Shown: one piece after another, positions 1 through 64,000 of the stretch | Position numbering within the stretch: position 1 is the first letter of the stretch | How the letters are laid out: each line of letters starts with the position of its first letter | Position numbers and translations under genes: made by a program | NCBI GenBank assembly: GCA_010093605.1 | Contig: MU004186.1 | Span: 1,034,616-1,098,615 of the forward strand | From: Lophium mytilinum | Lineage: Eukaryota | DNA length: 64,000 bases | Direction: 5' to 3' | Notes under the pieces: model-generated | Databases searched by the model: none | Told to the model about the DNA's origin: nothing | The model's input: only the letters and a program-made list of their open reading frames with translations

Positions 1-401
1 CTCTGTGTCTGATGAAGCTTTTGAAAAGTCACTCCCATGTCTAAGAAACCTCGATAAGGAAGTTGAGGGTCTGCAATTTTAGAGAAATGACTACGTAAAT
101 AGTAATAGGATCAGCCCCACTATCAAGCACTCACTAGCATTCCGCTCTACGCTAGCTTTAGGAAATTCTGTAAAACGAGGACCTGCATTACTTCGAAAGA
201 AGAGCGTGTTATACGACCTGGTGTTGTTAATGAGAATATACGCGTGATGACGGATCACGTCGACATTGTACATACAAGCCCCGAGGCCCCCCAATAAAAG
301 TAGGAGTGAGGTTGGAGAATTACAATAGGTTCGCAGAGATTGGTTAAGCGATGTCGGTCCGAAGAGTTGCCGAGCAACCTTAAGAATTCAGAAGCTCGAT
401 T

Positions 402-408
402 TGAGTCA
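402..408. promoter_or_regulatory. Gcn4/CpcA (AP-1-type) consensus site TGAGTCA just upstream of ILV3
   Basis: Exact TGAGTCA at 402-408, ~30 nt before the predicted ATG (437). Branched-chain amino-acid genes are classic Gcn4/CpcA targets, but a 7-mer can occur by chance. Confidence 0.45.
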
Positions 409-436
409 CCTCGTCTTACTTCAACCGCAGAAAATC

Positions 437-2299
437 ATGTTGCTTCCACGATTTGGGGCCTCTTTGGCTCGTCCGGCACGCTGCCAGAGCCTCCAATGGC
501 GGCAAATGTATGTCTATCGCTGCAATTGCCTCCAAATTCCCAGAGAAACTCATTAATGTGTTTGCAGGCGGACATTGTCGAGCTCATCACCCCTCCGAAA
601 ACTATCCGACGATGAAATCAACAGCATCAGCAAGCACATTACCCAGCCAAAGTCCCAGGGAGCTTCGCAAGCCATGTTATACGCGACTGGAATGAATGAC
701 GAGGACCTGAACAAGGCCCAAGTTGGGGTATCATCGGTGTGGTATTCAGGAAATCCCTGTAATATGCACTTGATGCAATTGAACAATAAAGTCACTGAGG
801 GGGTGGAAAGGGCGGGGCTCAAGGGGATGCAATTCAACACCATTGGTGTGAGTGACGGCATCTCAATGGGAACCAAGGGAATGCGCTATTCCCTCCAGTC
901 CCGAGATCTTATTGCAGACTCGATTGAGACTGTAATGGGTGGACAATGGTATGATGCGAATATCTCCATTCCTGGATGCGACAAGAACATGCCCGGAGTT
1001 ATAATGGCAATGGGTAGAGTGAATCGGCCATCCCTAATGGTGTATGGAGGTACCATCCAGCCTGGATGCGGAAAGGTCCAGGGCAATTCCTCGATCGACA
1101 TTGTGTCGGCTTTCCAGGCCTATGGTCAGTTCATTACCGGAGAAATAACCGAAGAAAAGAGGAACGATATCATCCACCATGCTTGCCCCGGGCAAGGTGC
1201 CTGCGGAGGCATGTACACCGCCAATACCATGGCCACGGCAATTGAAGTCCTGGGCATGTCTCTTCCGGGATCTTCGTCCAACCCCGCAGACTCAAAGGCT
1301 AAGCAACTAGAGTGCCTTGCTGCTGGTGGCGCAATCAAGAATCTCCTCCGAGAGGACATTCGGCCCAGCGATATTCTTACTCGCCAGGCATTCGAAGATG
1401 CCATGGTCCTTGTCAACATCACTGGAGGTTCAACAAATGCCGTCCTCCATCTGATAGCTATAGCGGATTCTGTTGGCGTCAAGCTCACAATTGACGACTT
1501 CCAAAGTGTTAGCGACAGAATTCCGCTACTCGCAGATCTTAAACCATCCGGGAAGTACGTCATGGCGGATATTTTCGACATTGGTGGAACGCCGGCGCTT
1601 CTGAAATTCCTCCTGAAAGAAGGCCTATTAGACGGAAGCCGTATCACCGTCACTGGAAAGACATTGAAAGAGAATTTGGAAAAGGCTCCAGAGTTCCCAG
1701 CCGACCAACAAATCATCCGACCCCTCAGCAACCCGCTCAAGGAGACTGGCCACATTCAGATTCTCCGCGGTAACCTCGCACCAGGCGGATGTGTTGGGAA
1801 GATCACCGGAAAGGAAGGCCTCCGCTTCGTCGGCAAAGCCAAGGTTTACGATGCCGAAGACGACTTCATCACCGCACTCGAACAGGGTGAGATCAAAAAG
1901 GGCGAGAAGACCGTCGTTGTCATCCGCTACGAGGGTCCAAAGGGCGGCCCGGGCATGCCCGAGATGCTGAAGCCCAGCTCCGCCATCATGGGAGCTGGTC
2001 TCGGGAAGGATGTTGCTCTTCTTACTGATGGGCGTTTTAGCGGTGGAAGCCATGGCTTCCTCATAGGCCACATTGTTCCCGAGGCGCAAGAGGGTGGGCC
2101 GCTTGGCCTTGTTCAGGATGGAGATGAGATCACCATCGATGCGCAGTCTAGGGAGCTGTCTGTGAATGTTAGCGACGAGGAGATGAGCAAGCGGAGGGAA
2201 GGGTGGACCGCACCACCGCTGAAGTATTCGAAGGGCACGTTGTATAAGTATGCTAGGAATGTGACCGATGCTAGCCATGGCTGCATTACTGACGCGTAG
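437..2299 (+). CDS. ILV3: Mitochondrial dihydroxy-acid dehydratase
   Basis: 574-aa ORF with [45 protein letters not shown] motifs. Predicted start ATG at 437 ([16 protein letters not shown], presequence-like) with intron 508-567 (GTATGT...TGCAG). Confidence 0.97.
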
Positions 2300-2669
2300 G
2301 TGGTAAAATCTATCCTATGTACTCGGTAACGCCTTCGGTTTGGTAAAAGCGGGAGTTTGGGCTTTACGTGGTATCTCGGAGGCAGTCATTGAATTCATTT
2401 CCTCATATACCACTGTTCATAGTAAAGTTCGATTGAATCTGTGCTGTCTTCAATGAATATTGTGAAGATGATGCAAAGCTATGATGTGGATATTTTAAGG
2501 CCTGAAATATTTGGATGATGTCGCATCTTATACCACCCCGCATCTGGACCTAGTCTATTCTTTTTGTTGGTTCACGTTGATCAAATGATTGTAGATATAG
2601 TGTTTTTGATGAGGGCGTTTAATGGAGGGGTTTCCTAATAGTACAGTAGTGCGATATATATAACCAAGC

Positions 2670-4318
2670 TTAGTAGAAGCGCTCGAAGAGTTCCTCTTTC
2701 CGCAGCCTCTCGTCAACAGCGTCTAAAACCTTCGTATCATACAGGTCTTCCAGCTTCTTGTCTCCTTTAAGGACCTCCTTTTCGTGTTCTGCCGCCTCCT
2801 CTTTGGTCATACACACAAGGTCTTTTGGCTGTAGGAGTGTGTTCTTCTGACCAGGTGTTCGCTTGTCAACAAAGCCGGCATCGGGCTTCTTCCATCTCGT
2901 CAAACAAAGTCGTGTCGAGAGGCCGCTAATGACGCTCCTGCCACGGTACACATCATCGACGAGGTAGCCCACGTCGTCTTGCGTGATGGGAATGCGGAGA
3001 CCTAGAGCATCCTCGCCTTGAGATCTAGCGAGCCTCTCTTCAAGACCGAGTAGCGAGCCCAAAATTCCGTCGTACATTTTGTCCCGTGCCTTAGAGGTAA
3101 GGTACTCGTGAGGATAGTCGGAGATTTCCAGTATGACGTGGTTCGCAACAGCCAACCCGAAAATTGCTGGCATCGTTCCAAGGACCGGCAATATCCTCAC
3201 TCTGAAATCCGGGAGAACGCCCAACTCGCCCACGCTACCCTTCTTGTACTCCTCCTCGGGTAATGGGAGTAGTTGCGCTTTCCCAGGACCAGTCTTTTCG
3301 CTCGAGAAGACGACGGGAATGCCGTCTTTGACTCCTAAAGCCCGTAGTTTCCGTCTTGTAGATTTAGAAAGTGGGTCGTCTGTGCTAGCTGATATATCAC
3401 CAATAAGGATTCTCGTTGGGTCAGACTTGCATCCGGCGCCCATTGAAGAAATCACAGGGATCTCGTGAGAATGGCAATAGTGCAGCAGCGCTACCTTGCT
3501 TTCAATGTTGTCAATTGCATCAATCACAAAGTCGGGTGCGTGTCCATCAAGTGGTGCTAGTTGGTGATCTGCTGTCTTTTTGCTGAACAATTCGTTGCGG
3601 CAGTCGAAATGTGTCCAGGGCACGACTTGCTCCAGCCGCCTGCGGATGCAGTGGACCTTCGGCGTACCGACGTCTGAGAGGGTGGCAAGGGCATGACGGT
3701 TGAGCGAAGATAGCGTGACTTGGTCGAAGTCGATGAGGCGGATCTTGGATACTCCTGAACGGGCGAGAGCGGCGGCGCAGTGGGATCCTACGCCGCCGCA
3801 GCCGACGACGATGATGAACGATGAGCGGAGCTTTGAAAGGCCTTCGTCCCCTAAGAAAACTCGATTGCGGGCTAGCTGCTCTAGAATGAGGTCTGCAATT
3901 GTTACTATAAAGTTTCTCGAAATAGGTGGTGCGTAATACCGTCATCGTAGTCACCCTGTCTTGCTCGTACGGCTAGTGCCATGCTGTGCTCGTCTTCTTT
4001 GCTTGGAGCAAAGACGTCTGCAGCCGCGCCATACTCTGTAAGCTTCACACGAAAAACTCGTAATTAGTCTTTAAAGTTCATAATTGAATCGTTATGCTGA
4101 AAATTCGAAGATGGTCAAATAAATGCGCTTACTTTTGTTGCTACATGCTCTTGGCTGATATCTGGTATAGACGCCTTCAAATCATGAACCTTAAGTTTCC
4201 GCCTAGCTGTCTGAAAGCCAATGACTGCCCCAGCTGCAATCACGCCTGATACCACGGCGGTCGTAATCAATTGCCCTCTATGGGAAGCTGTGATCCGAGA
4301 AATGAACCATGCTGACAT
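2670..4318 (-). CDS. ThiF/E1-like enzyme, tRNA threonylcarbamoyladenosine dehydratase (TCD1/TCD2-like), multi-exon
   Basis: IVVGCGGVGSH nucleotide-binding loop, IDFDQVTLSSLNRH, VIDAIDNI, SSMGAGCKSDP, DDPLS, VVFSSEK; N-terminal hydrophobic anchor in exon 1 (ATG 4318); introns around 3893-3940 and ~4045-4132. Confidence 0.9.
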
Positions 4319-4552
4319 ATTTAATCCTCGGCAGCTCAAAATGGCACGTCAGCAATTAGTGCCTTAGCCAGTATAGATATAGCGCATAGCGAGCAATTGG
4401 TGAAAAGAAATTGATGGTCTGGCCCGCGATGATTTCATGGTGTTGAATATTAACGCCAAGAGTATTATGTCATCAAGGTGGTCCGAGCGTCACAGCTACT
4501 TCATCACGGTCGACCTGCGACCTCACTTCCTCTCTACAACACGCAACAGCGA

Positions 4553-4600
4553 GTAAGTTTCCGCAACCTCCAAAACTTGTAACCACTAACCATCTCACAG
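4553..4600 (+). other. Spliceosomal intron in an apparently non-coding host transcript divergent from the TCD gene
   Basis: GTAAGT donor (4553), ACTAAC branch (4585-4590), CAG acceptor (4598-4600); no ATG-initiated ORF in the flanking exons. A second, weaker intron may span 4633-4695. Confidence 0.65.
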
Positions 4601-4998
4601 AATCCCATTGACGAAACGCTCACAGAGCTACGGTAGCGGCCCCAGCCACTGCTTCGGCTCGGCAGGGTTTCCATACTGACCGAAACATCGAACAGAAATC
4701 GTAGGGAGCCCCAGCTCTGCTGGGTGCGGGCTGGCCTCGTGCTGTGCTCCACTGCTTGCGTCGTTGCCTTCCTCTCCTACTCGAATTCCAACCGCTACCC
4801 CCGCAGCCCGCTTTGAGCGCGCGATGACGACAATCACTTTACCGAAGCACCCCGCCTACGTTGATCTACGGAGAGACAGGCGCGCGCGCTGCACTGCGGA
4901 ATTAAAATGTAGTTTTCAATCGGAGCGCAGTCTTGGACAACTCGGGCGGTGCCTGGCAGGCGGGTTCGGTGGCGTCGCGAGAGGAGAGTGCGGGAACC

Positions 4999-5133
4999 GT
5001 CCAGTGATGATAGATCCGTTCAGGATCACAAAAGCCAAAATTGACGGGCAACCTGGCGACTTTGTGCTCTGGAAACAGGGTGTGGGGGAGTATGTGGTTG
5101 CCCATGAGAACACAAGAGAGCTAATCTGAGGAC
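4999..5133 (+). ncRNA. Box C/D guide RNA (snoRNA/scaRNA-like), candidate U2 snRNA 2'-O-methylation guide
   Basis: Terminal stem GTCC(4999-5002)/GGAC(5130-5133); box C GTGATGA 5004-5010; D' TTGA 5041-5044; perfect 8-bp stem GGGCAACC(5046-5053)/GGTTGCCC(5096-5103) bringing D' next to C' ATGAGA 5104-5109; box D CTGA 5126-5129. Confidence 0.8.
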
Positions 5134-5612
5134 AATCAAATAAGCGCTGGCCTGAATATGTAGATACAGAGGGAACAGATGGGTTGATCTATTGGTCTCG
5201 ATCGATGGTGGCCATTCCTATGAAATACAACAAGCATCAAGCAATCTTCCTGTCCATTATAATATGTCGTGAAAGCATGCAGTGAAAGAAGTCTTTCTTA
5301 AAAAGTGAGTGTCTGTTGCGGAGAGATCTACGCCTCCACGTTCCATCAATTGAGAACGAGACACATTACTTGCAAAGCGTACCGCGCACGTTCAGCTTCG
5401 AGGATGAATGATTTCTTCTTGGATGGTCTTTTTACGGCATATGATTTACCAATGCCCTTCACCTGAAAGCAGCCCGTATGTTACAGTCATAAAAGTACAT
5501 CATCCCAGCGTCTGACCCCAGGTCTGACCGCTCCTTTTCTACTCGAGGTCCACCCCATAGGCCCAAAAGTCGCCCGGTTTCCTTTGTTTGACCTCCGAAT
5601 GCCCAAATTCTT

Positions 5613-6034
5613 CTAAAATGACGAAGACCCAAATTGCGAGGAACTCGAATTCTTCTGTATCGCCGTGATGTATTGTTGGGAGACGGTATTCCATGCGGTC
5701 ATGTATTTCTGCAAGCAGTTCGAGAAGCAGGTTTCTTCGCCCTTGGAGAGAGAGGTGCCGGGCTTGGGGACGCATCGTTCGAAGCAGTGCTCATTGAGTT
5801 TCTATAGATTCAACAAATTAGCTAGGTTTTATAGAAGACATTGAGATAGTTGCATGCACTCATAGCAATTGGCCGCCAAGCTTAATCGTAAGGCAATGAT
5901 GAAATGGAAAGCTTTACCTCTACTAGCATCTTCGCATTCTGCATAGCAGCCTCTTGTTGGATTTGCCTCATGACCTGGGTTTTGGGGTCGCCAGAGGCGT
6001 ATGCGGACATGCCGGCGCCACCGAGGGAGTCCAT
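5613..6034 (-). CDS. TIM13: Mitochondrial intermembrane-space small Tim chaperone (two exons; missed by the ORF track)
   Basis: Exon 1 6034-5918 MDSLGGAG...QQEAAMQNAKMLVE, intron 5917-5802, exon 2 5801-5613 KLNEHCFERCVPKPGTSLSKGEETCFSNCLQKYMTAWNTVSQQY: twin CX3C motif and the Tim13-type YMxAWNxVS. Confidence 0.92.
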
Positions 6035-6386
6035 GATGCAAAAAAGCTCAGATGAACCGAGAAGATGAAGTTTTATGTCGGGAGGAGGATGCGATTGAAG
6101 GTGAAGCCGCAGGAAGAGTGGTGAACGGTTCGTGGAGTGTTGATGGAATCGATGATGGAACCCTGCTTCTCCGCCGGAGGTTCCAAAGTTTCGCTTCGTC
6201 TTAGCCGCTGATCGCCCTAGGTAAAGGACAGCTGTTTCACACGCGCCTCAAACCATCCTCGTGAGGGCAACCCACCACTCCTTTCCTTTTCTTCTTCCTT
6301 GCGCGGAGTCTATTCTTCACTTCCTAGAGCTATACATTAGCTTCAGATCCCGTTCGTCCCCTTTTAGCGGAGTGAAGGAGCACAGG

Positions 6387-7608
6387 ATGCTGCTCTCACG
6401 ACCATGGACTAGCCTTTGGCTATTGGCGGGGAGTTTGACTGGAGTTCTGGGAATAGGGCTCTCTGAACATCCTGATATCAAGGCGATCGCGGTAGGATCA
6501 TCAGCGTGTGGACAAGATTACAGTGGCTGACGGTTGGTATAGCTACGGACACACAGTCTTGAACCTGTGAGCACACCCCCACAACGAACGCGACTATGAA
6601 TTTGATTCTGACCTGTCCATTCTATAGCCCTATCTCGATTCCGATATGCAAAGTCGTTGGTGGGACTTTGGCGGAGACACCATTGTGCGGACCGACAAAT
6701 ATGTCCGTCTTGCTTCCGACAAGCCCTCGAAAACAGGGTGGATATTCTCGCGCGTACCACTGACAGCCACCAACTGGGAAGTGAGTACACAAGACTGAAA
6801 GGCTTCAATTGAAAATGCTGCAAGGCGCATGTTCCCCAGACTAACCCCCTCCGCAGATCCTCATCGACTTCAAGATCCACGGCCAAGGGAACCTCTACGG
6901 CGATGGCTTCGCAATGTGGCTCACGAAACAGCGGGCGCAGGCCGGACCAGTCTTCGGATCTGTCGACAACTTCGAGGGTCTAGGAATAATCTTCGATACG
7001 TACAAGAACAACCGGCCAGGGACCGTATTCCCCTATGTTCTGGCTGTGATGGGTGATGGGAAGACCCCCTACGATAAGGACAACGACGGCAAGGCCAACG
7101 AGCTGGCTGGCTGCTCTGTACGTTCTCTTTCATATTCATGCGCTGAAATAAGCGCTAACATCACATCTCACAGGCTCGCGGCATGCGCAACCAAAACCAC
7201 GCCACCAAAGCGAAACTGACCTACTTCCAAGACGAATCTTTAAAGCTAGAATTGGCATACAAGAACGAAGACGAATGGACCGAATGCTTCAATATCCCCA
7301 ACGTCAAAGTGCCACCGGTCGCCTACCTGGGCTTCTCCGCAGAGACTGGCGAGCTCTCCGACAACCACGACATCCTCTCTGTTAACACCAAGAATCTCTA
7401 CGTCCATAACTCCGGCACTAATGCCGGCACGAGCGCTCCTAGCAGCCCCGGCAAGGGCGGATCCCGGTACGACAAGTACGCCGCCAAGAAGGAGAAGGGT
7501 AGCTGGACCTGGTTTTTCTTGAAGTTCGTCCTCTTTGGATTGGTGGTTACGGGTGGATATGTTGGCTTTACGGCGTACAGGGCAAGGCAGCGGAGTTCGA
7601 GGTTCTAG
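6387..7608 (+). CDS. L-type (legume-like) lectin, VIP36/ERGIC-53-like type I membrane cargo receptor, multi-exon
   Basis: Signal peptide, WDFGGDTIV, GNLYGDGFAMW, FEGLGIIFDTYKN, YLGFSAETGELSDNHDI, C-terminal TM followed by ...SSRF tail; several short introns. Confidence 0.9.
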
Positions 7609-8254
7609 GCTGAGGTAAGAAAACTATGGCATGGGAGTTCAGTCGGGTTTGGGCGCGGTGTGTATGATCAACTTTGGAAAAGAAGGTGATCAGTGCATGT
7701 GCAGAATCTCAAGCGTTCTGGGAGGGTGGGGACGTTCTTGAAAACACTGGAAGTTCTTCAGTAGCTCACTGAGAGATCTATAACCTCGCAAACAGGTCCA
7801 ATTGGCTATGCTGTGATTCTATGACTCGCTTTATAGGAGACTGTGGGAGACTGGAGTTGATGCTTCCAAATCGTTATGTCAAGCTGTTCAAGTGAGTACA
7901 GTGTCTCCTATATTATTCAGGATTGCAAGAAAGAATCGAGACGGTGCAGCAGCAGAATAAGTATCGTAAAATGAAGACTTCCTCTTGATAGGAAGCGCTC
8001 CGCGACAATCCAGCCTATAAAAATCTGACTCAAAATTAGGATACCCCATCCACGCCCTCATATCCATGTCGTAGCCGTAGGTCCAGTCCAGCTTGTAGAA
8101 GCCGTTTGCAAGAGCTCCAAATCCGTGTGTTGCCATACAAAATTTCATACCTTACCCAACCTTCACGCAGGATCTTTCCCCCCTCCGTTATAGCAACCAA
8201 GTCCGAAAAGGAGTTAATTCTTTTGCCGCCCCCTTTTACTTCAAATCGAATCGC

Positions 8255-9277
8255 TCAAGCATTCGATCTCCGTGGTCGCTTGTTGTCCCCGTGGACCAAT
8301 TCATCCCCGCCACGTCTCTTTCGTGCACCTGGAAGGTAGTATATCTTCGTTCCGCTCACGCCCGGCACCGAGAAGCCCACGTTGAGCCACTTGGGGATTG
8401 CGACACGTTTGACCGGTGCTGTCAAATACTCGACTGCCTGTAATGAAAGCTCAGCCAGCTTTGATGACGAGATATTTTCCATATCAAGTGGGTAATCGAC
8501 AAAGTATGACAAGATACACGCTATCGTCAAGTCGACATGCTTCAGGTTTGGACACATTCTTTCGAAGGTAGCGATAGCCCTCTCAATCGTAAGTGCTAGC
8601 TTATCAGCCTCCCAGCACGTTGTGCGCATATCGTATTGTAAGCGTTGGAACTTTTGGGTGATATCCGGCGGAACGTAAAGAAGCGCGTCAAAATCTAGTC
8701 CGTACTGGCAGAATCTGATAGGACGACCAGTCGTGAACACGTTTCGTTCGTAGAATCGTGCCTCTGCTTCACGGTGAACCTGTTGGCTGACTGCGAAAAG
8801 GGCGAGGCTTTTTAGACGATTAGCACCACACCAGCCGCTGCGAAGTCTGGAATCGCGCCTGAAATCGCGGTCGAAATTGCGCTCTATTGTGCCTCTGGCT
8901 GTGAGGGCGAGTTCGTAGATCATGGTGCGCACTTCACCGGGCAAATCGAGAAAGCTTAGACGACTCGAGTCGATCTTCGTCCATCCTTGGATCTCGTGAG
9001 AGCAGTGGCCTTCGGTATATTCGGTTCGCCATTCGATTGTCGTTCTGGCGCCCTTGGGGCCAAGGTACTGCATCTCAAGGTCTGCGAAGAGTTCGCTAAT
9101 GTGTGGTAGTCCAACCCGGTCTGCCATCTTGCCCTGCCCTATGAACTTCGCACACCCGTCACGGAGCCGGCTCCTGTACGAGATTTGGTAGGGAATGCTG
9201 TCCACGCGAAAAAAATCCATTTTTATCACGACTTGTGTGGCTAATGTTCCTGATGTAACCAAATCAGTAAATGTCAC
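8255..9277 (-). CDS. Hypothetical protein with F-box-like/2EXR-like motif
   Basis: 340-aa ORF containing LSFLDLPGEVRTMIY. A branch/acceptor (TACTGAT...CAG) near 9250 suggests an upstream exon, so the true start is uncertain. Confidence 0.55.
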   Translation of the reverse strand: MTFTDLVTSGTLATQVVIKMDFFRVDSIPYQISYRSRLRDGCAKFIGQGKMADRVGLPHISELFADLEMQYLGPKGARTTIEWRTEYTEGHCSHEIQGWTKIDSSRLSFLDLPGEVRTMIYELALTARGTIERNFDRDFRRDSRLRSGWCGANRLKSLALFAVSQQVHREAEARFYERNVFTTGRPIRFCQYGLDFDALLYVPPDITQKFQRLQYDMRTTCWEADKLALTIERAIATFERMCPNLKHVDLTIACILSYFVDYPLDMENISSSKLAELSLQAVEYLTAPVKRVAIPKWLNVGFSVPGVSGTKIYYLPGARKRRGGDELVHGDNKRPRRSNA

Positions 9278-10163
9278 CTTATGCGTAAGACCTCCAGCCG
9301 TTATGCTTCAACTTACAACTTGCGGAACCTTGCGTCTGAGGCACGTTGGCTAGACTCGATAAGATGATGGGCCAGAGTCGATAAGCGGATGGAGGGAGTA
9401 AACGTGAAAGTGATGTCCTGGAACTATTTATTGTGAGTAGGCCGCGACGCGCACGTGGCACAAATATCGTTCCCTGGTTGAGTAAAACAGTACCAAATCT
9501 AGCCTGGTAGGCTAAGCAATGGTCCGGAATCAAAGTCTTGGTGTCACGAAACAAGGAGCTGTAGGCCGTGTATGTGATGTATTGGATGATGCTGATGTTG
9601 TAGGAGAGAAGCGGTTCGGAGGAAGGGGAGGCTATATACAAAAGGTAACGTGCGCCTGCCTGCCCTAGCTTCCATCGCTACTCGCTAACACTTAGAGCTT
9701 GATCAAATATTCTCAGGCTTCTTAAGATCTCGTAAGCAGCGGGATAACTTAGTATAAAGAGCTAAGGAGATGCGCCGTAGACAGAAAATGAATGAGGGAG
9801 TTGATGCGTCCAATTTGAAAAAATTAACCAATCAGAAAGGTGTATCGTGGTGCTACCTGGTCTGAGTTCTGCATAGAAGGGTGCTCTGATGCTCACATGG
9901 AATAGCTTGGAAAGCTGGATGTAAACTTTTATACCTAAATAAACAGTTTTACACCTTTGATCCTAAAAAAAGACTGGACTTACGTAGTTGAGTACTACAA
10001 GACCTTGGAACTCTCTCCATTGGCCCACCCTAACCTTAGTGTACATGAACTAACGACCTTCTAGAGCGCATTCTCCCACGTAGGCACACCTTCCGTGTAG
10101 AGCTAATCTTGGAACGCATCTCTTCCATTCCTCGGTAGCGTAGCATGTCAAAACCCAGGCCGG

Positions 10164-11449
10164 CTAATTGAGCGGCTTATGTGGCTTCAACTCCGTCATG
10201 ATATCCGCGCCACCGTCTTGCATACCAACCCTCATCCAATCCGGAAGTGCCCTCGTCGGCGGGGAGATATAAGCAAAAGCAGGGATTGAAAGATTCTGCG
10301 CCTTTCCACTCCACAGCACATTTGATATACATTCACCAAGGTCTTCAGGCTTGAGGGTCGGCATGAAGAAATTCGAGGGACCCTTGATCCCGGTGAACAT
10401 CTTCGTCTTGACCGCTGAGGGACAGAGACAGGAGAGCCGGACTTATACAGGTTAGAACTTGTTTGAATGGAAAGTTTGTAATCTTAAAGTTCAGGCTTAC
10501 CGGCAGGTGCTTTGTAGTTGTGCTTCATCTCAGTCTGAAGGCCTTCATAGATGGAGATTGCAGCCGCTTTGGTGGCGGCGTAGTCTGTGACACCTGCGGT
10601 GGCTAGATGACCGGTCTGAGATGCAATGATAAGGAAGTGGCCGTGGTTCGCTTGCACCATTTTCGGAAGGAAGGCCTTCGCCGTCCATATAACTCCAAGG
10701 TTATTCACTCCGAAGGTCCTGCAGAGACGTTAGGAAACCAAATTACGGAGGGTCTTAGGATTAGGTTTCTTACAATTCGATGTCGCGTTTGGTTGCTTCT
10801 AGGATTGGCTTTCCTCGACATATTCCGGCACAGGCGACTACGCATGTAGGATCACCTACCTCTCTACATCACAGAGATTAGCAAAAAGTTGACCCGTGAG
10901 CCTAGGAGAAATGACCTACTTAGATATCTTAGCCGCAACTGCGAAGACTGCCTCGTAATTGCTCAAATCACACTTATAGTAGTACACATTCGAAGCTACA
11001 CCAGTCAGTGAACGTAGATCTCGTCATTGCTTCCATAAATCGAGAAACTCACGTTTGGTAAAGGTAAGATCCAACACATCGATGACTACTACTTTAGAGC
11101 CTCTCGAGGCAAGCTTCTGCACCGTTGCAGCTCCAATACCTCCAGCACCGCCCGTGACGACAATGATTTCTTTATCCCAGTCATACTTGTCGCTCACTCC
11201 GTTATTAAGGGCCCTCCTGCTCAACGCACGATTCGTCCGTAGCAAAAGGCCCAGTGCTATCACTACAACGGCTTTCTGGAGGATTGGCGGTAATGGTCGC
11301 GCAATAGTGTAAGGAATCAGTCCATCGCTTGGTAGCAAAACGAATTTGTTGTCTGTAAAATAGTGGATTGCAGCTGTCCCAAGCGCTGCCAACCACGGAT
11401 TGAGAATGGTTTTGTCGACCAAGAGTAAAAGATCCCCAATTGACACCAT
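10164..11449 (-). CDS. Short-chain dehydrogenase/reductase (retinol dehydrogenase-like), multi-exon
   Basis: IVVTGGAGGIG Rossmann motif, catalytic YAATK, N-terminal hydrophobic segment; exon fragments appear in three ORF-track entries. Confidence 0.88.
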
Positions 11450-12011
11450 ATTGAATTTACGGACGGGAAAAGCGGCGCAATAGAAATAAGGTTGAGATTA
11501 CTTTGAGATTACTGCGGAGTAATATATACGAAGACCCCGCATCCTCCATGATTCCGTGTGAACGGACTTGACTTCACGGTATTCATTCGTGTGGGGATAG
11601 GAAGTCGCTGTGATGAGGAAACTCGTTAGTAACTGCGGGCGTGAGAAAAGTCTGACTGGCTGTTGACCCATCTCCGACGGGTCACGTGACAGACATACGA
11701 TGGCTGGTAGGTAATATCTCCTGAAAACCCCAAATAAAACTACTAATGACTGAGTGAGGCTCATGTGGAGAGAGATTTTGCAATTGATTGATGAAGGGTA
11801 ATAGATCAGTTGCATGATGAAGCGCGTTGTTGAATTTCCACGTCTAGTAATCGTACAGTTCCTGAAAAGCCGTGCAAGATCTACTGACGCTCCCACCGCT
11901 CTCGTCGTTAGAAAATAATCCCACCAGATTGAGGGAAATCATGGCGGTAGCTCGGTAAGTATAGGGTTATTTTCGCAGAAAGAACGATCCAACGCGACAT
12001 GCTCAGATCCT

Positions 12012-13178
12012 TCATACGGCATGGCTTGACAAAACTACGAAAGAACTCTTGCTTCCGCAAGCAACGCTGCAAACCACCGACCCATGAAACACCGGTATCT
12101 CAGTCAGATCCTCAACGAAGTCCACTCTCTTCCCAAAACCCAGCTGGCCGAAGTGACCTTGGCCGCATGCAAGCACAGCTCTTTGGATTTTTGAGTTGCA
12201 TGCATCGCTTCTTGCCGCAACGATCAGATGGCCTGCACCGATGCCAAAGTCGACCACTTCGGCCTCAATCCCACCGATCCGAACGTCGACGACATGGACG
12301 TAAGTATCATCATCTTCACTCTTCAGTGCGGAGATCTTGTTCTCAAATCCTGGCTCTGTTCGACCCCAGATGTACAACTCCCTTCCGTCCATATCAGAGC
12401 CAACAGCGCCACTCATCCATCCTCCAGATGCAACTTTCTTGATGCGTATTCCTTCGATATACGGAATACGCGCTGGAGTAGTAGCCGGTGTATCTTTGTC
12501 AACCCCACGCCCAAGACACTGGGGATAACGCGGATCACCCCATGTGAAGACTTCTCCGTTGTCAAGCAGTAGCGTGAAAAACGTAGCGCCGGCCTCAAGT
12601 TGCATAGGCCTTGATCTCGTGAAACTGCGGCCGACGAGCTCGAGCAGCTCTTCTGAATTTGTGAGAGCCAATTCTGGGGTCGACTGGACGGGATGATAGA
12701 CATGGCGATGCCACTCTTCGAAATGCTCGATATTGTCGAATTCTTTGAGATATGACCCTTCGATAGCAACATCGCACGCAGTGCAGTAATTAATGACGGC
12801 AACTTTCCCATTTCCTGCAACGGCGACGACCGGAGTGACGAAAGATATCCTTCCAACTTTTGAAACGTCGCTGGTGGCTATATAGCCTCGAAGGCCGTCG
12901 TCGTTGCCGTAATACGCGTAATTTCGCGAGCCCTCGTATCCCAGTTTACTGAAATCCATGCGATTCGCGTTGCGGTTCGCGTCGCCATAGTATCTGGTTT
13001 TGGCGGCAGCGTGTCCTAGATACATGAGAGTACCCGCCCATGAAGCCCATAAGACCTTCGGCTCAATGTTATCAGTCGAGCCAGCCATTTTCTGAGGCTC
13101 AAGAATGTCGGCGCGTTGATTTGGGAGGGGACACAACTGACCCAGGGCGTTGAAGCCCCAGGAGTAAACGTCGAACAT
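12012..13178 (-). CDS. RCC1/BLIP-II repeat protein
   Basis: VYSWGFNALGQL, VFTWGDPRYPQCLGR, LYIWG, ACGQGHFGQLG, VACGSKSS repeats. Confidence 0.85.
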   Translation of the reverse strand: MFDVYSWGFNALGQLCPLPNQRADILEPQKMAGSTDNIEPKVLWASWAGTLMYLGHAAAKTRYYGDANRNANRMDFSKLGYEGSRNYAYYGNDDGLRGYIATSDVSKVGRISFVTPVVAVAGNGKVAVINYCTACDVAIEGSYLKEFDNIEHFEEWHRHVYHPVQSTPELALTNSEELLELVGRSFTRSRPMQLEAGATFFTLLLDNGEVFTWGDPRYPQCLGRGVDKDTPATTPARIPYIEGIRIKKVASGGWMSGAVGSDMDGRELYIWGRTEPGFENKISALKSEDDDTYVHVVDVRIGGIEAEVVDFGIGAGHLIVAARSDACNSKIQRAVLACGQGHFGQLGFGKRVDFVEDLTEIPVFHGSVVCSVACGSKSSFVVLSSHAV

Positions 13179-13413
13179 GCTTGATTTCCGCGAAGAGAGG
13201 GGTCTGCTGCGTTCGCTGCATCTTATATCCGTTTAGTACAGTTGCAGGTGAAGGAGCAACTGTCAGGGGTGGACCAACGAGCTATCAGGCTTGCTAAAAC
13301 TGACGCTTCACCCCATTTGATAATGTTTGAAGAAGTCCAGAGAGTGAATGTTTTTCTGAGAACATGTGGACTTGGCATGTAGTCGCGGACTGCCACTTTA
13401 TGTTCAAGGGGTA

Positions 13414-13638
13414 CCGTGTTCTTTCTGCCAACTTAGAAGCCACGCTTGGCACGCTATCTTAAGCATAGATTTCAAGCGTATCAGGTCAGCGGCAGCGACT
13501 TGAATTGTGGGCCACCCGCCCCTGAGCCAGTCTGATATCTCCGCTAGGAGTCCGCTAGGATCCACTCCCGACGCCCTTGAGTTTAGGGGATCGACTAGCG
13601 TGCCAAGCGTGGCTTCTGAGTTGGCAGAAAGAACACGG
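13414..13638. mobile_element. MITE (Tc1/mariner-type, TA target-site duplication), 225 bp
   Basis: 43-bp TIRs 13414-13456 and 13596-13638 (CCGTGTTCTTTCTGCCAAC...), one mismatch; TA at 13412-13413 and 13639-13640; no coding capacity. Confidence 0.9.
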
Positions 13639-14580
13639 TAGCAGGAAATGAGTTCCTAATGCCTTGGCTACTTGGAAGTCTAAACTACGTAGTTCTTTTG
13701 CCAGTAACGTTGGTAGGATTAGAGTTTCCTTACACCTGCTTGTGGTGCTAATAGAAATATAGGGTGACGGGCTCCAGACCCAATCTAGACACCCTTTACT
13801 ACCACTATCTCATACCCCCTATATCTAGGAACAGTCTCAGGCTTGCTAAAATAACGAAGTTGGTATTCCCCTTGAATTGCTGAAAGTTCTCCAAACGGAG
13901 CTAGAACTGGGTTGGCAAACTAACGTCCTGAAACATTGGGTTCATGAGCTTGCCCACTACTTCGAATACATCAGGAGCTACAGAGAGCGTCGCTCACATT
14001 AAATCTCCTTGTTCTCGGAACTCGATTCGCGAGGCTGAATATCACTCTCTCTCCGTAACTGTAACAAGCCCTACAGCAATTAACGGACACGCCATGCAGT
14101 CTGTGAAACTAAATCGATTAGATGTCTGTGCAGATATGATTACCGCTGTCTTGACTCTCTCAATACCCGCATGGAATATTTAATCACACTGTCGGAACGA
14201 ACTGTAAGACTATTTGGGCCATCTGAAACTGCGTGATTTTGCGGAGTCATTTGTGTATGTGGAAAAAGCCGGCGTGTCGATACTTGTGTCCTCGGACTGT
14301 TGTGAAAAGGCGAGACCGAATCTAGAAATTATAAAGGGGCATGTGTCCCACGATATCTCAAGTACGTCAGACATTCTAGAGCTCTATACTTTGAGTTCCA
14401 CAATTGTCATTCTACAGATAGTATACAGTTGCAGCCTCTCTGAGGAATCGGCTACTTACGTGATATCACACATGCTACTCCAGTCGTGTTGCAGCAGGTG
14501 CTATTCTTCGCATGCTCCAAACAGACTTACTACTGCAGCATACACGGCCTCAATGTCCGCCGTCGTATTTTTTTACCACT

Positions 14581-15267
14581 TTACGCAGCCTGCAATTCAA
14601 CATCTTCAGCTTCTAATTCTGCCTCCACTTCCGCCTCTTGTTGCCTGTTCCTGGTATTTTGGTCTAGCCTTCCCCAGTGCTTATCAACCTCCTCTTTCGA
14701 CAAACCCAGCGCCAGTGCCTCTAACCGCAGCCTCTCCCTCACACTCTCTTCCTGCATCAGCCGCCACCTGAGTTTCCACCCCAGCTCCCCCAGTTCCTTC
14801 ACCCGGTTCTCTTTATCCTTGAGCAGGTACTCGTCCAGCCCACCTGACTTATCAATCGTCCGCAGTACTCTCGCCGAAACTCGTAGCTTCACCATCTTCC
14901 GCAGTGCGACACTGTACAACGACTTATTGAGAATGTTCGGCTTCCACGACCGCCGCGTATGGGTCTCTGTTCGCTTTGATACATTGTTGCCGAAATGGAT
15001 GCGCGTACCGCCGTAGAGGCCTCTGTTGGACTGCTTGTAGAGGAGCGCCGGGCCGTAGGGGTATGCGGGGATGGGAGCGTCGGCGGGGATGATGGCCGCG
15101 GGCTTGTATTTACGGAATTTGCCTTTGCCGGTCACGAGGTCGGAGTGGATGGGTTTCTTTGGCTTGCTGTAGCTGAGGAGGGGGGTGCTGGTGAAGGTTC
15201 GGATTATGGTGATGAGGGTTTTGTGAAGGGAGAGGGTAGGCCGGTGCAATCGGGCATGGAACGCCAT
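14581..15267 (-). CDS. MRPL24: Mitochondrial ribosomal protein bL28m
   Basis: YKQSNRGLYGG, FGNNVS, TRRSWKPN, VLRTIDKSGGLDEYLL motifs; presequence-like N-terminus. Confidence 0.92.
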   Translation of the reverse strand: MAFHARLHRPTLSLHKTLITIIRTFTSTPLLSYSKPKKPIHSDLVTGKGKFRKYKPAAIIPADAPIPAYPYGPALLYKQSNRGLYGGTRIHFGNNVSKRTETHTRRSWKPNILNKSLYSVALRKMVKLRVSARVLRTIDKSGGLDEYLLKDKENRVKELGELGWKLRWRLMQEESVRERLRLEALALGLSKEEVDKHWGRLDQNTRNRQQEAEVEAELEAEDVELQAA

Positions 15268-15585
15268 TCTGGTAGATGCGTTGTGTGGCCAGCTGGATGA
15301 GGTCGCGGCGGAGCGCTGACCGCGGTGTAGATTGGTCGTGGTGTCGGGTGGCCCGACGATGGGATGGATTGAGGTTCTGGAAGTTTTAGACGCGCGACTA
15401 AGCTTAGGCGATAGGGCTGAACTTCTTTAGATCTGACTTCACAGCTCCAAACAAGCAGCGCATACTTTCCTTCTCCGGCTCGAGAGCAATCAACAAGCAG
15501 TAGCCCGATCTTACCACAATCGCCCCTCATTTCTTCCAGACATTGACGCCTTCTGCCCCTCACACCTCACGAAATATCCACAACG

Positions 15586-16299
15586 ATGGCTTCTCTCCAA
15601 GAACGCCCACCACCGACCACTGCCTCAATAGCCATAGCTTGCGCAATCATCGGCGGAGTCACTGGGTACTTCTTGGGACAAGGGGCTTCGATCGGGCTGT
15701 TCGGGGGTAGCTCGAGCCAGAAGCCAGGCCATTCGAAAGAAAAGCTGGACGAGGATGAGGAAGACGAGGACGAGAGTTCAAGCGACGAGGCCGAAGTTAC
15801 GTCAGCGCAGAAGAACTTCATGGCTAAGGATGCACATATCAAGGAGGAATGCAAGCTCGTCTTAGTGGTCAGGACGGATTTGGGCATGACAAAAGGTACG
15901 CCCAGGCGCACAAGAACACTCGCATTCTCCCCAATCTCTAAAGCTGCCTTTCAAAGTTTGGGATACGGGATGCTGATACAATAATTTCCAGGCAAAATTG
16001 GCGCACAGTGTGGTCATGCAACCCTTGCCTGCTACAAATACTTCCTCCGCAACTCTCCAGACTCGCCAATCCTTCGTAATTGGGAAAGATACGGGCAGAC
16101 AAAGGTCGCAGTACAGGTCAAGAGCGAGGAGGAGCTAGAGATACTGCAGGCTCAGGCAATGAGCTTAGGGCTATGCGCTCAGATCATACATGATGCGGGC
16201 AGGACACAGATCGCGAGTGGCAGTGCGACTGTACTAGGGATTGGTCCTGCACCGAAGAGCGTCGTGGATCAAGTCACTGGGGGCCTGAAGCTTTTGTGA
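15586..16299 (+). CDS. PTH2: Peptidyl-tRNA hydrolase 2 (two exons)
   Basis: EECKLVLVVRTDLGMTKG|KIGAQCGHA...WERYGQTKV...DAGRTQIASGSATVLGIGPAP; intron ~15897-15991; stop TGA 16297-16299. Confidence 0.95.
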
Positions 16300-16729
16300 A
16301 AGTGATGCTCGCATGCGAGGTTCGGAGTGGCATGGGGAATGGAGTCGAGGGTGTTGGAGGCCTTGGGTTCTAAGCATTTGTATGGCGTTCAACGAAAGGC
16401 ATGGAAATGAATACATGAGAGATATTGGCCAGGATACAGTAGGGTATCTTGCCATAAATTTGTATGCACTCACGCACTATATCGGGTCAGTTTGGCGTGC
16501 TTTCAGTACAACTTCAAGCATTTCAATGCTTGCAATTGTATCATCTGCCCAGTTTGATGAATCGCCGCTCAGCCAACGTGATATCATAGCTACACAGCAA
16601 TACACGCATCAAGCAGCGCCGATGAATGCGCACAGGTAGATGATGAGGCGCGTACTAGGTTTCTTATTATAAAGTTGTCCTCGCATGCAAGTCGAACTTG
16701 CGACAAACTGTCGGTCCTCGAAAAGATAA

Positions 16730-17010
16730 TATTGTAGGCTGAATGGGTTTTTCCCAGACTTCACTAGCCGACGGCCGTCAGTAAAGGGATCGGAGATCAG
16801 ACGCCCAGGCATGCTCGCCCTCCACCGAAATCAAGCCCCCGAAAGGGCGACCTCAGGCTTTGAGAAAGCATCCAACTTGTTCTGAGACCTGTCGACCGGA
16901 AGATTGACATCATGGTGTAAAAGATGGCTCCATAGGTACGGTCGAACTGTCGAGTTGTCGACCGACAGCCCTCGAAAGGGCGCCGAGACATCAAGACACA
17001 GGTCTGTGGA
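16730..17010 (-). ncRNA. Candidate box H/ACA snoRNA (~280 nt)
   Basis: On the minus strand: hairpin 1 closed by AGACCTGT/ACAGGTCT (17005-16998 with 16892-16885), H box AGAACA (16883-16878), hairpin 2 closed by GTTGGATG/CATTCAGC (16876-16869 with 16745-16738), ACA at 16735-16733 then AT-rich tail; internal UUCG-type tetraloop hairpins. Confidence 0.6.
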
Positions 17011-17220
17011 TGAAGAAGAACAGAAAGGCGCATTGGAGAACTTTTTGTAGGGCGGGTGGCCTTAGCGCCGCCAAGACTGCAGGGATTAAAACATTAGCGC
17101 ACCAGGCGCCATCGTCAACTTCAACCTCACTCGAAGCCTCACCTCGCTCCACCACCTCTCCCACAAACCCGCGTACCGCTACCACACCCTCCAACGCTGC
17201 TCTCATCAGAGACCGCCATC

Positions 17221-19212
17221 ATGGATATCGTTTCCATCGAAGAGGCGAACAAGATTCGCGTGGCCATGGGGATGAAGCCCCTCCCCGTGCCAGGCGCAGC
17301 CGCTCCAGGACCTGTCTTTAGGGAGGCTGACGACGGCGACGATTCCGAAGACGACCCAGCAAGCACCATCGAGACCCGTACAGCCGCGGCCTACGACAAC
17401 TACCAGAAGCTGCAAGACGAAGCTGCGGCGAAGAAGGAACGCGACGCGAAGAAAGCCGCCATCAAGAAGGCCCGGGACAACGCGCAGCGTTTTGCCGCGC
17501 TGGAAGGCAAGGGCCTTGCGGACGAAGACGAGGACCTGGATACTAAGAGCTGGCTGCTCTCATCAAAGAAAAGACAGAAGAAGATCGAGAAGGCCAGGAA
17601 GCTCGCCTCAGAAATGGAGGAGCGTGAGAGGCAGGCGCTAGCTGCTACTGAATACACAGCTGCAGACCTGGCAGGCGTCAAAGTCGGGCACGAGGTCGAC
17701 GAATTCGGCGATGGCCAGGACGAGATTCTAGTCCTAGCCGATGGTGCTGTGACTGACGACGAGGCTGAGGACCAGCTCGAGTCAGGGAATCTCAGGGAGA
17801 AGGAGAGACTCAAGGAAAAGCTCGATAGCAAAAAGAGGAAGCGGGTGTACGATCCGAATGATCAAGACGAAGGCGAAAGCTCCGTATTGGCCCAATACGA
17901 CGAGGAGATCTCAGGCAAGAAGAAGAAGGCATTCACTCTCGACGGAAAGGGAAGGACGGTTGAAGAGGCCACTATGGCAAACACAGTCTCGTCAAAACCG
18001 AAAAAGGGAACAGCTTTCAGCTTGGACGATATCTTCAAGGACGAAACACCCATCTCCGACTACATGGACGTATCGAAAATCAAAGTCAAGAAGCCTAAGA
18101 AGAAGAAGAAGGAGTCCCGCAAGAGGGTGATCGACGAAGAAGACATTTTCGCAGTCGCTGAAGCAGCTTCACCCGCGAATGACGTCGAGGATGGCGCGAT
18201 GGATATCGATACTCCGAACCAGGCCGCACTCGTTCCACAGCGAAAGAAGCCTACATTTGACGATGCTTTTGTAGATGATGACGACCTCCAGGCTCAACTT
18301 GCGATGCAAAGAAGGGCTGCCCTCAAGAAGCGCAAGAAGATGCGTCCTGAGGACCTACTCCGCCAAATGCAAGAAGAGGAATCGGCCACACCTGATGTTA
18401 TGGAGACTACTGAGGACGGCGAGGATGGTCCTGGACTAGTCATCGACGAGACTTCGGAATTTATTGCCAACTTCCAGAAACCGGCGGAAGCAAAAGCTCG
18501 GCCAGATAAGGGGCGTCCGTCGATGAGCCCAGACTCTCCTGCGGCTAATGCTGAAGATGACTTCGACATGGCTGACGCAACTGTGGTTCGAGAGGGACGC
18601 TCACGCACGCGCAGTGTATCCGTAGAGATGCCTACAACTGGCCTGGACGATGAAACGACTTTGGACAAGGGTATTGGTGCAGCTCTTACGCTTTTGAGGC
18701 AGCGTGGTATCGTGCAGGGTGGCGATGCCGGGGACCTGAACACTGCTACGCGTGAGCGCCATCGCTTCTTGGGAGAAAAGCAGAAGGCCGAGGACGCAGC
18801 CGAGAGAAAGGCCAGGGATCAGCGAGAACAGGACCGGAAGTCTGGACGCTTGGATCGGATGAATGCTCAGGATAGGGAGGCCTATGCTCGCTCAACGAAT
18901 CTAGCCCGCGAACACGCCGAAGCGCGGAAGCAGGCTGAAATGTACAAGACCTACACGCCAACCTTCGAACTTAAGTACACGGATGAGCACGGGAGGAACA
19001 TGGACCAAAAGGAAGCCTTCCGCCATCTGTCTCACCAGTTCCACGGGAAGGGTTCTGGCAAGATGAAGACGGAGAAGCATATCTCAAAGATCGAAGCCGA
19101 GAAGAAGAGGTTGGCGGCTAGCACTTTGGACGCCAGTCAGCACACGGGCATGTCGAGTGCACAAGGTGTCCAGGCGAAGAAGCACAAACAAGCTGGTGTA
19201 CGCTTGCAGTAG
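17221..19212 (+). CDS. SNU66: SART-1 family U4/U6.U5 tri-snRNP protein
   Basis: N-terminal HIND-like SIEEANKIRVAMGMKPL; C-terminal KEAFRHLSHQFHGKGSGKMKTEK; intronless 663-aa ORF. Confidence 0.95.
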   Translation: MDIVSIEEANKIRVAMGMKPLPVPGAAAPGPVFREADDGDDSEDDPASTIETRTAAAYDNYQKLQDEAAAKKERDAKKAAIKKARDNAQRFAALEGKGLADEDEDLDTKSWLLSSKKRQKKIEKARKLASEMEERERQALAATEYTAADLAGVKVGHEVDEFGDGQDEILVLADGAVTDDEAEDQLESGNLREKERLKEKLDSKKRKRVYDPNDQDEGESSVLAQYDEEISGKKKKAFTLDGKGRTVEEATMANTVSSKPKKGTAFSLDDIFKDETPISDYMDVSKIKVKKPKKKKKESRKRVIDEEDIFAVAEAASPANDVEDGAMDIDTPNQAALVPQRKKPTFDDAFVDDDDLQAQLAMQRRAALKKRKKMRPEDLLRQMQEEESATPDVMETTEDGEDGPGLVIDETSEFIANFQKPAEAKARPDKGRPSMSPDSPAANAEDDFDMADATVVREGRSRTRSVSVEMPTTGLDDETTLDKGIGAALTLLRQRGIVQGGDAGDLNTATRERHRFLGEKQKAEDAAERKARDQREQDRKSGRLDRMNAQDREAYARSTNLAREHAEARKQAEMYKTYTPTFELKYTDEHGRNMDQKEAFRHLSHQFHGKGSGKMKTEKHISKIEAEKKRLAASTLDASQHTGMSSAQGVQAKKHKQAGVRLQ

Positions 19213-19901
19213 GGTGGACGACTGGGGCCTTCAGGATGTACTGCTACATGGCAGTTCAGTGACCGGTGGCAAGTCTCCTGACATACCCCCGGATCTCATT
19301 AAAACTCACCGGGTATCTACCACATTTCCATGCGACACTCTTAGGTAACCTCATAGGTCTAGACACCAACACATTAGAACATTGCTAACTCTACACCTTT
19401 GCCAACTCAGGATTTGAGTAACGGCTCAGGTTCGAAAAGTAAGGACATTGCGTGGTCGAGGTTCGCGCTGAGAAACTCTTAGCGTTGGAATAGGCTTTTT
19501 GGGGTTTCGGGAGACTTCGGGCTTAGTATTGTACTTATACTTCTTTTGAGGTCAGTATACTCGGAGAATGCACAAATTGAAAATGCTGATGATTTGGAAT
19601 GCGATGACCGGCGGCTTCGGAAAGGAAGGTCACTTCGGTCGCAGTAGCTATGGCAGCCTAGGATGGCACAAATACAAGTATATCATATCTCCAGAATAGG
19701 TCAGAAAGTGTTCCACCTTTGTCAAAAGTGCCTTAATTTACTGTATAGGAAGAGGAACACCATAGAGTCTAAGCAACGCTCTAGCATGTGAGTACACAAG
19801 TCTGCTTATGATACTATTGACCTGTTGTCCGCACAACTTGGGTACAGCTTTAGACTCATACATCCCTCCTTACCACGTCCGCTCCCATGTATGGGCTACT
19901 C

Positions 19902-21311
19902 TCATCCTGGAAGTTGTCCAAAATTTATTCCGAACTCCCTCATGGGCCTGCGAAGCTCTGGGGAAAGCGCCATTATCTCGTAAAATAGTTCGAAGATGGT
20001 GACGATTACCTCACACGAGTCCGGAAAGAGGTCTTGGCCCAGGCCTCTTGTATGATGGAATATTTCATTGACAAGCGGGCCGAAATTCTTGAGCGTGCGA
20101 CACATAGCCAAGAATGCCAGCATCGGCCGGAGCAGCGGACTGTCGTGCCTAGGCGTAAGAAAGATCTCGCTTCGCAACCGATCTGCTGGCACTGTGAAGA
20201 CCTCTCGACACATTGGGCAAGTGTTTCGTGACGCAAACCAGGCCCTCAAACACTCGCGGCCGAAGATGTGCGAGCATTTGTTTGTTTTGACCCAGTTGGC
20301 AGCGTTGTGTGCTTCGAGACATATGTCGCAGTTTCCAGGTCCAGGCGTTGTCGGCGATGTGACCATATCTAAGATACTCCAATCCTCATTGTGTATCTCC
20401 ACGAACGAGTGTTTGCTGATGATACGCACTTTTTGAAGTTCCCTTCTGCCCAAGACCGCTAGATCATCCCGAATTTTCCTCAAGGGCCTCGATAGTAATT
20501 GAAATATCAAGGTACAGTCACGCCTCAGATCTCTCCGACACTCTTCCACCCATGGTTCTGCCCTCTCGTCCGCCCATGTTTCTCCCATCTCTTCCAAATC
20601 ACGGATGTGCTGTAGCTCGTCCTGCATGCCCATCATTAAGAAGATAGCAGGCGGGATGAGAGACCCATCAACGCTCCAATTGACTCCTTGAAATATGAGT
20701 TGCCAGAAGCAATTCGTAAGGGTCAAGAACTCGACCTTGTCCGCTGGCCATTCTCTATTGCCATCATAGCAGGCCTCATAGAAGTAGTCTTCAATATTCC
20801 GCCCTTGTTCGTTGAGCCGCCGTACATGCGGCTCCCACTTCCGTCGTAGGTGATGCCAATTGAAGTTCTTCAAGTAGTCTTCTGTCAGCCTCAACACGTT
20901 CGACGAGAGACCCACATAAGGCCTCTGCTCGCGTCTCAGCAATGCGAGAAACATGATACGGTTATAATTTGGACGCCAGCGATGGACCCCTTCCTCCAGG
21001 AATCCTTGTACTCGCTCCATCTCGCTCGTTGGTATGCGCGCTGCTTGGTCGTACAGAGAATCGTTCTCGCGATATGTCGCGAATGTTTCGAGGATGTCCG
21101 CTGAGGACGATCTAGTCCGCTCCACGTCGCGGTGAATCTCTGTAGGCCATTTATCGCGAGGTTCTGCCCATACCTTCCGCACAAAGATGTCGATGCCACG
21201 GAGGGCAGCGTTGGGGTTGTTGGCGTACGACAATGAGTCTTCGAGGAAGCGATTGATCATGGCCTGGGTGACTTGCGCAGCAATAGATGAGGTTGGGGTA
21301 ACGGAAGCCAT
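19902..21311 (-). CDS. RING-finger protein (variant RING in the C-terminal third), lineage-specific
   Basis: CDIC...CSHIFGREC...W...CPMCR; intronless 469 aa; TATAAA ~85 nt upstream of the ATG. Confidence 0.75.
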   Translation of the reverse strand: MASVTPTSSIAAQVTQAMINRFLEDSLSYANNPNAALRGIDIFVRKVWAEPRDKWPTEIHRDVERTRSSSADILETFATYRENDSLYDQAARIPTSEMERVQGFLEEGVHRWRPNYNRIMFLALLRREQRPYVGLSSNVLRLTEDYLKNFNWHHLRRKWEPHVRRLNEQGRNIEDYFYEACYDGNREWPADKVEFLTLTNCFWQLIFQGVNWSVDGSLIPPAIFLMMGMQDELQHIRDLEEMGETWADERAEPWVEECRRDLRRDCTLIFQLLSRPLRKIRDDLAVLGRRELQKVRIISKHSFVEIHNEDWSILDMVTSPTTPGPGNCDICLEAHNAANWVKTNKCSHIFGRECLRAWFASRNTCPMCREVFTVPADRLRSEIFLTPRHDSPLLRPMLAFLAMCRTLKNFGPLVNEIFHHTRGLGQDLFPDSCEVIVTIFELFYEIMALSPELRRPMREFGINFGQLPG

Positions 21312-21804
21312 GGGTGCTTCGCAGTTTACGCTTGCAATTGGGCTTGAGAGAATGCTTAGAAAGGTGTTTTACCTGCTGCAAGATTCTAATGGATTTATAG
21401 GAGTGTTGTGTATGCGTAGTGCACACTTCATCGTGGTTATGTATCAGTATTACGTGTTGTTCACTTTATGATCACGTTGGCCAGTCTACACGACACCGGG
21501 GGTGAAGGCGTAGCGCAAAGGAAAGGTAAAGTGTCAGTCTTATCCCTTTTACAAATCTGTATGACATGTCATCATTCAAGTTTAACTCGTTGTCGTATCC
21601 ACTAATAGCACAAACTATGCTAGCAAGACTTCTTACACATTCGCCAGTCCTCGCTAGCTCAAGCAAGCAATTTGAGCATGCTTCTGGACCTAGACTTCCA
21701 TCGCTGATTTATCCCTCATAAGAATAGTAAAAAGTAACATCGGCATTGAAAAAAGTCCCCAAGGTGCCGGCAGGTACTAGAGCTCCACAGCTCAAGCAAC
21801 GCCC

Positions 21805-23130
21805 TCACCCGCTTCCGTTCCTACCATGCCAGAGCCGCCCAGCTGCGCCCCGGAGCCGCGTTCCCAAACCCTCAGGCCGCCGAGCTGCGTTTGCTGTACC
21901 CATTCGCTCCGTTACTCTACGGCGGTAAGGAGCCTCGACGGCTGGTGCAGCACGGTTGACGCGTCTGCTCACAGTATTGTTGCCGCCGCGCGCGGTCCGG
22001 TCCGCATGCCAACGCTCAGGCGCGTGTGTCATAGCCGTAGCATTTGTCGGAACATGGAACCCCCGAGGGTTGGGGTAGTTGAGGCGCGTAGCATCGCTAA
22101 GAGCAGAAGAGACCTGCTCCAACTCCTGAAAAAGCGCTTGGAGATTGAGGTCTTCTTGGAAGACGAGAGGCTGATGCTGATGGTGGTCGTGGCCGTGGCC
22201 GGGGTGATAGCCCTGGCCAGGATGTTGTTCATCGTGGAGTGGACCGATGCCAGATCGTGTACGGGCGTTTACGAGACCTGGTTCTTCCGTTTCCAAGAGG
22301 CGCTGTCGAGTACGTGAACGCTGTCTATCCCGCTCAGATTGCTGTTCAAGCTCCCTATCACCACGTCGGCCAGGTTGGCGGCCATCAAGTCGTCGGCGGC
22401 CGATAGCAGGGTCTGGTCTATTTCCTAAGATACGGAGAGGAAGTGCGACGTCCGGAACCGCTCCACGGGTTCGATGGTAGACAGTGTAGCCACCAGTAGA
22501 AGGAAGAGCGACAGCTTCGTCCACATACCGCGCGACTTGCGGTCGCTCGCGCTCTTCAGCACCAGCCACTGCGCCATCTCGGGCCCTGACCCTCGCAAGC
22601 CGATGGCGATTTGGCGCCACATATGCTACTCCATCTCCGTTCAGGCGTATTTCGCCCTGGTCAAAAAAGGTAAGGTCTTCTTGTAAACCCAAACCCCAGA
22701 CTCCGCCCTCGTCAAGCCCCTCAAACGGATCCAATTCAGCGCGTGCTAGAGCATCTTCCGCTACCCAGCGCTCCCAAGTCTCTTCGTGGTCGTCGTCTAC
22801 GTCTTCCGAGAAGTAGTCCTCATCGTATGGATCTTGCCGATTTACATTACGGCCTTGCTCCCTATACACCCCCGCCTGTCGCAACTCATCTCGAATCTCG
22901 TCAGGGAGCCGGAACAAGGCCAGGTCAATCTGGTCTGGCGCTCGAGCTCGGCCTTGCCCGGGGACTAGAACAGCACGGCAGACAGGACAGAGATTTGCGT
23001 TCGCTGCTCGGCTTCGGTGCCAGCGCTGAAGGCAGCCTCTGCAGAAAGTGTGCCCGCATGGGCCGCTCTGGATCGCGTCACGCGGGACTTCGGACAAGCA
23101 GATTGGGCACTCAATCGGGGTTGGTGACAT
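21805..23130 (-). CDS. N-terminal C3HC4 RING-finger protein with low-complexity tail
   Basis: CPIC...CGHTFCRGC...W...CPVCR at the N-terminus of a 441-aa intronless ORF. Confidence 0.78.
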   Translation of the reverse strand: MSPTPIECPICLSEVPRDAIQSGPCGHTFCRGCLQRWHRSRAANANLCPVCRAVLVPGQGRARAPDQIDLALFRLPDEIRDELRQAGVYREQGRNVNRQDPYDEDYFSEDVDDDHEETWERWVAEDALARAELDPFEGLDEGGVWGLGLQEDLTFFDQGEIRLNGDGVAYVAPNRHRLARVRARDGAVAGAEERERPQVARYVDEAVALPSTGGYTVYHRTRGAVPDVALPLRILGNRPDPAIGRRRLDGRQPGRRGDRELEQQSERDRQRSRTRQRLLETEEPGLVNARTRSGIGPLHDEQHPGQGYHPGHGHDHHQHQPLVFQEDLNLQALFQELEQVSSALSDATRLNYPNPRGFHVPTNATAMTHAPERWHADRTARGGNNTVSRRVNRAAPAVEAPYRRRVTERMGTANAARRPEGLGTRLRGAAGRLWHGRNGSG

Positions 23131-24215
23131 AGCTGCTGTTTAGTGGAAGAAAGGGGATAGTGGTGGTAGGTGGTGGTGGTAGGGAGTATGATAGAATGTT
23201 TGGTAAGAGTGGGCTATAAATACTAGTACCTGTATTGAGGAAGTGAATTGACCTTTGGTTCACTAAACTGGAGGGTGATATCAGAATCACTTTGACATAT
23301 GTGGCACTTGTTGCTTTGTACAGGTATGACGGTGACTGGGAACATGGTCGATCGATTTAGGGGTGAATGCTCAGAATAGGTGTTCCGAGTGCTGACCCTC
23401 CGAGGTCAGGTACATTGTGTACTGCACCGTATGCGCCAGGAGCTCAGTCGTTGGCTTCAAATCATGCAATTGATATTTTCAGACATTTCAATGGGTGAGA
23501 ACCTGCTGTTTAACATTGGAAGAGATGAGTATACTTTTCAGAGACAAAATTGGCCCACATAGGCAGTGCTTGGCATAGCCAGGGTTGCAAAGTATCGGAC
23601 CTTTACAAAGAGCACTTCTGTTCCTTGGCATCATTCAGATGGTTAAGGGATTAAATCATATCTAGATAGATAAGGCTTGGTGTGGTCCAAGACGGAAAAG
23701 TGTTGAGCACACCTGAGGGAGTAACTTTGTCTCTTGTCCTCTCTCAGACTGAGTTTCAACAAGACTGAACATTTGCCTTGGGCCAATGGAAAGCCCAAAA
23801 CCCCTCGCATTCGTAGTCTCCTCCTGTCGGTCCTCTAATCATGATAATAAACTTTTGGAAATGTGGCATGCTAGGAAAAGTGCGTAAGTTATTGAATCAC
23901 GCGAAAAGTGTGTCGTGATCTGAGTTCTGGGTAATCGCACGGTGGCTTACTTGGTACTACATCTCGCGGATATCATTGACCTTGAAGACCCATGCAAGAT
24001 GAGTGGTTGCTCTCGTCCGGTTCTAAGATCTCCCAGTAAGACCCTTTGAAGTTGTACACTTCCTTGCCAAGCGTCGGATCGACATATCCTTCTGCTTCTC
24101 TTCGAATATCGGCGATTTCGAATGCCTTTGATCCATCTCGCCCCCAATGCTGTCGCTTTGGCCCAGAGTGATGGATCCGCTGAGTGTTTCGATAATACCG
24201 GTACTCCTCAATGCT

Positions 24216-25736
24216 CTAATGTTCCAAGAGATCCTCGACGTATAGCGACGCCGACTTGCATTTGGTAGGCTCGTCGCAGTGGCACGAAAGATCATAGATG
24301 AACGAGATTCCTCGCTCTCCGCAAAGCTGCCGGACCGGATCAAATATATCGTTATCCCTCCATCCTTCTCTCCATCCGTGCCCGTTCGAATGACGACCCA
24401 GGCTGAGTCTCTTGAGTTTTGTTGCTGAGCTGCTCGTGAGATAGTCACAGATGCGTGGCAGTATGTCCTGGGGTAACCAATAGTAATCCCAATTATCGCA
24501 GAAAGTGTCGGTGATCTCCAGATCCTCTAAATTCGGCGGCAGAATTTGCGTCAAGGTTCCACCGGCAAGGGGGTCCCAGCCTAACAGAATTGAAAGAGGG
24601 ACTGATAATATCCTCAAGGCCTTTAACTGTCTGAGCGTAGAGACGCTACTTTCCGATGCAGGAGGGGGATCAAAGAAATCGTCCGTTCCTGTACCTACTG
24701 TAGCCGAGATACGCAGGACTTCGAGTTGGTCTTGAAGAGGCTGAAATCCGTCACTGAAATTTAGTCTCTGGTTTGGCGAACACCCGAATATCAGCCAGCC
24801 GGGATATTTGGCTTCGTCAGGTTCATAGTAATCCATGGTTCCCTTTCCCCAAAAGTCGTAATCGAGCTCCTGGAGATTAGGTAATGCTGCTAGTAAGATT
24901 CGCATAGCGGTGACGCTGAGATGACTTTGCCTGAGGATGAGAGTCTTGATAGTTGGAAACTCCACGTTTGGCTGTGGCCAGCGGAAGGGTGACCATACCC
25001 AGTTTGGACCAGATTTGTCCGAGATCTCTCTTGCATGCAACGCATACCACTCGGATACCTCCCTAATCTTGATCTCAACTTGTTGGAGATTTGGTATTTT
25101 GAATAGAGGATATGCGTCTTCAAGAGGAGTAAAGACTCCTTTTGGCGAAACGCTTATCTCGCGGATGTTCGAAAGACTCGGAAAGCACGTGGGAAAGGAG
25201 CGAATCGAATTGAGAGCATGCTCAAATATTATACCGATGAAAGTCCGCTGTCTTGAGCTATTTATTGATGCCTCAAACACTTCGATATTTGAAAGCCGGC
25301 ACAATGCCAAAGCGATCAATGCATCCGGGTCGCCATCCTTTACAGCCTGGATCCAGTCTTGCGGGTTGGGAAGGTTGGCATCGACGATCAGGGTACCCGT
25401 CAATTCAAGATCTTCACTGCCAATATCTGGAGTCTCTTTCTCCATTTTATAGTATGTCCATTCATAATAGTGTTCGGAAAAGCAAGCCTTCTTAACGCAG
25501 GCTCCTAGCTCGGATCTTCGTACCACGGTGCGGAGAAAGGGCCACACGGCCGCGTTTCGGGCATTTATGTAAATGCCACAATCGACAACAGGGCTTTGGT
25601 AGAGTCGTGGAGAGACGACAGAATGGAATTCCTTGGAGACGCGACAGATGGAGGCGAGGTCTGATTGGCTGGGAAGGAGATCAAGAATGGAATAGACGAG
25701 CTCCACGGGAATGAACAGACCGCTGAAGGTTGACAT
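24216..25736 (-). CDS. F-box-like / LRR-like protein
   Basis: N-terminal IPVELVYSILDLL...DLASICRVSKEFH...PRLY (fungal F-box-like), followed by LxxLxL repeats (LPNLQEL, LKALRILSV, LPPNLEDLEI). Confidence 0.72.
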   Translation of the reverse strand: MSTFSGLFIPVELVYSILDLLPSQSDLASICRVSKEFHSVVSPRLYQSPVVDCGIYINARNAAVWPFLRTVVRRSELGACVKKACFSEHYYEWTYYKMEKETPDIGSEDLELTGTLIVDANLPNPQDWIQAVKDGDPDALIALALCRLSNIEVFEASINSSRQRTFIGIIFEHALNSIRSFPTCFPSLSNIREISVSPKGVFTPLEDAYPLFKIPNLQQVEIKIREVSEWYALHAREISDKSGPNWVWSPFRWPQPNVEFPTIKTLILRQSHLSVTAMRILLAALPNLQELDYDFWGKGTMDYYEPDEAKYPGWLIFGCSPNQRLNFSDGFQPLQDQLEVLRISATVGTGTDDFFDPPPASESSVSTLRQLKALRILSVPLSILLGWDPLAGGTLTQILPPNLEDLEITDTFCDNWDYYWLPQDILPRICDYLTSSSATKLKRLSLGRHSNGHGWREGWRDNDIFDPVRQLCGERGISFIYDLSCHCDEPTKCKSASLYVEDLLEH

Positions 25737-28136
25737 TTCTTGATATGTAGGATTCTTCGTTACCTCTCTGAGAGATTGGTGTTCGGAATTAACTCAAGCT
25801 AGGCAGCAGAAGAAGGGCCGTGCAGCACGCTAGCGTCTTAGGTGTCACGTGATTAACCAGCTGCAATATAAGTTCGACAGAAACTATAGCAAATTCATAG
25901 GAGAGCACAAAGAACAGTCAAAGTAGAGATGGTCTTGAAACATGAATGAACAGGATGGAATGAAAGACAAGCAGGAGATGTCGACGCCTTTAGGAAGGGC
26001 ATTACAATCTATGATTTGGGTCCAAGATGAACTTTCACCTGCGCCTCTCAGTTTTTTGACGACGTATTCCAGACACTCATTGAAAGGTTTAAAGTTAATT
26101 TTCGACTATCGACTTGTCAACCTCCACTTCAATCTTCCGCCGGCGCATATTGTGAGCTAGCTAGCCATTTCTCGCGCCTGCAGCCATGAGCTCAAACCGT
26201 ATCTTGTTCCCAGTTCCCATCAATGGAGGGGGCTGCTCATGTCTTCCTAGCATCAGCTCTTCCAAAGTCTCTCTCAAACTTCATCCACACAGCCTGGTCA
26301 GCTCCACAACCATATTCGCCCAACCGCTCGAAGGTGCACAGGCACAACTCTCTCATCGGTTTGTGTCGTCGTCGATTAGGCCTGATCGGTCTCGTCATTC
26401 TACTTACCCTATGCCTACAGTGGAGCCAAGACTTGCTGTCCTTCTCTTGACAAGCTTGTCCAACCTGGCCCTCACTGTCTCAGAGACCCCGCACGTAGTG
26501 TGACCAAGCCCCTCCTTGCGTAAAATGGACACCTGGTGCAGCTGGCCTGAGAGGAATACTGCATATGAACACCAGTAACGGCGGCCAACAAAACGAAAGC
26601 ACAACAGCATTCGCTTGTCCCATCACGACGTAATGCTTGACTTGGCCACAATGTGAGGAAAAGGGCTATACGAATTATAAACGAGTTTCACAATGGGTAA
26701 ATGGAAATGGATAAATCCTCGGTTTTTGATTTCTGATGCACGCTGCATGCATGCGGGCAGCTCCCTGTCACGCCTGTCTACAGGGTGCTTCCATGGTTCC
26801 ACAGCATGAGGAAATCTCCGCGAGCGATAAGGGCAATTGACAAATGGAAGTTCGCGGTTGCTGCCTACCTAGGCACGGAGTGGAGTTTCGTAGATTTTTG
26901 CTTTCGTTTCTCGGAACGATCAAGGGGAAAGTATGGAGTGAGAACGACGGGAAAGAGATTAAAAATGACGTCTGTAGGCCACACTTCAATGTTCCATTTA
27001 AACGACACTCCCGAGATCGGGTTTCAGAAAGGGGCAGATAGAGATCTACAAGATCCGAGATCACGCTGTTTACATGTTTGATTGTGTGATAGAGTTATGA
27101 AAAGCAGTAGCTTGCATATTCTTGATATGCCTCACCGCAACGCCATCCACCCTGCACGCGTGCCACGTTAACCCCCACACCCCTCAGCTTCTCTACTAGA
27201 GTTGTAAGCGACGTGCCACAGCCACAGCCGCTGTCAGACGCAAGTGCAACGGAGCTGGGGTATAATGATTTGCGAAGTTGTGCCGTCGATCAGCAATAGC
27301 GGCACGCCGGCGGATGGCTGCTGAGCAACCACTCACATGCCACGACTCGCATCTGCTCAAAGCGCATTGTTACCATCGGACCCCTCTCATGTTTACCTTT
27401 TGCTTGAACGCTGTGCGCCCAAGAAACGAGGAGGATTCGCACAGATATCGTGGATGACGTCGATGCGAGGACATAGGGAGCCTTGCACGATATATAATAA
27501 CGATGCCCCCTCCGCCTGCCCGAAGCAATTGTGTCGCCTCCTGATGATGCAATGAGCGACAGGGCAGGCGGGAGGCGAGACGTCTGTGCCAGTGTGCCAG
27601 GAGGTGCCAGCGCGCGGCGCCACTACCGTTTCTCAACTCGGCTTGGCGGCGTGAGTGGTGGAGATGAGGCTGGCGCAGCGGCCCTCAGGCGCTGCTTGCG
27701 GACAGCGGATCCCCGTTTGGGGGCTGCTGCGGCGCGAGCGTGGCCGTAAACAGGCTCGAGAGAGGGCGTGGGTCTGTGAGAGCCTTGTCGACGAATCAAG
27801 TTCGGGCGCAATGGGAAAGTCAAACGCCATGGCGGTCTGCGAGACGGCCTTCTGGAAGAGCAGTGGAACACGTCGCCGGCGAGACGCCCATATCTTCAGG
27901 AGGAGTCTGGATGGGGGATTTGGTGTGTTTCGACGACTCGCTGGTGCTTGAATTGGGCGCTCCTGAGTCGAGGATCGCTGAGGCTGTCGCTCGAACGGGA
28001 TGGCCTTCAGGACGAATCCGGCCTGCTCCTGGCTCCTGCAGCACGTAGAGTCGGTAGTGAAGGGACTTTGGACGATAGCTGGACGATAGTGATAGAATCT
28101 CGAGCATCCTCGTGGCAAGCGTGTATATATAGAATG

Positions 28137-28168
28137 CTGCTAAGGGTCTGCTAAGGGTCTGCTAAGGG
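28137..28168 (+). repeat. Tandem 11-bp repeat CTGCTAAGGGT x ~3
   Basis: Read directly: ctgctaagggt ctgctaagggt ctgctaaggg. Confidence 0.9.
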
Positions 28169-29283
28169 CCCTTATCGCCAGAGATCAGGCTGCTCTCCGG
28201 CTACTGTACAGGCTCTCGCAGCACGCAGGGCAGTGTCTCCGCATCAACGTTACCTTGGTGGTGTGGTATGGGTGGCCAACTGCAGCCTGCAGATACGAGC
28301 GTGTTCTAAAATTGCCGTGTGATCAGCAGCGTCGACGACCATGGTGTCCAGTTATCACGGGCGCCCTCCCGTAACACCTCTTCCCCTCTTGAAACGCTCT
28401 TCGTGCTCCTCACACTCGCTTTTGCTTGGATTTCCCTTTCTTGCGCGCCCTGAAGTCTGCAGCAGCAGCCGCGGGACGACGCCCACATTCGCTTTATCTT
28501 CAGTGCGACCCCTGACGTGCTTCAATCGCGGGGCCTTATCTTCTCCGCACATCCCTTCACCGTTCTCGAGCTGGTTTTGCTGGTGTTGTGAAGCGTTGGT
28601 GCACAGCGAATCGCCCCGGCCAGCACGTCCAGGCCTCACATCGACACATCTTCAACGTCACGACCCAGCGTTGCCAGAGTCGCAGACGCAGCCTCGACGG
28701 CATTCTCCACCTCTTGCCGGGCACCAGTACTGGAATCTGCAGGCTCCACTGGTGCATTCTTTCCCCTCCACGGTCCCCTCGTCAACAGATTCACTCATCA
28801 CCGGTGTGCTAGCATCGTCGTAGTCGCGGGAGCGCCGGACGGATCACGCAAAGCCGGATAGTCAGTCGATAGCCAGTTTAGGGCCAGTTCGGTTGCGTCC
28901 TACGGTAGAGTATCTCGGTAGCGTATAGAACCGTATTTCGGCGTATAACGCCAAGCTTGTAGAGTATACTCAGGGGGGGCTCCGTGCGGTAGATTGAGGC
29001 CCAAAACGCCACAGCTTACGGCCTGATTCACACGCCCTGTTCGGTTACCGTATTCTAGGCGTGCGTGAGGCCGTATATGAGGCGTATATTGTGGATTGAG
29101 GCTTAAAATCAGGCCATGGCCGTGGTGATACGCGAGTGACCAGAAATTGGTGATCTCGCGTCCAATTCTTAGTATAAAAGGCCGGAGTTTTTAGTTTTAT
29201 AGTAATTAGACTACAGCAAACATTTCTATATACTTTCTACGCAATTCTATCTATCCATTCTTGTTCCAGATCCTCCGGTTGAA

Positions 29284-29876
29284 ATGGCGGCCCCACTTGC
29301 CCGAATCCTTGGCGAAAATCAGATGGAAACGTTTTCTCAGGAGTTATTTAATTCCTTCACAACTACGCCAATACAGGCGCACGAAGGGCCTCCAGATGGG
29401 CCCCTTTACGCATTCTCTGGGCCTCCGCCTTCCAATCAGCCTATTATTGAGGTTCGTAGCTATTCTGCCTCTTAACTGAACCTGCTTCTAATTATTAAGC
29501 CTCAGCCGGACCTATCTGCAACTCAACCAGCTAGTTTACGTCACTTCTGGTCCATCCAACTTCAAACGGTACTTGTAGAGGCCTATACCAAGGCTGCTAG
29601 TGCTGGGCTACAGTCAGATTCTGGTTTTAAACCGGAAGCTCACAAGCTGGCAGCGGAGGCTTGTAGTGCATTAGCAGGCTATACAATTAAGCGTGAAAAG
29701 GCTAAATCTAAGCTCTCAGCGCTTAAGATGGAATACAAGATCTGGCAGCACCTAGCTGAGTGCAGTGGCGTATCAGCAGACTACGAGACTGGCCGTATCT
29801 ATGCCCCAGATGACGTTTGGGATAGATATCTAGAAGTAAGCTATATCTATCTATCTATTTATCTATTTGTGCAATA

Positions 29877-29916
<40 letters not shown>

Positions 29917-30555
29917 ACATCTAAACAGAAGCACAAAAAGGCTACAAGATATCAAACTATCTGCCTTCTAAACGCAAGCCTTCTACACGGTCTCTTCTTT
30001 GCCTCGTATGCTACTGGAAAGCATGCCGGTAATAAAGAGAGTAATAGCAGCCAAACGCCTTCCTTCCTTGCCTCACAACCCACCACTATCAACCTCACAA
30101 CTGATGCTGTTACCCAATTTAACGAAACGGACGAAAATGAACAATATAGGGCAGATACTACGTTCCTAGCACCAGCTAGTAGTATTCCAGGGGCAACGGC
30201 TCAAGGGCCACGGCTAGGGGGGCTTTTTGTGCCATCTGGGGCTGTACCAAAGCGAAAGAAGGTTACTGGAGGAGAGCTGTTAGGAAAAAGCCTTGAAAAA
30301 GCTATTTCTCTGCTTACGTCTAAGCCAAAGATCGTAAACTTCAAGGAAGAGGCTATGCGCTTATTTTAGAAGCTTGAAGAAGTAAATATCTAGGAATGGG
30401 ATATAACAATAAAAGCCTGCCTACGGCTTCGTGATGAGAATACGGCATTATGGTTTACAATGGCCCCTGAGAAATTCAGGAAGATCTGGGTAGTTGCGGC
30501 ATTACCTGAAGCTGATGAAGGAGAGCTTTTTACGCAGCTCCCTGATATTCTATAG
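29284..30555 (+). pseudogene. PIF/Harbinger ORF1, Myb/SANT-like DNA-binding protein (3 exons, two premature TAG)
   Basis: Introns 29452-29499 and 29836-29928 give HFWS...GFKPEA...YKIWQHL...SGVSADYETGRIYAPDDVWDRYLEKH...LF...ATG, the Myb_DNA-bind_3-type pattern; in-frame TAG at 30367 and 30391; terminal TAG 30553-30555. Confidence 0.88.
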
Positions 30556-30647
30556 CTGTTTCCGTACGTTTCCCTTTATCTACTGCCCCTAATACTCGAT
30601 TCCTTATTGTATAGACTGTTTCCATGTATCTTAGTGCATTTCTGTAG

Positions 30648-31192
30648 CTTAAAATCTATCTATCTATCTATCTAATATATATATACGTTATATATATATA
30701 TATATATTCTCAAAATCTATCTATCTATCTATCTATTGTGAATATACGCTATATATATATATATATGTATATAGAAACGTTATATATATATACTAAAAAT
30801 CTATCTATCTATCTATCTATCTATCTATTTTTCTATTCATCTATTCATCAATCTATGTATCTATCTATCTATCCAATTCGAAAAGGTATTTTTATCTCTA
30901 CGAATATTGCCCCGATCGCAATGGCAATAGGCGCATCGGAATTGTAATAGGATAATTCACCTAGGCCGCCTTATCCGAGCGTGATTGATCGAGAAATGAG
31001 ATTCGGCAGATAGATAGATAGATAGATAAATACATAAAAAATGGATTTCGCTCGAAAGTAGATAGAAATGTGCGCGCTGTTACAAGGATCTCAGTGCTTC
31101 AAACGGTTTGAAGATCGGATCAATATTGGTGGAGATATTCACGTTTGAATACATAGATACATAGACAAATACATAGATTGATGAATAGATGA

Positions 31193-31234
<42 letters not shown>

Positions 31235-31385
31235 TTTTAGTATATATATATAACGTTTCTATATACATATATATATGTATATAGCGTATATTCATAATAG
31301 ATAGATAGATAGATAGATCTTGAGAATATATATATATATATATAACGTATATATATATTAGATAGATAGATAGATAGATTTTAAG
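30648..31385. repeat. Long AT-rich inverted repeat built of (TATC)n/(GATA)n and (TA)n microsatellites
   Basis: Arms ~30648-30917 and ~31113-31385, near-identical over ~210 bp and diverged over a further ~55 bp; ~195-bp loop; TTAA at both outer ends. Confidence 0.92.
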
Positions 31386-31482
31386 GATATATTATCACGT
31401 ATATATTAATATATATATATAAACAGTAGAATTAAAGCGTAGCACCTGAAAGTTAAATACAATTCCGCCCTGCAAGCAGCAT

Positions 31483-32697
31483 CTATACAGCCCTCCTACG
31501 TAGATGTTCTTAATATAAATTCCACATCTGGGTGGCAATTCTATCACGAAATGCAGCCATTTCCTTGTGTTCGTTCCTGAGCGTATACATAGGAGGAGGC
31601 TCTTGTGGCTGCTCAGGAACGTACTGGATCTCTTCCATACCAGGTAACTCGGTAAGGCCGTTATAGATACGCTCTTCCTCTGTAGTATCAGGCGTGCGAA
31701 TCTTAATAAAGTTGTGAACAGCAGCTAGTGCGTATACAAGTTGTACTTGTATTTTAATACTATATTCAGGGCCTCCTAGGTGCCGGAGGGCAGCAAAGCG
31801 GCGTTTAAAGAGGCCAAATGAGCGCTTAATAGCATTGCGTAAGGAGGAATGCCGGAGGTTGAATAGTTCTTCCTTATTACTTGGTCGTTGATCCGTTTTG
31901 GCCTATTCTTAAAGGTGATAACGCGTTCCTCTATAAGAAACGAGCGTAAGGTCTGTCATAGCATATCCAGCATCAGCTAGATAGTACTTTTTTGTTCCAT
32001 CTGAAGCCTCAGGAGCATGAAAGCCGTGCTCCTGCACGGCATCAAGTAGGACCTTTCCATCGTGCGCAGAACCTTCCCATCCGGCATGGATATAGCTAAA
32101 CGTTAGGTTGAAGTTGCCTACGCCTAGTACGTTCTGCGTAACCTCTCCCTTTCAAGTCCTCCATGGGCCTTGTTATTCTATAGGGACTCGTGCTTATATA
32201 TAGGTACCATCGAGTGCACCAATACAGTCCTTAAAGTAAGGATAGTACCGGTAATCGTTGCGAATTTGAGAAGGAATAACGTGAGGGTTTGGAAGGTGGA
32301 CGGTTTCGATATATAGCTGACGCGTAACAGCTAGGACCTCGTGGAATATACGGTGTATTATATCAGGAGAGTGTTAATATAGAAATGCGGCCGTTTAAAA
32401 GGTAACACCATTGCCAACAATGAAAAGGAAGATAAGGAGCTTCTCGGTTAAAGTAATATAATAGCCTGAGCGTAGTGTTGTATTCTAGACTACCCAGCCC
32501 AGGAATTTATCGAATTGAGCGTGATTCATACGCGTATGGTTAATAAAGACCGTTTCGTGAGCACTTAGGAGGACTCTAGCTATTCGATTGCCTTGGAGTC
32601 AATCTGGGTACATTTCCTGGCGGTTATAACGCGTAAACGCATATGCGCCTATCGTAATAAGCGCAAAAACAAGTACAACCTCCGTTTGGGGGTCTAT
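31483..32697 (-). pseudogene. PIF/Harbinger DDE transposase (DDE_Tnp_4-type), inactivated
   Basis: Single frame reading PYFKDCIGALDGT, TQNVLG, AGWEGSAHDGKVL, YYLADAGY, FNLRHSSLRNAI(K)RSFG, HNF; about ten in-frame TAA/TAG/TGA stops; probable start ATG>ATA at 32697. Confidence 0.95.
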
Positions 32698-33696
32698 GAT
32701 AGATAAATTGGGGTGTTAAAAGGGTGTAGAAATAGGCTTGATTCTGCAACACCGGTAAAAGGATATAAAAAGAGCCTTTAAAACGCACTAGGCTACATAT
32801 AGTTTTGACAGGGGCTTCAATTTGCACTAGGCTATATACAGGTTTAACTTCACGATTACTACCTTGAGATACTCCTGAGGGCCTCAATGAGCAAAATCTA
32901 CCGTAGGAGCCGATTTTGTATGAGGAACGCCACTTCATAGCTTATACGCTGATATACGGGCTAGTTATAACTACGTTTTAGGAGCTACGCTTGTATCTAC
33001 GCCTACGGTTCCGAACGGGGCGTAGAAAGTAAGCGTAGGTGGATTATTAAGCAACATACTCACCGAGATACTCTACCGTAGGACGCAACCGAACTGGCCC
33101 TTAGCCAGGTGCAGCATTGGCAATCTCGGCGGCGGTTGGCACGGGCTGTTTCGACCTTCAATACAGGGCTCCCCGGGCACTCGGTGTTAAGCCCGTCCTC
33201 CAGGGACCCAAGGAACAGCGTCCGTGCTCTCCGAACCTCCTTCCGCACCTTTTCCTGCAGCCAACTCCACCCTCCCCGTCAACACCACCACCAACCCATT
33301 CACTCGCCCGTCGCTGTCGCCTTCACCCCGCCTTGTGTGCAGCTCGCCGAGCTCAGAGGCAGGCCGCAATGCTAACCTCGTCGTCTTAATCAGTCAAGCT
33401 TACCCCCCAAGCTGCGCACACCAGCACCACTGCTCTGCCGGGCTACCCAGCACCGCATCATCGACATCAGCTGTTCGCACATTGACCTGGCAGTTGACGC
33501 CTCACCGCCAGCGACGCTCATTGGCACCCTGCCACCGTCCACCGCCCGCGGATCCACCTTCACACGACCGAATAATCCTTCACTCGCCTTCGCGCGAAGG
33601 TTATCAACAGCTCCACAACCCAGCTTGGCGGAGTCTTGGAACACCCATCTATACCGAACCTTGCCCACCACGCGCTCGACCTGACTGCTATACATC

Positions 33697-35360
33697 ATGT
33701 ATGGCTCGATAAAACCCGTGTCAGCCCTGGTGCTGGCCTTTGTATTCGTGCCGCGTGCCCTCGCCGCCGACGCGCTTTTCCAGAGCTACTGCTCGTCGGA
33801 CAACACTGGCTCTGACAGCGACGCAAGTATGTAAAACGCCATCCGCCTCGAAGAAGATCTCTAACAATGCCCCAGAATACTGGACATGGCAGTCCAACGG
33901 CTGGTGCCACGACCAGTGCGTTTCCAGCTACGCGTTCGCCGTCGTCCAAGGCAACAACTGCTGGTGCTCTAATTACGTACCCGCGGATACAACATCTGTC
34001 GACGATTGCAACGTAAATTGCCCCGGCTTCCCCGCCGAGCAGTGCGGCAATGCAGCGGACGGCTTGTTCGGCTACATTGCATTGAACAATAAACCCTCAG
34101 GGACCCTGGGAGCAGCTGTCAGCACCAGCTCCAGCACCAGCGCTATGGTCAGTACATCCCAACTTACTACTGCCGTTCCATCTTCAGCTGCCATTTCTAC
34201 GCCCACACCGGAGGTTGGTGCTCCCTCTCTTCCCACCTCTACATCTCCTATCTCTTCATCTCCGTCCAAGACGCAGGCGTCGTCGTTCTCGCAACAGCCA
34301 TCTAAGCCCGCCCATAAATCTTCATCACCATCTACCCTCCTGATAATACGCTCAACGTCCGTGGTCATTGTTTCATCTTTCGTTGTCTTGTCAACGTACC
34401 TTACTATTCCGTTTGTGGTTTGATTTTCACCCCATCTCTTGCGCGTCAGTTCTGATTCCTTGTGTAGAGTTCTTCGACTCCGCCAAGCTCTTCTTCCCCA
34501 CAGTCTCACGATGACCCAGAGACTGTTTTCCGAACAGTCACTGAAACGCCATCGCAAGTTGTATCCTCGACATTTATTGTATGCTAGTCTCCTTGATATC
34601 CTGCTAGCCGCCACATCTTTGTTAGTTCTCTGGCTAACATCTGAAGTAGTCGTCTTCATCATCATCATCATCATCGCAGAAGACCTCAGCTGCCCCTCTC
34701 ACCACCACCACCCAAGCACCCAGCCGTACTACCACCTCTTCCGCTACATCTTGGACACCTACCCCTGTCACGAGCGTTCAGATTGTCACGGTCAGCGGAA
34801 GTGTAGTGACAAAGACGGTCACTGGCATGTCAACGCAGCCAGCCGAGATCGTACAGAAGAAACACTCTACCTCTGGAGGAGCCATCGCTGGTGCTGTGAT
34901 TGGGTCGCTTGCTTTCCTCGCCTTAGTCGGGGCATTCCTATTCTGGTTCTTCTTCTGGCGAAAGCGACAGTCCGACAAGACCAAGGATTCGGAGGCTGCT
35001 GGCAATCCGCCGCAAAGAAACACTAGCACAATGAGCCGGACTGGCCTCCTTGGAAAGTCGGAAAAGCCATCTTATCCCCCAGTGATCACGAATCTCAAGC
35101 GTAGTAGCACGCAGGCACTGGACCAGTCAGCTTCGATCAGTCCGGCGTCCGATAGGAGAAACAGCCGGCCGTTATTCTACGATCAGCGCCTCAATCCTTC
35201 AGCTCTCATGGACCTGGACAATGGCAGCCACACCAGCATACTGACCATTGAAGATAACCGTGACTACACAAGGACGCTCAATGTGAGATTTGCAAGCAGT
35301 TACTAGATCCAAAAGGCTAACCTAATTCAGGTCCGAAATCCCGATCCGTCGCATCAATGA
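33697..35360 (+). CDS. WSC-domain cell-wall integrity sensor (Wsc/Slg1 family), multi-exon
   Basis: Signal peptide (ATG 33697), WSC cysteines (YCSS...SNGWCHDQC...CWCSN...CNVNCPG...CG), Ser/Thr stalk, TM GAIAGAVIG...FFFW, cytosolic DQRL and DYTRTLNVRNPD; stop TGA 35358-35360. Confidence 0.9.
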
Positions 35361-36094
35361 GATCTTCCGGCTCCGGCAACACTTTACTCTTCTCCCAACC
35401 CTTTGAATTGAGCATGTTTTAGCATTGGCGTATTGGCGTTTTTCTTTTGCATTCAGCATGGCTGGTGGTGTTATTTTGGACGGCGGACTTTAGAAGATTT
35501 GCCCCTCGTGCACGGAACATGGACTCTCGAGAGCAAACAATTATGACGGACAACAGCAACAAGTTGCAGATAACTTGTATTGTACATTTTCCTTTCTTCA
35601 CATTACACTATAACGCACGTCACGTACATAAGGCAGGACGGTGGGACGGCGTACTTCATCTCAGGGGCCGGAAGCGGTCATGCATGTGCATTGGGGGTCT
35701 ACTCTGTACCACTGGAGGAAATGCAGCTGCGGAGAGACAAAACGATGGAGCTTTGGCTTTAAAAGTAGCTATCTGAGATGCCTTGTAAAGGCCCAGTAAA
35801 CATAATGCAAAGATCAGTTTGAACTTGATCGCTTTTTACCTGCAACCTCGCAATCTCTTTGGCAAGGGGTGCTCACCTTAGTCCTGACCCGATTGAACTT
35901 AAGCGCTTGAAAAACTGTGACCACAGATTCGCCGTTCAGCCTTCTGAAATTCACAAGGTGTCCATAAGTCTGTAGGCGCTTTGATGAGCGGGCTTATCCA
36001 ATGACACACGGACCACGTCTCTCGAAACCTCCCACCTCCACAGCGTCACTCCTTGGGCGCGTGCGTACCGACGCCCCAACCAACACCCGCCACC

Positions 36095-37738
36095 ATGAGC
36101 AAGATGTGGGAAGTTGACCCTGAGACGAGGAGTAAGGTGCGTGTTCCAGTCGTCTTGCGAAGAAGCCTACCGGAGCCGTGGTGAAATACGATACCCAGAT
36201 CGCAGCCCAAGTACAGCCCGCAGGGTTGGCATCTCAGAGACACGTGCTGACCACCGTTTCTCCCTGCAGTTACTCGAGATCCAGAAGGAAAATAAGAACA
36301 ATGTCTGCGTCGATTGCAACGCGCCGAGCCCGCAATGGGTATGCCTCCTCTCCTACCTTTCCAAAGCCATACACCGCGACACTCCCTCCCCTCCCCCGTA
36401 CGATCCCCAGTGAGACGAGATGATACACACCTCCAATGGCCGTGTTGGCCTCTGAGTAGGACACTACAACGCTCGACTGACCCTCGAGTCCTGCAACACC
36501 ATGCTAACCCTCCTCCCAGGCGTCCCCCAAACTCGGCGTCTTCATGTGCCTCTCCTGCAGCGGCGTGCACCGCGGCCTTGGCGTGCACATCTCCTTCGTG
36601 CGCAGCATCACGATGGACGCCTTCAAGCCGGCCGAGCTAGCTCGCATGGCCGCCGGCGGCAACAAGCCCTTCCAAGACTTCTTCAACGCACACGCGACCA
36701 ACAAAGCCGACGGCCGCACCTTCGATGCCTCATCCATCAGCGAGCGCTACGACAGCTACGCCGGCGACGAGTGGAAGGAGCGGCTGACAGCCAAGGTCGA
36801 GGGCCGTGAGTACGACGCCGCGAACCTCCCCAAACGCGTCAAGAAGGACAAAGAGCCCGCTGCTGCCCCTCCGCTGAGCGGCAGGGCCTCGGCGGCGGGG
36901 AGTCGCAGCCAGACGCCGCTGTCCCGCGCCCGCCCTGGAGATGGTAGTGGAATGCTGCCCGCGCGGTCTGGGTCGCCGGCGCTTGGGACGAGTTCGCTGG
37001 GCGCGTCGAAGAAGGTGCAGAACGAGGCGTTCTTTGCGCGCAAGGGGCAGGAGAACGACGGGCGGCGCGCGGATCTGCCGCCGTCGCAGGGCGGGAAGTA
37101 CGCGGGCTTTGGCAGCCAGCCCGCGGGGTGGGAGAAGGAGGACGAGAGCGCGCCGCCGGCGATTGACGATTTTCAGAAGGATCCGATTGCGGCGCTGACC
37201 AAGGGGTTTGGGTGGCTGGGCGCGACGGTGGGGAAAGGCGCGAAGACGGGGTATGAGGGGTGGGTGAAGCCGGGAGTGCAGAAGGTAAGAATCGCTCTTC
37301 TCCTATTCTGTAATATCATAAACTTGTTTGTATATATCGCTAACCTTCCCCCAGCTTTCCGAAGCCGACCTCGCCGCCCAAGCCCGTCAAACTGCCGCCA
37401 TGCTCGGCCAGGGCATCCAGCAAGGAACCTCGGCCGCCGCGACGTCCATCAGCCGCTTCGTCGAGGGCGAAGACGATCGCTCCACCGCCACGCGACCCGG
37501 CCGCAGGGCCCCCGAGAAAAAAGACTTCTGGGACGAGTTCGGCCAAGCTCCCGCGGGCCCACCGCCCGACAAACGCGACTTCTGGGATGATTTTGCGGAC
37601 GCCGGTGCGGCAGGCGAGCCTGTCAGCGTGGGAGCACGGCAGAAGAGCAAGCCGAGCGGGATTGGTACGGCGGCGATGAAGAAGACGGGCGGCGGCGGTG
37701 CTGGGGGAAAGAAGGAAGACGAGTGGGACAACTGGTAG
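36095..37738 (+). CDS. GCS1: ADP-ribosylation factor GTPase-activating protein, multi-exon
   Basis: MWEVDPETRSK, CVDCNAPSPQWASPK, CLSCSGVHRGLGVHISFVRSITMD, LPPSQGGKYAGFG, terminal DEWDNW. Confidence 0.93.
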
Positions 37739-37938
37739 AGCAAGACATGTTTCCGGGCGTGCTGGGGAACAGGGGGAGTTTGGAGTTTCAGCCGGGCGGA
37801 GTAGTGCTTGAAGAAATATGAGGTTCATTGCATGGACAGGGGAAGAGAGAGGTGCGCGATGTATGATTAGAAACCGTATTCATTCTACACGCAGAATCCA
37901 ACTAGGATTTGAGTATCAAGACACGGTAGCCTCCTCTC

Positions 37939-38511
37939 CTAAACCATCCCTAAACCCCCTTCCCCCCTCACCTCTTTAACCATCACTAGCTCCTCCTCCA
38001 CCTCCCCCACTGTCCCCTTCCCACCCTTCGCCAAACCGTCCTCAATCTCCCCCAACTGCCTCAGAAATCCCTCATTCGGCCTCACGCACCCCCTCCCCCT
38101 TCTCATCTCCCCCAACGCTCCCTGTAGCGTCCACCCCTTCTGCAACATCAGATACGCCGCGACCACCGTCGGACTCCGCGAAATCCCCGCCGAGCAATGC
38201 ACCAGCAGCACGCCGCCCTCCTTTTCTACCGCATCGATTATCTCAACCGCCCTCGCGACTACCGTGCTGATGTCCGCGGAGGGTTTGTCGAGTAGCCCTA
38301 GGCGGATGTATGTGATGAGAGAGGGGGTGGGGTTTGGCGCAGGGGATTAGCCGATGGAGAGGATGTGGGTGATGCGTGCAGAGACGAGGACGGGGGCGGA
38401 GGCGGCGAGGGAGGCGGGGCCGAGGTGGAGGTGGGGGAGGAGGGGGGTGATGGTAGGTTTGAAGGGAGGTGGGTGTGGCTGCGCGGGGGATATCTTTTCT
38501 TTCTTGGCTAT
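37939..38511 (-). pseudogene. Dual-specificity protein phosphatase, probably pseudogenised
   Basis: Intact VHCSAGISRSPTVVAAYLM and RPNEGFLRQL. Upstream LHLGP...ITHILSIG is followed by TAA (38349-38347) and a frameshift, there is a second frameshift nearer the 5' end, and ATA stands at the expected ATG (38511). Confidence 0.7.
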
Positions 38512-40189
38512 TTTATAGGTTATGGAAGAGGTGGTAGGAGGGGCAGGATATTGGGGTTTTAGGTTCTTTTAGTATTGTTGAAGGTAGGGTAGGAGACGGG
38601 ATAGAGTGACTCAGAGATTAGAGGAAGGTTTGTTATTGTTGCCTACTTTTAGGTATGGTGTTGCAAGGGAGAAGAGAAGATATTGACGAAGCATCTCTTG
38701 ATTTTAAGGGGAAGTGGCTTGGGACTCTTGTTGGTAAGGCAACTACCCAGTCCGTCACTGTTCATTCTTACACCGATAAAATAATTGTCACGTGACCTTT
38801 GTGTAGATGATGGAGGGGACCGGGCGAAGGTAGGGAATGAGTGATTGTGAGGGATAGTGGGACAAAAGGGGCTTGGGATGGAAATGTACTGGCGTTGAGT
38901 GTTGATAGTTTTGATTTCGTCCCTGGTGAGGTGAGTATCTATACCGATGAACTGCTGGAGAGGGCTTATGAGCTGATGTCTGGATGGTGACATATATGCT
39001 ATCAGGCAGCATTCAGGTAACCGTCATCGCATGCATGTCGATTTTGATGTGAGTATATACTTCAATTCGTAGCCTTCGTCGCACGTCAGGCCTGGCTATG
39101 ACTGTCTTACGATTGTAGAAGGTGACAAAAGGAGGTCACTAGTGCTATTCCTAAGTTCGGAACGCCGACTGGGACGGAATCAATACCATACTACGAGTAC
39201 GAAGCTTCATTGCTTCAATAGAAAGAATCTGCTCGAGTACGAGCCTTGCCTCAAAGCTAAAATCTTGAGATGTGGTTCGCGAGTGGTAAGCTAGTCTCTC
39301 CTATCCACGGGTCCATGCAAACGCCGCTACGATATGGTCAGCTTCTGTACGAAGTACTCCACGAATCAACCGAAGGGACTTTCGAAACATACTAACCCAA
39401 GACCCACCTGCAACCCAATGCTAACATCGACGTCAGAATTTTTCAGAGTGACGATGCTTAGTCTGGCGACCCTATTTACGTCAAGGCTGGAAACACTCCG
39501 CGGATACGTCTTGTATGGAGCTGTATATTAGGGAAAAGTGAGGTGGCAAGTGTAACAATCTCCCGAATAACTTCAAAGTGTAGGGAGCGGAGGACGAGAA
39601 TAGCCATACTTACTAGGTGTCCGACTAAAGTAGCCCACGATGATTCGTCCTCTTCAAATCGCTTGAGTCTCCGCGGGAGCTCATGACCAAGTGACCGAGT
39701 CGAAGACGGGGTAACATGCTGTTCAAGGTCTCCAGACAGTACCTATTCGCCGCGGTCGAGACTATGCTCTCAATCCAACCCTGCGATTTGTCCTGAGATA
39801 AGGGTAAAGTAGTGGAATTGTAGGCGCAGTTCTTGAAGTCTGATTTTGGAAGGCCTGGCGAGCCTAGGACAAGATGCTTGTTTATATTCGACCAGATTCC
39901 AGGCCCTGACACTCGCCACTCAGCGCGTAGGCCACAACGGGCCGTACCGTTCCATAAACTTCGGAGCGATGTGATTGCTCCAGCGCATGAGCAGGTATCC
40001 AACGACGTCTGCCAATGGTTTTGTCAGGAATAGTTGGGGAAGATATGAGGCCCCCGCGGCTCTATTCGGACTTACCTTTGTGTTAAGGTTTCAAGACCGT
40101 AGGAGGGAGCAGGTATAAGAGACCCTCCGCAGAATTTTGACGTGAGTATACCCTCGTAGGAGTTTTTCCTTCAATTCAAACTCATCTCT

Positions 40190-41722
40190 ATGTCGCCAAA
40201 TTTCAACCAACCGAACTTCGACAGAGACCGGCGACCGACTCGACCACCTCTTCAAACAAGGAAGAGTAAAACAAAGAAAACCCGGCTGCAGTTCAAAGAC
40301 TATTTCGTGCGTTCCGGCTGCCGTTAACCACTGCGCTTATATACCCGGACATAACGCGCTTACAGAACGCATAGGTCGGACCGCGAGACACATCGAAGCA
40401 CTCAAAATGGCCGTTGGCACTGCGAATGCATGGCAGTGTCTTTCCCCGACTGCTCTTACCCATGTTCTTTTACTCGATTTGGGCCACTGCGGTAACGGCC
40501 ATTTCCGTACTTGTACACGAACGTATGCATTCGAGCTGCTGCCCTGAATTCGACGAGATGGCTGACGCGTCCCCAAGTTGCTGTTCATCCTATTGTCCTG
40601 ACCGTGCTCGGTTTCCTCGTCGGCTTGGCGCTCAACTTTCGGAGTTCGAGTGCCTATGAGCGGTACGACAGCGGACGGAAAGCGTGGGCTGTTTTGACAG
40701 CAACATCGCAGAGTCTTGCCCGTATCATCTGGATGCATACCGTAGTACGAGGTGGAGAAGATGGAAACGATGAGATTGGAAAGAGAGACCTCTTGGGAAA
40801 GGTCTCGTGCCTTAACCTCATCACGGCCTTTGCTTTTGCGCTCAAGCATAAGCTGCGTTACGAACCCTATACCCACTACGTGGACATTCAAGAACTTGTC
40901 AACCATCTAGACACTTTCGCAAAGGCGGCCGACTCGGCTGCCACGAGGGAAGAAACAACACGGCATCGCCTCGACCAGTATCTGCGCCTTCCAATGATGA
41001 AAGCGAATCCGCGGGCGGCACTGAAGAAAACGTCACGACCGCTAGGGAGCCTTCCGCTCGAGATTCTCACGTATATATCGAGATACGTGGACGAGATCTC
41101 GAAGAACGGAACCTTCACTCTCGGCATCGCGCAGACGCAGGCACTGAATCTCACGGAAAAATTGAATGAGTGCTCGGCGACCTGCGAACGCATTCTCGAC
41201 ACTCCGATGCCTATTGCATACTCGATTGCCATTTCGCAGATCACGTGGATTTATGTGCTCTCACTGCCGTTCCAGCTGCAGCACATAATGGATTGGATCG
41301 CGATCCCGGTCAGTATAGTGACGTCGTACATCATCCTCGGGCTTGCGCAGATTGGCCACGAGATCGAGAATCCGTTTGGCATTGAGGTCAATGACTTGCC
41401 GTTGGAGCGCTTCTGTACACATATTGCATCCGACTTGACCATAATAGCGTCGAACCCACGGCCAGAGGGAATGGGGTTCTTCGAAAGGTCGGATAACTCG
41501 GTGCTGTTCCCCATGAGCTTCGATGGGTATGATACCTGGTTGGAGAAAGACCCATTTGAGATACACGCTGTGCTTTTGGCGCGTGCTGGGATCACCAAGA
41601 CGGCGATGCAAAGGAGGCAATCGGAGAACATTGAGGAGGGAGGGAGCGATGTTGCAACGATGGATACTAGAACAACGTGCTGTGGATCTGACGCTGGCAC
41701 TATGCCGAAAGAAGAGGTTTGA
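40190..41722 (+). CDS. Bestrophin-like / UPF0187 anion channel, 3 exons
   Basis: GPRD..KHSKWP..LRMHGSV, LALNFRSSSAYERYDSGRKAW, ERILDTPMPIAY, IGHEIENPFG..NDLPLE; ATG 40190 with two introns. Confidence 0.9.
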
Positions 41723-42942
41723 TGGCGCCCTCAAGAGACAGAAAAGCTTTGTTAGCACTCCTAAGAAACAAAGAGAGGCTCGTTGGCACGTTGGCACGTT
41801 GAAGGGCAGTACAAAAGCATGCCGAAGCAGCGAGAAGAGATTCAGTATCTTTTTACAGAGACAAGGAGAGTTATGATGGTGGCATTAGGGCCACAGGAAG
41901 GGAATGCTTCCAGGGGTTAGACGCCTTTGCGTACTGGTATAAGCATAAGCGTTGGAGTAAGAACAAACTTGTAGTCTATTTTGAATGTATGGGCTCTATA
42001 ATCGTGGCAGGAGTTCACCGTCTGCTTGATGGCCGTATGGTGTTGGCAAAGGAAGCTCTCGGGTTCAGCCAATCAGCCGGGCAAAGTCGGAAGCAGCCAC
42101 TCGGGCCACTTTCGCGGGGCAAGGGTCTCGGCTGCTGCATTCGTCGATCTCCCAACGTCATGTCTTCACGTCTTCACATGCCAGTAGGAATGTTACAGAG
42201 CAGCCATGAGGGCACATATCGAATAATCACGCTTCAACACGTAGATGAAGACCTTCCACCACAGCCATCTAACCTCCAGTCTTTCAATGGGAGAAAGCAA
42301 CAGCATCGGCCGCTGGCATCCTCGGAAAACGCTCCCACTCCCTCCCGCAGCAGAGCCGGGCAGAAGCCGAAGCTCTCCAGGCCAGCTTCCGCTCGCCCTG
42401 CACCCCATCCCCCCCAAAGCCCCAAAGCCGCCCATGCTGCCTCTCCACACGCCCTGAGCCCGCTGCCCGGCACGCGCGTGCCCTCCCGGTCTAGGCTCGC
42501 GCCAGGGCCGAGGCTGGGGAAAAGCTCAGGTGGGATCACGTCCTGTTCTTTCCCGCGGGTAGGCCTTAGCTAGCCATCAAATAAGACAAAGATGCCTTGT
42601 GACTCTTGTCTCTTCTGACCCCATAAAGTGCCTGTGACTGCCCGCTACTTCGCGACTCCTTTTCTGCGCCCTCTACTCTCCACTCTTTAGCAGCCTGGCT
42701 CGAAAGCTTTGAACGCTGCCCGTTGTAGATACACCGAGTACCGGCACATTTCGAGCACGCGAAGCAGAGACGCTCCGGTCTTGCGTCCGAGAGAGAGGTT
42801 ATCCTCGGTGCAGATTGTTTTTTGTTGCATTCGACGCGTGCGGCGGACGCTTCGGGGCCTTCTTTCTTTGAGTTTTTATACCCCAATTGCCGGACCTTGG
42901 GACTTTTTGGCGTGAGCACGCAGGCTTTCGGCAGCACACAAA

Positions 42943-44316
42943 ATGGCAGCGAACTCTGTGAAAGGGCCGGGTGGGAAGCAGCCTGCATCGGCGGCGACCA
43001 ATCTGATCGGTATGCTCGTAGACTAGCTTTTGGCGAGGGATTGTTAGCTAATGTGTCCGGCAATAGCTGGTGGAGGAGCTGGAATGATGGAGGCTCTTGT
43101 GTGCCATCCCCTCGGTATGTCAAGCTCCAATTATTCTACTCGAGAATTGTAGCGCTAATATAATGTTTAGACACTATAAAAGTTCGAATGCAGCTTTCGC
43201 GGAGAGCAACAGCGCCAGGTGTACGTCCCGCCCCAATACAAAATCCAGGCCTCCCTTCTTCCGGGGCCAGCACCCTCGAAACCACTCAATTACCTCTCAT
43301 CCAGCCCCCAGAACCAACTCAAATTACCCCAACTAACACCAATGAATCCCACAGGCCAAACGCCGCGGCTTCCTAAAAACCGGCTCCGAGATCATAAAGC
43401 GCGAAACCCCCCTCGGCCTCTACAAAGGCCTGGGCGCCGTGCTCACGGGAATCGTACCCAAAATGGCCATCCGCTTCACCAGCTACGAGTGGTACAAGCA
43501 GATGCTCGCAGCGCCTGACGGGACAGTGAGCAAAAAGAGCACCTTCCTCGGTACGACCCCCTTCCCCCCCAAAGTTCTCCCAACTCCAGTCTATCCTCAC
43601 ATCCTCAAAACCCCATACTAATTCTCGAGGACTACAGCTGGCCTAGCCGCCGGCGTAACCGAAGCCGTCGCCGTCGTAACCCCTATGGAAGTCATCAAAA
43701 TCCGGCTCCAAGCCCAACACCACTCGATGGCCGACCCGCTCGACGTGCCCAAATACCGCAACGCGGCGCACGCCCTCTACACCGTCGTGAAAGAAGAGGG
43801 CGCCGGCGCGCTCTACCGCGGCGTGTCGCTGACCGCCCTGCGCCAGGGCTCCAACCAAGCCGTCAACTTCACCGCCTACTCACTGTTCCGGCAGAAGCTG
43901 CAGGAGTACCAGGGCACGACGGACCTGCCCGGGTGGCAGACCATGTTTATTGGGCTGGTGTCGGGCGCCATGGGCCCGTTGTCGAATGCGCCGATTGATA
44001 CGATCAAGACAAGGTTGCAGAAGACGCCCGCGGAGCCCGGGGTGGGCGCTGTGCAGAGGATTTTAGTTATTATGCGGTATGTTGTCCCGGATGGTGCTTT
44101 TTGTGCTTTTTCTGGTGCAGTGGATAGGACTATGCTGACTTTGAGATTAGGGAAATGTGGAAGCAGGAAGGCAGCCGCAGTTTCTATAAGGGTATCACGC
44201 CGCGTGTGATGCGTGTTGCGCCCGGCCAGGCTGTTACGTTTACCGTGTACGAGTACCTGAAGGGCTTGTTGGAGAAGAATCGGGATTTGCCCCCCGCTGG
44301 GAAGTATGAGGAATGA
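42943..44316 (+). CDS. SFC1: Mitochondrial succinate-fumarate carrier, multi-exon
   Basis: NLIAGGGAGMMEAL, HPLDTIKVRMQ, GIVPKMAIRF, PMEVIKIRLQAQ, LTALRQ, APIDTIKTRLQ, KGITPRVMRVAPGQAVTF: three PxD/ExxKxR carrier signatures with SFC1/ACR1-type residues. Confidence 0.92.
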
Positions 44317-44719
44317 GGAATAAATGTGCGCTTTAGATCTCGTTACGTTGTTTGAAAGACAAAAGAGGAGGGAAAAGAAGAGTGTTGCTTGAATCGCGCT
44401 GTGTAAATACTGGTTGGACTCTGAGTTGATAGAAGAGAGGGATGAGAGGAAAGAGACAGGATGAGCATTTCGAAGGTCTGACGCCTGCATATCCATGAAA
44501 CTTTAGCTGCATAAGCGAAGCGGCTATTTTGGTTCGTTTCAATGCCAGGACCATTGTTAGTCTTTTAGCTTCGAGTCTATTCGTATGATTGCTTGACTTT
44601 CCGTTCCTCTTGGCAAGCTGGTAACAGTAGCTGCGTTATGCGTCTACTGGCCGTAAATGACGCTGAGAATGAATGCCTCTTCCTTACCATTTGCACATCC
44701 AAAGTTACTTGGTATCTCG

Positions 44720-45873
44720 CTACCTCTTTCCCGGCCTCTTGGGTCTCGCGAATCCTGATTTTACGGCTGGTACTTCCTCCTTCCCACTCTCTCCAACCTC
44801 CTCTTCGATCACCTTCTCCGTAATCTCATCCGGATTCGTGACCTCGAGTCGTTTCGCAATCGTGATACCGCCTTCTTTCTGCGCAAACTGGATGACGACA
44901 TTACGGGAGGCGGCGAACAGCATTCGTTCCCTGATCTTCGAAGTCGACGGACATGTAGATATAAAGAGAATGGGGTTTGAGGTCGCAGCATCGTGGCGGT
45001 AGAAGAGAAAGCGGGGCGAGGAGTTGTCGACTGCGCTGGAGATGGAGGAGGCGGTAGCCGTAGAGGTTGATACAAGGGTCAGCGCCTCGGTCTTTGGGTC
45101 CAGTGCCTGTGAATCACATAGTCAGTGACCAAACCTTCACCACAGCTCAGCTCCCTCCCCTCTCCAAGCTTCGCAAAAGAACAGAGAACAAACATACCAA
45201 CTGCACCAGATTATCCCCACCCTGCCCCAACGCACTCACAGCCCCCACCACCCCCTCATCCGCCTTCACAGCTAAGCTCCCGCCACTAGCTAAACTCTTC
45301 CCCTGTGTGCCCCTGCTCTCCATTGCCTCTTGCTCCTTGATCCCCTCGAGGTCCTGCTCCTCCTGCGTCAATGGATTCGCTGCCTCCCCATGCGCCTCGT
45401 GCCGCGCCCAACCCTCTTTACTGAGCTCCTCCGCCTCCGTCACAAACACGGTTTCCCCGAAATGCTCAGAGCCCAGCTCGCGCAGCAGCGTCAGCCGCGT
45501 GGACGCGAAGAGCATTTTCTGCCGCACCGGCGCCGCATTGGGGACGTATGTAACCGCGACTAACGAGCCCGCGGCGGGGGCAGCGGACGACGAGGAGTCC
45601 GCGCGGCGCAGGATGATGTACAGCGCGCCATTGGGCGTGAGATGGGGCGAGAGGTTGGAGAGATCGGAGAGGAAGGAGGAGTTGGTGGAGGAGATGGTGG
45701 GGCCGGGCTGGATGGATTCGTTGGAGATGGTGGCGAGGAGGCCGCGCTGGGTGGGCGTTGTGAGGAACGTTTGGAAGGCTCTTAGGAGCTCGGCGGAGGC
45801 TGGCGGGGGTGTTTAGTTGGGGAATTGGGGGAAGGGTGAGCAGCGGGAAGGTACCGGAGATGCCTGACTGCAT
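44720..45873 (-). CDS. TWF1: Twinfilin (tandem ADF/cofilin domains), multi-exon
   Basis: MQSGIS start, APVRQKMLFASTRLTLLRELG, PRFSFY, IYTCPS...IRERMLFAASR, C-terminal FARPKRPGKR. Confidence 0.92.
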
Positions 45874-46333
45874 GATTGATCGGGTCTTGCCAATTTGCGA
45901 ACTACACTCGGGGTTTTAGATGAGGCTGAAGATGAGGTATAGAGAGAGGGATGGGTAAGCCTAGCAGTGTATGGCCTTGCTACCGGGATAGCAGACGAGG
46001 TTGGTGTTGGTGTTTCATGCGGCCTCGAGGACCCCACGATTTTGGCTTGGCATTGTGATCAACGATTCGCCAATTCGACTTCGTAACATGTATCCGCATG
46101 TTATATATGGGTAAGATCGCAAAACTTATAGTCGTCGTGTCCAGCTAAGAGATGAGTGCTAATTGAGCTAGTGGTGCTTTCGACACAATATAGGTGCCCT
46201 AGGCGTTCTCTAGTACGATGCGTCAATAGGTCTTCTGGACCGCCAAATTATTCTTGAACAGGTATTTCATTGACCTCCTTAGTCATTAGTATTAGCAAGA
46301 AAATACAGCAAAGAAATACATCTAAGACCAGAA

Positions 46334-48144
46334 TTAACGTTTCCGTCGACGCCGTAGTTCCCGACTCGATTCGTCCTCGTCATCAACCTCCTCTTCTACT
46401 GTCTCGTTCTGCGGCCCCACAATATGAGTGTCCTCGCTATGTGCTTGTGTGAAAGGATTCGCTTCCTCAGCCTCTTTCTCCGCAGCCTCACCTTCCATCA
46501 TGCCGACTTCCCCGAGCATGTATCGTCCCAGGTACAACACTGCATCCAGCACCTCTATCCCCGTTGGTACTATGTTTTCTTTTGGGAGCAAAAAGCCATA
46601 GCTTCCTGTATCCCTGAGCTTGATTTGGTACGCATGCTTGACTCTCAATTCGTGATAGAACCAATCGAGAGCGCTGCCTCCGCCTGACTCAATCCGCGGT
46701 AGGTGAACCCGTTCCTCCTTGCCGTCCTTGGGATTTTTGGTAATAGCGACATTTCCTTCGCACGCGGATGTTACTTTGTACGGCTGTCCTTTTCGTGAAA
46801 CACGAATCGCCTTTGCGAGGCCGTGCGCTAGCTCCTCTAGGTCTTCGAGCGTGGGCGGCTCCGCGTGGCAGGTATATGAGTACGGGTAAAGCACCTGCTG
46901 GGAATACGAATGCAGATCTAGGAAACCCACGATATTGACATTGTTATTCTCAGTCTCGTTTCGCGCCCAGTCGGCGAACCTCTTTGCTTCCACACCGTCG
47001 AAAGGAGCATCCCCGGCGAAAGATTCGCTACAGGGATTGCCCTGGGTTGACGCTCCGTCCCATTGGAATGGATAAGTGCGGTCCAGGTCCACGCCTCGGC
47101 AGAAACGAAGTGAGGTAGGCTGCCGATTCTTGCGCCACAGGCGGTCAGTTTCCCAGGAATAGACATAGCCGTCTGGGTTCAGAGTGGGCACGAAGATGAA
47201 ATCGAATGATTCAAGAAGCCTTGTTATGGTAGGATATTTGCCGTACGAGGTGATTAGACTCCACGCTACGTAGTTCACAGTGCTGGTTGAGATCCATTCC
47301 CGGGCGTGGGAGCCACCTGTCAGTAGGATTGTTTTCCGTGGCTGCGAAGGCTCGTCGTTGTTTGTGGGGTGAACACCGACCCTCAAGGCTGGGATGTCTC
47401 GACCTTCATAGCTGATACCTACGTTGATACGACGGACGTGGGTCGTGAACATAGATGCCATCAAGTTCATCCACGGGGTAATAACAGAGAGGGGTTGGTA
47501 GTCTTGGAAAAAGATGTTCTCGGCAGAAGAAGAAGTGCGTAGGGTGGGTGTGAAGGAGCGGTCGCCGTGAGACTGGGTAGAAGGGGGAGAAGGATACGAA
47601 TCGAAGATGGCCTGAGCAAGGTCGAGGTCCTGCATCAAGGCCACATGAGAGGTTTGGAGAGATGCTGGGAGCAGTCCGAGTAGAGAGGGCACCTGCAAAC
47701 ATAACGTCAACAATTGCGAGCTATAATGGTGTCGCGTGCTTCACTCACGACGTCCTTTGAGAGTCGAATGTCGACCCAATTGTCGTTGAATTCCCACACA
47801 TCTAGAAACAGAACATCGGTAGCCGCAGCTAGCGCAGAAGCTTCCTCTGCGGTGTGAATGGTGAAGCGCATCACGATGTCCTGGCCATATCGTGCCAGCA
47901 GCTTCCCGGTGGGCCCACTCGCGCCCACGGGCTCGTCGCCAGCGCCCGGGAAGGCATGCTGTTTCACGGGAAGCCCCCAGACCTTGCGGATGATAGCATC
48001 TGAAAGCCTCCGCCACGGACGCGGGACGTGTTCATGGCAGGGAGCGTGGAAAGGGAGGCCGCATTGCGTCGCCGGCGGGGCGGCTGTGGTCAGCGAGGAA
48101 CCCAGTAAGATCAAGGTCGCGAGGGCAAAGGAGAGTTGGCGCAT
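46334..48144 (-). CDS. ECM14: M14 metallocarboxypeptidase-like protein (pseudoenzyme type), two exons
   Basis: Signal peptide and prodomain, HAREWIS, NPDGY, WRKNR, DLHSYSQ; YQIKLRD has Lys at the catalytic Glu position, as in Ecm14. Confidence 0.9.
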
Positions 48145-48603
48145 GTTGGCCGTGTTTACGGTTCGAAGGAGTGAGGGCTGCAGCAGGCTTGCGCCGGCGG
48201 AAGCGTGGAGAGAAAGCACTAGAGGCTGGTGATGTTGGTGAATGAAGCCGGTGCCTGGGGCCTCACAGGGCTGACGACTTTCAAGCGAAATGGCTCCGCT
48301 CCGATGAGACGACGCCTCTGTTGGGACTACTGACCACGGACGAGACGCGACGCACCACTACACACGCTCCCACACCCCGTCCGAACCTCTATCACCCCTC
48401 ACGAAGCGTCCAGGCTGCGCGCCCGACCTTCGTTTCCGCCCCTCGACCGCCGTGGCCCCCTAGTAGCACCTCAGCTCAGCCCTATCCAACGCCCAGCTCG
48501 TCCCATCCTGGCCACCAAATCTCCCCTCCGCCGCCCAGCTGTGCCATGTTTGCCCTGTACCACCGCTGCTTGCTTAGATGAGTAGCCAGACCTCGATATC
48601 GCA

Positions 48604-51600
48604 ATGCCTTTGAGGGCTCTCCGACCAAACCGCAGCGAACGGGACCTCCAGCGCCGCAGCACCCTCGACCCCGGCGGCGTCTTCAAACGTGGTGACAAGG
48701 CCCGCAGCGCCAATGCCTCCAGCGAGTTCCTGGGACCTGAACGCGCAGCCGTGTCTCACGATGGCGGACGCCCGCCCGACGCAGACCTGGGGAGGACCTC
48801 GTCGGCCTCGTGGTCTGGCGACACCCAGGAGCCGCCCCCGTCACCCCCGATCCAGGACCACAACCCCAACACGAAGCGCTTCAGCATCATGAGGTTCCGC
48901 CATGCCTCGGACTCGCAGTTGTCGGTCAAGGCCAAGGAGCACGCTGCGGCATCGGCCCCGCCAGTGCCTGCTATTCCCCAGGGTAAGCACATCTGAAGCT
49001 TGCATGAGAGGAGACTGACCAGTTGCGCGTGTAGCACCGGCCATCATAATGACTGCCCCAACCGTAGACCTGCAGGGCCAGATCCCTAAGAAGAAGCCCG
49101 CCGGCCGCTTGCAGCAATTCGCGCGTCGCCGTATGTCGTTTGATCCCGATTCCGCCGAACGCCCCAATACCATTCGCAAATCCATGGACAAGAAGCGCAG
49201 GCCGTTTGGGAATATGAGGGCGACGACCTCTGTGGGCGAGGACCCACAGAGGCTATCGACGAGCCATCGGCCAAATGCGCTTCCCGATTCGAGCTACGAA
49301 GGAAACTCGACACTGTCCCTTCCTGTTCCGAGAATGTCGGACTCCTCCCGGTCAGATGGCAGCTCTGGAGACCACGTCCACTTTGCCAGTCCGCCTAAAC
49401 CGAAACTATCTTCAAATGCCAGCACCGGCCGCTTCAAATTCGGTCGGCGGAACAAGCAGCGCGCATCACTATTTCCTCTACCTATGAAAATCGACCCCCC
49501 TACATCCCCAAATACAGCTCCTGCCACTCCACGTGCATCCACAAGCGCCATCAGTTCTAGCTCTGCCAACCACTCTCCTGGCGGATACAGCCCTCCGTTG
49601 ACAGCAATCCATCGCACAGGCACACAAGACCACGAGAATGATCAACCAGGCTCTATGCCCTCTCCTACACATGTTGCATTAGCCGCAGCATCTATGAACA
49701 TTGCGGCGCCAGGCTCTTCCAAGTTACTGAGAAACGACTCATTGAAATCCATTCATTCAGCTCGATCGTCTCCAAACACAGGAGCCCCAGTACGGTTAGG
49801 ATTGCGCGGACGATCCTCGACTATGGGATCCATGGGTGGGCGATCGGACGACGCGCCCCCGCCAACTCCGCCATTCATATCAGGCAGTGGCAGGAATTCC
49901 ACGTCAACTGTTGGTAGAAGCAGTCTTAGTAACCTCTTCGGACTGGGACAACGCTTTCGTCAAAACTCAGAACCCCATTCTCCACGATATGGGACTCCTG
50001 CGCTTAGCCATGGCACACCCGGCCTATCCCACAACAATTCCTTGAACATCAGTAGAGAGGCCCTTGTAATTCCGAAACGAGAAGAGGGAGAGGCCCCTGG
50101 CCGCTACCTTGAAAGATTAGAGGAAGTCATGGACCGTAGCGTGATTGCCAGCGTACTCTCTAAGACTAGTGACGCTTTTATGTTGGCAGTTCTCCGGAGT
50201 TACATGCGCAAATTCCACTTCTTCGGAGATCCAATTGACATGGCCATTAGGAAGCTCTTGATGGAAGTCGAGTTGCCGAAAGAAACACAGCAGATAGACA
50301 GAGTCCTGCAGGGCTTTGCCGACCGCTACCATGAGTGCAATCCGGGCATATACATAAACCCAGGTATGGAAACTCAATGTTCATTTGAGAGTTCTAACAT
50401 TAACTATATTATAGACAAAGCTTATTTCATATCCTTCTCCATTGTGATCCTCCATACGGACGTCTTCAACAAGAACAACAAGCGGAAGATGCAGAGACAG
50501 GATTACATCAAGAACTCTTCTTGCGAAGGCGTGGCTGATGACGTACTGGGATGCATATACGACAACATAGTTTACACGCCTTTCATTCATTTCGAAGACG
50601 ACATTGACATCAAAGGAACAGCCGCATTTCGCAGCAAGAAGACCTCAGTTTTCAAGGCCCCAATGAACGATCCTGCACGAAAAGCAACGAGGGAACCGAT
50701 TGATCCATACACTCTCATTTTCGAGAACAAGCTCGATGCATTACGACCCAATATCAAGGACGTGATGAATCTAGATGACCCATACAGCTACTTGGGGACC
50801 GCCCAATCACTAGATGCAAGGACTCTATACAGCACGCATTCGAAATACGGCGTGATACAGATCGTCTCATCTCGATCTAGACCCGAAGCCTTCATGTCGG
50901 CCGCCACTCAAGAAAACCCGAACGAGACCCAGGTTGGAATTGTGGAGATGCCCGTCACTAAAGTTGGTACGATCTGGAGAAAGGATACCAAACGAAAGGC
51001 AGCACGGTCTCCATGGCAAGAATGGGGTGCAATTTTAACACAGTCCGGACTGTCCATGTTTAAAAACCACGGATGGGTCAAAACACTCACTCATCAGCAT
51101 GAACAACACCAAAAGCTCGGAAACACGGGCCCAGTTGTTTTCACCCCTCCAGTTTCCGACTTCAAGCCAGACCACGTTATACCCATGGATGGAACTGTAG
51201 CTCTGGTAGACACGACTTACCGAAAGCATAAACACTCTTTTGTGATCTACTCCAAGGGGGGTGCGGAAGAGACGTTCCTCGCAGACAACGAGACGGACCT
51301 CAACGATTGGTTAGGCAAGCTGAACTACTCGGCTGCGTTTGAGACGTTGAGCGTACGGCCGAGAGGACTCACTGATGGACAGAGGAACCGTGGATTCCGT
51401 AGGCTGGAGTCTTCACAATCGACGAAATCCATTTCGACGCCAACTGGAGACGTCACCATCGAGAGCGGGAGGATAGACAAGAACTTTGCCGATCAGATCA
51501 GTGCTGCTCGACGGGAGCTAATGAAAATCAAGATCAGTGAATCAGAGGAAAGACTGGCAGCCGCCATCAAAGAGCTCGAGGGCCGACTGAGAGATGCTCG

Positions 51601-53020
51601 GCATCTACAAATAATGGCTCCCGTGCAGCCAAAGACTAGGGAGCTTGTCGTCACTGCTGCGGGCCGAATGGCAGCAAGACTCAAATGGATACGGATCGAG
51701 ATTTGGCGGATGAAGTGCCATCGAGACATCCTTGCCTTGGATCTCGAGGAAGAGAAGAACATGGCAAACGAAAGGCAAGCCAGGATTGACCGCATTACGG
51801 GCAAATCTACGCCACAAACTCAACCAGAAAAATCTTCCAAAGCATCCAAAATCGGCAGCTTGGCGCGACTCAACTCTAAGGCCGGCTCTCTGCTTGGAGG
51901 GAAGGGGGCTCCTCTTTCTCCCAGCCCATCCGCTCGACCAGGTACGAAATCGTCGAGAGAGACGGACTTTGGAGAGGATGTTTTCAAGACACCACCAGAG
52001 CACTCCCGCCAGTCCAGTCCCAGCCACGCACCGGGGCAATACGAATTGCCGCCTTTGTCCTTCAGCCCGGTATCGTCGCATCATCGCGGGTCGTTGACCA
52101 GCGCTGTGAGCGCATCTGGACAATCGCCCACCACCATGCTTCGCGAACATCGTCCATCTGTGTCCACCCTTGGGGACAGAGCCTCAGAGACGGCATCTGA
52201 GACGGCATCCCACTATGCTACGCCACCCCCAGTCGAGGACCGGGGTGCAGAGCCTCAGAATGGCCTCACCGTAGCTGTCGATGGAGCACGTCCCGATACG
52301 GCTTCCGAGTCCGACGCGGATCGTACTCCAGCTTCAATGGGCGGCTCCCCAGAATCCCGCTCCAAGGTTCGTCGAAGTTTGCATCGCACCCTCCGTGACT
52401 CGCATAGCGGATCGAACCATCGACGCGGCGGCAAGGGCAAGGGGTCAAGCTCGACCATCGTCAGCGACGATGCCCCAGAGAGCGAAGGCTTGTCAAGAGC
52501 CAAGGGGAGCTTCACGGTGCATGGCAAGAAAGCCTCGGTCATTACATTTGGCGCCGATTGGCAAGATATGCCGGCAGAAGATCGGCTCAAGGTGCGCAAG
52601 CAGGCCCAAGAAGCTGTCCAAGAGTCCGGCGAAGAGAGTGCGATGAGCGATGCCGAGGCGGCGCCGTCAATCAAAAGCGGCGGCACTGCGCCTGCGCTCA
52701 GCGATGCGGGCGTTGATGAGGAAGAGGTTGCAGGCGAAGATGTTACGCCGAGGCCGTCAACGAATGAGAAAAGAGGAAAGCCGCCAAGGCACGTCTCGAG
52801 CCAGACTATCAGGCCGCATACGTCCAGTACATCAGTTAATGGACAGAGCCAAGACGGAAAGGATGACACGGAGCCAGAGGACGAAGTCGGTCCCAAGAAC
52901 GAGACGCCCTCGAAAAAGCACGGCATTCTAAAGCATAGGCACTCGCTTAGTGAAGAGGAAGACTCCGGGCCTGAACATGTGACGATCAACGGACTGAAGA
53001 CTCAGGCGGTGGAGGCTTAA
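48604..53020 (+). CDS. SYT1: Sec7 + PH domain Arf guanine-nucleotide exchange factor
   Basis: LPKETQQIDR, FADRYHECNP, LHTDVFNKNNKRKM, YDNI (Sec7); KVGTIWRK...WQEWG...FLADNETDLNDWLGKLNY (PH); introns ~48983-49034 and 50364-50414. Confidence 0.85.
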
Positions 53021-54484
53021 ACCCTGGAACTTCGATCCTCCCTCAATCTCTCTGCCTCATAAAATCTTCCGCTCTTTTACCATCACGCCGCCTTGATTTG
53101 TTTCGGCGGGAATGGTGGCAGGTTAGAGCATTGTCTTTGTGTGTGTGCATATGCTGTCCGCGCGTTCAACTTGGAGTCTGGGCCGTCCGTCACAAAAGCA
53201 CTTCTCGCCGTCTTCGCATGCATCGCGACTTCCGATGCACCCTCTTTTCTTTCTTTCAGTCCGTCTCTCTTTTCTTGTTTCTGTCTGTCTTCTAGCGTGG
53301 GAAAATGCACTTGTGTGAATAGATGGGATGGCGTTCATTTTGCTTCTCTTTCTCTCTTTGTTCAGTGTGGAGATGTGATCGGTGTTGCGTGGAACCAGTG
53401 ATTGGTGATTGGCGTTGAGTGTAGCGCGGTGCTGTGGCGTGGTGGGCTAACACTATGGTGGGCTGGGACATGCGCTGTATGGGTTCGTCTGGCTCACATG
53501 CATATCTTTCCTTTTTGTGTGGGTCGCTACGAAGGGTGCTGTGGCGAATGCATGCATGGATGTACGGATGGGTACTTCGGAAGGGAGGCGGGAAGGTTCC
53601 AAAACATACTATAGTTGGGCGGTGGGTGGATGGGGTAGGATAGGGTATTGAGTGGATTTGGCATGGGAGCGAACGGAAAATGTCGAATCGAATTGAATAT
53701 TTGAGCTCCAATGGTACTGCTGTGAAGTTGTGTATGATGGAATTAGGTGTTTGTTTACTAACAGTTACAGAGAGAACCGCCTCCTTTGGTATTTCGTGTC
53801 ATGACCCTTTTGTACGCTTTCTTTTGAGAGATCTATCTCCTGATTCAAACCCTCAAACAATATCGGATGGAACAAACATATCTAAGACCCATGGGACGAA
53901 CCCAACTGTAGAGTATATTAGACGAATTAACCCTCAAAGAGAGTGAATGGGCTTCCGTATTCAATAGATTTCCGACTGTCACCACGCTTGTCCTTACTCC
54001 AGCTCCTTCACGCCACTGTTAGTATTGCAGGGTGTAGGGAAGACGTCGCCGACTCTAATTCCAAATTCCTAGAACGGCCTATCCTTGCAACACTCTACCG
54101 TCTCAAGACCTCAAGAGCAATATGGAATCCTCTAATCGTCCTCATGAGATGGTACCCTAGCGGTAGGAAGCCGTTAGCGGTAGCCTACCGACGACCTCGC
54201 AGACTTTGGCAGTCGGGGACAACATAGCTAGTTCGGACTTATGTCTAGTCGAAACCACAGGTTTGAAGGCATCCGAGCCGGGATGGGATGACCTGAGTTT
54301 AAAGTATGGTCGCATCCAGACGCTTTTGGGGCCGCGAGTTCGAGTCAATCAGAAAGCTCTGCGGGGATCTTGGAATACCGTTCGGTGTGGCAACCCGTAC
54401 AATGTTGACTGCAGATTATTGAAAGGTTTTCTGGCGGGCAACTCTTCGACTGTTCCGAGACGCTTGAGGCCATAAAGCACTTTA

Positions 54485-56715
54485 CTATCGGTATCCGGGC
54501 CAGAGGGGTTCATCAGGCGTGGCTTCAAGAGGCTCAGGCTCTGTCGAGTCGGAACAACATGTTTCGGAGGCCCCGAAGCTTGTAGCAACGCTTTCTGCGC
54601 TTGGGCGATTCGATGGATTGCTACTAATCATCGAGACCACAACAGGACACAAGAGGTCCAATGGGAAATGATTCAGTAAGGTGTTTGGTACAAGAGTAAG
54701 AAGCCATTCCTGCACTTGAGAAATATTGGCTTGGTACGACGAATCTCCATACTCATTGGACCCTCTAACAGATTCGAAGGCTTGTCGTCGGGTGAGGCCA
54801 TCTGGGCGCAGTGGAGCTAGCACAGCTAGCATTTCTGCGAAGACGCAGCCCATGGAGAAGACATCCGCAGCCAGGCCCCGCCTATCCCTATCAACTACCT
54901 CGGGGGCGGCGTACTTTCTTGTGAACATCGTTGGGCCTTCTGTTTCCGAATCCGTGTATGTGCTATATGACCTTGCGATGCCAAAGTCGGCAATATAGAC
55001 TCTGTACGCATTATTCAAGCCAGAAGGTCGATTTTGTTGAAGTTTGCGCACAAGGATGTTCTGGGGTTTGATGTCCATGTGCTTTGTTATGCTGTCGTGA
55101 ATGTGTTTCATTGCGCTGGATAGGCATCGAAAGGAGTCGAGAAGAGCAAGACACCTGCGAATAATTTCCGACCCCTCGGTTTCCTTAGATGCAGAAGAGC
55201 GAGGCGAGTAAATCCGTCGAAGGCACTCTTCCATAGACTCATCTGCCAGTGACTGCATGAATGTTTCTAGATTGAAATCTGCAACGGGGTATAGCAGGAT
55301 AGCCAGCTCGGTGTGCACGACATATGTGCCAACGACTTGAATTATGTGTAAATGCTTAAGCTTCTGGAGGTGCGCAACTTCTTGGATTGCCATCTCTCTA
55401 GTGAACTTTGCATTGCAGTTGATGGTTTTCCGCGCAAGAAGAATTCGCCGGCATTTTACGCTCTCCACTACAGCGTTCGGAGTGGACCCAAGAAGGTCTT
55501 GACGCTTCAAGATTTGTTGGATTTTGTCCTTTTCGTTCTTATTAAATTCTGAATGTTGCCCTCTCCCACACCAGTCCTTCTCTGTAGAAGGGTCTACAGG
55601 TAAGAGACCTATGGACTGTAGGAGCACAGCATACTGACTATTTTTGCCAAATCAATCAACAAAAGCCCTAGAAGAGAGCAACATACAACGAAAGATCAAC
55701 TAACATACTCTTGCATCATACTGAGCTGGCTTAAGCTTCGTAGGCTTGCCCCAGCAGAAGCAGTGTAGAAAGTTCTACTTGCTGCGGACGATCTGGCAGT
55801 GAGAAAGCTACTGAAGCTAGATTTCTGGGAAAGCCCACAAGGAAAATTGAACTCTTCTTTGCTCTCTTGACTTATCTTTGTACGAGAAGTTTCTGATTGC
55901 GTGATGCTTCCTGAGACTAGTCTTGATTCGACCATTTCCAATTGAGAATGCAACGGAATGTTACTAGTCGATGAGTTTACAGCCCAAACAACTTGGGAAA
56001 CATTCGAGTGAGTTGGGGGTTGTATGTGCCTAGACGTTTGTTTTGCATACTCGTAAAGGTCTCTCCAGATTCGCCGCGTGGTTTCAAGGAACGGAGAAGA
56101 CGTGTCCCGCATGAAAAGGCGAATGTAAGGAAACTCGTCTAAGTGTCTCGCCCTCCAGTCGCAGTTTTGTCGTCGGTCGAGCTCCTTTGCATAAGATACT
56201 ACGAATTTGATGAGGCGTAGACTGGACAGACAGCGCATCGCCATCCGGGCTAGACATTGAGCTTGCTCACATGATCGGATATCTCCAAGGCCATGGAGAG
56301 CTTGGCCTTGCGAAAGCCCATTGTCGCGTAAAAGGAGTTCAGTGTGGAGATCGTACTCCATATCAAGGAGTTGGTTTGCCGATAGTAAAGGTAACATGTC
56401 TAGAGGCTTCCACGACGAATCGCCTTCGTACAGGGCATAGTACTTGATGAAGCTGAAGTAGCGCCCTCGGTCGACCAGGGAGAGCACTGGTTGGTATGAG
56501 TCCAGTTTGGCAATATCCTCCCACTGGTGGCTTCCAACGATGGATCCGTCCTGAACCCAGTGATGCCCGCATGGTAGAGCTAAAGGCTCCAAGCACGCTT
56601 TTGGAGAATTCATGACCATTCCTGGCGTAGCGTCAGACTCCGAAAATCCTCTGCCATGCTCTTTTGCCGCTCTATCCACATTGGCGCCACCTCCGTTTTG
56701 AGGGATAAGGTCCAT
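54485..56715 (-). CDS. Fungal Ser/Thr protein kinase with long uncharacterised N-terminal region (two ORFs joined by an intron)
   Basis: ARK, HMDIKPQNILV, IADFG, YAAPE, DVFSMG. A GTATGT donor at the end of ORF 55696-56715 and a TAG acceptor near 55638 join the two ORFs in frame (MQ-D-QYAVLLQ). Confidence 0.75.
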
Positions 56716-57517
56716 CTGGGCAAGGGACTCATTCGTCGGTTGCGGAGTCTGCCGAATAATATGATATGCCCAAGCATGCGATGAAGACGTTCAGTGGGTT
56801 CGGCGGTCGACACCGGACAGCATGGAGAAGTCGAAAGAAATGTGCGTGGATATCATTCTATGGATTTGATAAGCTCTTCATAATTCTGTTACAAAACAAA
56901 AGGGTACCTACCGTATTCTAATCAAGTCCACTTCCACTTACATGCATTATTCGACATGACAGTCTTCTCCCAGACTTTCTTAGAGGAAGGGAAGTGAGAT
57001 TCGGACATGCTGTGACTTCAGCCTTGCCTGCCTTCTGCCACCTCACGCCAAGAAATAGCGATTGGTCAAATGTAAGGCTGAGCACCATGAATTTGACAGA
57101 CTCTTACCATGCCAGAGAGTGGGTGGTTTCCCAGTTTTACATGATGGATGTTCTTTGGGAATTAATTGTTACCTTTAAGCAAGCTAAAGAACTTCGGGTT
57201 CTCACAGTGTCGTTGAAGAAGAATCGTACATGCCCCGAGCCCTGATATCTCAAATCCCCACTACGCCCCATCCAACTTAGCGCATCTCCAATAGTTCCCA
57301 GCGATCACCAACCTCACATCGCAACTCCAAAGCCAACCACCACGACGCGCCCCGCGGGCATCACCACCTCTAAAATACTCTCCGACCAGACACGAAGTAT
57401 GTTGCTCCTTACATCTCCACTCCCGCGGCCTTCAATTGACTCCCACTAGCTTCACAACCTCCCGCAACCACGACTAAACCACCAACATCCTCACTACCCA
57501 CCCATCCCAAACACACA

Positions 57518-57787
57518 ATGGCATACTTCCGCATAACCCTAATGCGCAGCGCCATCGGCCTGCCCGCGCAACGCAAAGGTGTGCTCGCCGCGCTCGGCCT
57601 CCGAAAACGCATGGCCACCGTCTACCACCCCGTCACGCCCGACGTAGCCGGCCAGATCATGGCGGTGAAAGAACTGCTCGACGTCGCGGAAGTAGAGACG
57701 GCATTGACGAAAGCCGAGATGAAGGATCAGCGGAGGCCGGAGAGGGGTTATGTGGTTGAGCGGCGGGCTGGGGCGGGGTTGGAGTAG
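57518..57787 (+). CDS. MRPL33: Mitochondrial ribosomal protein uL30m
   Basis: [14 protein letters not shown]...LGLRKR...[12 protein letters not shown]...[10 protein letters not shown]. Confidence 0.93.
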
Positions 57788-58203
57788 GAGGAGGAAAAGG
57801 AACGTGTGGGAGGGAATGTGTTGCATGGAGAAGGGACGGAGAGGTGTATGATACTCGGTGTTGCATCAGAGGGCATATCAGGCGTTTTGGGAAGCATGGA
57901 GAACTTAGAGATGTGTGTATGTCTCGTAGGCGGTTATAGGATAGTCAGTAGCCAGTTGTTGCAGGGCACATGGCTATCTCCAGAACCACAGATCAATCGA
58001 TCACATAGTTCCATCGAACCCATCATGAGCGTGAAAAGCATCACTCTATCATTTTCATTTTAAGAATCCTACTCTCCGATCGACCTACTCGACCTCGCTG
58101 AGCTTTAAGCACAGACGCTCTCAGACTCACAGCGCTGGTAAAGTCACGAGCCGACTCTCTACCCTACCCAATCAATGCAATCCTGCCCGATGAAGGATAC
58201 CCC

Positions 58204-61200
58204 CTAATACACTGCCCCCGGTACTCCTCCTTGGTTATTCGAGGTAGCCTTGCGCGGTCCATTGCTACCGAACTGAAGTAGCCTCTTAACACCAACCTAT
58301 TTCTCGTCAGTAGGTTGTCTCGCCTCATTTGATCATGGGGAAAACTTACCATCCAGTTACTCCCCTCGTCCGTTTTCCTTGTCGACAGGTCAGTGAACAG
58401 AGATATCGCCCGCTCGTACTCGTTCTCCTTCACCAGCTCCGCCAGCTGGTCCAGTTCCTGAATCGTATCTGGCTTGAGGAGCTCTTCGTTGTTCAAGTGA
58501 TCAAACAAGATGCCGAGTCGCTTTTCTGCGTCTGCAGCATGCTTCGCCCACTTCTCAGGAACATTGTTCTTGACGTGCTGCATCTCCTTGCTTAGTTCCA
58601 CGTAAATCTTCTGGGCAGACGGCGGAATGTGAGATCGATCACCAGAAGCTAAGTAGACTATTAGTATTCGATCTATTTGTTCACAGATACATTGAAGACT
58701 CACGGTATTTTGGTGGTGTTGGCGTAGACCCTTGAGATTGGCCAGTGCCAGGTCGGTCGCCTGATGCCGATTTCTGATGCCCACCAGGGGGTCCGCCAGG
58801 AGGTCCGCCAGGGGGTCCACCCCGAGGAGGGGGACCTGTTGGCGGGGGACCAAATTTGGCAGGCGGTGGTGGGGCATGCATTTGACTCGGGGCCGCTTGT
58901 GCAGCGGGGTTGGGAGCATACTGAGAGGTTGCGTAGGGGTTCGGCGGAGGTGCTATCTGTCGTTGCGGGGGTGCCATTCCTTGTGAAGGAGTAGGCTGTG
59001 CGCTTGGAGTTGGTGCATATCGGTTGGATGGAGGCGCAGCAGGAGGTGGTGGATTGTATGGGGACGTTCCACGTGGGACTGGATGTTGAGGCGGAGGGGC
59101 GCCAAATGACGCTGGCGGCTGTGGTGGTGCGTAAGTGTTTGCTGCTGAAGAAGACGGCCTGCTGCCGGTCTGCAGTCCAGAATAAAGCGGAGAAGATATT
59201 CTCGGCGGTCCCTTTGGCGGAGGTGCAACTGGAGGCGTTGATCGCTGGGGCGGATAGCTCGGGGAGAAGCCTGCTGGAGGAGGGGCAGTGTTTGATTGAT
59301 TGGCGAAAGGAGAGCTTATGACATTCGGGCCAATGCTGGGAGTAGCACGTCGAGATATTGGCTTGTTACCAAAATCTGGCGTATCGTTCCATGCGGGGAT
59401 GTTCGTGTTCTTGGCTGCCGGTAATGGAGGCGCCGATGGCGATGCAGTAAAATTCCTCGGCGGTGGGGGTATTGGCTGATGGTGGGGTTGTGGGGGTTGA
59501 TATCCTCCATACTGCGGCTGGGGAGGTGCATTATATCCACTCTGTTGAGGCGCTTGCTGAGGTTGATAGCCCGCAGGAGTGTATGCGCTCCGCCCACCTG
59601 CAGCAGCAGGATAACCGGATTGTGAAGGGTGTGCGGGAGCGGGAGCGTTAGTTTGCACGCCAGCGGGAGTGTATGGCGAGTTCGAGGGCTGCTGTGTAGG
59701 AGCAATTGGCGCGGGCTGGTAAGCTGCTGGGACAACACGCTGTGCTCGTTGAGCAGCTCCAGTCGCGGCTTGTTTCTGCGCGGGTTGTGGTGCTGTCCTC
59801 GTAGCTTGCTTCACACGGTTTCTGGCCACATCTGCTGCAGGGTATTTGTCGGGCAGGAGGTCCAGGTACTTCTCAGCAATCTGCAACTTGCCATGGGCGG
59901 CCGCGATATCCGCATACTCTGTATACTTTGCATACAATGGGGCAAGCTTCCACCCTGACGGTTGCTGGCGTTCCGAGTCCTCGAAGTTGGTGACTTGACG
60001 GAATACTGTTACTTTTTCAATGAAGTCCTGTAACGACCTGGCGTGAACAGAGAAGCTGGTGTCGTTCTCAGACTTCTCCAGGCCCGCGGCCTCGTTCTCT
60101 TGTAGCTCTTGAGCCCAATTGCCCACAACCTTTTCTAGCTTGGATCCCGCCAAGTAACAGAAAGTTGCGTCTTTCCTGAGCGATCCAGCATCACTCTTAT
60201 CCGAAATTGACTCTTCCAAGCGGTCTCCGAGAGCTTCGCACAGGTCAGGAAATTCAGATTGATCAGCAAAAGTGCAAATAGTGGCCATAACCTCTTTCCA
60301 ATCCTTGAGATCTGCATTGTGCACCACGTCCCATAGATTTTTGCCGACAACCGATGCCAAGAGACGTAAGTAGTTGGGTCCATCTGCGCTTCCCTTGAAG
60401 TACGCAGCCTGTGCCTTGTCGATACATTTCTGACCACCACATATAGCGATCATGAAGGCGTCCGACAACCGGTTTTCTTTGAGACATATGTCGAGAGCAG
60501 ATTCAAACGAGCCAAGCAAGAGTGCGCGGGTGATACCCTTGTCAGCCTCCGATTCTGACCCCGCGTAGATCTGGAAAGGATTGTCGGCTTTGGTGGTTTT
60601 CGATGATGCCAACTTGGAAAGGAAGCTGTCGTCCGCACCAGCTCCGTCGAAGAACGAAGCACCATCTTCGGCAGTGCCGTTTGATTGAGGAGCCTCCTTA
60701 GTCTCCGCTTCTGCGTCCTCTTCCTTTTGGTCTGAGAACCCTAGGTAATCGACCAGTTTCTTTCGGGGATTTTCTGATATCAATGTGTCAATGACTGTCC
60801 AGTCAGCCTTCTCTTCTTCTGTGCTTGCATCCCCAATTCTAGACTCGCAGATCTTGACCAGGTCGCCGTTTTTCAATGCTGCGTCAAATTCTTCTGTTGC
60901 TGAGCCAATAGCAGAGTCAACAGCGAAGATCGAAATGCTAATCGTAGACTTCCCGGAATCACCAGAGGGGCCAAATTTGACCAGTTTGCCACCAAAGCCA
61001 AAAGAAACACCGGTCGGACGCTTGAGCCATTTGGGAGCTTGAGGGAGCGAGAAAGCGGCACCTTGAGGTTCTGTGTGCACTTTTGCGAAGAAGTCTTCCC
61101 CGTCTAAAGCTTGTGATGCTGCCTTCGGGGCCTGGGCCGTGTCCTGCCTTGTGTTTTGGATTGTTTGCACTGCTATCTTGCCATCGAATGAAGCAGTCGC

Positions 61201-62270
61201 CAAAAGGCTCGGGTTATGGGGATTGAACCGAGTCTGGAACGTCCAGTTCGTCACGATTGGGAACTCTCCTAGAGATTGGCCGGTATGGGGGTTCCAACAG
61301 ATGGTCCGATTGTCCATACCGCATGATAGAAGCAGATCGCTGTCTTGACCACACCAAGAAACTGACAAGATTCCCTGTTCGTGTCCGCGGAGCGTCTTCT
61401 CAGGCGCATTGGAGTTTCGGAGGTCCCAGACAAGGAGGACCGGAGATTGATCATCTGGTGTAGCTGTGACTAACCTCGTTGGAACATCGGGATCCCATGC
61501 CACAGCGCTGACCTTCTTTTGCCCAGGTATATTCAGAGCCATGTTCTGTCTCTTCGAACGCACATCCCAGACTGAGACAAAGCCTCCATTGCTTCCCGTA
61601 GCAAGGATATGAGGCACCTTCTTGTTCCAATCCAACGTCTCGATATCATCGCCCCTGGGAGCAGAAGTGCTTAGTCGGAAAGCATTCTCGAGGTCGGTAG
61701 GGTCGCTAATGTCGTGAATGTAGATTTCTCCTTTCGCACCGGCTGTGGCTAGAAGATGATGCTTGGTAGTGTTGAACTGGAGGGTCTTGATTGCCCCAGT
61801 ATGCTTCGTGGATCGACCAATAAACGAATTGCTGCGAATGTTCAGCCCCATCCAGATTCGATGTATGTGGATAGTCTGACCTTGCATCTGTTCGAAGCTT
61901 TGCGGCATCCCATAGATCCAATGCCCCACTCTCCAGAGCACCCGCAATTATACCTCCAGGGTACTCCTCACTTGGCTGACTCCAGGCGATATCGTGAAAT
62001 CTATGAGGAGTAATTAGAATGTGAGCTATGGCGATTTGGAAAGGCCATTGTAGCAGCATACCTTGAATCAACACTGATGCTGCCCACGGGCTGCAACTCC
62101 ACATCTTGGTCTGCATCGTCCAGGGCAAGGTCCCATAGCTCCAGCTGGGTCTCGTTGGAGAAATCCGCGTCTACGGCGCCGGCTCTGGTGCCAGTGACAA
62201 TCAATGGTGGGCCTGTGCCCGGAGCCCAGGCAAAGGTTGCGGTCCGGGTTATTTCTCGTAGGCGGACCAT
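58204..62270 (-). CDS. SEC31: COPII coat protein Sec31, multi-exon
   Basis: [15 protein letters not shown] start, WD40 repeats, APKWL..P..SFGFGGK, proline-rich region, GDRSHIP...LFDHLNN...WMVGVKRL C-terminus; stop TAG 58206-58204. Confidence 0.96.
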
Positions 62271-62700
62271 TGTTGATGCGGGGATGAGGATGAAATTGGG
62301 AAAGGAAAGACGAAAAGGAAAGTCTCAGCGGGTGCAAAGCAGACGGCGACAGATGACGTGAGGGAAGTAACGAAGGGGCCTGGTGTCCTTATTGCATGGT
62401 GCTGTGATCAACAACACCGTGGCCTTGCTTGAATCTGGCCGTAAGCCAAGAGATGTGTGTGGGGCGTCAATTGCAGCACGTGACCGAGCTTTCTTCTCAA
62501 CTTTGGAACAGTCTCAAATCACTGAGGTACCTAGCTTTAGAGCGTCTCGTGGTACTGTCTAGTCTGACAGCCACGAAACCCACTTATCGCTCCACGGTTT
62601 TCCACTCACAAAATAGCGTTCTCGTTGGGGCCAGAATCTTCAGCTTGAGGGAATCACGGTCTAAAGCACTTGCGCGAGCCTCTCACCACTTACGACCACC

Positions 62701-63216
62701 ATGTCGGATCCTACGCGCGTAAAGTCCACCGTCTACGTTGGCGGCTTAGACAACGCAGTCACTACACGCACTCTGCACGACGCGTTCGTGCCTTTCGGAG
62801 AAATAGTCGATGTCACTCTACCCAAGCCAGACTTGCCCTCATCAACTGATCCCCACCGTGGCTTTGGATATGTCGAGTTCGAGAACACAGCAGATGCCAA
62901 GGAAGCCATCGACAACATGGATCAAAGTGAGCTCTACGGTCGAGTCATCAAGGTAGCGCCGGCCAAGCCTCAGAAAGACCAAAACGAGGGGCTGGGGAGC
63001 AAGACAGCTATCTGGGAACAGGTATGTTCATCACGGGATCATATTCAGATTCATTCACTAACACGTTCGTAGGAGGGCTGGTTGGCGGAACATGCTGTGA
63101 GCGAAGAAGACCGACTGGCCACAGAGCAGGCGCGAGCAGTCTCTTCAGGACCTCCAGACCCAATGCAGGGGTTGGAGGGACTGGATGTCGCAGGACCGAC
63201 ACTTCCAACAAAATAG
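62701..63216 (+). CDS. Cyclophilin-E (PPIE/Cyp33)-like RRM-only protein, two exons
   Basis: TVYVGGL, AFVPFGEI, HRGFGYVEF, AIDNMDQSELYGRVIKVAPAKP, AIWEQ|EGWL; no PPIase domain before the TAG at 63214-63216. Confidence 0.85.
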
Positions 63217-63359
63217 ATCATACCGGAAATGGTTTGTTGCGTTCAAGGAATTGTGGCGTATGGAATTGAAATGAGATTGTGCTCTTCAATTGACGTCAAA
63301 TTTATACAGTGGCCCCACCAGCCTCATCTCCCTCTCACAAAAACCGGCATGATGCCTCT

Positions 63360-63918
63360 CTACTCGTTTCCGTGCTGGCGGACGAGACGTAGAGTCTTGT
63401 CCGTCTGGAACTTCCTGACACTGGAGTATACCGCAGCAAAGATAGCAACGCTGAGGCTCGGTTAGAAAGGAAAGTCCTTGAATAGAGCCGGGGGTCTTAC
63501 CCAAGAACGATGCCTGTATCAATAGTTAGTAATGTTTCAAAGAACCAACATTGTGGGTAGTTGAGTATAACATACCGAGGGGAATCAATTCCGGAGGGAC
63601 CTTCTTGAGTTGGCGAATGCGTTGGGAGATGGTGTGAGCTATGTGTATCCAAATCAGCACACGATCCGACGTCTGATGTTGTTGTGGCTTCGGAAAAGAG
63701 CACTACAATCCTACGCACCGCTATGCTCCTCTTTCTGTATTTCTGATTAGTCTCTAGTGCGCTCGCATCTCAGCGTTAGACCTTACAGGAACTGGCCTCA
63801 TCATCCTCGCCGTCGGCTGCATCCGCATCACGGCCGAGGGCTGAATCCGCATGGCGGCAGTGGGCTGCATCCGCATGAAAGCAGTAGGCTGCATGGCGAG
63901 GACCCGCGTACGGAACAT
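63360..63918 (-). CDS. Small mitochondrial inner-membrane protein, NDUFA4/MLRQ (B12D)-like, five exons
   Basis: Spliced product MFRTRVLA(MQPTAxMR)x4-like...PVP|KEEHS|AHTISQRIRQLKKVPPELIPL|GIVLG|VAIFAAVYSSVRKFQTDKTLRLVRQHGNE*; canonical GT-AG introns. Confidence 0.75.
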
Positions 63919-64000
63919 GGCGAAGGAGTGGAGAGTTGGGTGATGGTGCAATGGGTGGTGTTTCGGTGAAGTTGGCGGTTCGATGGAGCTCCTCAAAGGA

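Follow-up and report, generated by a model that had tools for sequence, protein, structure and literature searches.

A microsatellite-built palindrome between the convergent genes of a dead PIF/Harbinger transposon, tentatively read as a nested foldback-type insert

We identified a 738-nt inverted repeat (30648-31385, 27% G+C) that lies inside a PIF/Harbinger transposon, between its convergent gene pair, in the window, by which we mean the whole 64,000-nt stretch of Lophium mytilinum DNA analysed here. The host transposon is dead, and we found nothing similar to the palindrome in its relatives. Compared with these relatives, which share at most about 50% protein identity with the host, the palindrome appears to have been added secondarily and not to characterise the clade. 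Our leading reading, held tentatively and at somewhat less than an even chance, is that the palindrome is a nested, non-autonomous foldback-type element that inserted at TTAA or TA.

The original prediction described a palindrome of about 740 bp with arms of about 270 bp, and our measurements bear this out. The arms pair over 225 nt without gaps (30648-30872 with 31161-31385, 92% complementary) and, with gaps allowed, over 277 columns at 89.9% (30648-30917 with 31113-31385, E value 2e-102). Folded as single-stranded DNA, the palindrome reaches -226.7 kcal/mol versus -72.9 kcal/mol for dinucleotide shuffles (z -29), and 0 of 20 shuffles equalled it. In the left arm (30648-30917, forward strand), the outer part (30648-30872) consists of 61-bp units that combine (TATC)n and (TA)n, and the inner part (30873-30917) is unique and more diverged. 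The right arm (31113-31385, reverse strand) mirrors the left. Each arm is thus a short tandem array of a 61-bp unit that runs from CTYAAAATC through (TATC)4-10 to TA runs broken by ACGYT, as expected from the predicted ordered (TATC)n and (TA)n blocks. Unit variants follow one another in mirrored order in the two arms, unit for unit, which indicates a single palindromic structure and not two independent arrays.

Aligned with each other, the arms show 8 transitions and 5 transversions, along with 15 gap columns. Across the outer 182 nt there are 3 transitions only (98% identical), and the inner 45 nt hold 6 substitutions and 11 gap columns. The expectation that the arms differ mainly by transitions and repeat number therefore fits the outer arms but describes the inner 45 nt less well. 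Repeat number differs in the third unit, which has (GATA)10 in the right arm versus (TATC)7 in the left. These differences bear on the possibility of an assembly artefact, in which the collapse of a chimeric or fold-back read would have produced a spurious palindrome. AT-rich, low-complexity palindromes are indeed hard to assemble, but the arms differ by 13 substitutions, several indels and TATC copy number, the 195-nt centre is asymmetric, both flanks run colinearly into two genes whose order is conserved in relatives, and the window contains no N. We consider such an artefact extremely improbable.

The centre (30918-31112) is 195 nt long, asymmetric, non-coding, CpG-rich and ApT-rich. It includes a (GATA)7 run (31008-31036), in agreement with the further GATA repeats predicted for the loop. 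Open reading frames in the palindrome are low-complexity only, no tRNA was found in it, and an Rfam search of it returned four sub-threshold, low-complexity mir-297 matches only (22.8-26.9 bits versus a gathering score of 90). Neither the palindrome nor its centre has a second copy within the 64-kb window. The sequence index that we searched contained no look-alike of the centre, of 30648-30930, of the transposase DNA or of the whole element, and exact matches to a 22-mer of the centre in prokaryote genome contigs numbered 0, as expected for fungal sequence. HGATAR, the core site of fungal GATA factors, occurs 40 times in the 738 nt (23 on the forward and 17 on the reverse strand), compared with 1.94 per kb in the remaining window. 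We rejected a GATA-factor binding array as an explanation, since the high count is a trivial result of the repeat, and we assign no function to these motifs.

The host element spans 28881-33100 (4,220 bp) and carries the hallmarks of PIF/Harbinger transposons: a DDE_Tnp_4 transposase, a Myb/SANT-like gene, terminal inverted repeats (TIRs) and a 3-bp TWA target-site duplication. Its 39-bp TIRs (28881-28919, forward strand, beginning GGGCCAGTTCGG...; 33062-33100, reverse strand) are 100% complementary and are flanked on both sides by TTA (28878-28880 and 33101-33103). The two convergent transposon genes of the original prediction can thus be named. The Myb/SANT-like ORF1 is a pseudogene on the forward strand (29284-30555; Myb_DNA-bind_3, Pfam accession PF12776, E value 3.9e-13), with exons at 29284-29451, 29500-29835 and 29929-30555 (splice sites read from the sequence) and two in-frame TAG codons in exon 3, at 30367 and 30391. 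The DDE_Tnp_4 transposase is a pseudogene on the reverse strand (31510-32700), in a single frame with 9 in-frame stops. Two pieces of its reading frame match Pfam accession PF13359 (E values 5e-6 and 5e-5), the second at 23.4 bits, just under the 24.8-bit cut-off. The read-through transposase protein has 1,005 relatives at an E value of 1e-10 or lower (best 8.8e-81), of which the best are 43-45% identical. At 5 of the 9 transposase stops, most of 21 aligned relatives carry R or Q, which is the expected outcome of C-to-T decay in CGA and CAA/CAG codons. With 9 and 2 in-frame stops in its two genes (11 nonsense codons), the host element is dead.

The stop-to-stop spacer between the convergent host genes measures 954 nt. 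Without the palindrome, the spacer would be about 220 nt and the element about 3,480 bp. We found no second copy of the host element within the 64-kb window. It is a lone insertion in a gene-dense region and supplies the sole transposon-like gene(s) among the 19 largest open reading frames scanned, out of 44 of at least 170 aa listed in the window. The other 18 scanned are of housekeeping type or without a Pfam match. Neighbouring open reading frames include dihydroxy-acid dehydratase, ThiF, RCC1, SART-1, RING, F-box and WSC, as well as ArfGAP, bestrophin, M14 peptidase, Sec7, kinase and WD40.

The composition of the host is RIP-like. Its body has a TpA/ApT ratio of 1.22-1.70, compared with 0.67-0.77 in the flanking genome and 0.74-1.15 in 14 complete relatives, and all three parts of the body have a composite RIP index greater than 0. 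The RIP substrate index is within threshold only in 32701-33101 (0.66), with 0.92 and 1.14 in the other parts (thresholds as given in excerpts of PMC7882544). Both 39-bp TIRs are still 100% complementary despite the 11 nonsense codons and the RIP-like body; RIP-type decay seems to spare the extreme ends of the host element.

The centre of the palindrome has a composition of its own. Its TpA/ApT ratio (0.64) is below that of all 291 host-body windows of the same size, and the composite RIP index of the 195-nt core (-1.15) is matched or undercut by only 5 of 620 body windows. The odds ratio for CpG is 1.5-1.6 in the centre, 0.8-1.05 in the host body and 0.9 in the genome background; that for ApT is 1.4-1.5 in the centre versus about 1.0 elsewhere; and that for ApC/GpT is about 0.5 in the centre and 0.75-1.0 in the host body. 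The TpA odds ratio of the centre, 0.95, is intermediate, with 0.7 in the background and 1.2-1.5 in the body. Because the low TpA/ApT ratio of the centre comes in good part from its excess of ApT, we take it only as a sign of distinct composition. The idea that the centre escaped RIP, and that an insert is younger than the death of its host, was weakened by normalisation: CpA/TpG is depleted to the same degree in the centre (odds ratio 0.82-0.85) and in the host body (0.84-0.86), compared with 1.07 in the background, so the centre gives no clean signal of an unmutated insert. Moreover, 5 of the 8 arm-to-arm transitions, as read from the arm alignment, are of the CpA/TpG-to-TpA type. Together with the depletion in the centre, these transitions suggest that the palindrome itself probably went through at least part of the putative RIP.

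We compared the host with 80 metagenome loci that encode relatives of its transposase at a best-segment protein identity of 32-50%. A Myb-domain match (E value of 1 or lower) was present in 28 of the 80 loci, and in every one of these 28 the Myb match follows the transposase and is encoded on the other strand, implying that the convergent layout is ancestral. The other 52 loci lack a Myb match, and many of them are short contigs. For the interval between the genes we used 21 loci, namely the 25 with a Myb match at an E value of 1e-3 or lower minus 4 with an incomplete match to the transposase C-terminus. Between the transposase stop and the end of the Myb domain lie 513-963 nt in these relatives (median 574) and 1,677 nt here, or 939 nt without the palindrome. 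Inverted repeats at an E value below 1e-5 occur in 20 of the 80 loci and are mostly the elements' own ends; none lies within the transposase-Myb interval in the 21 relatives. The same 21 intervals contain no (TA) run of at least 4 units and no TATC/GATA run of at least 3. The 250 nt past the transposase stop show no excess folding in the relatives (median z -0.26, range -2.6 to +2.9).

From stop to stop, the spacer spans -4 to 169 nt (median about 20) in the 13 of the 21 loci in which the Myb stop, placed by an ORF heuristic, is credible; the other 8 (L007, L021, L028, L033, L034, L044, L045 and L079) were dropped for spurious antisense ORFs. In 14 TIR-bounded relatives the element is 2,841-4,239 bp long (median 3,060), with L021, L028 and L066 left out of this set as ambiguous. 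Searches of the palindrome, its centre and the subterminal regions against the 80 relatives by blastn gave only chance matches of 15-40 nt. Since the spacers of relatives are tiny and hold neither an inverted repeat nor a microsatellite, the palindrome does not appear to be an ancestral Harbinger module. The comparison speaks to the clade as a whole, the relatives being too distant to separate a palindrome specific to this copy from one specific to its immediate family.

Two further observations concern the relatives themselves. Near-identical Harbinger relatives occur in the contig pairs L010/L011, L044/L045 and L001/L002, which suggests that the relatives are multi-copy or recurrent in their source communities. 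Beside the relative in L028 (5187-9861), an extra inverted pair links 8256-8377 with 9701-9821 (122 nt, 92%), and further pairs link 5226-5277 with 8207-8259 and 5187-5233 with 9815-9861. These extra pairs suggest nested or abutting TIR elements.

The relatives bear directly on two functional proposals of the original prediction: a built-in terminator, or a hairpin by which the element regulates itself. As a module native to all copies of the family, the palindrome would either form a 3'-end and terminator used by both genes, one from each direction, or give rise to hairpin RNA and siRNA when either gene is read through. It is placed symmetrically past both stops (92 and 124 nt), and its TA runs are self-complementary and read the same in both directions. 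UAUAUA-type efficiency elements take part in yeast 3'-end formation. The arms would form a hairpin of 225-270 bp, TATC repeats occur elsewhere in the Harbinger too, and a native module may predate RIP, as the RIP-type arm transitions and the depleted centre would allow. Yet 0 of the 21 convergent relatives have an inverted repeat, a microsatellite or excess folding in this place, and their spacers are about 20 nt. Moreover, each host gene keeps its own spacer of about 90-120 nt before the palindrome, siRNAs from the arms would match neither coding region, and the copy is dead, with its 11 nonsense codons, so a present function of the palindrome cannot be argued. We thus regard a native module as unlikely, and neither the terminator nor the self-regulating hairpin finds support as a family feature.

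All 10 TATC/GATA runs of at least 3 units in the 64 kb, and all 6 (TA) runs of at least 6 units, fall between 29844 and 31421, inside the Harbinger. One of the TATC runs is not in the palindrome but, as predicted, in an intron of ORF1. Intron 2 (29836-29928, forward strand) is 93 nt long and is filled by (TATC)n at 29844-29916 (period 4, 18.5 copies by TRF), 730 bp from the palindrome. Of 8 relatives inspected, 7 have an intron at this very codon (L038, L041, L015, L011, L010, L079 and L049, with L034 as the exception). In these 7 relatives it is about 52-59 nt long and without the repeat, and its sequence is identical in L010 and L011. In at least 10 other relatives, the alignment runs through this position uninterrupted. 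From these alignments the position of intron 2 appears to be ancestral; with the intron present in some relatives and absent from others, it would have been gained or lost within the clade. The position follows the Myb-domain motif '...W..(Y)L/I.'. The original prediction took the intronic TATC repeat as a sign of native origin. The repeat is real, and the ancestral position of its intron strengthens the point.

The tips of the palindrome were examined for signs of a target site. TTAA is present at both outer ends (30649-30652 and 31381-31384), as predicted, but it lies inside the repeat (CTTAA...TTAAG), where internal units have CTCAA and CTAAA at the corresponding position, their start. The tip motif CTTAAAATC is a variant form of CTCAAAATC and CTAAAAATC, with which units inside the array begin. 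TTAA is thus part of the repeat and resembles the unit starts, and is not demonstrably a target duplication. The termini read AATC...GATT and are made of microsatellite (AATCTATC...), and to our knowledge they match no known superfamily end. On inspection of the sequence, no direct repeat of 8-10 bp, the length of the target duplications of Tetris and of MULE-related foldbacks, was seen flanking 30648-31385.

Three candidate origins for such an element were rejected. A 3-bp TWA duplication would shift the arms by one base, out of register. A Tourist-like MITE derived from the host Harbinger is not indicated, as the host TIR (28881-28919) has no blastn match to the palindrome at an E value of 1e-3 or lower. 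As for a piggyBac-derived MITE, TTAA is present at both ends, but the termini are not CCC...GGG, with which piggyBac ends begin. Of the superfamily signatures that we looked for (piggyBac termini, likeness to the Harbinger TIR and 8-10 bp duplications), the palindrome carries none.

The two flanks differ in their relation to the arms. The arms had been placed about 95 nt past each stop. This is accurate for the left side, where a spacer of 92 nt (30556-30647, forward strand) separates the Myb stop from the palindrome, and less so for the right, where the palindrome ends 124 nt from the transposase stop. The left flank does not resemble the arms, its score being equalled by 528 of 1000 shuffles. 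The right flank (31386-31437) has the look of an extra, degenerate 61-bp unit, composed of a TA-run, ACGT, a TA-run and TAGAATTAAAG. It aligns locally with the terminal unit over 52 nt. The score is 41, shuffled sequences average 32.2, and 52 in 1000 of them reach at least that score; TRF carries the 61-bp array on to 31422. The 8-mer TGTATAGA occurs in both 3' spacers (about 30604-30611 and 31483-31490), in the sense of each spacer's own gene and about 50 nt and 20 nt past the Myb and transposase stops, respectively. About 0.17 shared spacer 8-mers are expected by chance, and the sharing may mean nothing.

The unit-like right flank supports a second account, in which the palindrome grew in place with neither a mobile element nor a function. 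Under this account, a TA-rich terminator tract in the transposase 3' spacer would have grown into a 61-bp minisatellite with TATC, the inner arms would be an older, imperfect short inverted repeat, and an intramolecular template switch would finally have copied the right array, inverted, onto the left side (quasi-palindrome extension). A unit-like right flank (52 of 1000 shuffles) beside an unrelated left flank (528 of 1000) is what one original and one copied arm would leave. Likewise, outer arms that are 98% identical around diverged inner arms would reflect a young extension of an old short repeat. The TATC repeat, otherwise absent, also fills the ancestral intron of the host element. At the same position as the palindrome, directly past the transposase stop, the relative in L075 has about 180 nt of low-complexity, almost pure A+T (1760-1940; TTTA/TATT-like, 67% self-complementary), and several other relatives have AT-rich tracts there, which suggests that simple sequence can grow past the transposase stop.

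Growth in place nonetheless presupposes that the native spacer was about 565 nt or longer (the 92 nt, the inner arms, the centre, at least one unit and the 124 nt), and the largest of the 13 spacers measured in relatives is 169 nt. It also leaves some 290 nt of complex inner-arm and centre sequence with a dinucleotide make-up unlike that of the host body, gives a chance of about 5% that the repeat would end precisely on a unit boundary, and calls for several rare events in one copy. We place it as a close second to the nested insert, a real possibility that we nevertheless think rather unlikely.

We favour the nested insert for three reasons: the complex centre needs a source, the spacers of relatives are tiny, and the ends of the palindrome are sharp and symmetric, falling at a unit boundary and the palindromic TTAA. 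With clade spacers of tens of bases, the approximately 290 nt of complex inner-arm and centre sequence have no obvious native source. Removing the palindrome brings the spacer (about 220 nt) and the element (about 3,480 bp) into or near the range of the relatives. The palindrome also has the foldback form, with long TIRs that contain internal tandem repeats and flank a non-coding middle. The gradient in arm identity, from 98% in the outer part to far lower in the inner part, fits inheritance from a master element.

In this nested-insert reading, the palindrome would have entered, as a later addition, the short 3' spacer that separates the convergent Harbinger genes. The two arms of about 270 nt would be its TIRs and the 195-nt centre its non-coding middle domain, making it a small, foldback-type, MITE-like DNA element with long TIRs. 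It would have been mobilised by a transposase supplied in trans, and its target would have been TTAA (or TA) within an AT-rich spacer some 220 nt long. The palindrome-free junction would then read ...GTAGCTTAAGGATAT..., and the empty site ...CTGTAGCTTAAGGATAT.... RIP-type C-to-T mutation would have inactivated the host Harbinger afterwards. Read-through hairpin RNA and extra termination at the TA runs would be by-products, the palindrome having no evident role for the host element.

Several findings stand against an insert. Only one copy is known, with no second in the 64-kb window; all 10 TATC/GATA runs lie in one Harbinger, one of them in an ancestral intron; and the right flank continues as a degenerate unit (p of about 0.05). 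A random insertion into the host would land in the spacer with a chance of 6% if length alone counts, 10% if TA sites are the targets and 15% if TTAA sites are (4 of 27). Among the three hypotheses of the original prediction, the nested non-autonomous element is the best and has become our leading reading, but it is unproven, and the TTAA offered in its favour is no evidence for it.

The closest structural parallels are foldback transposons, such as Drosophila FB and Tetris of D. virilis. As far as excerpts of the description of Tetris indicate (PMC4079207), these elements resemble the palindrome in having long arms with tandem repeats, a non-coding middle without an open reading frame, and sub-repeat copy numbers that differ between arms. 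In Tetris, according to the same excerpts, the TIRs reach 1,735 bp and contain 220-bp repeats, a unique flanking domain lies outermost, and target duplications are 8-10 bp long (PMC4079207). The palindrome differs from that account in its arms of about 270 nt, whose 61-bp microsatellite units run to the tip, and in a candidate duplication that is only the palindromic TTAA or TA, with none of 8-10 bp (PMC4079207). It further differs from Tetris and FB in its fungal host and in its one known copy. The matches listed in a full-text literature search included no description of a foldback transposon of fungi.

MITEs that target TA or TTAA (derived from Tc1/mariner or piggyBac) are similarly short, AT-rich, non-coding and bounded by inverted repeats, lie in non-coding DNA and can nest in other elements. 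They typically have TIRs of tens of bases and of unique sequence, unlike the palindrome, for which no family of copies is known either. A fungal example of a MITE is mimp. Fungal MITEs are also the subject of work on Epichloe (excerpts of PMC3227409).

The palindrome can also be set beside transposons tied to microsatellites, such as Micron of rice. MuTAnT, according to excerpts of its description, is a MULE that targets TA microsatellites (PMC4486113). MuTAnT and Micron resemble the palindrome as TIR elements closely tied to (TA)n tracts, but in them the microsatellite is the flanking target, and here microsatellites build the arms. The host itself is a conventional two-gene PIF/Harbinger transposon in its DDE_Tnp_4 and Myb/SANT-like ORF1 genes, convergent layout, TIRs and 3-bp TWA duplication. 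It differs from its relatives in being a pseudogene copy with a 954-nt spacer; their spacers have a median of about 20 nt, and they lack an internal palindrome.

Two more far-reaching interpretations seem to us very unlikely. In the stronger one, the host would represent a Harbinger subfamily with an acquired, shared palindromic 3' module; reading through from either convergent gene would yield an identical hairpin RNA of about 250 bp, and this would act as an RNAi trigger or bidirectional terminator and limit the element's own activity. In the milder one, the palindrome would be the first-seen member of a fungal foldback family that is cut at TTAA and has TIRs made wholly of micro- and minisatellite units.

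As a caution for similar cases, TTAA at the tips of a palindrome is not in itself evidence of a target duplication. Because the host is dead and its relatives lack the feature, neither origin points to a new regulatory principle. If the palindrome arose in place, it would be a natural example of a minisatellite and a quasi-palindrome that grew into a long palindrome in neutral DNA. If it is a nested foldback element, it would add to the sparse fungal record a small, oddly built non-autonomous element with arms made of microsatellite.
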